A stretch of DNA of 64,000 bases from Adineta vaga (GCA_021613535.1 CP075497.1:5022001-5086000), one strand, 5' to 3'. Shown: positions 1 to 64,000, numbered from the stretch's first letter. A program made the numbers and translations. Notes: a model not told the origin generated them from the letters alone.

Positions 1-717
1 AATTATTGTAAATAAATACAGCGAAATTTCTTGGATAGTCAAGTTAAGGATGTGAATATATTTTACGCATTTCAAAAGAAAAACCGCATATTTGTTCGAC
101 TATATCTGTATTCAACATATTTTATCAATGAAACAAATCTACTAGATATAATTGTCTACTTGACTTTACTATTCAGTTGGTGTTTTAGATTTGGTATAAT
201 GAAAAATATTTTTATTACTCTGCTTTACTTTCTTTACCTTCATAGAGTACATGTCTCTTCAGACGAATAATAAACTAGATGTCTGAATTGCAATAGAATA
301 AAATAGTCGTAAAGCGTTAAGTATTTCAAGTTTCATCGATAATCATCACCACAAACTACCTTTCAAAACTTATTGGACTGCATAGTTTTTGACGAAATTT
401 CAGTACTACATTCAAATTAAGTCTAACCAACGCTGTCACAATGAAGTAAAGAATAATAAATCTTCAGTCTTTGTTTATTACTATTTTACAAACCTTTACT
501 ATAGGTTTAGGAGGAAAATAATTCTCTGAAGGTCTATATCCCGCCAATAAATTCAAAAAAGACTTATAAAATAACAATAAATGTAGATTAAAAGTTTACA
601 ATGTTTCACTAACATGTTTTAATGTTTGAGGGTGGGTGTGAGTATGTTTAATTCTTCTGTAAACGACAGTTTTAACGCGTTTCTTTTCATTAATTTTTAC
701 TCCTATGCTAGATAAAT

Positions 718-1250
718 ATGAAACGTACAAAACAATGTTGTTTTAGTTTTTGTGGAACACTCAAAGAGTACGTATTCAATCCTTAAATGTTTTTTTTGTA
801 CGTTAGCTGTATTTTTATTTTATTAGACTTGCTACTTGAGGTAATATCTTGAATTCAGCGATAAGTTTTGTTCTTGGCACTGCATTTTCTAATGTTATTC
901 AATCACTTGTTGATGATATTATGACACCACCCTTAGGTTTAGTTTTGGGTGGTGTTGATTTCATTAATTTAACAATTAAAATGCCAAATTTCATTTATAA
1001 AGATCAACCACCAGTTGTTATTCGTTACGGAAGATTTATTCAAGCACTTATTACTCTAGTTATTGGGGGACTGTCACTTTTGGGTATACTCAAGAGTATC
1101 TATAAACTTTATAGAATAGCTTCGGAACAGGAACAAAAATCTGATTGTGAAACAGCAAATGAAGTAAGAGAAGAAGTGAAACTTTTACGAGAAATTCGGG
1201 ATATATTAGCTCGATCATCCCAAATGGAATCAGTGGATATTCAACTATAA
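718..1250 (+). CDS. mscL: Large-conductance mechanosensitive channel MscL homolog, intron-containing, with in-frame TGA at codon 21 (possible pseudogene or base error)
   Basis: Exon 718-767, GT-AG intron 768-826, exon 827-1250. Translation: MKRTKQCCFSFCGTLKELAT*GNILNSAISFVLGTAFSNVIQSLVDDIMTPPLGLVLGGVDF...IRYGRFIQALITLVI...EEVKLLREIRDIL. This matches the MscL motifs RGN, DIIMPPIG, GGxDF, YGxFI and LLxEIRDLL. Confidence 0.9.
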
Positions 1251-1832
1251 CATCTTTTTTGTTCCACGACTTTTTTTTTCCAAAGATTAACTCTCTTTGT
1301 TATATTGCTTAATGTCATAGAAAAAAAAACATTTATTTGTTCGAAAAATGTCCGACGGCAATAGAAGTATATGCGTAGCGAAAGAATAAACGACTTCTAA
1401 ACTGTACAAATATATGATCTGCTAATGAGAAAAAAAGCACTACACACTCAAAAATAACTCGATGAGACCAAAGAGTAAAATAATAGATGAACAAAGAAAA
1501 AAAATTGATGACATGAACAAAATTTGAGTATTCGACAATCATTTTTATAAAAAAAAAAGAGAGAGAAGAAACAAGTAATACAAACGAAGTACACACGTAC
1601 ATATACAAAACGAAAAAGAAACTAACATGAAGTAAAATGTAACAAGAAACAAAAAAGGTAAAAATCGATTAATACGATTTCGACATGAGACGTAAATAAT
1701 CATTAATTATCTTTAACAGATAGATGACGAGATTCATGAGAAAGACGAAACATGCGAATATGAATACACATTGAAAATTGCACGAACTAAATACATATTC
1801 AATATGTTTTCATTGACTTGTTATCTTAGGAT

Positions 1833-3462
1833 TCATTTTTTGACTCGAGAACGAACTTTACGTGCAGGTTTGTCTAAATGATCAATGAATGATATTGTGA
1901 AATTGTAAAATAAAATCTCTTACCTTGTTGAGAACTGTCACTGTCTCGACGCATACCACCGACACCTTGTGCTGCTTGATTAGCTAATTTTGAAGCATAT
2001 AAATTAGCTTCTTCTTGAGCTTTACCAATATTTTTCTTATATCGTATACGTTTATTACCAAACCAATTACTAACCTGAAAGAAAACCAATTCAGAAATAT
2101 AGATGACAAACGAAAAGAAAAGAAAGCAGCTGTATATTCCCCAGTCACTTATTATCTGTCGATTGGTAATTCAAGTACAAGAAGATTCTCCATAGAAAAC
2201 CTTGAAAGACAAGGTCAACGTTTTTATTCAGCGCCTTATAATTAACTGTTCACACAATAGAACCGTTCGTATCTATTTTAAAACGCGTAACGAATTAAAT
2301 GGATTCAACTTTGAAATGACTTTTTCTGAAAAATGCTCCTTATTTGATTTCTTACTTGTGATACACTAATACTGCATTTTCTCGCCAATTCTTCTTTAGC
2401 TTCTTCACTTGGATATGGATTTGATAGATGTGAATAGAAATATTCGTTAAGAACTTCTGTAGCTGTTTTACTAAAATTTCGACGTTTTCGTCTAGAAAGA
2501 AAAAGATTAATTAGAAACACATGTATTTATCAGTATTATTTACCGCGCATCGAGAAACCGTGAACGAAGTATCATCACAGCTTCACATGTACTTTGTTTC
2601 AATTGTAATTGAATTGATGAAAATTTTTTTCGAATAATCATCACCATTCGATCAATTTCTCGTGGTGAAATAGGTCGCGCACGACTTTGTTCTCGTAATA
2701 AATTTATAACATGACTGGTGAAATCATTACAAGCTTGTTCATATTTTTCAAGTTCACTATGATACAATTGTCGAATTTGAGATAATTTTGCACGATAATC
2801 ACCGTGTTCTAGTGCTGAATCATCATTTATACTAGCAGCAGCATTAGCACTGGCCGCTGAAGATGATGATCCACCTGTTCTTTCAGGTCCAGCAATACCT
2901 TGAAATCAATGGTATAAAGAATCTTTATTGATAAGAATAATAAAGAATTACCTTCAGCAATTAACATATTATCGAGTCGCATTAGTTGTGAATCTGGTGG
3001 TTCATCTTCCGGTAGATTTCGAATATTGATTGCTAGATATGATAAAAGAATAGTTAGAATATTTGAGAAAGAATTAATTGAATATACCTGTTTTCTCTTT
3101 GATTTCACAAAGTACTTGAAAAAAAGCTGGTTTAAGTCGACTTTGATTGAATGCATGTTTCCTAGAAGAAGAACATATGGAATGAGTTAATATATTGAAA
3201 GTAATATTATTCTTTTCACATACCGTGCTTGAGCTTCATCAAGGCTTTGATCAACAATGGACATGATTTGTTGAAGCATTCCATTAACATCATTAAATGG
3301 TTTATTTTCATTAATTCCTGTATCATAAAGATTATATTTTACATCAGATGATGACAAGGACAATGGTGGCTGTGCTGGTACTCCTAGTGGCATCATTTGA
3401 CTATAATGAGATGGTAATGGCGGTGGTACACCTTGACCGTATCCTGGATCTTGACCGTCCAT
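1833..3462 (-). CDS. pbx: PBX/extradenticle TALE homeobox transcription factor (multi-exon)
   Basis: PBC domain segments ([50 protein letters not shown]) and the TALE homeodomain [40 protein letters not shown]...[18 protein letters not shown] at 3462; last exon ends ...RSRVKK* at 1833. Confidence 0.95.
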
Positions 3463-6449
3463 TATCTCAATATAAATATGTCGGACACGTGCAATCAATC
3501 AAACAAGCATACACTACAAGTCTGACCTATTGACTTATTAGTTTTTTTTTTCTTTCCATTCCATATTTTACCCAAAGTAACAAAGAAATAAATAAATAAT
3601 TTTCATTGGTGCATTTTCTCTGCATTGATGTGCTATTCGTAAAATATGCGCACTGATCTGATCGTCTAGGAATGATCATTCTTTTCAGGGATATTCTTCA
3701 TATATTTTGTCTGTAGATTTAATCTTCTGTCGAAGTCATTGATTTCATTGAAGAGCAAATATCGACTTGAAAATTCGAATAAAATCCACATGTATTGATT
3801 GTTGAAAATCTTTTGAAATTTTCTCATGCAAAAAGATCATACATAAAAGCTCAAGAGTCAATAAATTGTTCGATATCCAAGTTTTCCATCAACACTATGA
3901 ATTCTTTATAAATTCCGTGAATACCTATGAGCAATTTGTCAGTTTTCATCAGCTTCTATTGAGATCCAATAATCACTCTTCTTTGTTAAGTATATAAATA
4001 ATATCCTACTATGTTCGCATCGTAACAAACAATTTAAACAAATGGCAATAATTCATATATTCGTATATAATTTCTATCAGTAATATAACATAAATTTTAT
4101 TATTGATTGAGACTAATTGTCTTGCAATTTAGTTTTTAGACAGTAAAATCTATGTATAACTGAACGATAGATCATCCAACTGATTCTTTTGATTTGTTTT
4201 TGAAAACATGGTGAAAGAATTTCAAAGTTTTAGAATGTGATATAATTCACAGTTCAATAATATTAGCATTTAAGTCAATCGGAGATTATGAATCAAATAG
4301 AGATCAGAGTGCTTTCAAAAACAAGGAAATTAGAAATAGAAATAGGTACTCTTAATCTTCATAATAAACATACAAAAGAAAAAAAATAATATTTATCAGA
4401 ATAATCAGGATTAAAGCTTAATGATTCGTTAAATCTGAAGTATCTGTTATGATGTACATTGATACGATGATTCCGTCTGGTATAACTCTCACAAAACTAT
4501 TATTTGGTAATCAAATCACAATAAATTTCTATTTCCCCAGATAAGAAAATGTTACGCAATCATTTTCAACTTTTGTCTGTTTGTTCACATACATATGTAA
4601 TATACATACGGTGTATAAATATTCATCAGGTTCAATTTTCAGAATTGACTGCTTTTCTTGTAATCGATAGAATATATAAATAGAAAAGTGTTAACTCCAC
4701 TTAATAGGCTTATTTCTTAACAAATGTATACATCAATTTATACTCGCCTCGTCTCATTGTTTTGAATAATCCTACGTTTTCATCCGCTATTCATCTGTAG
4801 AATATTTATGCAGATCAATCGCATGTGTATATCCATACTATACACTTGTTAGTAAACCTGTCTATATGCAGTATTGTTTGTGTTTTCATGAGTTCAATAA
4901 TTTGTCTGGACAAATTGTTATATGTTTATTTTACTTGAAATATCAAGTTGATAATGGCCTGAGTAGATTCTTTGAAAAAATCAAAGCTAAATGGAATGTC
5001 TAATTGCTTTTCAAAGGCCATTTATACTTATCAATACTCTGATATATGTATACAATGCTAATGAACTGTTCTTTTGTAAAGTCATTTACCGGTCGATCAA
5101 ACAAATCTGTTCTTGTCCATCATCTCAGATAGCTTCAATATCATACAAACAGAACACAAAAGAAAATGAAAGGTATTATTATATCCTCAAGAAAAGATAA
5201 ATGAGGCTTACTTAGTATGGTCAAGGTTAAAGAAAAGTATATGTTCGAAAAAAGATTATTAAAGATAGGATGTCTGTATTGTATCACCTATTGTCTGGTT
5301 ATCAGTTAAACCTCTATATCTGTCTAGCCTTGATATCGATGAGTTAAAAATGCTTCTTGGAAGAAGAAGAAGAAATGATTGACAGGCTACCATGACTTGT
5401 CAGCATTGCAATGTTCAAAACGACATTCCATCAATCTTCTATTAACATGTGTCAGCATGTGGATATACAGAACTTTTTTGTATTTATAAATGCGAACAAA
5501 AGATACAATGGGAGGAGATGATCACCTCTCGCTGTTGTCTAGCATTATCGGCAACATCTGGATGTGTATGTATGCGATTTACGATTACATCATGATCTTT
5601 TTCTTAATGCATATATGTTATGAGTCCGTTGAGCAGTGAAGCAAGTCATCCATCTACTCGTTCGAATAACAATAAATAAGAAAAAGCTATCGCGATTATC
5701 GTTCATCCACACACACTTGTATATACTCTCTCCACCCATTTTTTTTCTCCTCGCTGTGTGTCTAGTCAAAAAGAATGATTTGATTGGGAACAAATAAAAA
5801 AAAATCAGAAGACTTGACCGTATGTTCATCATTACAACATGAGCGATATCTTGCGTATTGTCTATTTTTCTTTCTCATTGTATTTACTAGACAAAAGTAA
5901 CAACTGTAGATGTCAATGGATGACATAATTTTCAATTATCAAAACTTTACTCAATGAAAAGAATAAAAATGTACATATGTCATCACGATAAGAAGAAGAA
6001 GAAGTTTATCGCATCTTTTTTATTTTATTCCGCTTGTATCAATGTTGTCTTGTATTGATTAACTCACGTCCATTGAGGAAAGGAAGCGAGAGAAGAGAAG
6101 AGAAAGTATATAGATAAAGAACGAGTAGCAGATTTATTTTTGTGAGAAGCGGCTTAGAGCACGATTAAGAGGAAGAGAGAGAGAGAGAAAGAAGAAAAGA
6201 ACGAGAAGAATGGTGACCTGTAAGATCACGTCATCTCCATCTTGGCTACCGCTGGCCGTTTTTTTCTTCTCTCTTTCTCTTTTTTTGTCTCTGTCTTATT
6301 TTCTCTTTCTGTCGATTCGGTTTTATTACTATCGTTACCACCACCACCACCTAACCACTTTGCTCTATTTACCCACCCGTCGTGAAAATTAATCATCCCT
6401 ACTTTTGTCAACATTGATCAAGCAATAAAATAGCTCAACACCTTTCGAC

Positions 6450-7383
<934 letters not shown>

Positions 7384-7436
7384 TTAACTTTTTAACCGAA
7401 CTTTTGTCTCTCAATCTTTTTATCCTGTTCTTGACG

Positions 7437-7460
7437 ACAACAACAACAACAACAACAACA
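7437..7460 (+). repeat. (CAA)n microsatellite in the Crk 3' UTR
   Basis: Directly visible acaacaacaacaacaacaacaaca tract. Confidence 0.8.
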
Positions 7461-8254
7461 GTGACATTTTGTATCTGTATATATGATTTGAATAAATATC
7501 ATGTAGTGTGCTTCTATTTCTAATCAATATTCTATACAAGAAGACATCTCTTCATGAAAATTAATTTCTACGTCAAATGGAAAGATTTTATCTTTTTTCA
7601 AGATTAAATTTCATTTTCTTTTTTTTTTAAAAAAGATAACAATGTATTATTTACGTTCAATAAAGATAAAGATTGATCTTTACTGTTCAATCTATAATTG
7701 TCTATGTCTATAGAGAAGAACTTTTTCATGATAATACTAATCTACTGAAAAAGTTCGAGTGGTAAGTATGCCTTCAGGATGTTCTAGCTTAAGTTAATTG
7801 GTGGAAAGGTTGACACTGCAGACAAGGTTAGACGAATTAATCAAGGATAAGAGGATGATCTAATACAACAGATTGATGTAAATCTACTTTTCAACTAATA
7901 AATATAAGCTTCGAAGAGCAGATCTTATATTATATCATGTGGAATGATATTGAAGGGAGAAGTTTTTTTCTTTTATCAGATTATTTGAAAGCCCGCACGA
8001 AGCGAGCCGAGAAAAAATTAGTCTATAAGACTCATTGAATTATTCCGAAACACAGAAATCTTTAGTAAAAGGCGAAAGATTTTCGTGTGATTGTTCCGGA
8101 ATCAGAGTTAATTTTTCCAAACCAATCACTAACATATATATAGCGAGGCTGAACGCAAAAATTGCTCAGTAGACATTCGCACACATATATGTATCGACAT
8201 ATCTTAATGACTCATTTCATTCCTCTTTTCTTTCATTTCTTCTTCTTCTTCTTT

Positions 8255-8566
8255 CTAACAGGTCGATTGACTTCGTAAAAGATCATGATGTCCATAAAGC
8301 TCATTGGAAAAGTCAGGTCGTGAAAAGAATAATAAACCTTGTTGAAATGGATGACGCCGATCTATTTGCATATTTCTATGAGCACGTCGATATAGAAGAT
8401 ATTTTATTCGATCACTCATTAACATAAATCCTAATTCATTTAATTCCATTGATTGATAGAGAGTCGATGTCCAATACAAGATTGCACTTGTACTGATCCA
8501 AGAAAGAACTGTGAATGAGTTAAAGATGATGATATCAATTGGAATAAATCGATAATTATTCGACAT
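8255..8566 (-). CDS. Orphan 103-aa protein with N-terminal hydrophobic segment
   Basis: Intronless ATG-started ORF with hydrophobic segment IDIIIFNSFTVLSWISTSAILYW and an X-box-like motif about 30 bp upstream. No family recognised. Confidence 0.5.
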   Translation of the reverse strand: MSNNYRFIPIDIIIFNSFTVLSWISTSAILYWTSTLYQSMELNELGFMLMSDRIKYLLYRRAHRNMQIDRRHPFQQGLLFFSRPDFSNELYGHHDLLRSQSTC

Positions 8567-8594
8567 GTTTAGAAATAAAGTAAATCGAAATGAA

Positions 8595-8608
8595 ATTTCT
8601 ATAGCAAC
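8595..8608. promoter_or_regulatory. RFX X-box-like motif
   Basis: ATTTCTATAGCAAC (reverse complement GTTGCTATAGAAAT) fits the X-box consensus RTHNYYWTRRNRAC at all 14 positions. Confidence 0.45.
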
Positions 8609-8764
8609 AAAATGAATTCTTTATTTTCCTGAGTTTTTCTTTTCGCTTTCATTGTAAATATCAGACAAACACGCATAAGAAGAATAATATGATCAAACAT
8701 TGCAAATACTAATGATTAATACAGAAAATTATTATACAAAGAGAAAAGAAAAAGAGAATTAATT

Positions 8765-10366
8765 TTAAGGTGTAACTAATTGTTGTTTTTCAGCGAGTTG
8801 ACCTTGCATTTTAGCCAACATATCTTGCATGCGACGAAGCTGAAATCAAAAGAAATGTTTAGAATCAAATATTTATTTCTAGATAGAATCGTTTTACTTC
8901 ATCATCTTTCTCTTTGATTAATTTCTTTTGTTGTTCATCCGTATCGACCTCATTACTACGTAATTGTTTTCGTGGTTGAAGTTTTTCCGAACGGAAATTT
9001 TCGTAATGAATTTCATGTGTAACTTCTTGTAAATCTTGCATATGTGTTCTGAAATAAAATCGATTAAGATACAGATAAGAGAACAAGAGTCTTTTCTTAC
9101 ATTAACATTGTTCGAAGTTTAATAAAATCGCAATGATCAGAATTTTCGACTTCAACTAAACCCCATGGATACATTCGACCACGAACTTTTTTTCCTTTTA
9201 CTTCAAGTGTTTGAGTTGATGAAATAACTGCAAATGGTACAGCATCTTTTAATTGACGATTTTGTTCTTTAAATTCATCATCTTCATCAGAATCACATTC
9301 AGGAATTTGATAAATTTGAATATTATGTTCACGAATTTGATCAAGAATCTATATTGATAAAAGTGAAATCAAATAATATTTCTCTAAATATAACATACAT
9401 TCTGTTTCATTTGAGTCAATTCTTCGGGTGTTAATGCATCTGCTTTGGCAATAATTGGTACAATATTCACTTTGTGATGTAAGGCTTTCATACATTCAAT
9501 ATCTAATAGTTTCAAACTATGAAAAAAAGAAACAATAATCAATTGTTTTCTTGAAAAAGTTAAATTTGTTATAACAAACCCTCGAGTAAATGGTGAAAGA
9601 AAATAAAAGAGACAATGAACACGATTATCAGAAATATTTCGACGATTCAGACCACTTTCATCATTAAGATAACGTTCAAATTGATTATCAATATAGTTCA
9701 ATATTGGCTTATAACAATCCATTGTGTTGATACTATCGCCATAACCAGGTGTATCAACAACAGTTAAACGTACTTTAACACCACGTTCTTCAATTTCAAC
9801 AGTAGATGCTTCAATTTTAACTGATTGACGAATTTTTTCTATGAATTCAAAATAACTATCAGATCGAATTAGAAGATTATGGAAGTGAAACTAACCTTGA
9901 GCAGTTAAAATATGACGTTCAGGATAAAGATCTGTTAAGAAAAGACTATTAACTAATGTGGCTTTACCAAGTCCACTTTCACCTTGAAAAAACACTAATA
10001 TAAAATATGAATTAAAGAATAAATTGTACATACCAACAACCATTAGAGTAAATTCGAAACCACGTTTAGCGATTTTACGATGAACTTGATTGGGTAAATT
10101 AGCGAAACCAACAAAGCTTGATTGTGCATCTGAACTTGTATATTGATTACCCTATTAAAATAAGAGATTATTGAGAAGATCTTTTAAATAGATACATTGA
10201 AGGCTCTTTCTATTTTTCATCAGATATCATATCAAGAACAATGAACGAATTCTTCGTTTTAAGATAATTCAATGATTATTTTAGACTAATTTACTTCATA
10301 TATTTCTATGGTTAAACTTACATTCGTATCTTTTTGTTGAGCTCGAGGAGCTGCTGTTGTAGTCAT
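8765..10366 (-). CDS. Septin, SEPT2 group (multi-exon)
   Basis: Motifs [82 protein letters not shown] and a short C-terminal coiled coil. Confidence 0.93.
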
Positions 10367-10873
10367 TCTCTATATGATATTGGATATCTCTAAGAAATGG
10401 AACAATCGATCAATCAGTCAATCCATCAATCGATTATTGTTTGTTTATATATTCTAAATTAATCCAATGAATAAATAGAGTTTTTATTTTTCAATCAAAA
10501 AAATATTTTATGAAAAGAAAACATTTTTACTTCAATTTTATGAATTATTTTATCGAATATTTTCATCTTTTTTTCTGATTCGTCAAATTTTAACCAATGA
10601 AATAATTCTTTTTAAGTGCATATGTCAACACGATATATCTCAATGGCACCAATAGATCAACTGACTCGCTAGACTAGATTTGCTTTAACTGCAGATAATT
10701 ATTTCTCAAATGATATTCTTTCGCTCTTGGAGATAGCAAAATACAGGTAATTAGAAATGAACGAAAACAAAAACAAATGGAACAATCTAGTTGAAAAGAT
10801 GAGATTTCAAGAATTTCAATTTAAGATAATAACAGCGCCATTTAATGAATATTTCATCTTTTTCAGTTAAATT

Positions 10874-13800
10874 ATGCAACAACAACGTCGACGGCCACCT
10901 ATTTCAGCTTCACCAGTAGCTTTGAATAACAATTCTAATCGACCCATACGTCAAATACATCGAAGGTACTATTTATTAATTTTCTATTCGATTCTTTTCT
11001 TCAAGTTCATTAAAATTGCAAATGCAATCTTCTTATATTCAATCAAATTTCTACTCGTTCTTACTTGATCTTTATTATTAAAAGATTTTTTATTTATATT
11101 CTAGTATGTCATCCACAGTAAATCAATGTTTTGGTTGTTCTCAACCAATGTATAATCCATTCGTATCGAATGTCCTTGATCGTTTATGGCATCCTGATTG
11201 TGTTCGATGTGTTGTATGTCGATGCTCACTGAATGAACAATGTTATTCACGTGAAGGCAAACTCTATTGTAAAGATGATTTTATTAAGTATGTGTAAAGC
11301 AAAGACCAGATAGATCATGTTCTTCTGATAAATTATTCAATATTTTTGTTTAGAAAATATATTCATCGTTGTTTTTCTTGTCAAAATTTAATTCAATCTC
11401 ATGATTTCATTCGTCGTGTAAGAATGGGTCGAATCTATCATGCTGATTGTTTTGTCTGTATAAAATGTAAACGAATTTTACAAGATGATGATATTAAATG
11501 TTTCTGGCCAACGAATGGTTCAACTTTGAATGATACGGATTATTTATGTCAAGTATGTGTAAATCCAGCAAGTAAATTAGTCAAACCATCGATTGGAACG
11601 ACTTCATCGTCGAATGCTGATGATGGTAAATAATTGAAACATAAAATTACTTAAGCTTTTGTTAAATATGTTTTATTTTTATTTTAGATGAAACAACGAA
11701 TAGTGAATTTTCAACTGCAATAAATGGAAGAGCACCACCGATTGACAAGCAAATGTCAACAACAAGTAATACTAATGTGTCATCAGTTAGTTCTACACAA
11801 TCGTCAGCATTGAAGACATCTACTTTTCCTTCTATTGAACAACAAATTTCTCGTCAATCAATTACATCAACTGTCGATAGTCAAGTTAGTGAGCAGCAAA
11901 CAATGCAAACGGATGATATAGCCACACGTATGTCATTGGATGACTCAGAAATGCCCTCAGTACCGTCAAAACCCACTGGTCGTCAAACGAAAGCTCGTCA
12001 AAATAGTACTACTACTACTAATAAACGATCGACGGCTAAATCGAAAGCAGTATCTCGTCAAAAACAAACAGCCACAATTGAAACGAAAGGTCGACCACCA
12101 TCAACTAGATCAAAATCATCTTCAGCTGCTGCAGCACCTGTACAAACACGATCGAGCAATCGTCGTAATACGAAAACTACACGTTATAGGAAACGAACAT
12201 TTTCTAGTGGCAGTGATGAAGATGAATCCGAAGATGAAGATGAAGATGAAGAAGATGATGATGATGGGGAGGAGGAGGAAGAAGAAGAAGATAATGACAA
12301 TGAACAAGATGTGGATTTTAATGAAGAGGTAGGTTTTTCTTTGATATATTATAGATAAAAAGAAGTCATTATTTATTTATAGGATAATACTCATGATGAT
12401 GAACGAGAAAGCCATCGTTCATCAGGAACCAAAACAAAATCATCCAGAAATGCTAATGAAAAGAAAGCTGAATCTGCATATACAAATACGAAAGCTCCAC
12501 CACCAATCACAACATCAACTTCAAACCAATCTATCACTAGTGAACCACTATCATTATTAAGTGGACTTGCTGCAAATCCCATATCTGTTTCATCTATAAT
12601 TCAATCAGATCTTCCTCCAAGTTTTTTGCCACCAAATTTCAATCCAGCTTTTCCGACACCTCAACAATTTCTTCCACCGAATCATCCGTTTCCACCTGGT
12701 TTTTCTTTGCAAGCAAGGATGCCTATGCCACCACCAATGAATATTTCTCAATCACAATCTGCATCGATCACTGACACACAACATTCGTCTCATTCGGCAA
12801 ATACTTTAGAAACTGATTCGATCGAACGAAAATCTAGTCCTTCGAAAATGGAGATATTGTCTAATGCAGAATCGGGAGTACTGACACATCCAATAGCTAC
12901 TCCTCCAAAAGTATCTCCACTCTCTTCACTACTTGAATTCGGTTCATTACCACCATCGAATGTTGCTGATATACGTCCAACTGCTGTACCTACCAATCCC
13001 TATCCATTTCCTTTCGTTACTCCTGGTCCAGGTGTTCCATTTTCACCTCAAGCAGCTGCTGGCATGACTACTTACTATCGACCACCAGCTCCACCATTCG
13101 CTATTCCACCATCAACAACATCACTTGATATAGCACCACAGACATCTGCAGCAGCAGCAACAACAGTATCACCATCTCAATCAACACCACAAACAGCTTC
13201 TGCCAAACCGAAAAAGAAATCTCCTGCAAAAAGAAAGTCAACAGAAGCTATTTCTCAAAATATACTTGACGAATCATCACCACCGAAAAAGAAAGCTCGT
13301 AAATCGACTTCACGTGGCAAAGGAAAAGTCAAGAAGGATGAAACTGAGGGTGAAAATGATGATGCCGAAGACAAGATGTCATCATCGCCGCCGCTGCCGC
13401 CACCACCACCACCATCATCATTAAAAACAACTAAAAAGAAAAAGAAATTGGGAAAAAGTGATGTAAAAGATAGCATATCTTCGAATGATAATAATGAAAT
13501 GAAAGATGTAAAAGAAACCATAACTACTGCACCGCATAATCTTCTGACACAAATGGGTCTAGGTAATAATTCATTTGTACCACCTCCATTACAATCGTCT
13601 TCCTCAACAAATGCTACACCTCCGACGCCCAGTGTTCAACAACAAGCTCAAATAGCGGCAATGTATAATATGACACCACATTTTGGTGCCTATAATACAT
13701 TTCCAGGTGCATTTAATCCAGCTTTTCCTGGTACAGCTTATCCAGGTGGCTATCCATCTCCGTACGGGTTTCATCCAGCATTTGGTGCATCATCTGGTGG

Positions 13801-14835
13801 TCAACCATATCCATTTATACCTCCAACATCTACATCAACTAATGCAACTATTAATGCGTATGAATTTTCTTGTTTTTTATTTAAATTCATTCAGCGATTA
13901 CTTTTTGTTTTAGTACACCACCGTCGAATGATGATAAACCAACACCGATCGTAATACCTGAAACAAAACCATCCAAACCAAAGAATAAAAATAAAACCAC
14001 CGGAGAAAAGAAAAAGCCTGCTACGCCTCGATCGAATAAGAAAAAGTCTGCAGCAGCAGTAGCAGCCGCGGCTGATGTTAACGCTCCAGTCACTACAACC
14101 GAAAGCGATGAAACATCAGCAGTTCCATCAACTGAAACAACAGTAACTGCAATGCCAGCATCAGAATCAACACCACCGCCACGAACAGTAGCTTCTAAAC
14201 GACGAATTAGTGGTACAGAAAGTGAAGATTTTGATGAACAAAATGATGAACAGCAACAACAACAGTCTCAAATTGCCAATGGCAAATCAGGTAATGATTC
14301 AGACGCTTCTACAGGCACAGCTGATCGTCGTCGACAAATCCACAATCTTCAAGTTCAGCTACTGAGAAAAAAGGTGGACGTACTACAATAAAACCACAAC
14401 AATTAGAAGTCAGTTTACAGCTTTCATATGTCCATCTTTTGTATATTTCCTTTTCTTATTAGATTTTGAACAAAGCATTTGATTCATGCGCCAAACCGAA
14501 TAAATCTCAACGTGAACAAATAGCAGCCGATACTGGTCTAAATATACGTGTTATTCAAGTATAGAATTTTTTGAAAAGTTTCACTTTATTCACTTGCTCT
14601 TTTTTTTACATCTAAAGGTTTGGTTTCAAAATAAACGATCGAAAGAACGTAAAGGAAAAGTTTCAAAAGAAAAAGATACACCTTTAGATGATGATGATGC
14701 AGGTGATGACTCTCCACCGTTATCACCAGCACCACCAGCCGCTCCAGCACCTGCATCTACGCCGGAATCTACTCCTGCTGAGCTAGCAGCAGTCAGACTC
14801 CTACTACTAGTAATGAACCAGAAAGTCAAAATTAA
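10874..14835 (+). CDS. Divergent Lhx1/5-like LIM-homeodomain protein with very long low-complexity linker
   Basis: Two LIM domains (CFGC...WHPDCVRCVVC...CKDD; CFSC...YHADCFVCIKC...CQVC). Homeodomain [58 protein letters not shown], compare Lhx1/5 GPRTTIKAKQLE...[20 protein letters not shown]. The end assumes a 1-bp deletion near 14793; otherwise the stop is at 15034. Confidence 0.85.
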
Positions 14836-15371
14836 ATTCCTCTCTGCATATAAACACCCCATATTTTTAATCAAACGAATTGAAAGAAGTGTCTCTCATC
14901 TGTGTGCAATTGTTTTTCTATCACTTTCTCTCTCTCATGTTTCTGCTGATATAGAATATCAATCTAGCATCTTTTTTCTTCTCATTCTAATTCAAAATGT
15001 AACTTATATAAATGTTGTTCGTATGTATACTTGACTGATACTTTTATCTATATCATCTCATATAGCAAAAAAAAACATGTATTCCTGTTTTAGTGTAGGA
15101 AAAAAGAAATTGAAATACAATCATAATTTCAAAGCAAAATCATTTCGAATTATTTAGTCATTTTGATCTGATATTCTTATTCATGAATTTCTTTTCTTCA
15201 GTTTAAATATGTATATTCTTATTTTTTGTTGTTGTTTTAAATTCTTTGTCTTGTTAACTGGTCTTGTATAATCAAAACACTATCGTTTTGTATAGAAACA
15301 ATTTATATATATATATATGTATTTGTGTTTTTTTTGTCTGTTTTATTATATAACAAATCTAATCAAGTCTT

Positions 15372-18300
15372 TTATCGATTGGATTTTATTTCATTTGCTA
15401 TGTTTTGTTTGTTCAGTCTCTTGCTCATGTGAATCAAGTAATGGAACATCTTTGACGAATATACTTGCTCGTCGTTTTGAAGCACTAACATTGAATATAG
15501 CAAAACGAAAGTAACGTTGCATTTCTTCACGAATAGAAATCTAAACAAAAAAAGAAGAGATCTTAGAAATTACATTGACATCTTAGGAACATTATTGATA
15601 TATCATGCATCATTTAGTTTATATATTCTTTCAGGAAAGTAGCGAAGTTATATGTCTTACTTGTCCTCCTTTACGATTACGTATTTTAATACTAAATTCT
15701 ACTGCAGCAACAACCATAGATACGACTAATCCAACAGCAAGCATGACAAATATTCCACCAATATTAGCAAAACCTAATTCTGCTGCTAAATCTTTTCGTT
15801 TATCTTCTTGATCACATTTTAAATTAGCAGCTTCTTTCCACCACTTATTATAATATTTTTGTATAACACCTTCATCTTGTAATTTTAAAATTGTATCACT
15901 CAATATATCACGATAAGGAGAATCTATTCAAAACAACAAATGAAAAATGTTCAAAATACATTTTGATCTCTTACTTTGTGGTACACCAAAACCATATCCT
16001 TTTGAATCAAGTAAACCACCAATAGATGTTAAATCACAATTTCTCATTATATTATATTCACTTGTAGTTGATCTAGATGAATATTAGAGCAATACAGACA
16101 TGGAGAAAGAAGAAGATATCAATGAATAAACATACTCCATAAGAAAAGCATAATTGCCAGCTAAAACTCGATTTATACCTTCCGTACTTGATGCAACTGT
16201 AGCTGTCGCTTGATTAACGGATATATAATTCCACATTCGTTCATATGTTGGTATTTTTGATTCCTATTGAATTCAAAATGTAGAGCAAGAATTAGATATG
16301 TTCTAGTTAGTATATCATGTGTCAATGAAAATGATATGTTTATTCCACTACTTCTTATCTATTGATATATTTAATTAGAATGTCAATTATTTCGAGGTCT
16401 TCTATGATCAAATTTGAGGATAAATTCTATCTAATATGATATTTTTACATACTCGAAAGAAGTTTTCTGTAGAACCACCACGTTGAACTCCATAGATAAT
16501 TTTTGTTTGTGACGCAAGATCGTCCGCATTTTCGATCGGTGTTTGCATACGTTGTACAGTTAAAAAGGCCGCTAAAATATTACCATATCTATCGATATAT
16601 GTTATTCTCATCGAATTTATTTACCTAAATTAGCCGTATAGGATGAAACCAAAATTAATGTAAAAAATGCCCATAAACAACTAATCATACGAGTAGATGG
16701 TGCTGTAGGATTTAAATCAGTACCTATTAAATTGAAAAGAAAAGAAAACATTTTTATTGAAAATTTCCAAATGAAACATCAACCTTGTTGCATAATATTT
16801 CCAATAAGAAACCAGAGTGAATTAAAAAATGTAAATTGATTTTCTAATTCTTCATGAGTTCTTTTACATGGATGTGGATTACGCCATTCATATGGAGATA
16901 ATCTTGCAACGAGATAGAGAGCAAAACTAACCGCTAAGAAGAGTAAAATATCGATTGAAATTGAAAATCAAATGAGAATTTTACTCTACCAAAATAAGCA
17001 GCAATCATATAAAGCCAAACAGCGATACTTAATGGTTGAAAAAATCCAAATAATTTCGGTTTTTCACGTTTGGCTTTTTTAAAAAGAATATTAATTCCAA
17101 GTGTTAAGAATGGTTTTGTAAAATCAATTGCCTTTAAATAGATTTCATGTGGAAATTCAAACGGAAAGAAATCAAAATAGAATTACTTGTTCACGTTGAT
17201 AGGTAATGGTTAAACCAGCTAAACCTAAATCTGCTCTCTAAATTCATATGAAATGATTGCAAAATCCGAAAAAATACAACATACACGATTGACTAGTTCA
17301 CCAATGATACCATTCCATTCTCCTTTTTCATTTCTCTTTCCAAATATTTTATCTTTAACAATATCAATTTCAAATGAAAAATTAAGTCTAGCTGATAAAT
17401 CAAGTAAAATATCAATACAAAATCCAGCGAATTTCTGCGTTGAATTAGTACCATTCGGAGCTAAAAATTAATTTGAATGATGATGAAAAACTTCATTCAA
17501 TCATTAGATTCTCACCCAACATAACATAAGGAGGTTCCTAAGAAATACATATCAAATAATTCTTCTTCAGATATTCTCAAAATATGACTTACAATAACTG
17601 TCGTTACTTTTAATGTTTGATTCTGTATTTCTTGTTTTCTTGTTTCATAATCTTTTGAAAAATTTCTTCGAATTTCTAATCGATCTGGTGAATTTGCTGA
17701 CCAATTTCCATTCTATATTGTAAACGTAAATCCTTCAAAATAAAACGAAAATCTTCGTATCTTTTTCAGTATACTTTAGATACACCATTGGCAGCAAGAT
17801 CAACAACTTCAAATGAAACATCAGTTCGTAAACCATTCTCATCAAATTTTAATTTTCCTGTTATTCCATTTGCTTCAAACTGTATATAAAAACGATTAAT
17901 TTATGAAAATCTTCGAATTATTCTGTCACCTTTTTAAGAAAGAGTGAAAATGCTGCACCATGTCTCCATGGTTTTTGTACATCACACATTAATGGTGTTA
18001 TATTAAATGGATGTTGTTCAACGAATTTACTAAGTGCACGTGCAAAAAAATAAACTGAATCATAGATCAATGCAGCTGATGCCTAGAATCAAAAGAATTC
18101 TTAATAATATTGGAATAGAATATTTTCAAATAAATTGTAACCCTTAATGAACGTTCATTGGAAAGTAATGGAGCATTAATACTGAAATGATTGTTATTCG
18201 AATCAAAAAATTCATCAACAGCCGGATCTTCTCGACCGAAAAATTGCAAACCTGTAATGTTAACTAATGTATAGAGAATTTTACTCCATTTCACAGCCGA

Positions 18301-19445
18301 AATATCCTTAATAAAAAAAAGAAACAATACTAGCAAAAGAAAAGCGAACGTTCCATTCGAATTACCAGTGAAGTAAGAACAAAGTCATAGTAAGGACCGA
18401 CTAATCCAACAATTTTTGCCTAAATTTTTCCATTAGATTTTCCTTTTAAATCTTGAATTAATCACTTACATGTTTAAAAAAATCATCAAGATTATCTGTT
18501 GATACATCAATTAAAAATTTCGATATGCCTGTTTCTTGTAATTGCTTTAACAATGGTACCCAATTGTCAATGCCAGGTCGACCTCGTAATTGTCTAACCG
18601 TTACTTTCATTTGTTTCGTATTCGTGGATAATTTAAGTAAATCTTGTAGATAAAGTAAATCTATAATAGATTATTTATCAATATTTTCTACGGATTTACT
18701 CTTATGTTCTTACTTTCTGCGCGTTCAGTTATAATAGCTAATTCATCCCATTCTTGAAATTTAATTAAATCACTAAATGCTTGACTTGTTGCTGTATAAT
18801 GTGGATAGACATTCATTGTATAATATTCTACTTTTGTTTGTGGATCAGGTGATGACAAAAATAATGGGATATGTAATTGACGAGTTAGTGAACTGATAAA
18901 TTCAATAGCAGGACTTAATCGACCGGTAAATAATGCAGCAATACCTTTTTGTAATTGAGTACAAACTAAATAGATAGTTAGGTTGCATATGAAAAGAATT
19001 TCGTTATTTGTTTACCCATTTTATAAGCTGAAAAACTATCGTGAATATCGACCATATCAATATTAACAACAACAAGTCTTGAATGTGCAAAAATTTGTGA
19101 TTGTGTATTAATTTTAGCAACGGCATATTCAAATGCTTGGCGAGATAATGTATCGCCTAATCCAAATATTGCTCCTAGAAATCATTTTGCTATTAAATCT
19201 GAGTTTCATTTATTTATTACACGATAATTACAGTAGAGAAGAAGAACTAAGCTTAAGAAAATCTGATACATGCAATTCTTTACATAAATGTTAGTTTATA
19301 TTGTCTAATCCTAATTAAGATTTCATTAGTAAGTAGATAAATTGATCGATAAATACTTACCTATACGAATTTCAGTTGGTAATTCAAATCCATTACTTAT
19401 CCAACATAGATAGAATAAATTGATAATGGAAATAAACGATTTCAT
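15372..19445 (-). CDS. Ionotropic glutamate receptor, kainate/AMPA-like (multi-exon)
   Basis: Signal peptide, amino-terminal domain, S1 ([36 protein letters not shown]), M2 [11 protein letters not shown] (Q form), M3 SSYTANLAAFLTV, S2 ([22 protein letters not shown]), M4 NIGGIFVML. Confidence 0.95.
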
Positions 19446-21936
19446 GATGGTTCTTTTTTTTATTAAAGTATCCTTTTAACCTTCTGAAACATTTTTTTAA
19501 AGATGATACTTGTTCTGTTCTCTAATGTTACTAGTGATGAAAAGGAAGAAAATTATCTATGTTCTGTCAGCACGAACGATTCTCTCTCTCTCTGAATGTC
19601 TCATCGCTGTAGAGCTATGAAATATGTCTCTATCACTTAACATCATTAGAAAAAGAAAACCTTCTTCTTTGCCTTTCTCGTCTCAATATCACTTCAATCT
19701 GCTTACACTTCTCTGCACAATAAAGATATTTATACAAATATATCGACACGTTTTCATTATGAAGAAAAAAAACGATTCTGCTTGTTAGATATCAATTATT
19801 AAGGAAAATAATATTTTGTTCTCTCTCTCTTTTTCTTAAACAAATACTAATTATCTCTCGATTATTTCTCATAGGCATAAAATCAAAATCAATCGAGCAT
19901 GATTTTGTTGACTGACATCGTCTATTCACCAAGTCGTTTTTGCAATTGAATTTCTTCTATTTCCCTCGATTGATTCTACTCTGTGGGAAGTCTCTTGAGT
20001 ACCTTCTTTTGAATGAATGATCGATATATATATATATATAAATTTTCTTTTTCAGTTGAAGAAATTAGTTGCATTCAAGGATAAGAAATGATTATGATCG
20101 ATCTTTTTTATTAGTTATTCTTGAATAAAAGTATGTTCATCAAATGTAAATGACAAGTATATGCAAATGTCATGATCTATTTTGTCAGCTGAAGATGATT
20201 GATCAACAATCTTTATTTAGCATGGAATATGTCAACAGACATGTAAACATAAGTCTTTTTTGATGATCTCTAGATTAATTACCGGAAAATACGACCAATA
20301 ATATTTGTGTTATGTCATAATATTTATGTTTAGAATCAATGGATAATTCGATAAGAATAACTTTCGATAGGATGAAATCAATTTTCTAATATTATTACTG
20401 AAAAACATCAAAATTCTTGGTTTTGTATCATTTTCAAATATCAGATCTTCTTATATCGACTTATATTAAGAAAAGATGATTTTTTTTTCTTCTATTCCGT
20501 ACATATTCTATTTCAATGATAATTAATTCTATATGGCTATATTAACATATTCTCATCGTCATCGTTGCTGTACTAGAATGATATGTTTCGGGTTTTGATG
20601 AGCGGAAATTGCTTGAAATGTCAATAGAAACGATTGTTCATGAATGTTGTTTACAGCTATTGTAAGAGGTTATTGCTAGTATTATTAATGACATTGATTT
20701 TTCAACACATACTTATTCAATACTTTCATTGCTTAATTGTAGCAAAATGAGACGAATTTACAAGTGATAAATCATCGATATGATTATTCAAGTTCTCAAG
20801 AGATTTGTAAAAAAAAAGTATTAAACAAATGTTCATTCGCGGGTGTGGGTGGAAAGCATTCCGATTGTTGTCTTGAATAAAGAAAGTGATATGATGAGCA
20901 TTAGACGCATGATAGATGAGAAAAGTGATAGAATTGATAAAATAAGATATCAGTATGGCTTTTATTATTGATAGATCTTTGCACACTGATTGGACTAATT
21001 CTGATCGATTATTTATAGATTATAATGTATATTTTAGATAAATAATTCGTCTAAAATAATTCTTATCTGTCGAATTATCGATATTAAGAATATGCGAAGT
21101 TTTCAGTAGAAAAATGAGTTGAGTGTCTTGAACATATCTTCAATTGACAATTATCTAAAACTATTAGTGCTCTTTCCTATTTAAAATATGATAACTATGT
21201 AAATTCTTCATCAGAATTTATGATTAATCTATAGAAGTAGTTCTTCTTAACTCGTTTATTGATTCAAAATCTATAGGAAATTGTTTGATGAAAACATGAT
21301 TCTATATCGATGAGTATGAATACGTTCCTTGCAGCAAGGTCTTTGCTAATTGTTGACTATGAATTTAACGAATGAGCCAATTCATTATCTTTCATCCGCT
21401 GTTCTAGCAGCTGTTAACATAAGGAACCAGCAGCAAATCTCTATTTTAAACATCATTGTTATTTTGTACGATGTATTGTCTATGCTTAAACTATCGATGA
21501 ATATGTTCTAAATGTGTAGATGCAATTCCTATTATGAAATTTATATACTTGCATACTGATTGATTCCTTTTTCTTTTGTTTTATCTATCACTTCACTTTT
21601 AGTCTATTGCTATACGATAAGATTTTCATTTTCTCACAATGATTGATATCTGACTTTTGCTTACGTAATAGCCATTGTTGAACCAATCAAAATCAATAAC
21701 TAATAAAACAATTAATTTACGTCTTTTAAATAGTAACTAATAATTGTGATATGTTTGGGTATATAACAAAAGTCGAAAAGAGATATTGATCATTTATGAT
21801 ACTGAGTAATAAATAGACTGCCTGATACTCTATTGGATAACAAGAACGAATGTAGATACGTGTCGGTGAATGAAAAAAAAAGGTAGATAAGGATGAGATT
21901 TGGTTAGAATTCAAAATTTTTTATGGTTATTTCAAA

Positions 21937-23976
21937 ATGGAATTTCGATATCGATTAAAAAAGAAAGATATTCAAATAGAAGAGATTCCAGATCAAAATC
22001 AAGCATTTCTCGAAGAAAAATCAACAGCTGACACCCCTCTTTCATTGTCTTCGTCTGAAAATGAAACTGCAAAGAATCATTCATCATCAACATCTATGCC
22101 ATCGATATTGAAACAAAATAATTGGCAAAAAGATAAATTTAGCATAAGTCTTCTACTTTTCCTTTACCTTTTACAAGGTATACCACTCGGTCTAGCATCA
22201 GCATTACCTTTAATTATTCAAATATATGGCGCTAAAATGTCCCAACAAGCAACATTTTCACTTGCCTTTTGGCCATTTAGTATTAAACTTCTTTGGGCAC
22301 CGATTGTTGATACATTATTTTTTAAAAGATTCGGTCGACGTAAATCATGGTTAATTCCAACTCAATATTTGATTGGAATTGTTATGATTATACTTTCATA
22401 TTATGTTAATGATATCTTACTTTTAATAAAAACATCACCGAATAGTCAGATACGTATGTTTTACATTGCATCTTTGTTTTTTTTAAACGTTATTTCATCT
22501 CTTTAGCTATTTATACTCTAACATCAATCTTTTTTGGTATATCATTTCTTGCTGCTACACAAGATATTTGTGTTGATGGTTGGGCACTTTCAATGCTTGC
22601 AAGGTAATTGAAATATAGATTATTATGAACAACTCTTCGTATCTTGAATATTTTTTCTATATTAGAGAAAATGTCGGTTGGGCAAGTACATGTAATTCTG
22701 TTGGACAAACTGCTGGAATGTTTATTGGTAGAGTCGTTTTTCTTACCTTAGAATCGAACGAATTTAGCAATAATTATATTCGAAAATTATTAAGTATGCC
22801 ATTTCAATCTAGTGGATTAGTAACTTTAGCTGGTAAGTTAATCGATAACTATCTAATGATTGTTTTTAAAGATCAATTTCATAGGTTTTCTTCTCTTTTG
22901 GGGAATAACTTTTATTGTATCAACAACATTAATTGGATTTTTTAAACGTGAAAAAGATCAAAGTTATGATCCAGATGAACCTCATTTTGGTCTTCTTGAA
23001 ACATACAAAATTCTCATTAAAGTTCTTTGTTTACCAGCTGTTCGAAGTACAGCTTTAATTCTTTTAACAGTCAAAGTAGAATTGAAATATTCTATCAATT
23101 TTCGCAATCATTTTCTTTATATCTAGATAGGTTTTGCAGCCACAGATTCTATGACTGGCTTAGAACTGCTGAACGTGGTCTAACAAAAGATACAGTAGCT
23201 TTATTAGCAGTACCATTAACACCATTACAAATTCTTTTACCATTTATAATAGCAAAATATACATCTGGACCGAAACCATTAAATATTTTTGTTATATCTT
23301 ATCTACCTCGGTAAAGACTTTACATATACATACATAATTGTTCATTTGTTTTTGTTTCTCTAGAATTCTCTTAGGTATAGTTTTAGCTATCTTTGTATAT
23401 TATACACCATCATTTCAAAATACGGATAAATCATTTCCTTGGTATTACTATGCATTGACTATTACTATTTATAGTATACATCAAATAGCTGCATTCAATA
23501 TGTTCGTTTCACAGATGGCATTTTTTGCTCGAGTTAGTGATCCAAAAATAGGTGGAACATATATGACATTATTAAATACATTAGCAAATCTTGGTGAAAC
23601 TTTGAAGAAATAAAAATAGATATCTTCTAATCATTTATTTGTTATAGGTAATAATTGGCTTTTAACCGTTGCTCTATATGGAGCAGATCATTTACAATGG
23701 AAAACATGTTCGGAGGGTAATCGTCGATGTGGAACAACCGATGAAGAAAAGAAATGTACATCATTAGGTGGTGTTTGTCGACTGTATATTGATTCATATT
23801 ATATTGAAGTCATTATATGTACTATAGTAGGGATTCTTTGGCTTATATGGAGATATCGAACATTAATGCGTTTACAAAGTTTACCAACTAGTGCCTGGCA
23901 AGTAAGGAGTCGTCGCCGTCGACATAGTAATACACAAGACGAGAATGGGAAACAATTGGAAATGGTGAATGCATAA
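21937..23976 (+). CDS. SLC33A1: Acetyl-CoA transporter 1 (SLC33A1/AT-1), MFS; 1-bp deletion near 23170
   Basis: Motifs LLFLYLLQGIPLGL, WPFSIKLLWAPIVD, FGRRKSWLIPTQY, LAATQDICVDGWALSML, ASTCNSVGQTAG, FFARVSDPKIGGTYMTLLNTLANLG. Confidence 0.93.
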
Positions 23977-24374
23977 TATTTATGTAAGAAACATGAACTT
24001 ATATAGTAGAAAATCTCATACGTACAATGATTTGAATAGTTCTCATTTGTATTCTATAATGATTTTGAAAAACTTATTTAAATATCGCGAATTGGCGAAT
24101 CTTTCGAATTGTACTTTTGATTTTTAATTGTGTTTTTTTTGTCTGGTTTTTGTGTATTGTTGTATTTCGTTTTTAGTACTTTAGTATGGTCTTTCCAGGT
24201 AATTATGTTTTTGATCGACAAATTTTCGTCGATAGTCAATTGGTCGACATGACACTTCGTCGCCTAAAAATTCTAACAGAAAAGCCAAGAAAAAGCCAAA
24301 CGAGGAAAGATGTCAAGTTGATTTTCATAAAAATTTTTGTTTAAATAACATAAATATCACACAATAGAGTCTAT

Positions 24375-24762
24375 GTGAGGGTGTGAGTAGAGTCGTGTTG
24401 AGACCGAGCCCAAACCGAGAGTTTCAGTACATGCAAGAGAGAAACAGCTGATCCCAAGATTTGAAGATTCTGCGGAGTTCTATGAAATTCTTAAAATTCC
24501 AACAGTTGTATTGGTTCGAAAAACATAGAATCAGCTGTTTCTACCAAGAAGAAGACTAAAACAACTGCCAATACTAACTTTGATTCCTAGAAATTGACAG
24601 ATGAATATTTTGCTGCGTTTGTTTTAGGAAGATCAAAGTCAAAACGATTATTTGATATGCGGAACGATACAGCTTGAGATTTCAGCCGAGAAACTCGGAC
24701 TCAGTACAGCCATAGGTGTTAGGGTGAGGATGCTTTTTTCATAGTCTCAGCCACACCCTCAC
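24375..24762. mobile_element. Possible degenerate MITE / foldback element
   Basis: 11-bp terminal inverted repeat GTGAGGGTGTG (24375-24385) / CACACCCTCAC (24752-24762) and an internal 13-bp inverted repeat AGAAACAGCTGAT (24440-24452) / ATCAGCTGTTTCT (24530-24542). More GC-rich than the flanks; no clear target-site duplication. Confidence 0.35.
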
Positions 24763-25167
24763 TGTCAAGATGGTCGCCGAAGTGCATATGCATGTCGACC
24801 AAAAACAAAAACATAGCATTCGTCTTTCCATTCGTTATTTATATATAAATAATAATGACAACGTATCATCATCCTTAAGTTTTTTTTTCTTTAAAAGAAA
24901 CATGTTGCCTCTCTTATTGCGTGGAAATAGAAGAAGATAGATGTCAGTAGATATTTCGGTCAAACTTTGATTGGTAATCAAAGAAATAGTTCTCCGTTAT
25001 GTTAAGAAAATCTTCTCTTTTAGACTTTGAGCAATTCACTGTCACTCTGTTCGATATAAAATTAAACGATTTGACTTTTATTTCTATTTTTAGTATTTTT
25101 CATCTTCGGGTGTTTCAAAATACTTTCTAATCTATCTGTCCTTTCTTCCAAAAAAGACGATGATGCA

Positions 25168-28100
25168 ATGTTTCATATCAATATGAGCAATGGTTTGAAG
25201 TAATTTTGCATGAGCTATTACGCGTTTTGTCCTAGAATATGTAGTTTAGTTAGATGATTTCTTGCATGAAATCCTAGTGATGTCTTTCGTAATTACAAAT
25301 TTGAATTTATATACAGACGAATATTTTTCAGATCGGTCACAACGGTTTTAATACCTCATTTTCGAACTATACTCTATCAATTTCGTCATTTACAAGCACG
25401 AACATTTTCGGCTTCAGTAACAGTACGATGAATTCTCAAATATATTTTCTTTACAATAACTTTTCTATGATTAGGTTCATAAATCTTGGCAAAAAATCCA
25501 ACGTAAATACATGGCTGAACCAGACAAAAAATCAACGCTTACAGAAGTAAAATCAAAGAATGTTTCAGTTTTCTATTCATTAATATATGATTCATTTAGT
25601 TAAATCCACCACCAGAATATATTGATCATCGAATTAAAATCTGGAATGAATTAAAGGCTAAATATCAAGAGCATATTGCTTCGCAACCGCAAGTTGATAT
25701 TACAATAACATTACCAGATGGAAAAGCATTACCTGGTAAATCATGGAAAACAACTCCATTGGAAATTGCTCAGGGTATTAGGTATGAACGAACTTATTGA
25801 GTTTTATTAATGAATATAACATTATTGTTTGAATATTTAGTCAAGGATTAGCAGCAGCTACGGTCATTTCTAAAGTTAATGGCGAATTATGGGATCTTGA
25901 GCGACCATTCGAAAAAGATTCAACGTTACAATTGATTAAATTCGATGATGAACAAGGTAAACGTTTTCTGTATTTATGATTTAATCTGATCATCTATATG
26001 ATAAAATCTCTTGAAATAGGTAAACAAGTATTTTGGCATTCAACAGCACATATTATGGGTGAAGCAATGGAATTATGTTATGGTGGTTGTTTATGTTATG
26101 GACCACCGATTGAACAAGGTTTCTATTATGATATGTATCTTGAAAATCGGTATGTAATATTTCTTTTTTGTTTTCTAAGAAAATCTTTGATGTAATTTAT
26201 CAATTAATTAGAACGGTATCTGGTCTTGATTATGAACAAATAGAAAAAACAATGAAACGTATTGTTAAAGAAGAACAACCATTTGAACGTTTAGAAATTT
26301 CCAAAGAAGATTTGTTACGTTTATTTGGTGTAAGAAAACTTCCTTACGATACGGATCACAATTGCTTTCGTTTTTTCTGTTTAGTACAATCCATTTAAGG
26401 TTCGTATCTTGAATGAAAAAGTTCATACACCTACAACAACTGTTTATCGGTAAGAAGATTACACAGATACGAATGAAGGAGTTGCAAATTGAAAATTATA
26501 TTCAAATATGTAGATGTGGTCCATTGATTGATCTTTGCCGTGGTCCACATATTCGTCATACAGGAAAAGTGAAAGCTTTTGCAGTTACAAAAGTAAAGCA
26601 TAAAAATTCTTGTTAAATGACATCATCATGGTAAATTATAGAATTCTTCAACGTATTGGGAAGGTGATCAAACACGTGAAACATTACAACGTTTATATGG
26701 AATTTCATTTCCTGAAACAAAACAATTGAAAGAATGGAAATTTCTTCAAGAAGAAGCTGCTAAACGGAATCATCGAAAGATTGGTCTCGAACAAGATCTC
26801 TTCTTCTTTCATGAACTTAGTCCTGGATCATGTTTCTTCTATCCTAAAGGAGCATATATCTATAATAAACTCATTGAATTTCTTCGAGTATGTTAAATAA
26901 TAACTTATAACTTTATTCTTTCGTTTCTTATTTTCTATTAGGGTGAATACCGTAAACGTGGTTACCAAGAAGTTATTTCACCGAATATTTTCAATTCAAA
27001 ATTATGGAAAACATCAGGACATTGGGATCATTATTCTGTAAGATAATCTTCAATCTATTCTTCTTTATCATTCACATCTTGTTATCAATTATTAGGAAAA
27101 TATTTTCAAAACTGAAATTGAAAAAGAAATCTTTGCACTTAAACCAATGAATTGTCCTGGACATTGGTATGAAATTAAATTTTTAATCGAAACGTGAAAA
27201 TTTCGATTTTATCATTTTAGTGTTATGTTTGCATCACGACTTCGTTCATGGCGAGAATTACCCTTACGTATGGCTGATTTTGGTGTCTTACATCGAAATG
27301 AAGCATCAGGAGCATTGAGTGGTCTTACACGTGTGCGAAGATTTCAACAAGATGATGCACATATATTTTGTACTCAATCACAGGTAAGAAATGTGCTGAA
27401 AAGTTATGGTTTATTAGTTTGTTGTTGTTGTATTTTAGATAAAAGATGAAATTGAAGGTTGTTTAGACTTTTTAAAACATGTTTATGGTATCTTTGGTTT
27501 TACATTTGAATTGAAATTATCAACACGACCTGAAAGTTTTCTTGGTGAAATTGAAACATGGAATCGTGCTGAAAGTCAACTTGAATTAGCACTCAATTCA
27601 TTTGGTTACCCGTGGAAAGTTGATCCAGGAGATGGTGCTTTTTATGGACCAAAGATTGATATTACAATTCGAGATGCTTTACAACGTGCACATCAATGTG
27701 CAACAATTCAATTAGATTTTCAATTACCACTTCGTTTTCAACTTCAATACCAAACGTAAAAGAAATTATATGAATATAACTAAATTGAATATATATATAT
27801 ATATATCAATTTACATTTTAGGGATGAACAAGGTGAACTTCAAACACCAGTTATTATTCATCGAGCTATGTTAGGTTCAATTGAACGTATGCTTGCTATA
27901 CTTACGGAATCATTTGGTGGAAAATGGTATAATTATTTGCTTTGTTAAATTTAATTTATTAGAAGAATGTTGAGAAGGCAACTAAAAAGAAAGGACTCTT
28001 TTTTTCCAAACAGTATTATTATAGATGATACCAAACTTGTTAGAAAATTTCCTATTCAATTAGTTGTTTTATCATCTTGAGTTTAATTGGATAACTATTT

Positions 28101-28721
28101 ATCGCTTCATTTATCTTTCTAATTTGAAAATTTCCATTTGAATAGGCCTTTCTGGTTGTCACCACGTCAATTGGCAATTGTACCTATTGTTCCATCATTG
28201 GATACTTATGCACAAGAAGTTCGAAAGAAAATTTGGGATGCTGGTTTTCAAGTTGATTGTGATTTAGGTATGTATTAAAAGCGTCAAGACGATATAGATG
28301 CGCGATGGGTGTGTCGACGTATTTATTGATAAAAAATTTCATCGTGAACTATTATTTAGATTCTGGTACAACATTGAATAAGAAAATTCGTCAAAATCAA
28401 TTAGCTCAATACAATTTTATTGGTGGTAAGAAAATCTTTCATATGCTGTACTGCTTTCACATCTAGTTCTATTGTTCAATTCTAGTTGTTGGTCAACAAG
28501 AACAAACAAATGGTACAATCAATATTCGTACACGTGACAATAAACAACATGGCGAATTTTCGATCGATGAAGTCATCAAACGTTTCCGTGAATTAGCTGA
28601 ATCGCGTACAAATCATGCTGAAGATGAATTTGCTGGCTCATCGGTAGATAGCAATGTTGCTGGAGCAACATCGAAATTAGAAGCTTCAAATCTTTCCGAA
28701 GGTCATGATGAAAAACAATAA
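25168..28721 (+). CDS. TARS: Threonyl-tRNA synthetase, eukaryotic type; upstream exons encode a likely mitochondrial presequence (second ATG at 25511)
   Basis: TGS domain ([18 protein letters not shown]), [95 protein letters not shown]. Confidence 0.97.
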
Positions 28722-28893
28722 TAATACGGAAGAAAATAAGAACCTTTCAGTTTTTTTTTGTTTTATTTTGAATGAAGATCTAACTCCGTGATGGGCTTTT
28801 TGTTTTCTTTTCTTGCCATTCATATTAAGCATTGAATAAACGGGATATTGATATTTCATTCATTTATTAATTAAAAGTAGAAAACCCAAAATG

Positions 28894-29352
28894 TTATTGA
28901 ACATTAAGCTGATGTTTAACTTTATGTTGAGGTGACGTGGTCGTTGTTGTTAAACCTTTTCGTTGATTTTTCATATTTTTTCGTGGTTTATTCACTTTTA
29001 CACCTGTTTTACCTTTATGAAAACTGCCGGGTTTAGCACGTAATGGGATATTTTGTCCTTGTTTTTTCGATTTATGCGTACGACTTGCATTATTAGAAAT
29101 TGGATGTTCTTGGTCGACATGATGTTTCATTGTTCGATTTGATTTTTTTATTTCAGGTGAAACAGAACGTCGTTTCGTGATTTTGATATCATCATGGTGT
29201 TGATGATCGGAATGTTTATGAGAAGATTGTTTGTGTGAGACAGCATTGTTAATAGCAAAATCAAATGCAAGATAAATAGTTAGAACAGTAATAATGAATA
29301 GAACAGAAGCGAGAATTTGCGTAATACGTTTCATAGTTACATATTTCACCAT
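28894..29352 (-). CDS. Orphan 152-aa signal-anchor protein with His/Lys/Arg-rich tail
   Basis: Intronless ORF with hydrophobic segment ILASVLFIITVLTIYLAFDFAI followed by a basic hydrophilic tail; converges on the ThrRS 3' end. Confidence 0.6.
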   Translation of the reverse strand: MVKYVTMKRITQILASVLFIITVLTIYLAFDFAINNAVSHKQSSHKHSDHQHHDDIKITKRRSVSPEIKKSNRTMKHHVDQEHPISNNASRTHKSKKQGQNIPLRAKPGSFHKGKTGVKVNKPRKNMKNQRKGLTTTTTSPQHKVKHQLNVQ

Positions 29353-30739
29353 TAGACAAGAATAATAAGAAAATTTTTTAATATTATTGACAAGAAATTA
29401 TTATCCATGCGAAATAATTCCATGTTGTATACTAGAAAAGAATTAGAAATAAACAATAATGTGAGATAATGTATTCGAACAAAAGATCAAAGATTGACGT
29501 TGTGTTTGTCATTGACCAGTAGAGAAAAAAAGGTTAAGTAAAGTTACTGAAGTTTAATCGCTTATAAAAAAAAAACTTTCTTCCTAATAAATATATTATA
29601 TATATGAAATAGAAATCGAATCGATGGAATATAATTTCTTGTATTTCTCACCGCCTATATAATGATGTTAAAATTATTCTTACATCTTTCTCTTTCTTTC
29701 TTTCTTTCTTTCTTTCTCTTATTCTTTACTTTGATCAATCTTTGCGAAAAGAAATAAGAACCTTTCTGTAACCTTTTCATTTTTCTTTTTTTCATTCCTT
29801 CTTTTCATCAGAATTATATTTGCACAAACAGTCAAAAAGATTTCTTCTTTGGTACACAGAGACACATATACCCATACACTGTTTACCGTTGGTATGCTCT
29901 CGGTTTTGTTTTCAAATGCAAAGCACATGTATAACAGGACATCGCGAGTGCTATTTAATTCAGTATATCTATCAAACTGATCATTCTGTAGCGTTATTGA
30001 ATATGAGATAATTGAAATAAAAATGGAAGACGAAAACGTAGACGTCTCTCTACTTCAATAAATATTCTATCATTGAAACAACTAACTGATGACAAATAGA
30101 CACACCGATCAAAGGTATCCAACCATTTAAAAGAATAGGTGAAAACCATTGTAGAGGCACATAGTATCAAATGGAGATGAACCGATGCATTTACCATCCA
30201 TATAAATAAAACGTCGTCGTAATTGAAGATAATAATGTTTTGAAATATATAATATCTTCTTATTAACTATATTTCTATTATACAGTTATTAAATTTGTTG
30301 ATTCTGATATTAGTTTGAAATTTCTAAATTTTTCATTAGTTAATTTATTTTATTTGGTGAAACCATTGTTTTATCGGTATAAAATATCCTAACAAGTCTA
30401 AGCAATGCATGTGTACTATAACATATACTTGTTTTTTTCTTTGTACAACACATACAATAGATTACATGAAATTTTTAATGAATACGTGTTAAAATCAAAC
30501 AAAAGTAATATCACACATACGAGAAAAGCTAATGTGTCGAAACAAACAACATTTTTTACTAAACACATCGAACTGTATATTATCACATATGAGATATCTT
30601 CATCGTACTCATATGCATTTTACACAACTTCAATGGACGATACGTCTAATTTTTTACGATAGACCAAACAACTTACTTCTGATATATATATATAAGAAAC
30701 TTTTTTTACTAATAATTACAACTTTTTTTTATTAAAGAT

Positions 30740-32501
30740 ATGTTTCGTTACATCTTTCTCATACCGTTTCTAATTATTTTGGCAATTCTTCTCTTCCGTG
30801 CATTTGTAATCTTCACACCGGACAAAGCAATATTTGAACCATGCTCATCGACAGTTGATAATCATTCATTGAAGTTTGATCAACAACGTTTGCATACCTT
30901 TCAAACATTACTTCAATTTCAAACCATATCCTATGAAGAAAATCGTCAAAATATCGATGAAATCAAAAAATGTCGAGATTTTATCAAGAAACATTATCAT
31001 GGTTTAACTAAAAACTATCCAAATTTCGTTCAACTTCATAGTATTGCTGAATATTCATTGTTATATTCTATTCAAGGAAAAAATTCCAGTTTAAAACCAT
31101 TTCTTCTATCAGCTCATATGGATGTTGTACCAGCTGGAAATTTAGAACGATGGAAACATCCACCATTTAGTGGATATGCCGATGACGAATTCATTTTTGC
31201 ACGTGGTACATTAGATAACAAGTAAAAGAAAGGTGATTAATTATTTCATTTTACATTCTGTACAATAAACTTTAGGGGAAATCTTTTTACTATGATGGAA
31301 GCTGTTCAGGTAAGATGAAATATATGCATGATATAATGAACGCTGTGCTGGGACTATTTATAAATTTTGATTATATCTTCAACGAGATTATCTGTTTATT
31401 TTTATTTTTAGGAATATTTAAATATATATGGTCAACCATCTCGAACATTTTATGTCGCTTTAACACATGATGAAGAAATTAGTTCAGCAGGTGCTGATGG
31501 TATTGGTCAATATCTATCTGAACAACCTTTTGGTCGTGATGGACAATTCGAATTTGTACTTGATGAAGGAACAGTCATTGTTGAAGAAGCATTTCCAACC
31601 TTGCACAATCCTCTTGCAATTATAGGAGTTGCAGAAAAAGGATTTTTATCTGCAGAATATCGTATTGATCTACCTCCTGGACATTCTAGTATGCCAACAT
31701 TACCAACAGCAATTGGTATCTTAGCTCGTGCAGTGGATAAACTTGAAAGTACACCACAACCATCACGATTTGGTCAAGGACCTGAAATGAGTCTTTTGCT
31801 TGCTGTTACACCTTATCTATCATTTCCTCTACGACTCGTTATGAGCAATATGTGGTTATTTGGACCAGTGATACAATGGGTTCTTACACGTAAACCAGAA
31901 ACAAATGCTTTACAACGTACTACAACAGCAGTTACATTAATATCTGGCGGAGAAAAAGAAAACACTTTACCAACATCAGCTTCAGCAATTGTTAATCGTA
32001 AGAAGGAAAAAAAACAATTAAATAAATCAAATAGATTTCTTTTATTTCAACTTTTCGTCTCTAGATCGTCTTCATACTGCAGATTCATGTCGACGAGTTC
32101 TTGAAACAAATCGTGCAATTATTAATGATGATCGTCTTATTGGTCGAATTAAATCCTGTTCTCAACCGTCACCTATCTCACCATATGGAAAAAATGTTTA
32201 TGCATATCGTGTTCTCGAGCAAACTATCCGTCAGACATTTGAGCAAGATCGTGAGCCAATTATTGTCGTACCTGGTTTAATGTTAGGTGCTACGGACAGT
32301 CGATCATATACAAATCTATCGAAAAATTTATATCGTTATTCTCCATTTGTCTATCGGCATGATGATTTAAATCGTCTTCATGGTGATAATGAACGTATTC
32401 GACATAGAGATATGCAGCGTGGTTTAAATTTTTATTTTCATTTAATTCTAAATAATCAACTTGGACATCTACCTGAACCAAAAGTCAAATCAGAATTTTG
32501 A
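30740..32501 (+). CDS. M20 family metallopeptidase, PM20D1/carboxypeptidase S-like
   Basis: N-terminal membrane anchor, LLSAHMDVVPA, WKHPPFSG, ARGTLDNKG, HDEE, VLDEG, GVAEKG, GHSSMP, GGEKEN, GATDSR, HGDNERI; three introns. Confidence 0.92.
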
Positions 32502-34837
32502 AAAAAAAAACTAAGAAAGAAAACATCATCCTTTTATCTTCTATTTATTTCAATTGATTTTCAAATGTTATAGATTTAGACATTTGTATTGATAAGATTT
32601 TTTTATCAATAAAAAAGGGAACTGTGATACATCTATATACATAAGTATTAAATTGTTAAACTTTTCTATAATTCAAACATTATATAAAAATAACCTTTGT
32701 CACTTCAAGTACATAAATATCATCAAAATTTTCGTATTTCTTCTTTGACTACTTTCTGATTTAATGTTTGTTCGAATTCTTCTTATACATACTTATATAC
32801 ATACATATACGTGCTTCGACACTTCTATATGTCATTTATGTGCACGCGTCATCTCCATACGACAATGGTCAACATTACTATGACAATGAGCAACTCGTCA
32901 TGTACTTTTTTTTTGTTTAGTATGCTGCAATTTCTTCTCTCATACGTACCGCCCTCTATTACATAGAAACGAAATTGAATAGCGTCTTGCGGGCTGATAC
33001 TCATGCATTTGATAGGATTCATTCATATGTTCATATATGAGTACTGTGCAAACAGACAGACACCTCAACACATTCTTATCGATACATATATCCACACACA
33101 CACACACACGGCTCGAACGTTGATCTCAGTATCATCTGGTTCATCACTGACAACAATCAATTCTATGTCTTCTTGTTTTTCTGCTCGAAATACAAAGTCA
33201 ACTGGATAATAATAATCCTTTTCTCAATTCTTTGTTAAACATTATTACATCGGCAAAGTATTTATCTTGGTAAGTCCACATTATTCTATTGATCGAATCT
33301 TGATTCATCTCATTTCTTTCATTTCTCTATTCATTAAAGCTTATTTTATGGTCTATTAAAATAAAAACGCACAAGGACTTTTTTCATTGACACATATTAA
33401 AAAATCCAATCTAACAGTAACATATTTAAATGAAATCAGATTGCTTTTTCTATCTCATTTATCGAACAAGTAAACAATTTATAGAAGAATCTATGAAATC
33501 GACTAGACACGCGATTACATCAATATATTGTAGTATATTTTGATACGTCGATTGTATCGAGAGGAAAACGATTCCTTGTAAACGAGGTCATATTTCTTTC
33601 TGTTAAAGATACTAATTCAATCATTAGTCATTACTCAAGGTTCAACCAGAAATCTATACAAAGAGATAGTAACCTTTGACTGTGATTATGCAAGAACATT
33701 TGTCTTTTTCTTTCTGACTTCGTTGTCGCGTGACATGATCTGCAATGATGATGATGATGATGATGATATGTTTATTTCGTACCGTCTTCCTTTGACCACT
33801 TTTTTCTATTCTTTCTTTCTCTTTTCGTTTTTAATTTGCACTTCTAAAGGAGAGAAAACATTAAACGGCATGTGCATTGATTTTATATATTTGTCTGCCT
33901 AACAGATCGATACATTCACATTTCTTTTTTTCTATCATTCTCTTCTGATCATATATCGTCATGTCTGTTTGTCTTCCATAGATATTTCTTCTACATTTTT
34001 TCTCTCGTAAAACTAAGACAATCAACAGCAACATCATCATGTTTGGAATTACAATAGACAAGGTATTAGCTAGCTTATTTTATTGCTTATGGCTATTGCT
34101 TTTTTTTCTTCAACTGCAAAATTTCAAGTAGTTATTTCATATGAAAAAAGAATAAAGAGAAAAAACCTGGTAGTGAATGAATGACTATTCATATAAATAT
34201 GTATACATAGATGACAAGAATGCTATATGTTACATGACGTAGCGAGTGTAATCGTATAAACAATTGTTCGTGTTGACATAAAAGATTTTCAATGACAAGA
34301 GACTGAATAATGAGAATCGTATGAAGGAAGCACTTTGAAACTCTTTTTTTTGTTTTTCAATACTTTTCTCTCTCTCTGTTATATATATATATATATATAA
34401 AGTTTTCACCTCAGTTGAAAATATTGAAATCATTTGAGTATGTAAATGTTGGAGTTTGAACGAATTGAAATTTGAATTGAAATAGTACGAGTAAGATATA
34501 CTCTTGTTGATGAATGAAAAATGATACACATACTTACATGTTGTCATTCACTCATTTATGTATGTCTAAAGGAAAAAAGTGAAATGAAATTGATCAGGAT
34601 AGACAGAGTATCAATGTTACTCATTCTTATCACCTCTTCTCTAAAGTGAACATACAAAATAGAAGTTGAATGTTTTATTTTGAAAATAAAATTTAAACTT
34701 CATCTACTATGCTTATTATATACGCAAGACCCATTGTAAATTAGTGTAACGACTGTTGCTCTTATTCTTTGTTCGGTTTCTTTTTTTTTCCTTCCTCTTT
34801 TTTCCTCTCTCGTCTACTAATGTGTTCTAGCTCGACG

Positions 34838-37800
34838 ATGGGAACTTGCACATCAACTGCAAGACATCGACAAAAGCTGCAACAACAGCAACAGCCTAAT
34901 CGACCAACATCAAAGAGCTCAATTGTATTTGATACTGATTCTCCTCCACCTTTACCACCATTACCGTCGACAGCATTTCCCAATCAACAACGTCAACAAT
35001 CTCAATCTTTACTCAAAGATTTTGATCTCTTATCACCATCATTAATAAAACCGATTTTTAAGCAAACAGATACAAACAGTTTGATACAATTCTATTCTTC
35101 TTTTACTAATAACAACAGCAACAACAACAACAACAATAATAACAATAACAATAATTGTTCAAACACTATGAACAGAATGTCATCATCATCATCATCATCG
35201 ATTACACATATTCCAGCTCGACTTCCAGTACCGAAAACTCGTCTCCCCATCTATCATGTACCACAAATAACTGCTCCAACATCTGTACGACCGAAAGAAG
35301 TAACACCCATAGCTACTTCAATAAATCCCACAGGTAATCTAAAACTTTAGACTGTTTCATTGTATATTTTTGTTATATATTTTATTCGTATCAATGTATA
35401 TGTTACTAGTATCATTACTATCCTATTAAGATTACAGAAACAAATCTGTATAATGTCTCCTATTTCTTCTATACGTCTCTATTACTTTCTGCTTCGCTCT
35501 TCAAGTGTTGATCAGTTCATACTCTTCAAGAGTAATTGTACAGCAGTTCGACATGAGTATAAACGTTCACATGATCATTGTTTCGCTCCAATTTATATAT
35601 ACATATACATAGAGTTCTTTGAATAGAACAGTTATACACCTATGCCATTTCTATTCGAACTAGGGGTCATTCTTCTTTTCTTTTGTCTATCTAAGGAAAG
35701 AAGGAAAAGAGTCAATGTCGATGTGCAATAAGCTGGCCAACCCCATGGGGTGTTCGTATATGAATCATCGAGAGAAAAAAAAATGAATTCTACTTCTCTT
35801 CTCAACGACAAGCACGATCATTTTTTTTCTATGCTGCTTTTTTTTCTTTGCTGTTCGTTGATTCTGTTTCTCGCCGTGTGCTTTGCTTCCTTATTGAATG
35901 AAGGTGACAAAAAAAGATCCATAGACAAGAAAAAATAACAAAATCGAAAACGAACGAACAAAAATGTTAATGCGTAGTCGATTAAATTCTTTTTCAACTG
36001 ATTTTTTCAACTATTGCTGTTATTATCATTGAGATTTTTTTCATTTTTTCCTAGGCTCCATAAGACCAATGTCGATAACAAATCGTCCACCACCGCCAAC
36101 TGCTATGCAAACTCGATTTGGTTTTATACCACGACCTGCTTCACAACAAATTCGAACATCATCATTTGCATCCCGTAGTCGGTCGATTAGTCCAACATCA
36201 ACGACTAGTGCAAATTCATCGTCAGCATCTTCACATGTTTCTCAACAATTAGCAAAAACTCAACCTATTGTAAAAACAACACCAACTCGAACGATTCCAT
36301 CGTCTTCCGCAGCAAATGATACTTCTAAACCAAAAGTATTAGTATCTTCACGACTTCGAGATCCATCAGCATCGAAATCAACTGTTAAAACACCTCTTCA
36401 AACTCCTACCTCAGCCAATCGAATTCGTTCAAGAACTCCATCACGAACGTCTAATCCATCTCCAACATCATCTGCTGCTTCTACACTTCCTTCTTCCTCC
36501 ATTCCAGCATCTTCCCATACAGCATCAGCGTCGCATCAGCACCAGCAACTACCAAAAGTGATGTTAATGTAATACGTGATCGTTATAAAACACAACAACG
36601 TATGAATTTCTTTGCCCGTCGTACACCAATCTCAACAGCCAATGGTTCACCCGTTGCTAGCTCAATAAAAGTAACTGAACCATTGATAACTACGAAAGAG
36701 AAAAAACTATCATCAACTGTATCAAAATTGAATCCACCAAATAATTCTGTAAAATTGCCGAAGACAAACTTTTGTTTTTATTTGAAATAATTCGATCTTT
36801 CTTCGTTTTCTAGAACGGTACTTCCAAATCAACTACACCTCCACAGGTATCTTCATCTCAGGGTGATTCAATCTATGCCAAAGTATCGTCATCTTCTAAT
36901 CATTCTTCGTCGGCACATCTTTCTCAAAGTAATAAACATCGACAAAGAGCTATAAGCATGTTATCTTCATCATCAGCTATATCGAATGTACTCAATCAAG
37001 ATACACTACTTGAAGATGATAACTGCAGTTTGAAATCTGACGATTTAATGTGTGATTATGATGATACGTTGACAATCGATTCGCTTAGTAAAAAGTAAGA
37101 TATTAATATCTTAGCATTTCGATTGATTGTGTCTTAGTTTTATTAAACACGTATTGCTCTCTCTGTACATATTGTTATTCGATCCTTTTTTTTCCTATAG
37201 AATTTGTATTGATTTAACGGGTAGACAAATTTATTTTGCGACGATCTATATCTGTTTATTATAGAATTCCTTCTTTTTCTTTTCATTTAAGTGACCGAAC
37301 AGATTCATGTTCATCAGCTTCATTAACAAATGAACCAAATAAAAAACATTCTCCGACAATATTAACTACTCCAACGAAACCAAATGTTCCGTTAAACCAA
37401 ACAACATCAAAAGAGCATCGATCATCTATAGTAGTCAAAAATTCGCAAGCAACGAATGATAAAATGAATGGTAATTTACGTGATACACTTGATGAATTTA
37501 ATCGATTAAATAATCGAATGGAGAATAAAAATGATCATGAAAATAATCGGTAAGATATTTTCAAAAAAAAAGAATTAATTCGTTTCATAATAAACATTTA
37601 TTCGAAGGCGATTACCAGCACGTTCATTTTCATTGAAACCACCACTAAATTATTTACCTCCACTTGAAGATGCGGAACAAATAACAATGGACGTTGAATC
37701 ATATCGACAAGTTATGAAAGACGTTATGGTTGTTAAAACCGTTCTTCATCAACTTGATCGATTACTTAAACAGTCTGATGGTGCTAATATGACAGTTCGA

Positions 37801-38201
37801 TTGATTTGTTTGAAGTTTGAAAAGAATAAAACATTTTCTTTCATTTCATAGGATTCAATGGTCGGTTCTTTTCATGAATTTCATGATTCAGTATGCACTT
37901 CTCGACGTTATTCATCAAGTACTGAGGGAACTATTCGTGGTTCAATCGATGAAAATTCATCGTACGATGATCTATTAAAAGTATGACGAGATATATTTGA
38001 TTGTTTTTTTATTTATAAATATGTAATATGATTCTAGGAAATCATAGCATTACGTAAAGAAAAAGAACAAGATAAACAAACAATTAAATTATTACAAGAA
38101 CAAATGGTTTGTTCATAAATTTTTTATTTTCAATCAAACTTCATCGTTTTTTTTTCTTCTTCTATGTTTAGTATAAATATTCCAGTCATACAAATAGTTG
38201 A
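34838..38201 (+). CDS. Serine-rich coiled-coil protein (CCSER/FAM190-like); 1-bp deletion near 36532
   Basis: MGTC start, long Ser/Thr/Pro-rich exons, SLKSDDLMCDY motif and C-terminal MDVESYRQVMKDVMVVKTVLHQLDRLLKQ plus coiled coil EIIALRKEKEQDKQTIKLLQEQ, resembling the CCSER C-terminus. Family recognised from memory. Confidence 0.65.
35108..35155 (+). repeat. (AAC/AAT)n coding repeat (poly-Asn)
   Basis: aacaacagcaacaacaacaacaacaataataacaataacaataat within the first coding exon of the CCSER-like gene. Confidence 0.8.
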
Positions 38202-39164
38202 TCAATGAATATTTCATATCAAAATATTCTAATCGTCGTTGCATTCGAACTCGTGAATCTTCTTTTGACTCTTTATCAACTTTCTTTTTGTTGTCATTTA
38301 TTTTTATTTTCTAATAATGATTTACTTTCTAGTGAATAATGTTTATTACTATCTCGTTTGAAATTCTCTAGTAAATTTCTTTTGGATTTTTTTTCCATAA
38401 AAAAATATTCATTAAGTTACTTTGTTTATTCAATATGATCATTTCTTTTGATAAACTATTTGTACTCTAGTTTCAAGCGAGCAATTAATATACACAAGTA
38501 TGGCTCATTAAATCCTAGTTAATGTTGATTGTTTGTGAATAGAAGATACGTCAAGCAGAACATTTGTTCTTTTTCATGATAATGACTGCAATACCATATG
38601 GTAATGAATACAGTAGACAGCATCAATGATTAGAGTGTTTATGAAGTGGAACTAAACGAAGAGATATTCACTGTTCTTTTATTTATCGACATTGAATTAT
38701 AAAATAAATCATGAAATGATTCTAATTATAATGATCTTTAGTCAACAAATAATTCCGAAAAATTCATTGAATGTTAATTTCTTTTTGATGAACAATTTCA
38801 ATCTTTTGTGTTCGTCCGTCAACATCCATCATTTCTATTTTCTATAAAACAACGATTTTTCTGCATGAGCAACATCACCATCTCATTAAATGTTAATAAG
38901 TATTTCTAATCGATCACTGACTATTTTCTCAAAACGATTTCTGTGACAGGTAAGTTTTCTTTTAGTTATGCACATTCCCGCTTCTTGAAGTTTTTCTTCT
39001 CTATCACACAAGGAAACGGCACTCGTTCCAATTACGGGCAAATAAGATTTTCTTCCTCTCTCTCTCTCTCTCTTCCGTCAACATCGATGAAAAAAAGCCG
39101 TTCGATTGAATATTTCAATTCAATCATAATCATCGACAGTCATTTATTTCTCTAACAATCTTCT

Positions 39165-42100
39165 ATGGGGAACACGACATCGGAAGTCGCTTCTGGCGTT
39201 AAAGCTCAAATTGATTCAGGTGGACAAAGACCTGAACTTTATCGTTTTGTTGATATGACAGTAAATATCTTCTCGAATTATTCGAAAATTTTAATATAAT
39301 CTCATAATTTAGGGTGGTGGTGAGTTCGTTGAAGTCATGCGTGTTGCTAATCGAACGAAAGATTATACACAAATTGATGCTCTCATACGACAGCAGATAC
39401 CAAAATTTTTGTACAATGATGGTGAAGGAAAATTGATAACAGTTAGTGAAATTGTTCGAAGACGTAATAATACATATAGTAAAGTGAAAAGTATTGTTTC
39501 GGCAGCAAAACCAGAAGAAGAACAAATGAATGGTGATTATAAGCAGGAAATATGTTCATCTTTCGAATATGTTGTATTTTTAGGAGAAGAAACCAAATGC
39601 GTTTGTTGGGATTTAGATCAACGAGGTGGTGTAGGTGAACAAATCCTACATGTTTGTTTTTTATCATCAAGTCCTGTTCATACAGCTCTAGCAAAACGTT
39701 TATTAAGACATTATCCAAAAATGATTTATGATTTGTATATGGGTGATGAATATTATGGTTTGTAGCTTTGATCGATGAAATTTAGATTTTTGTCTTCTTC
39801 TTCTTCAACTTCAAGGTGAAAATGTTCTTCATATTGCAATTGTCAATGAAGAACCAGCTACAGTAAAATTTTTACTTGACGCAGGTGTCGATTTTACACA
39901 ACGTTGTTGTGGAAAATTTTTCTCACCTGAAGATCAAAAATCCAGTCGGTAAGTAATGATAAACGAAAAATAATATTTCATAGTTGAAAAATACTGTAAA
40001 GAGTGGATAATGTTACGAAAGAATGTCCAGATGTGAGTGTTGCAACAGATTATGAAGGTTATTGTTATTTTGGTGAATATCCACTTTCATTTGCTGCCGT
40101 TCTTCAACAAGAAGAATCAGTAAGATTATTAATTGCTAAAGGAGCTGATACGAATTGTCAAGATTCAAATGGAAATACTGCTTTACATATGTGTGTCATT
40201 TATAATCGAATTGTATGTTTTGATTGTCTTCTGTTGAATGATTGGATTTGATTTGATATTGAATAGGCGATGGTTGATTTACTCTATGAATTAGGAGCAT
40301 CATTAGATATTAAAAATCGTCAAGATTTAACTCCGTTGACACTTGCTGCTACCAAAGCTCATAAAGATGTAAGAGTATGAATGATTTAATCTAAATCATC
40401 TATGAAATTTCTCGAAGATGTTTGATCATATTTTACAAAAAACGCGAACAGTCTATTGGCAATATGGAAATGTGACATGTGCTGGTTATCCATTAGATGA
40501 TATTGATACGATTGGAAAAGATGGTTCATTGAATGACACGAGTGCACTTAGTATTATTGTTCGTGGAGTAAGTAATTGTTGGGTGTAAAATTGAAATGAT
40601 TTTGTTATGGCAAATATGATGTTTTTCTGTCTATAGGAATCAGCTGGTCATTTAGATATGATGGATGGTTTAATTGTTCAATTGCTCAATGAAAAATGGC
40701 GTACATTTATTAAATTCAAGTAAGATCTTTGATATTTCCAAGAAACTTTTATTTGACATATCAATCGATAGATTCTTTCAACGTATGGGTATATTTGCAT
40801 TTTACTTTTCTGTCTGTTTACTTGCATTAATTGTTCGTGGTTATTATCGTGTCCCATCAGCATGTATTAAATTAGTTCCAGTTGATAAAGATTCAATGAA
40901 ATCCATCATATCGGATCGTTCTGAATGTCGATGTCATTATACAAATTTTCTTTGGAATGGTATACTATTAGATGATGATAATGAGAATAATAATCAAACG
41001 ATTCGAAATACAACAATGCATCCTATTTCAAATAAACGACATTTTGAACCAATAGCATTAGTAAGTTAGTGAAATTTTCAATTGCAAAATAATTGCTTTA
41101 TACTGTAATAGATTTTGAATCTTCTTGATGGAATATCGGTTTTGGGTGCATTTTTGTATCTCGTCGTAACTATTCGTGAATTTTCTTATCAACATTTTAA
41201 ATTAGATTATTTTATCTATGTTAATGATCCAACAAGAGTATTATTTCTTTTTTCTTGTGTATTAACATTAGCCATGTTACCGGCAAGATTTACGTGTGCA
41301 ATTGAAACTGATGATATGATATGTGTCTATGCGATACTTACTCGAGCACCGTATTTTTTCTTTTTTTGCCGGTAAATGATTCTATTTGATTTTTAAAGAT
41401 TTATCGAATAGATCTGATTTTAGTGGTTTTCGTTCGACTGGTCCATTTGTTGTTATGATCTATACAATGATACGTGGTGATCTTTTACGGTTTTGTTTGA
41501 TATTTTTTGTTTTCATGGCAGGATTCTCTCAAGCATTGCACGTTCTTTTTGTTCGCATTGCATGTAAAAATGATTTTCAAACAGTTATTAAAACATTTTT
41601 TCGAATGTTCTGTGTTACATTACAACAAATTGCTGATGCATATAGAAATTTTTATCTACATCCAAATACAGGTATTCAAGTAATTGGAAAAGTAATATAT
41701 AGAACAAATTTATTCGTCTTATTTCTATTTTCTATTTACATTTAGATTTGTTTTGTTACTTATATTATAACTGCAGCTGTTCTTCTGGTTAACATGCTTA
41801 TCGCTAGTACGTAACAAAGTTCTTGTGTGATAATTATTCTTAAATATGAATTTAGTGATGGGTAACACGTATGCAATGGTAAATGAACGAAAAAAAGAAT
41901 GGCTTCGACAATGGGCAAAAATTATGTTAATTGTAGAACAATCTGTTTCACGAGAGGAACGTTTAGCTCAACAAATAAATTATTCAAAAAAAATGCCTGA
42001 TGGATCACGAGTATTAGTTACACGATTAATTCAAACTGTAAGCATTTCATTGTAGATCTATTATTACCTATTTTATCGACATTTCTTTTCAGTCTGATGA

Positions 42101-42326
42101 ACGTCTTAGTATTGAAAATATGGGTGGTGATTATTATAATCAACTTCGACGACATTTAGAACCTGAAAATATCTCATTACAATCGAAAACTAAATCAATT
42201 GCTGCTAATTCTCAACATAGTACATCGGTACGAGAGAATGGATCAACAAAACATAAACAAGATCTCTTACGTAATCAACGTGCGCGAGATAGTTTTAGTT
42301 CATTTGATATAACTGCACTGATGTAA
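39165..42326 (+). CDS. TRPV channel, Nanchung/OCR type (multi-exon)
   Basis: N-terminus [15 protein letters not shown]...[15 protein letters not shown]...[10 protein letters not shown] is typical of Nanchung/OCR. Ankyrin repeats ([39 protein letters not shown]), [32 protein letters not shown] and TRP box EWLRQWAKI. Confidence 0.93.
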
Positions 42327-42622
42327 TTTCAATCAACATTTGTTCATATTTCCTCCGTATTTTTATCCTTACTGCAATAAAATACTTTTGTTTCGTCTAG
42401 AAAAATACGAATCAGATAGTTAAAAAAACTCGAAGGTGTATCGATCAGTTCTTGATGATTTGCAGATGCATATTTGTGTGCGTCAAAGACTAGCGACATC
42501 TTGTCGATGACCCACAAGGTAGAAAATCTTTGGTTGTCATGAACTTTGAACAGATTTATGGATGCATTTCTTCTTGTTTTTTTTGTTTCGATTAATTTAT
42601 TATTTGTAAAGTGAATTCAAGA

Positions 42623-44158
42623 ATGAACCTTGGAAAATTATTTGGTAAAAAAAGTAAATCTAAATCAACTCAAAATTTTAATGATAGTGAAAAGTAAGTT
42701 GGAAACTAGTCATCGAAATCATATTTAATTCTTTATAGATTTGACACCAATGTTACAACTACTAGTCAAACACGAGAGAAACGAAATGTTCGTGAACGTA
42801 TTCATTCAGAAGCAATTCTTAATGTTTATCCGGTCGATAGTTCTACACTTCTAACTGGTAGTCAAGATCGAGTAGGTGACTTTCTGATGATTTTCTATCG
42901 TTAGAGAACGATTAATCATATCCTCATAGACATTGGTTTTATATGATCTGATCAATCATCGTATTTCTCGTCGATGGACTGGTCATGAACATGATGTTGT
43001 GAAAGTTCTCTATGGACGTTTAGTACATTTGATTGTTAGTGCATCACGTGATCGAACTATTCAATTTTGGAATACAAATTCAGATCAACCTGTGCAAAAA
43101 TTACTTGGCCATGAACTTGTTGTAACAGCTATTGATTTTAATCCAGGTAAATCTTTTCGCAATACTAGAAATATGGTATTGATTAGTTTTTTTTATAGAA
43201 AATACAATGCTGGTTAGTGGTAGTCGTGATAATAAAGTTCTTTTTTGGGATGTAAAAACTGGACAAATATTAAAAACAATTATGATCGGACGAAATTTAG
43301 TAGGTTTTTTCTTAAGTTTTACAAAATGAAGATAATTCGATTTTTCTTCTCTACGAAAATATAGATAACTGATGTTAAATGGTCTTATGATGGAACTTTT
43401 ATTGCTCAAACAGGCGAAGATAAAGAAAATAAGTCTGAATTGATATCATTTATCAACAAACGAATATCTTTCCTTTTATCTTCTAGAATGTATGATGCTC
43501 GAAGTATGACACAAGTTGTTTCATTTCCGAAAAAGCAATATATTCAAACATCCTGTGATATTTCACATGATAATCAGTATTTAGTAAGTATTTTCAAGCG
43601 ACACCAATTGCAATCTCTTTTTTGCCAATTGATAGATATCAACAAGTAATGGATTTAATGGTAGTGGAGCTGAAATATCGGTAAGTGCCTATTTGTTTCG
43701 AAATGATTCCATGAAATGAATTGTTTTCTTTCTTCAAATAGTTATGGGACATTAGACAACGAAAATTATTAACAGAATTTTATGGTCATCGAGCAACAGT
43801 GAATAGTGGACGTTTTATTGATCAAACAGGATCAACAATTATTTCATGCAGTAATGATGGTCGAGCAATTCTTTGGAATGTTCAAAAGAATTGTAAGAAA
43901 ATGCAATTTACTGATGAAAATTTCAGTTTTTAAATCGATCTATTCTTTCAGCAATATTTGCTGATCTTGATGTTGATAATGCAACACCACTTACATCCAT
44001 TACTGCAATGAATGCTCAAAAGTAAGATTACAAGTGTAATTTCATTTTGATATAATAAATCAAGATTTATTTTTAGTTTTGCAACAAGTGGATTAAATGG
44101 ACGACTTAATATTATTCAACACAATCATCGTCAGTTACAAATGATTGATCAAATTTGA
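42623..44158 (+). CDS. WDR31: WD40 repeat protein, WDR31-like
   Basis: LLTGSQDR-TLVLYD, GHEHDVVKV, SASRDRTIQFW, GHELVVTAI, SGSRDNKVLFWD, AQTGEDK, SNGFNGSGAE, GHRATV. Confidence 0.8.
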
Positions 44159-44395
44159 TTTCGACATGATTGTTTTTTCTGCTTCTAGTCTTTTACTTAA
44201 AACCTTGAAATGTTTTTCTATCTTAAAGAAAAATAAATTATTTTGCTATATCATTTTCAATATAGTTGATCAAATATTGATATATGTTACTAATGAAGTG
44301 ATTTTTTTTTATGTTGGAGAAGTTTTTTTGACTTGAAGTGAAAGTTGATCTTAGCATTGTGTGTATGGAAAGAAACGGATATGTTGATTTGATCG

Positions 44396-45446
44396 ATGAA
44401 AAGAAAAAGGAGAAATTTAAAGATGTTGTCGAATAAAAGTAGATGGATGCCCGAATTGACTGAAGAGTCTGAGAATAACATTCAGGTGTTAAGTAAGAAT
44501 CTCTCGAGAAGTTCGACTTTTGAACAAATATACAGCAGTCATAGTAGTAGTGAGAGTACGAAAAGTAAAATGGATGGAAGACGTATTTATTGTTCTGGTC
44601 GAGATCTTCATACCATCAGTGCGGTTAGTTAAATAGATTTCTTTGAAATAAGATTAAAACGTTTTGTTTTTAATTTCTTAGGATGTTTTTGCTTATCCTG
44701 ATATATCCTATTTGGAATTAAGTCCAACACGTGAAGCTTGTCTGAATTTTAAATTGAATGAATTACCAACAGCTATTGGTCGTTTAACTGAATTACGCAT
44801 TCTTATTTTGGATACAAATAATCTACATACATTACCGAATGAATTATGTAATTTATGTGAATTACTTATACTTGTTCTTTCGAATAATTCATTAAGTAAT
44901 TTACCGAATGCAATTGGTAATCTGGAACAATTGGAAAGTATTCATTTAGCAAATAATCGTCTTCGTGATCTTCCATCTTCATTTTTTCATTTGAAAAATT
45001 TAACATTTCTCGATTTAACAAGTAATAAATTACGTCAAATACCAGATGGTATTGGTCAATTGACGCAATTACAATCACTTTTACTCTATGACAATCGTCT
45101 ACGTTTAATTCCAGATTCAATTGGTATGTTGAAAAATTTAACCACACTTTGGCTTGGACGTAATCGATTACGTACATTACCACGTACTTTAACTCAACTG
45201 AAACAACTCGACTGGAGACATAATTATTTATCGACAATGCTTGATGATAATCCATTAGTTAATCCACCAATATCAATTTGTCGTTTAGGTTTTTCTGCTA
45301 TTGACAGATGGCATCAAAAGAATTCATCTGTTGGTACATTGAATCTTGATGATGTACAACAAAATAATGATGAAGAAAGTTCAATAGGAGGAGGTGAAAC
45401 AACAAGTCGATTTTCAGTACGAATATCGACAGAATTCTATGCTTAA
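44396..45446 (+). CDS. Leucine-rich repeat protein (typical 23-aa LRRs), two exons
   Basis: About seven LxxLxLxxNxLxxLPxxIG repeats with a DNPLVNPP cap; intron about 44624-44681. Start could be 44396 or 44423. Confidence 0.88.
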
Positions 45447-46162
45447 TTGAACAATACATATAATCAATTTTTGAAAATATTATAATGATGATGATTGTAT
45501 GTCGTAATAAATATGTAAGATTTCATATTATGCTATGATCTAAATATAGAAAATAGCCTGTTGCTTTGCATTTTTGTCAAATCAAAATCGAAAGAGAGGA
45601 AGCAAAACTGAAATCGATTTTCTTTGTAAGAATCCGTTCGTGTCGTTGTTGATGCTTTACAGTGACAAAAGTAAACATACAGCATGGACGAAAAGATTTC
45701 ATTATGATCGCGTCGTTTTTTAAAGAGAAACTATATTATTGTAATGCAAATATAAGACTTATATCAACGAAAAAGTCGCTATTTTTATGAGTTAATAGCA
45801 AATAATCTGTTCGAATTTTAATTAGTTTCGAAGCAGACATTATAGGATTTAGTTAGCTAATAATAAAAGGAGAAATTTTTTGAACATTCACAAGAAAGAT
45901 TCAACGAAAATGTCGTGTGTAAGCTTTGTTATTTATTACGAAAGCAAACATATCGATAAGAAAATGGAACATTCATAGCAACAATTGGTAGTTACTGTTC
46001 TTTGCTCTTTGTTTTTTTTATGTCGTCAGAATATTTTTCCTTGCCGATGACATCAGCTTATAACATAATCGTCAGTGAAATTTTGTAAATATATTACTTA
46101 TGTCTAATAAATATGAAAAAGCTTCATAATCTAATATTTTTTTTCGTCTAATCATCAAACAG

Positions 46163-47139
46163 ATGGCAAACAGCGTACAGCATATATCGACCGTAGAGGT
46201 AATTGCTTATGATGAAGGTACAAAACCAGTTCAAATTCTTTATAATACATGGGCACCCCGACCACACTTTATTATTGTACAACGTCAACCAAAACAAGAT
46301 GCTACTCGTGATGACTTTCAAGCAACGTTTGAAATAATTGGTCTATTTCTTGTTCAAAATTCACAGTTTGCTGATGAAGCTATACTATCCATTCATTGTG
46401 GTAGTTGGTATCAAATGCATGCACCGAAATGGCATGTTCGTCTATGTGTTCCTGAAAAGCCTTACTTAGAAAATGCTAAGAAGCATGTAAATCATTTACT
46501 GTTTTTCTCAATCATTGTCTGACTAAGTGTTAGTAATACAATTTGAGAAATTCTTTTTTTTTTCATTTTATTCAGATTACAGAAATTCCAAACAACAAAC
46601 CATGGCAAGATGCTAGATCGGTTGAAGAAGCCATGAGTAATTGGTTTAGAAAGAATCAAATTAATTATACAAAATACAAGAATGAATGCATTCTCAAAAA
46701 CATTCCAGATCATACATCAGTCGAGTCTATTCCTCTTTCAACATTTAATTCTACATCAAATGAATTTACACTTGTTTGGCTGCCATCTACACCACGTATT
46801 GGTATAGTAGCTCAATCTCCTGGTCATACCAAACTAGCCTCTTTATATGAATTCATGGAAAAAACTCGTGTCGACATGGAAAAAAAGCTTTCTGATTGTG
46901 ATCCAAGCTTTGCTGAATTTGGTTGTCATCTTTGTTTATATGTTCATGGCCAATTAGACACAGTCATAACACCTAGATCAGGTCGAATTTTTAAGGAGAA
47001 TGGAGAAATAACTGAAAATCCTAATATTGTTGGTTATATTCAAATGGATGAATCTCAATATGTTACATGGTTACCACATAATTTAAGACGCACTTGGCTC
47101 GATGAATTCGGTCGTGTCGACCATTTCGTCCGAACATGA
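46163..47139 (+). CDS. Orphan 295-aa two-exon protein, possible degenerate HIT-like fold
   Basis: Exon 46163-46486, GT-AG intron 46487-46575 and exon 46576-47139 join in frame. Globular composition; PRPHFIIV and SIHCGSWYQMHAPKWHVRL loosely recall HIT-fold strands. Confidence 0.75.
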
Positions 47140-47672
47140 TGAAACCAAACATATGAATGTCTTTGTGGTTTTTTGAACACTCAGAATTTTAACAGAATAT
47201 AATCACGAAATTTTTATCAATAATAAATTTAGATGATATTTATCGTTTCCTAAATACTTTTCATTTGAATGTACTTGGATTAAAGCAATACAATAAATCA
47301 TGTAACAACTGTTTTATAATCAGCTATTTGAAGAAAAGAAATGTTTAACTCTTAAATTCTATAATAACATTCATTTTTTTGCAATAAACATAAACATTAT
47401 TAAAAAGATTTTATATTTGATTTTTGTCCTACATTGTTTTTTGTACTATACAAGCAATTATAGAATAATAACAGTAAATGAAAACAAAAAGAAAAGAAAA
47501 AAATTACTGAAATTCAATACATTATGTCTAAAATAAACAGTGTAGGTACAGTTAAAGTCATTTTTTGTACGGACGATAAGAAATAACTGGATAATATGCA
47601 GCAGCTTGCCTTGTAGGATAGGCATTCTAAAACGAACAATACATTCAATGTAGTTCATGAAAATTCTATATG

Positions 47673-49690
47673 CTAACTTACGACTGGAGCTACTTTGTGT
47701 GTTGTCGGTACAGAATATCCTGTTTCAATAGAATAGTTTGAAAAGGCTGAAGCTGCTGCTATTTTTGGTAGAAAGGGAGTTGGACTGGTTTTAATGAATT
47801 GAACATTAGAAGGATGAGTGTGTGGTATACCATTCTGCCCCATTGTTGAAAGCGTATGATAATAAACTTGTGGTTGATTGTATTGAGGATAGGGATAAAT
47901 TGGATGTATATGTTTCGATTTCGTATTTGTTCTGTTTTGTATGGAAGGTTTTTTAATTGATTGACCTTGAATTCGAGTATCAATCAATGATTGAGCTTTT
48001 GCCGGAGGATGAAGAAGCTAAAAAGATTTAATTTATTAATAAAAACAATTTATGATAATAAAAAAATGATTACTCGATGAAAATTAGGTTCAAATATTTG
48101 TTGTTGGACAGTAGGTGGATTATAAATATTTGATCTAGTTGATGTAATTGGCTCATTATTACTCGATTTACTACTGCTAGAATCAGGTCGCGTATAATGA
48201 TCTTCACTCGATTTTGATACTTGAATATCGGTGTTCCATGAACTATCATTAACTATCTGTATTGGTGGATTGTCTTGATTTCTAAAAGTAACATTTCATT
48301 CTAATTATTTAAGGCTCTATCATAGAAATTTTATATTACTTAATAGTATCGAAATATGGATGCTGAAGAGCTTGTTCAGCTGTAATACGATGATCTGGAT
48401 CATAAACACATAATTGATTGAGTAAATCGATTGCATCCGATGAACAATGTGTTAAACGACGAGCCATACCAGTACCACGACGTGGAGGAAAATTAAAATC
48501 AACTGCTGTATTTCGACTGAAACCAGAATATTTTGAATTTATTTTGTCAAAGTAAAATTTCATAGAACTAACTGTTGAAACTTTTCTAATGTACTTGGTG
48601 ATGGTGTACCTAAGACATCATGGATTTTACTAATCTGATCTAATTCATTTGTGCCTGGAAAAAGTGGTCGAAGTGTAGATATTTCATACATAACACAACC
48701 TTTTTTTTTCAACAGAAAATAAACAAAATCATTATAAATCTATTGACGAATATTTGAAATTTACCAGCTGACCAGATATCTGTTAGATCACGATAATATC
48801 CATTTGTTAATAAACATTCAGGTGCTCGATACCTATTTAAAATGAAATGAAGAAAAAAAAACAATATGAAATTGAATATAATTTACCATCTAGTTGAAAT
48901 GTATTCAGTAAATGGTTGTTTTGAATAAGTTTGTCGACATGAACCAAAATCAGCGAGTTTTAAAGTATCATCTTTAATCAGAATATTTTCGGGTTTAACC
49001 TAATCATAGGATGAAGAAGAAGAGAAAATAATTTTCTCATATTCATCGATTGAAACTCACATCTCTATGAAAGAAATTATGTCTGAAATCAATGAAAAAA
49101 AACTCGATTATTTATTTTGAAGAAAGTTGTTTTGTTTTTTTAAATTACCGATGCAGAAATTCCAAAGCTTTGATTAGTTGGTACATAAATTTACATACAA
49201 CTTCATTTGATAACAATCGTTGTCGTCCACGAATATATTCATATAAATTCATTGTCATCAATTCAAATATTAAACAAAGAGCACCAGTTCGTTTATCACT
49301 ATCAAAATATCGATAGTTCAAAGACGAGAAAACAACTTCTTTTCTTAACTTACAAAATAATTTCACGAAGAAAAATTATATTCGGATGACCATTCAATTG
49401 TCTAAGTACACGTATTTCACGTATTTGTTGAATGTCGTCCATACTAAACAAAACAATAATGACGATCAAACAAAACGAAATTCTTGGACTTTCGAATTCA
49501 TACTTTTTATATGTCTGTTTCATTTTCTTTGCTGCCCAAAGTGTTCCATCTCGTATATATTGACATTTTAATACTTCCGAAAAAGTACCTTCACCTTTCT
49601 TTCCAAGTATTCGATATCCTAGAAAATAATTGATTAAACATGATTTAAATATCTTCTTTTTTTAAAAAATTTTATTCGCTTACTTTCCAT
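47673..49690 (-). CDS. MOK: MAPK/MAK/MRK overlapping kinase (MOK/RAGE)
   Basis: KKGEGTFSEVLK, HPNI, LIFELM, FHRDVKPENILI, KLADFGSCR, PFTEYISTRWYRAPECLLT, PLFPGTNELDQISKIH. Confidence 0.92.
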
Positions 49691-50262
49691 TGAAAAGTGA
49701 ATGATCACCGGTAATTAATATTCGACTAAAAAATTACCTTTCATAATCTTCAGCATACATCTAAAGAGAGAACAAATGATTTTTCTATTTTCAAAGGTAA
49801 TGTTCAAGAGATTGAAGCATTACAACTGCTTCGTATGTCATATTTTCTTTTTCAATTGCCACAAGTAAGGAATTTATTGAAAAAATCTTTGCAGAATAGA
49901 GAAACAGAAAGATGTAAAAAGAAGAAGAAGAAGAAGAAGAAGGGTAAAAACGAACGAGCACTTCATCCATATAAACATGCAAAGAAGGTTATTTTTTGCT
50001 GTTGTTGCTCCTGTAAGAATAATAACAAGAGATTGCATACGTCTTAAAGATGCTTATCATTCCTTTTAAATTTTACACCTTTCAATCGATCAATATAGTT
50101 TTATTTTTCTTAGTTATATTTACTTGACAACTAAACTATGAAGCAAGAGATTCGATCATTCTACAACTATTTATCTATTATAATAAGGAAGCAAAAATTG
50201 AATTAATACAATCGTAGTAGTATTTCTTTCTTCTTCATTTACTTTCAATCATGATTTGTGTT

Positions 50263-50276
50263 GTTACTAAGGTAAC
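50263..50276. promoter_or_regulatory. RFX X-box upstream of MOK
   Basis: GTTACTAAGGTAAC; its reverse complement GTTACCTTAGTAAC fits RTHNYYWTRRNRAC at all 14 positions. It lies within the near-palindrome TTGTTAC-TAAG-GTAACAA. Confidence 0.6.
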
Positions 50277-50450
50277 AATGATTTCTTTCTTTATTCTCTA
50301 CTACAATGCATAGGTGTTATACGCGAGAAGAAGAAAGAATCGGTATAATATTAGATGAAATGTATATCAATATCAGTTTGTTTTATATCATAAGAACCTT
50401 TTTTTTATTCATATAAAAAATTTCAATAAAACTACCCTATCCTTCTTCCT

Positions 50451-51948
50451 TTAACTATTATTTTTTTGGAAGATTCGCATAAAATCAACAAGTTGACTTG
50501 TCTCTTGTAAACTAATACCGTTGTAAAGACTAATACGAATACCACCGACAGCACGATGACCTTTTAACTCAATCATATTCGATTTCGTTGCTTCACTAAG
50601 AAAGGCTGATTCAAGTTTTTCATTTGCTGTACCATCTTTCATGATGCGTAGCGGAATATTCACACGACTGCGACATTTTTTATCGATATTATTCACGTAA
50701 AATCCATTCGAATCATCGATCGTTTCGTACACAAGCATTGATTTCTTTTCTGAAAGTTGATTCATTGCTTTCAAACCACCTTGTCGTTTTGTCCATTGAA
50801 ACACTTTGTTTGCAACATAGATTCTAAAACCAAAATCAACAGATATGTTACAGTATGAAAATCAAGTCGTTCTTTTCGTCATACGAAAATGTTGGTGGTG
50901 TATTGTACATTGATGCATTGGCAATTTGTACTTTATAATCGAAAATAACTGGAATGGATTTGTTTGTACTTTTCTCGATAAGATCTTTTCGTGCAATGAC
51001 AAGAACAAGACCACTTGCACCGAAATTCTTTTGTGCACTTGCAAAGATAACACTGAACTAGTGGAAATGTAAAAGATCACAGTGAGAGATATCAACGATA
51101 GTTTAGATTCAATTTTACTTTTGTCACATCGATTGGTCGAGTGAGAAAATTCGATGACATATCACAGATGATTGGTAGTGTCTTTTGGCACAATCGAAGG
51201 AATAGCATCAAATTCAATGCCATGAATTGTTTCATTCGAACAATAATAGAAGTAAGATGAATTATCTGTTAATTTCCATGTGTTTTCAGCTGGCACATCT
51301 ATGTAATGATAAGCAGTTTAATAAACAATTGAATGTTTATCATATGAAGTGATACCTTTGTATTTGTCTTGTTTTGGTACAACCCAGTTCACTTTACCGA
51401 ATTTCTCAGCTTCTTTCGCAGCTTTTTCTGACCAATATCCAGTAACAAGATAATCAGCTGTTTGTGATGGTTTTAAGTTAAGAAAGTTCATTGGAATAGC
51501 ACTGAATTGAGCTGTAGCACCACCTTGTAGAAAAAGAACAGCATATGATTCAGGTATCGATCTAAATTAACATTGAAGTGATTCGAGATTTTTGAAAAAA
51601 GAAGAGAAAAGAATATTGTTACAGAATATCACGAATATCTTGTTCAGCTTCTTGAATGATTTTAGCAAATGCTGATGATCGATGACTGAGTTCTACGAAT
51701 GAAAAAAAACGTTTTGAAACTTCATCAAAAAATAGTTTTACCCATGATATTTGATCCTGATCCATTATAGTTCAAAAATTCAGCTTGAACATTTTTCAGT
51801 ACCTAGAAAAACAACATCTAATAGATAGATATTCGGAGAAGATGAAATTTAACTATACTTCAAGTGGTAATTGAGCAGGTCCTGCACCAAAATTCATTTT
51901 ACGTTGAGAACTTTCAGAATGTCCATTAGTACAAGAATCGTTCGTCAT
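50451..51948 (-). CDS. PSAT1: Phosphoserine aminotransferase
   Basis: [62 protein letters not shown] (PLP lysine), [23 protein letters not shown]. Confidence 0.96.
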
Positions 51949-52655
51949 TTTTGAAGATGTAATTCAATCTAGTTCTGATAAGTTAGTTTGGAAGATTCAG
52001 TATTAGTAAAGAATAGAAAAACGATGTATGTTTGTGTAAACAACAACTATGGCACGTGTATTATAAACTATGGAAGAGTGAAGAATGGATAATAGGAGAA
52101 AACTATCATTCGGATAACTTCGAATCATAAAATTTCATTCAACTATCGATGATAATCTTGTCTTTTGAAATAGTTTATTGTCAAAACAAAATATTGACTA
52201 AGCTCTCATTCGTTTTGTCTTCATTATCGAAAATAATCTCATTAGATAAATAGTTCCGAGTGTATCACAAACGTTCGTTATCACATGATGATTATCTCGT
52301 TGCCCTCTTGATTTTCTCATTGATTTATTAAAAAATTACCATTGTTTAATTTCCGTTTAAAGAAACAAGTGTTCCTGTCTCGTCTACATATTTCATCTAT
52401 TTGTTGATTGACGATAGATTGAACCACTTTAGACTCTTTTTTTGATCAATTTAGTTCTTCCTGTTCGAACATATTTCAAACATCTGTTCAAGATTTCGCC
52501 TTCTTTTGTTTTCTTTCTTTCTTTCTTTATTCGTTATTTCAACGAAGAAAAGAAAGAGACACCGAAAAATTTCAACTGTACAAGAGAAAAAAAGAGCAAA
52601 AAAAAGTCCATTAACAACAAAACACACATACACACACTTAAACAAAACATAATGG

Positions 52656-55600
52656 TTAAATAAATGTATCATTTGGATCATTTTGTAAAATAGTTGTCGT
52701 AGTTGTACCCGTTCTCAATTGTCGAATCGTTGTACTCAGATGTGGATATGAACGTGTTTGTTCAGCAATTCTTTGTTGGCAACCAAATCGTACTTGTTTT
52801 GGCGATTGTTGACCGTTTGATGTTAAAGATGAAGACATTGTTCGTCGACCAGTACTATTGCTACTTGTTGTACTACCATTAATTTCCAATGTACGATATG
52901 AATTTACATCAATAAATGTTGATGTATTGTAATTTTTTTTCGTTATTGGCGTCGTTTTCGATCCTTTATATAACCATTCTGGATAGAGAATTTTTTCAAT
53001 TGACCATTGATTATTACCATCAATGATTGATCTTTGTTGTTGTTGTTGTTGATCATCAGTCCATTCATCAACATCTATGCAATAATATAATAAAAAAACG
53101 AATTGTAAAGTAAAAAAAAGATGAATATCCCACCTTCTTCATGTTTACTACTATTGCTATAATAGTCACTGGTCGTTTGATTTAATTTTATTGTTGATGA
53201 TACTTCAGGATGATGATGATGGGGATGATTTTGCGTATATATATTTGCACCTATGTTAGAAAAGAGATATAATATTCAATCTTTGTTTTATTGATGTCTT
53301 CTATTCAATATACAACAGTATACGAAACAAAAGAACAAAGAGTAAAGAAAAGTAACACTCAATCTCTTGATTTAACGTCATAAAACAATTTAATACTTGA
53401 TTTATCTCATCAATGAAAATAGCCGCACCCATATTTACTGATCAAGATTTTCTTTTGTCACTTCACATCAATGGATTAATCACTTTCACATGTACAAATC
53501 TTTTTGCAAACGACATTGCTCTGTATAATAGATGTGTACACACCAATAATCATTCTTTTTCTTTTCTCTTTTTTGATCTTAATCTCGTCATGATAAAAGA
53601 TGTGTTTGCTACTGTTCAATCTTAGTGAAAAAGACATCAATGTGTGTGTGTGTGTCGATGGCGTGAGAGGGGATCATTTTTTCCGTCGTTCTTTGTTGGT
53701 TTATTAACGATCGAGACAATTAATTGTGGGTGAGAAAACGAATCCGATTTTTTTCCTATTCATTCGACAGTTTCAAGGTTGAATCAATCGAACTAATAGG
53801 AAGTTCCACGCGATGTCAATTACCTGTATAAGACGGCGATGATGAATGATCGATAAGACGTTTTTGATGAAGATTTTCCTGGATAGAAAAAAAAAAAGGA
53901 ATTATTTGTCGATAGAATAACAACAGGTGACAAGAAAAAAAATGATTGATCTTACCAAACTTAATTTCGATGAATTTGAACTTGAATTTTTCTCATCGAA
54001 ATCTGTCAATCGATTTGTAACAATAATCATTGTCGGATCATGTGGATCATGACCATTATTGTTCACTGCTTGTGCTGCTTTACGTTTAATATAATAAAGA
54101 TATTTTTGTTTGCGATAACGACAAAGAAATATGACGATCATACAAACAATAAAAGCCAAAATAATAGCCAATGAAATAAAAAAACTTGATAATAAAAACA
54201 TACGTTTTGTTGTTGAAAATGAATTTATTTTAAAAAAATGATCATCATGATGTAAATCATAAAATAAACTTCCATTGGTTTTATTATCATTAATTAATAA
54301 ATAAAATTGTATCAAAGATGAATGTTGAATAAGTTTACCGTTATCTCTTGCACGTATCAATAAACGATAACGTCCAATCGTAGCTGTTGAATTAAGTACT
54401 AATTCACCAGTATTTGATAGGATTAAAAATTCATCATTAGATGGATGAATTTCTTCGATAGAATAACTAACTAATCCATTTCCATTACTTTTATCATCAT
54501 TATCAATAGCTTCAAATTTGACAATTGTTGTTCCAATAGTTAATCGATCTTTATTGAGAATTAAAACAGTATTATTTTCTGAAGGTGTTTTCCATTGTGG
54601 TATACAATCATTAAGATCTAAAATTTGAATTGTTACAAGAATATTTGTTTGAAATTTTTGATCCGAAACAGTAACATTAAATTCATAGAAATCTTCAATT
54701 TCTCGATCAATTGAATTTCGAAAGAATAATTCTCCATTATCATTGATTCGAAATGGATATCGAAATTCTCTTTCATTCATAATTGAATAAGTTAATTTAC
54801 TATTCAAATCTAAATCATATGCACGAATAATACCAATGGGTTCTAAACTATTCGAATTTTCTTCAATAGTAAAATCATATTGATCATTGAGAAATCTTGG
54901 TTGATTGTCATTAACATCATTGATATCAATACGAACATGAACTTTTGATGATAAACTTGTTGGATAACCATGATCATGTGCAACGATATAAAAATCATAT
55001 CGATCTCGTTTTTCTCGATCTAATGATTTTGAACTGAAGAGTTTACCTGTATGTCCTTCGATATAGAATGGAAATGATGTTTCATTTGTGAGAATATCAT
55101 ATGTAATACGTCCATTTTCATTACTATCTGGACGAATGCTTCAATATGTGAAATGAAACTATTCTCTTGATTATTTTCATCGAGTTTTAAATGATAAAAT
55201 GAATGAATAAATCTTGGTGGATTATCATTTTCATCAAGAACGTGTATTGTTAGAATTTGACTGGTTTGTAAAGGTTTTTTCGGATCAAAATCTTGAGCAT
55301 AAAATATCAATCGATGCCATTGTTGACGTTCATAATCAAATGGTTGTGTTCGATTAAAAAAATACGTTGAATTATCAATTTGATAGAGATAAAATGATTG
55401 ATCAACATCTTTACGTTCATCGATAATTTCAAACCATAGACGTGTTTGTCCACGATAACTACTATCTTCATCAGTAACGATAATTTGTGCAAAGAATTTA
55501 TCAGTTGGATAACTTTCAGAAATTTCAATCAGATCTTTCGATGGATAATATGTAATTTCCGGAAGAAAACGAAAGGTAATCTTGGGTGCACAATCATTTT

Positions 55601-56672
55601 CATCCAAAATTGTAATATTTACTAATGTTTGAGAAGAACGTGATTCTTTACCTGAATCACGTGCTTGAATATAGAATATATATGATGATCGTTGTTCATA
55701 ATCTAATGGTGAACGAAGAGAAATTAGACCTGTCTGTTTATCAAGAGAAAATGTATTTGCAAATTGTTTTGAAGCATCAGTAAAATCATAAGTTATTTGT
55801 CCATTGAGACCAATATCAGCATCAATTGCATGCGCTTGAATAATCGTTGTATTGACTAAAGTATTTTCTGATAACTCGATTGAATATGTTTCACTTTCAA
55901 AACTAAGAAAAAATAAATAAACAAGTAAGTTTCGATTTAGTTCGTGATATTCTACTTACATCGGTGATTGATCATTGACATCATCAATAATGATTGTGAT
56001 ATGTAATTGTTCATCATGCCCTGCAGTATCGAGAACATGTAATGTACAATTATATGAATCAATACGTTCACGATCAAGTGGTTGAATAAGAACAAGTGCT
56101 AAACGATTTGATACATCAACATTAGTTTCAAGACGAAAAGGAAATGTTTTTTCAATATTTTTTAATTGATATTGTAGTTGTTTTTGATTATCGATTTGAT
56201 CTTGATCGTAAGCTTGTTGAATAAATAATTTCGATTGATATGGAGGAGAATTTTCTGATATATGTAATTGAATTGTTGATGATTCATAAGGAAATAATGG
56301 TCGATGATCATTCACATCTTCGATTAAAATCGGTATATGATAGAGTGTTTCATGAAATAATTCGAATATTTTCAATAAAAATTTACATTTGACATATCGA
56401 TGTGTACAAATCTTTTCTCGATCGATATCATTCGCAATATGTAATTGACCAGTTGAAGAATTTAATGAAAAATATTGTTGAAGTTCACGATGATTATTAC
56501 TAAGAAAACGATATGAAGATCTTTGCTGTGTTGTTGAACTATTTAATGTTAATAATAGATGACCCTTTGGCGTATGTTCAAGAATAATTATTTCAGATAA
56601 TTCAATTGGTACACAAAAAATATATGAGAAGGATAAAAGAATAAATAACAAGAAGAAATGATTTATCATCAT
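52656..56672 (-). CDS. Protocadherin (about six EC repeats, TM, cytoplasmic tail); 1-bp deletion near 55132
   Basis: Signal peptide, IDREKIC, repeated LDRE/LDYE, DxNDxxP and AxDxD motifs, TM FFISLAIILAFIVCMIVIFLC; cytoplasmic exons extend to 52656. Confidence 0.92.
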
Positions 56673-59600
56673 TATCAATTAGAGATTAATTACCTGAAAT
56701 ATAGAAAGAAAAAAACAAATATGTAAATCGTTTTTATTCATAAAATCTAAGTAGTAACTCCGTTGTTTTAATCAATTAGAAACATATACATGTATATATA
56801 CGTTCTCATATGGTTCACATTTCTTCTCCTTCTTCTTTCCTACATTTTAATGAAGCTCATGTATATACACCTTAGTCCAAGAACAGGTGCTAAATGGGTT
56901 CTAGTCTGTCGGAAGCCTGACGTGTCCATCGATCATGTTGTTTTTAAGAGAGTAAAGAAGCATATCAATTTAAAGTTCATGTACAAATTGAATAAAATGT
57001 GTACGTGGTTCAATCGGATCGGTCACTTTGAATCTTCATATATGCGATGCAGTCAGAAACATAAACACACGCATACATTACTTTCTTTCTCATGAGAAAA
57101 GCGAGAAAAAGAGAAAAGTCTTGAACATTATTCATAATCGCATACAATGATCGAAATTCAATCAAACACACAAGCAGTGATTAACACTCATACACGCTTA
57201 TTCTCTCTTTTTTTATTTTATACATTCAATGTATTACTACTCTTCAATTTTCAACTCAATACTATAAGTTCCGACATGAAAAAAGGCAGAAGGAGAGGAG
57301 AGATGATGAGAGACATCATTATGTACATCGTTTTCCTCTCTTTGGTCTTTCGTCGGCGACATGGTTTGACAAGCGGAAATGACGAGTGCGGATGGGAGAT
57401 CTCCCGCTACGCTCATCATCATCGAATTGAGAGAAAAACGTAGGGCGGCAATTATATACACACTCACATCATATATACATACGTACATGCATACAAAAGC
57501 TTCTATGACAAGATTTCATACAGATGAAGGTGCAAAGTAGCCATCAAAATGCATCATCAAATGGACCACAAATATAATACGTATATGTCGTTTGAGATCA
57601 TGCGCATTTATATATTGAAAAAAGAAAACTGACATATGACAAATCTCTTGAACAATAGTAAGAAGAGAAAAAGAAAATCTATTTAAAAATGTCTATTCAA
57701 TATCTCATCATTTTTTTCTGCCTGAAAAATTTCGACTTCAAAAATAACTAGTTCATTCAAGACTGTTTGTTCATTTGTTCTCTCTCATTTTTTTGTTCGC
57801 TCTCTCTCTCCTTCTCCTTCACTCTCTCTATCAAGAGTAATCATAATTCTCTTATTTCTATTTCTAGCTAGCTGTTCTTCTCTTCCTCTCTCTCTCTCTT
57901 TCTTTCTCTCTCTCTCCTTATCCCCCTCTTCTCTATCTACTTATTCAATCAATCGGTTTTTTTTATTTCTCCTGCTGAGTAAAAACGAATCAAGTGGCAA
58001 ATCACAAAACGAAATTTGTTTGAACTAAAATATAAAACTACATCAGCTTAAGACATTAAGAAAGAGAAGTTAGTTTTTCAATATAAAAGTGAAAAAGCTT
58101 ATTACAGTCGAATAATCGCCGCAGGTAGTACTTGAAAACCTAGACACATGAAATTATGCGATGACGACGGTCTTTTTGATCATTGTCGTCCTACTCATCC
58201 ACTCAACTTTACTAGCATATATGAATATATATATATGGCTTCGGTCAACCTTCATACATATATGTATATATAAGCAGTCTCACCTAAATGTTTGCTCACC
58301 AGCAGCAACACAAGAAGCAACAATAAAATAAGAGAAGGAAGACATTATCTTTTATATATATATGCACTGAATTCATGCGCATATTGCAAGTAAGAAGAAG
58401 AAAAAAAAGTATATACACATTAAATGTTACACGCACGCACGCACCTGAGCTATGTATACAATAGTAGCACTAAAAATGGCGTAATCAGTCGTAGATACTA
58501 TAGACCGAATTGACTACGAAACTGTGCCAGTAGACAGAACTCCGACTTTTCCCATAATGAATTCTTAGATTCTCACACATACATACAGGTGACGCAACTT
58601 TCTAACATGTATGGTTGCTGCTGCAACTGTCAAGAGGCAATAAACTTCCTTATATTCATCTTCATCACTGTTCAATATTGAACTAAAGAAAAGAGTTAAC
58701 TATTTTTTATCTTCAACAACATCTGTGACATAGTCTTCTTGCTCTCTTTTTTTGTCCTCACTCTCTCTTTTACATACACATTCTTTTGTCTTATTTAAAT
58801 ATATACAAAAAAAAAAACGTCTTGCCACATCGAATGTATTCTTCTATTTGTACGAACTACTTTTTTTTCAATTGTCCACTGTTTGATGATCATCATGAGG
58901 GACAAATAATTGATCATCAATTTTTTTCTCATAAATAAATCATCTCATGTCAAAAATAATCATCGAATTAGTTGTCCTTCGCAATAAAGACGATAGGGAT
59001 GGACAGTTTCAAACAGATCAGTTTAATTACAGAATGACTTTCTTTCTAATAATAATAGAATAGAAGATTGAAGCTTGGACAATTATTAGCATATTGAAAA
59101 GGAGGGTATGAACGCACGCATATATGTGGATCAATGTATGTATAATGTGCAAGTGAAGAACACAAAAGCTTTTGCGCAAATGACAAAGCGTCGAGGTGTA
59201 TGGTTATTGATTAGATAGACGCCGGCCTTTCTCTGTGCATGTATGCGGACGCTCACACACATTCAGGAAGTCGAAGTATAAAAAAAAGAAAAAAAACCTT
59301 GAACTTAGCAATGGTGTTTGTAGTTCCGGGAAATTTGAGTAGCAGATATTTCCATTTCTTACTACAAGGTAATGATGATCTCAAGTTACACATCGATGTC
59401 ACAATGACAGCATCCGTTGTTTGATAAGAGATGTGCATAAAATTAGTCAGCGTGACTATTTAAAAAGAAATTACGAAACACAAAAGATTATTATTAATCT
59501 TTTGACATTGTCTAGAAAAATGTCGTATTTGACAGGCAAATGATAAGACGTGATACTCAACTTTCTTGGTCACTATACAATGGCAAAAAAACAATGAGAT

Positions 59601-62600
59601 CCATAAATTAGGCGAATAGGTACAATAACAATAGGCAACAATAATTTGTCTAATGAAAAGCAATAATCTGTTTTCGTTCGTTTGTATACATTACCATCCG
59701 GTGTGGAAAGAAAGCGAATAAAGGATAAAGAGAGAGAGCGAGAGCAAGAGAGGAGAAAAATGAAGAAGAAATGAAAATAAATGAAGTTAAGAATAATGTT
59801 CTTTTCTCACTATTAGTACTACTATTACTTATACACTGCTGCCACTGTCAATCATATATCCATATTGTACATATATACTATACATGTACATACATATATA
59901 CAAATATATTATACATCCTAATGGTGCACTCCCTTTTTCTTCGTTCTCGCGCTTTTAAGTGTACGCATGTATGACTGAACGAGGATGAGGAGGAGCGAAT
60001 AAAATGCCTTTAGGTGAATTAAAATGAAGAGACCAGTAAATCATATATTGCGGCGAGGTGAATGAACTGGTCCTGAAATAACATCAATTGTATGTATGTT
60101 CTCTTGAAAGAAATTCAACAATTGTGAAAGAAAATATTGTCATCTGAACAATTAAACTATGAATCAATTCTATACAACATTTTAGAACAAACCTATATCC
60201 GTACTGTGTCAATCAATACAAGTTATTACATTGACCAGTTTGTTAATGGACCGTTAAGCCTGCAAGGTAGACCTTCTATATCAATGTCTGTTAAAAATGT
60301 TACAAATAATAGCCTTCATAGCACACTAACAGGATTATAACGAGAAGAGAAGAAAAAAAATTACGAGATTCAGTTTTTTTTCTCCTTCTCGTCTCTATCT
60401 ATCATCAAATATCTTATTTCGTCTGACCAAACTCTAATGAATAATATACAGTTTTGGTAAAATACGATGAACACCAATTAGGAATTGATCGATTGATTGT
60501 CTATTTGTATGTCCGTCAATTGACGATCTATCATCGAGTCTATATTTCAATAATGTATTTTCTAATTCGGTCGAAATGACTATGTTGGGAACTAACTACA
60601 GAAGGTGCATATGTTTCTATCTCTCTCTCTCTCTCTCTATCACTTATCATCAACATCATCATTAACATCACGTAAAAGCAAAAGGGCAAGAATAGTAATA
60701 TCTTCTAGACATTGTGTAACTTCTTTTTTCTCTCTTGATTGTCCATTGTCTATTGGAATTTTTGTAATCATTTTCGTCTTACGATAGAGAAGAAGAAGAA
60801 ATGAGAAGGGCAAGCGTTAACATATATAAAATAAAAGAAAGATATATGTATAGTGTATTTTTCTGCATCATCAGGGTGTAAAAAGCGCAAGCACGTTTTG
60901 TCGTCAATGCTAGGTGCACGTTTAGTTTGTTAGTTCTTACATCATCTAACGTTGTTGTCATCGTCTAATCGATCTTTCACATCATTTGTGTATTCAAGAT
61001 GAATTCTTTTGTTTATTCTTAATTATTTTTTACAACATTATCCTCGCTTACGTTGTCACATACATACATACACACATACACCTAGCTTTTTATATTGTAT
61101 AAATATAATGAAAAGAAGAAGGTAAAAAAGAAAAGAAAAGAGCGTGTTGTATCTCTTTCATCGTTCATCATTGAATCGTTCCGGTAATCGGATCGTTTTT
61201 TTTCTTCTTAGGTATACACACACCTTTTTTGATTGTTCTTCACACCATATATATATATACATATATACGTTCTCATTCCTATGTAAAGGTCACAGATTAC
61301 GAAATCGATTTTCGTTGTCACCGACCAACATCAGTGAACATACACGATCAAGTTCGAACGACTTTCCACCTACTTACCAATAGCCATCAGATGTTCATCA
61401 TTGTCTTCTGATAGATTTGCTTTCGGCGGCGTTTTTTTTCTCATCTCGAGACAATAGACGTCGTTCTCATCGTCTACTTATCATCTTAGGCTCAGCCCGC
61501 TATAGAGATGGTACTTTTTATGTTCGCTTATTGAAAAATCACTTTGCTCAATTCATATGCCCTCTGGTCTCTTTGCTTTTTCTCATCTAATCGTCTAAGT
61601 AGTCTCATCTATTCAATGTTAGTCACTTGTTCGTTGTTGTTTTTCTTTTTATTTAAGAATGAATGATTGATCGACTTAGAAATATTAAGCTCTTGAACAG
61701 TTGATCAATATATTTCGAAGATGATGTATATAAATATTCTGTTCTTAATTTCCGCATTTGATCGATCTGGAAGATTTTAATCAAGGTTAAGAAATATATG
61801 CAACATAGAATATGATGTCATTTTAATATAACGGTAAAAAATCCTTTATTTGGGTTGACATGATGATTATTTCCTGTATTTGTTTTTAATCTCGCATGCT
61901 GTTTGAACTTGTCGGTCGAGTTACTTGCTTTACTTTTACTAAGTTACTACTTGCATGTATATGTACAAAAAGAAAACGATAGACAGACAGCAGACAAATG
62001 AATAAGAAAAAGTGTACACTCGAGAATCAGACTCGACTGACGACATCCGTTGTTCGCGTAATTTGACTTTTCCTTAATTGTACGGAAACGAAGACAGAAA
62101 AAGACTAATTAAAGACGTTTGAAATATGATGACGATGTTATGTTCGCTTGGTCAAGAACATCAGGAACTAACGAATGTCTCCTAACATTTAAATCGATTC
62201 TTGTCAACCTGTCTGTATATATTCAATCAGACGATTAATTGAGGAAATGAAAACAAGACGAGACTTTTGATGATGCCATAGGGAGACATTTTCTCAACAA
62301 AAATGATATATTCAAAGAATAAGACAAAAAGAAAGAGGAAATTCATTATCATTAGTAACAACATTCTTTGTCACTTTACGTTGTACTATTATGATTTACT
62401 CTAGTGATTCAATAGATTTGTAATGTAGTTATTTCTCATCAATATAATAGAATAAAAAATGAATCAATATTTGATTTTTTTTATATATATTCTAACTTAC
62501 TATGACAAGTACTCTTAACATAGATTGTATATGTAATTTAGTTAACATTTTTCTACATGATAGATGTTGCTTGAACTAGTGTCTTACATGAATGTCAAGT

Positions 62601-62726
62601 TGAATTGAGGTGATACTTTCTATTTTATGTTCTTAGAAGAAAATGTTATAAATTAACTTGCTGATAAAGTAGATTTTAAATAGAAATCTCTTGAATTTTC
62701 GATGAATGAATGATTGAATATGTATT

Positions 62727-63627
62727 TTATTTTGAGAGAAAAGATGGTTCAATTACAAATGAAAATTCATCATAAATATATTCATCATATTTTCCATCAT
62801 CTGTCTTCTGTGAGCTAGATTTTACATTCATAATATCATGCATGGCTTTTGTTGCTTTGATAATCAATTTAGGTTGAACATTTGGAATATTATGACCTGG
62901 TAATATAGATCAACTTTTGAAGTCATTTTTGCTAATTTTTCTAATGAAATTAGATAATCTTGAAGATTTGTTTCTGGTCGATAGAGAAGAATTGGACCTT
63001 GATAAAAGGTATCACCAACAAATAATAAACGTTGTTTTTCATCAAGAAATGAAATAGAATCTGGTGCATGACCTGGTGTTGAGATAATTTCTAATTCATG
63101 ATCATGTCCAAGAATAATTCGATCACCTTCTTTGACATAGTTATTTATTTGGAAAGGATGGATACGATAGGTTTTACGGTTGAAACCTTTTGGTAAATAT
63201 TTTTCCCAAATCATGCCTGGTTGTAATTCGTTTGAGCTTCGTCAATTGAACCTTTGGCATTCTGTTCAGCAAATTCAGAATGAATACCATAGAGTGAACC
63301 AGAAAAACGCCAATTATCACCAACATGATCATGATGAGTATGTGTATTGATTACTTTCAATGATGTAGATGAAGGAATTAAAAATTCAACTATTTTTCGA
63401 ATATTTTCAATTCCCATTCCTGTATCAATCAGAAGAGAAGATTGAGAACCAATGACAAGATATGATATTGACTCTTCCCAATGATATGGTTCATAAATAG
63501 CAAAAACAGTAGGACGAATACGATAAACTTCAAACCATTTTTGAGATGGAACTGTAACGCGTTCGAGAAGAGAATATTGTGGTCGTGGTAATTTTGAACA
63601 CCAAGCTGGTTTTGTTAAAGAAGACAT
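62727..63627 (-). CDS. Intronless metallo-beta-lactamase-fold hydrolase, bacterial-like; two 1-bp deletions
   Basis: LIDTGMG, NTHTHHDHVGDN (HxHxDH), TPGHAPDS, LFVGD and, after frame correction, LPGHN. ORFs 63211-63627 and 62864-63214 join once single missing bases near 63232 and 62905 are restored; stop at 62727. Confidence 0.88.
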
Positions 63628-64000
63628 CAGCCTAAATTAATCTTTGTATAGTTTGACTCAGAATGATATGAACATACCTTTTGGAAATCAATCGAAAGCA
63701 GCATTGATGTATATTCAACATTGTTTATTGAGAAGTTATTCGAATACGAATATTCTATTTATACGTAGTATCATGAGCAGATTTGTCACAGTTTCGATGA
63801 TATCAAAGAAAAAGATAAAATTCTTTCATAATCAAAAGTGAAACTAATACGAAAAAATAAGATGACTCAACATAAACTGTTTACCGTTTATTATTTAAGA
63901 AAAGGTCTCTTATCATGAAAAAAAACTATATTTTCTTATTTGTCATGTTCTGTGTTTTGACAGAACTCTTATTTGCGTTTTTCTTACGAATCTGTTCCAG

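Follow-up and report, generated by a model that had tools for sequence, protein, structure and literature searches.

The window analysed here comprises 64,000 nucleotides of Adineta vaga chromosome 6 (C6:5022001-5086000), from an assembly of 100.8 Mb in six contigs. Near its start lies a gene of the MscL channel family, which occupies positions 718-1250 of the plus strand and is called C6b in the following. A homeobox gene of the PBX type lies beyond it in the opposite orientation. The features of the locus and the other members of the A. vaga family are collected in Table 1. The positions given in the original prediction for the gene, its intron, the GTGAGT at 638 and the CTAG ending at 711 are all exact in the sequence.

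Table 1. Features of the MscL-PBX locus (window coordinates) and location of the A. vaga MscL genes
Feature	Position	Strand	Remarks
Candidate 5′-UTR intron	638..711	+	GTGAGT at 638-643, CTAG at 708-711, AG at 710-711
Trans- or cis-splice acceptor only (alternative to the 5′-UTR intron)	700-711	+	
Exon 1 of C6b	718..767	+	50 nt; ATG at 718-720; encodes MKRTKQCCFSFCGTLKE(partial codon)
Cys-rich extension in exon 1	within 718..767	+	MKRTKQCCFSFC
Spliceosomal intron	768..826	+	59 nt, GT-AG, phase 2; inside bacterial-derived coding sequence
Exon 2 of C6b	827..1250	+	TM1, extracytoplasmic loop with NLT sequon, TM2, C-terminal helix; stop at 1248-1250
In-frame TGA	837..839	+	Codon 21, site of a conserved Arg (E. 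coli R13); polymorphic versus CGA
Alternative AG acceptor	864..865	+	Chosen by public gene model P0001 (I4U23_028837)
Conserved 3′ end and 3′ UTR of the PBX neighbour	1323..1879	-	Convergent with the MscL gene
PBX/extradenticle-type homeobox exons	1874..3156	-	PBC domain and TALE homeodomain
C6a	About 1 kb upstream of C6b, just outside the window		I4U23_028836, P0003
C6b	Window gene, chromosome 6	+	Second of a tandem pair
C3a and C3b	Chromosome 3		Tandem pair
C2a and C2b	Chromosome 2		Tandem pair
C5			Single copy

The gene had been called an unambiguous MscL, and homology searches bear this out. When exon 2 is searched from the codon following the in-frame TGA (840-1247), the Pfam family MscL (PF01741) is matched with an E-value of 3.5e-24 and a score of 85.9 bits, against a cut-off of 27.4, over positions 12-122 of the 123 in the profile. 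The alignment with the solved E. coli MscL covers residues 14-132 (E 1e-18). An AlphaFold model (pLDDT 78) comprises a helix at residues 2-35, a hairpin at 45-62 and a second helix at 64-133, and the predicted topology follows the MscL layout of TM1, loop hairpin, TM2 and C-terminal helix. The best six Foldseek matches of this model are all MscL structures, with probabilities of 0.91-1.0 and E-values of only 0.01-0.05.

The nearest characterised counterpart is E. coli MscL (PF01741, TC 1.A.22; structures 28oa, 9tiu and 9tiv), which aligns nearly end to end with C6b and shares its predicted topology. The motifs kept in C6b are G26, A28-F29, S35, V37, D39, P43, Y75-G76, F78 and the C-terminal EIRDxL. 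In contrast to the E. coli protein, C6b has a spliceosomal intron, a 12-residue Cys-rich extension, an NLT sequon and, on one haplotype, a stop at R13. The altered gate, which is a further difference, is examined below.

The convergent neighbour is identified by its PBC (E 7e-34) and Homeobox_KN/Homeodomain (E 1e-10) matches in Pfam. Comparison with A. steineri places its coding end at about 1835 on the minus strand, which leaves a gap of about 585 bp and agrees with the distance of some 600 bp between MscL and PBX reported earlier. The stretch at 1323..1879 and the sequence adjoining PBX in A. steineri are 76% identical at the DNA level. A 778-nt contig of sequencing run X3 begins at window position 1211 and extends into this PBX 3′ stretch. 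GC content is 32.5% in C6b and 28-34% in its surroundings. No bacterial expression signals are left at C6b, where scans for sigma-70 promoters and terminators returned hits at chance level.

The seven-copy family and its shared gene structure

The A. vaga genome carries seven MscL genes, which sit in collinear blocks on chromosome pairs. The order PBX(+), C3b(-), C3a(-) on chromosome 3 mirrors the order C6a, C6b, PBX(-) on chromosome 6. The C6a-C6b pair is flanked by a 2OG-Fe(II) oxygenase gene on one side and by the PBX gene on the other. A. steineri keeps the order 2OG-Fe(II) oxygenase, MscL, PBX, and its oxygenase is the one found upstream of A. vaga C6a, a synteny demonstrated by tblastx. 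In Rotaria, an oxygenase and MscL are followed by PBX 3′-UTR-like sequence. A Pfam scan of a 61-aa upstream ORF returned no match.

The family shares a characteristic exon pattern: exon 1 ends in K-E-F-K-A(partial codon), a phase-2 intron follows, and the second exon continues with F-A-x-R-G-N. In exon 1 of C6b the start of the MscL N-terminal helix has diverged and reads GTLKE, against KEFKA in the other copies. The intron itself occupies the same codon position and phase in all seven A. vaga copies. Furthermore, in A. ricciae, A. steineri and Rotaria sp. the annotated MscL genes exceed their coding length by 55-56 nt, as would be expected if they carry this intron too. The 59-nt GT-AG intron of the original prediction is thus supported by conservation of position and phase in seven paralogues and three orthologues. 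Since it interrupts bacterial-derived codons of the N-terminal helix and is common to all copies, it must have been gained after the transfer and before the duplications. Shared introns, host-like GC content, synteny in A. steineri and Rotaria, and seven copies in collinear blocks together establish that MscL is integrated into the host genome.

The evidence from sequencing runs was assembled over 2,406 letters at the C6b locus and includes run X1, which is probably RNA (its type is guessed), and run X9, which is DNA from 2013. Transcription is indicated solely by an exactly matching 158-nt contig of X1 on positions 975-1132, within exon 2. No contig of runs X1, X3, X5 or X9 crosses a splice junction at C6b, and X5 yields no contig on the locus at all. 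Over the tandem pair, X1 covers exonic parts of C6a and C6b only and nothing in between.

A second intron had been proposed in the 5′ UTR, and here the outcome is mixed. Its motifs are exact, and of its two ends the acceptor alone has comparative support: in nine of ten bdelloid MscL genes a pyrimidine-rich tract and an AG lie 0-11 nt before the ATG, within upstream regions that are otherwise unalignable. This recurrence makes an acceptor at 710-711 plausible, but the same AG could equally be a trans-splice acceptor. A spliced leader is known in bdelloids. The AG at 710-711 may either pair with the candidate GTGAGT donor at 638 or receive a spliced leader.

Two further features set the bdelloid proteins apart. 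The Cys-rich N-terminal extension of about 9-12 residues, already noticed in the original prediction, is confirmed and hardly varies among bdelloids, C8 and C12 being conserved to at least 90%. It is specific to the clade, because the bacterial homologues start only at a point equivalent to about residue 10-13 of the bdelloid protein. The outward loop carries the NLT sequon in 15 of 16 bdelloid rows and in one of 34 others, with one more N-x-S among the latter. The Cys motif may serve for S-palmitoylation or as a membrane anchor, and the sequon may be a site of N-glycosylation.

Divergence of C6b and its allelic stop codon

C6b groups with C6a in the protein tree (support 99), where its terminal branch measures 0.46 against 0.059 for C6a, an eightfold difference. 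In the codon tree it is the sister of A. vaga C6a (bootstrap 75), and forcing it outside all C6a orthologues worsens the likelihood by about 28 lnL units. In A. steineri there is no second gene in the interval from MscL to PBX. No C6b orthologue turned up in the 3 kb downstream of the orthologous A. ricciae gene, and a protein search returned none closer than 66%. Its placement with C6a and the lack of an orthologue in the places searched show C6b to be a duplicate or a conversion product of C6a, formed within the A. vaga lineage. Both genes have the same exon-intron structure and the QCCFSFC motif, and their second exons are 67% identical. Every family-invariant residue is present in C6a, and orthologues of C6a occur in A. 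ricciae, A. steineri and Rotaria; neither applies to C6b.

A comparable situation is seen in Rotaria sp. Silwood1. A degenerate second MscL (L093:5665-5949) lies, like C6b, downstream of a C6a-type gene and upstream of PBX-like sequence, and it has likewise lost the conserved Arg and Asp. In contrast to C6b, which is full length and open on one allele, this relic is truncated, lacks a gene call and, at 18 bits, stays below the Pfam cut-off.

The changes in C6b fall on conserved sites. In E. coli numbering, they comprise V16I, the gate substitutions D18N, L19S, G22S and V23F, and A89G, F93L and N100Y in TM2. EQEQ stands in place of the basic cluster after TM2, and Leu has taken the place of both Phe residues in the N-terminal helix. 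In an alignment with 49 other MscLs, 27 columns are conserved to 88% or more; C6b departs from the consensus at six of these, most other sequences at 0-2. The hydrophobic gate of TM1 is absent, with Asn, Ser, Ser and Phe at positions 18, 19, 22 and 23. Among the 49 other sequences, conservation reaches 98% at both D18 and G22. L19 and V23 fall below the 88% threshold in that alignment, but the matching positions are invariant among 15 other bdelloid MscLs.

Codon analysis was carried out with our own GY94-type branch implementation (F3x4) on eight sequences, limited to 136 codons of exon 2. With dS values that are noisy (0.4-1.4), it yields an omega of 0.29-0.32 for the C6b lineage and of 0.12-0.13 for the background. 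Under three topologies, the one-ratio model is rejected (p 0.004-0.018) and so is omega = 1 on C6b (p ~0.001). Constraint on C6b is relaxed about 2.5-fold, yet it has been present through most of the history of the copy. An omega of 0.32, significantly below 1, indicates that C6b was functional for most of that time. The raised value could also reflect adaptive change of the gate and not decay.

After removal of the intron, the reading frame of C6b runs L-A-T-TGA-G-N. At the site of the stop the other copies encode Arg (CGT or CGA), except C2b, which has Gln (CAA). The TGA at 837-839 is real but allelic. In the DNA run X9 (2013, same organism label), window position 837 (L002:3000) is a T at depth 66 and a C at depth 78, and the two contigs form a bubble over L002:2888-3030. 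In an independent genomic contig of 516 bp (L008, ENA assembly), which is 98% identical, the sequence is ACT CGA GGT. The uninterrupted frame of the N-terminal helix (Arg13-Gly14-Asn15) is accordingly found on the CGA allele and is broken on the reference haplotype. The comparison of X9 and L008 uses contigs, which cannot show rare variants or phase, and its phase scope is about 140 bp.

Besides the nonsense change, the two alleles differ by four synonymous and four non-synonymous nucleotide changes, the latter amounting to three amino-acid replacements. The stop results from a C-to-T change at a CpG and is recent. A 21-nt stretch around it, with Y at the variable base, had no match in the metagenome contigs scanned. 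Selenocysteine insertion or read-through at the TGA is rejected, as the alternative allele is a plain CGA. On the TGA haplotype the stop precedes TM1, nonsense-mediated decay would be expected, and the haplotype is most likely null and without a channel. The open frame of the CGA haplotype would give a full-length MscL with a polar gate, which might be a low-threshold or modulatory subunit or might be partly disabled.

With one haplotype stopped and the other open, C6b is likely to be dispensable or on the way to loss and not the core valve. On balance, we lean towards a dispensable duplicate drifting toward loss, because a null allele is tolerated, A. steineri has no orthologue and the changes spread beyond the gate. 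A different outcome, which we consider possible but rather unlikely, is that C6b is fully functional and has been neofunctionalised: its hydrophilic gate would have been selected for a channel of low threshold or for a subunit that modulates heteropentamers formed with C6a, and the TGA would be a recent heterozygous mutation without further significance. The clustering of changes at gate positions 18, 19, 22 and 23 is in line with such a role. In E. coli MscL, G22S alone lowers the gating threshold and is a classic gain-of-function mutation (PMC5366917, PMC5897719), and the best PDB match of C6b is the structure of the E. coli G22S mutant (9tiv). The omega significantly below 1, the existence of the intact CGA allele and the probable RNA contig on exon 2 also agree with a working gene. 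Against it stand the conserved residues lost outside the gate (A89G, F93L and N100Y, the EQEQ replacement and the two Phe to Leu changes), the lack of an orthologue in the places searched, and a null allele tolerated at about 50% frequency in a clone. Drift toward loss remains our preferred reading.

The stop might also be bypassed by splicing. Joining 767 to 866 would produce a 144-aa protein that lacks the TGA together with 13 residues from the N-terminal helix and TM1. The AG at 864-865 keeps the frame, and the public annotation P0001 has exactly this structure. However, the acceptor at 826 is homologous to those of all paralogues and is preceded by a strong pyrimidine tract, whereas the acceptor at 865 lies in a weak, purine-rich context. 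The segment that would be skipped is conserved coding sequence on the CGA allele. Without it, TM1 would lack its first part, which extends from the conserved Gly-Asn (E. coli G14-N15) to the altered gate positions inclusive. Gene predictors commonly get around stops by choosing other acceptors, and the choice made in P0001 may be regarded as such a workaround. We consequently give bypass splicing only a small chance.

An assembly or polishing error at the TGA, in an otherwise intact gene, is very improbable. The reference near the stop is a consensus mosaic of both X9 haplotypes, within about 140 bp, and L008 reads CGA, as such an error would have it. The independent 2013 run nevertheless contains the T contig at depth 66 beside the C contig at depth 78; the T allele exists in the DNA of the animal and the error is rejected.

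Origin of the family and its possible role

An exhaustive HMMER search of 1.8 billion representatives returned five clusters of bdelloid type at 152-193 bits. Beyond these, the scores drop to 120 bits or less and identity to at most 52%. The named members of the close group belong only to Adineta, Rotaria and Didymodactylos. The named outgroups are bacterial and comprise Neisseria as well as metagenome-assembled genomes of many phyla at 40-51% identity. In the same identity range, the nearest prokaryotic loci belong to Planctomycetota, Nitrotoga, Geobacteraceae, Nitrospirota, Zixibacteria, Chloroflexota and Acidobacteriota.

A phylogeny had been proposed as a check of the horizontal origin. 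Our tree of 163 rows (IQ-TREE, LG+C20, quick search) is unrooted and its backbone is without resolution. All bdelloid MscLs lie on one side of a branch with SH-aLRT support of 100, against 137 bacterial-type rows, so that they form one clade apart from the bacterial type. These results fit one old transfer of a bacterial-type mscL into bdelloids. No single donor lineage is picked out by the nearest loci or by the backbone of the tree.

The family could instead derive from another eukaryote such as a fungus, an oomycete or a protist, or it could be an ancient eukaryotic gene lost in other animals. The bdelloid branch is long (0.6 + 0.45) and without a resolved sister in the unrooted tree, whose rows left out named eukaryotic MscLs, and to this extent a eukaryotic source is compatible with the phylogeny. 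Against it, the search of 1.8 billion representatives shows only bdelloid or bacterial names near the clade. A listing of the 120 closest proteins, of which only some are named, contains no named non-bdelloid animal or other eukaryote. In addition, homology starts at residue 2-5 of typical bacterial-type proteins of 135-150 aa. A eukaryotic origin therefore seems quite unlikely to us, and a bacterial-type source is preferred. Bacterial contamination or a chimeric contig join, to which the mainly prokaryotic occurrence of MscL and the bacterial nearest outgroups might point, is excluded for practical purposes by the chromosome-scale assembly with seven copies in collinear paralogous blocks, the spliceosomal introns, the 32% GC content matching the neighbours, the recurrence of the oxygenase-MscL-PBX neighbourhood in another bdelloid genus and the even depth of X9 DNA across the locus.

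The gene had been described as an old, domesticated acquisition. This description suits the family, in view of the clade with support of 100 and the background omega of 0.13. C6b itself illustrates it poorly, being the most diverged copy, with its hydrophobic gate residues lost and a stop on the reference haplotype. Overall, we consider it probable that one old transfer founded the seven-copy family and that C6b is a fast-evolving duplicate of C6a, one haplotype of which is most likely null.

The course of events may be pictured as follows. A bacterial-type mscL would have entered the bdelloid lineage once, anciently, and would then have gained the intron in the codons of the N-terminal helix, the Cys-rich extension and the N-L-T sequon of the outward loop. 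The gene would subsequently have multiplied to seven copies; the core family is under strong purifying selection. Homology and constraint suggest that the subunits form pentamers with cytosolic N and C termini, whose large pore would open under membrane tension. The likeliest use of the family would be the relief of hypo-osmotic swelling, on rehydration or in dilute water. C6b is a later duplicate or gene-conversion product of the upstream C6a, with protein evolution about eight times faster and with the gate residues corresponding to E. coli L19, G22 and V23 swapped for Ser, Ser and Phe.

A more specific proposal can be built on these elements, which we put forward as speculative and unlikely as a whole. 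The CGA form of C6b, with its hydrophilic gate (equivalents of L19S and G22S), would be a natural subunit of gain-of-function type that co-assembles with the canonical C6a subunit and lowers the tension threshold in the soft, sterol-containing membranes of an animal. The family would act as an emergency release valve on rehydration, and the TGA would act as a polymorphism in the dosage of a subunit that may be leaky.

Horizontally acquired, intron-bearing genes of bdelloids are a known class (Gladyshev 2008, Flot 2013, Eyres 2015, Nowell 2018). The MscL genes resemble its members in being of prokaryote type, in their host GC content and host-sized introns, in their multiplication across ohnologous chromosomes and in their conservation across genera. 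They differ in encoding a membrane channel, whereas the known foreign genes more usually encode metabolic enzymes. As a single locus, C6b is an ordinary member of this class. Among the papers searched, none was relevant to MscL in rotifers, bdelloids or metazoan horizontal gene transfer: PMC2667189 is without MscL text, and PMC11451251 mentions both topics apart.

The interest of the family lies in what it implies for animals. A native, intron-bearing MscL family kept across bdelloid genera would mean that an animal has long used such a valve. To our knowledge, MscL is regarded as a channel of prokaryotes (and of fungi or protists) that is missing from animals, and in bioengineering it is currently introduced into mammalian cells as a foreign tool. 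The seven genes of A. vaga make a link between an osmotic valve and survival of drying and rehydration testable. C6b, for its part, provides a natural experiment, as a young duplicate whose gate has turned hydrophilic and which is half-way to loss, one haplotype being open and the other stopped. It can show which MscL residues are tolerated by an animal membrane, and it illustrates turnover within a foreign-gene family of bdelloids. Lastly, public databases already label bdelloid MscL proteins automatically.

Neighbourhood of the C6a–C6b locus

The gene environment of the MscL pair on chromosome 6 (C6a and its downstream tandem neighbour C6b) is partly shared between genera. Upstream of the C6a-type gene, a 2OG-Fe(II) oxygenase gene is a conserved neighbour in Adineta and Rotaria. 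Downstream of C6b lies the convergent PBX gene, whose 3′ UTR is unusually highly conserved: over the stretch of ~557 nt that follows its coding region, A. vaga and A. steineri are 76% identical, and identity with Rotaria is 74% across 348 nt. Furthermore, a 778-nt contig from sequencing run X3 starts at window position 1211; the PBX transcript may therefore extend, as antisense, into the 3′ end of MscL.

In Rotaria sp. Silwood1, the C6a-type gene is followed after ~1.1 kb by a second, degenerate MscL sequence, a dead tandem copy in the same position in the locus as that of A. vaga C6b. Its translation includes RLALVGNVVNLNI, the conserved Arg and Asp are gone, it is truncated ahead of the VVIRYG motif and its Pfam score reaches no more than 18 bits.

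Features of the MscL loci and their surroundings (L002, A. vaga C6a–C6b locus; L092 and L093, Rotaria sp. Silwood1; G000, A. vaga assembly)
Feature	Coordinates	Strand	Basis or relatives
Conserved stretch downstream of PBX coding region, ~557 nt	window 1323-1879	-	DNA identity with A. steineri and Rotaria
C2b MscL	G000:C2:4256324-4256710		P0121 (A. steineri), P0122 (R. sordida)
Degenerate second MscL, no gene call	L093:5665-5949; L092:5675-5959		Rotaria sp. Silwood1
2OG-Fe(II) oxygenase gene (DIOX_N + 2OG-FeII_Oxy)	L002:1-624; L090:1522-2866; L089:1885-3218; L092/L093:1-1053
N-L-T glycosylation sequon, exon 2, outward-facing loop	window 966-974	+	alignment A3

Residue changes among bdelloid MscLs

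In the subfamily typified by C2b, one of the tandem pair on chromosome 2, Gln replaces the equivalent of E. coli Arg13 (FALQGN). This Gln is kept across species (A. vaga C2b, A. steineri P0121, R. sordida P0122), so bdelloid MscLs can do without the Arg. The outward-facing loop carries N-L-T in 15 of 16 bdelloid proteins; at the same alignment position, the 34 bacterial-type homologues include one N-L-T and one N-L-S. The sequon is possibly a eukaryote-specific adaptation. The MscL of the deep-branching bdelloid Didymodactylos carnosus (P0126) also falls within the bdelloid clade, although its branch is very long (1.46). The Cys motif is missing from the annotated N-terminus of this protein, and its first exon may be mis-annotated.

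Mixed haplotypes and a metagenomic match

Between window positions 725 and 867 (L002:2888-3030), the reference mixes letters from both haplotype contigs of the 2013 DNA run X9. It agrees with one contig in the intron and exon 1 but with the other at position 837, where it has the T that opens the in-frame TGA. This mixture could mean that the haploid assembly is a mosaic consensus at this place, or that the cultured animals underwent recombination or gene conversion.

A 516-bp contig (ENA ERZ977842, run SRR1699484) from an assembly labelled marine metagenome is 98% identical to the A. vaga C6b locus, intron included. It is rotifer DNA, reflecting either real presence in the sample or cross-contamination.
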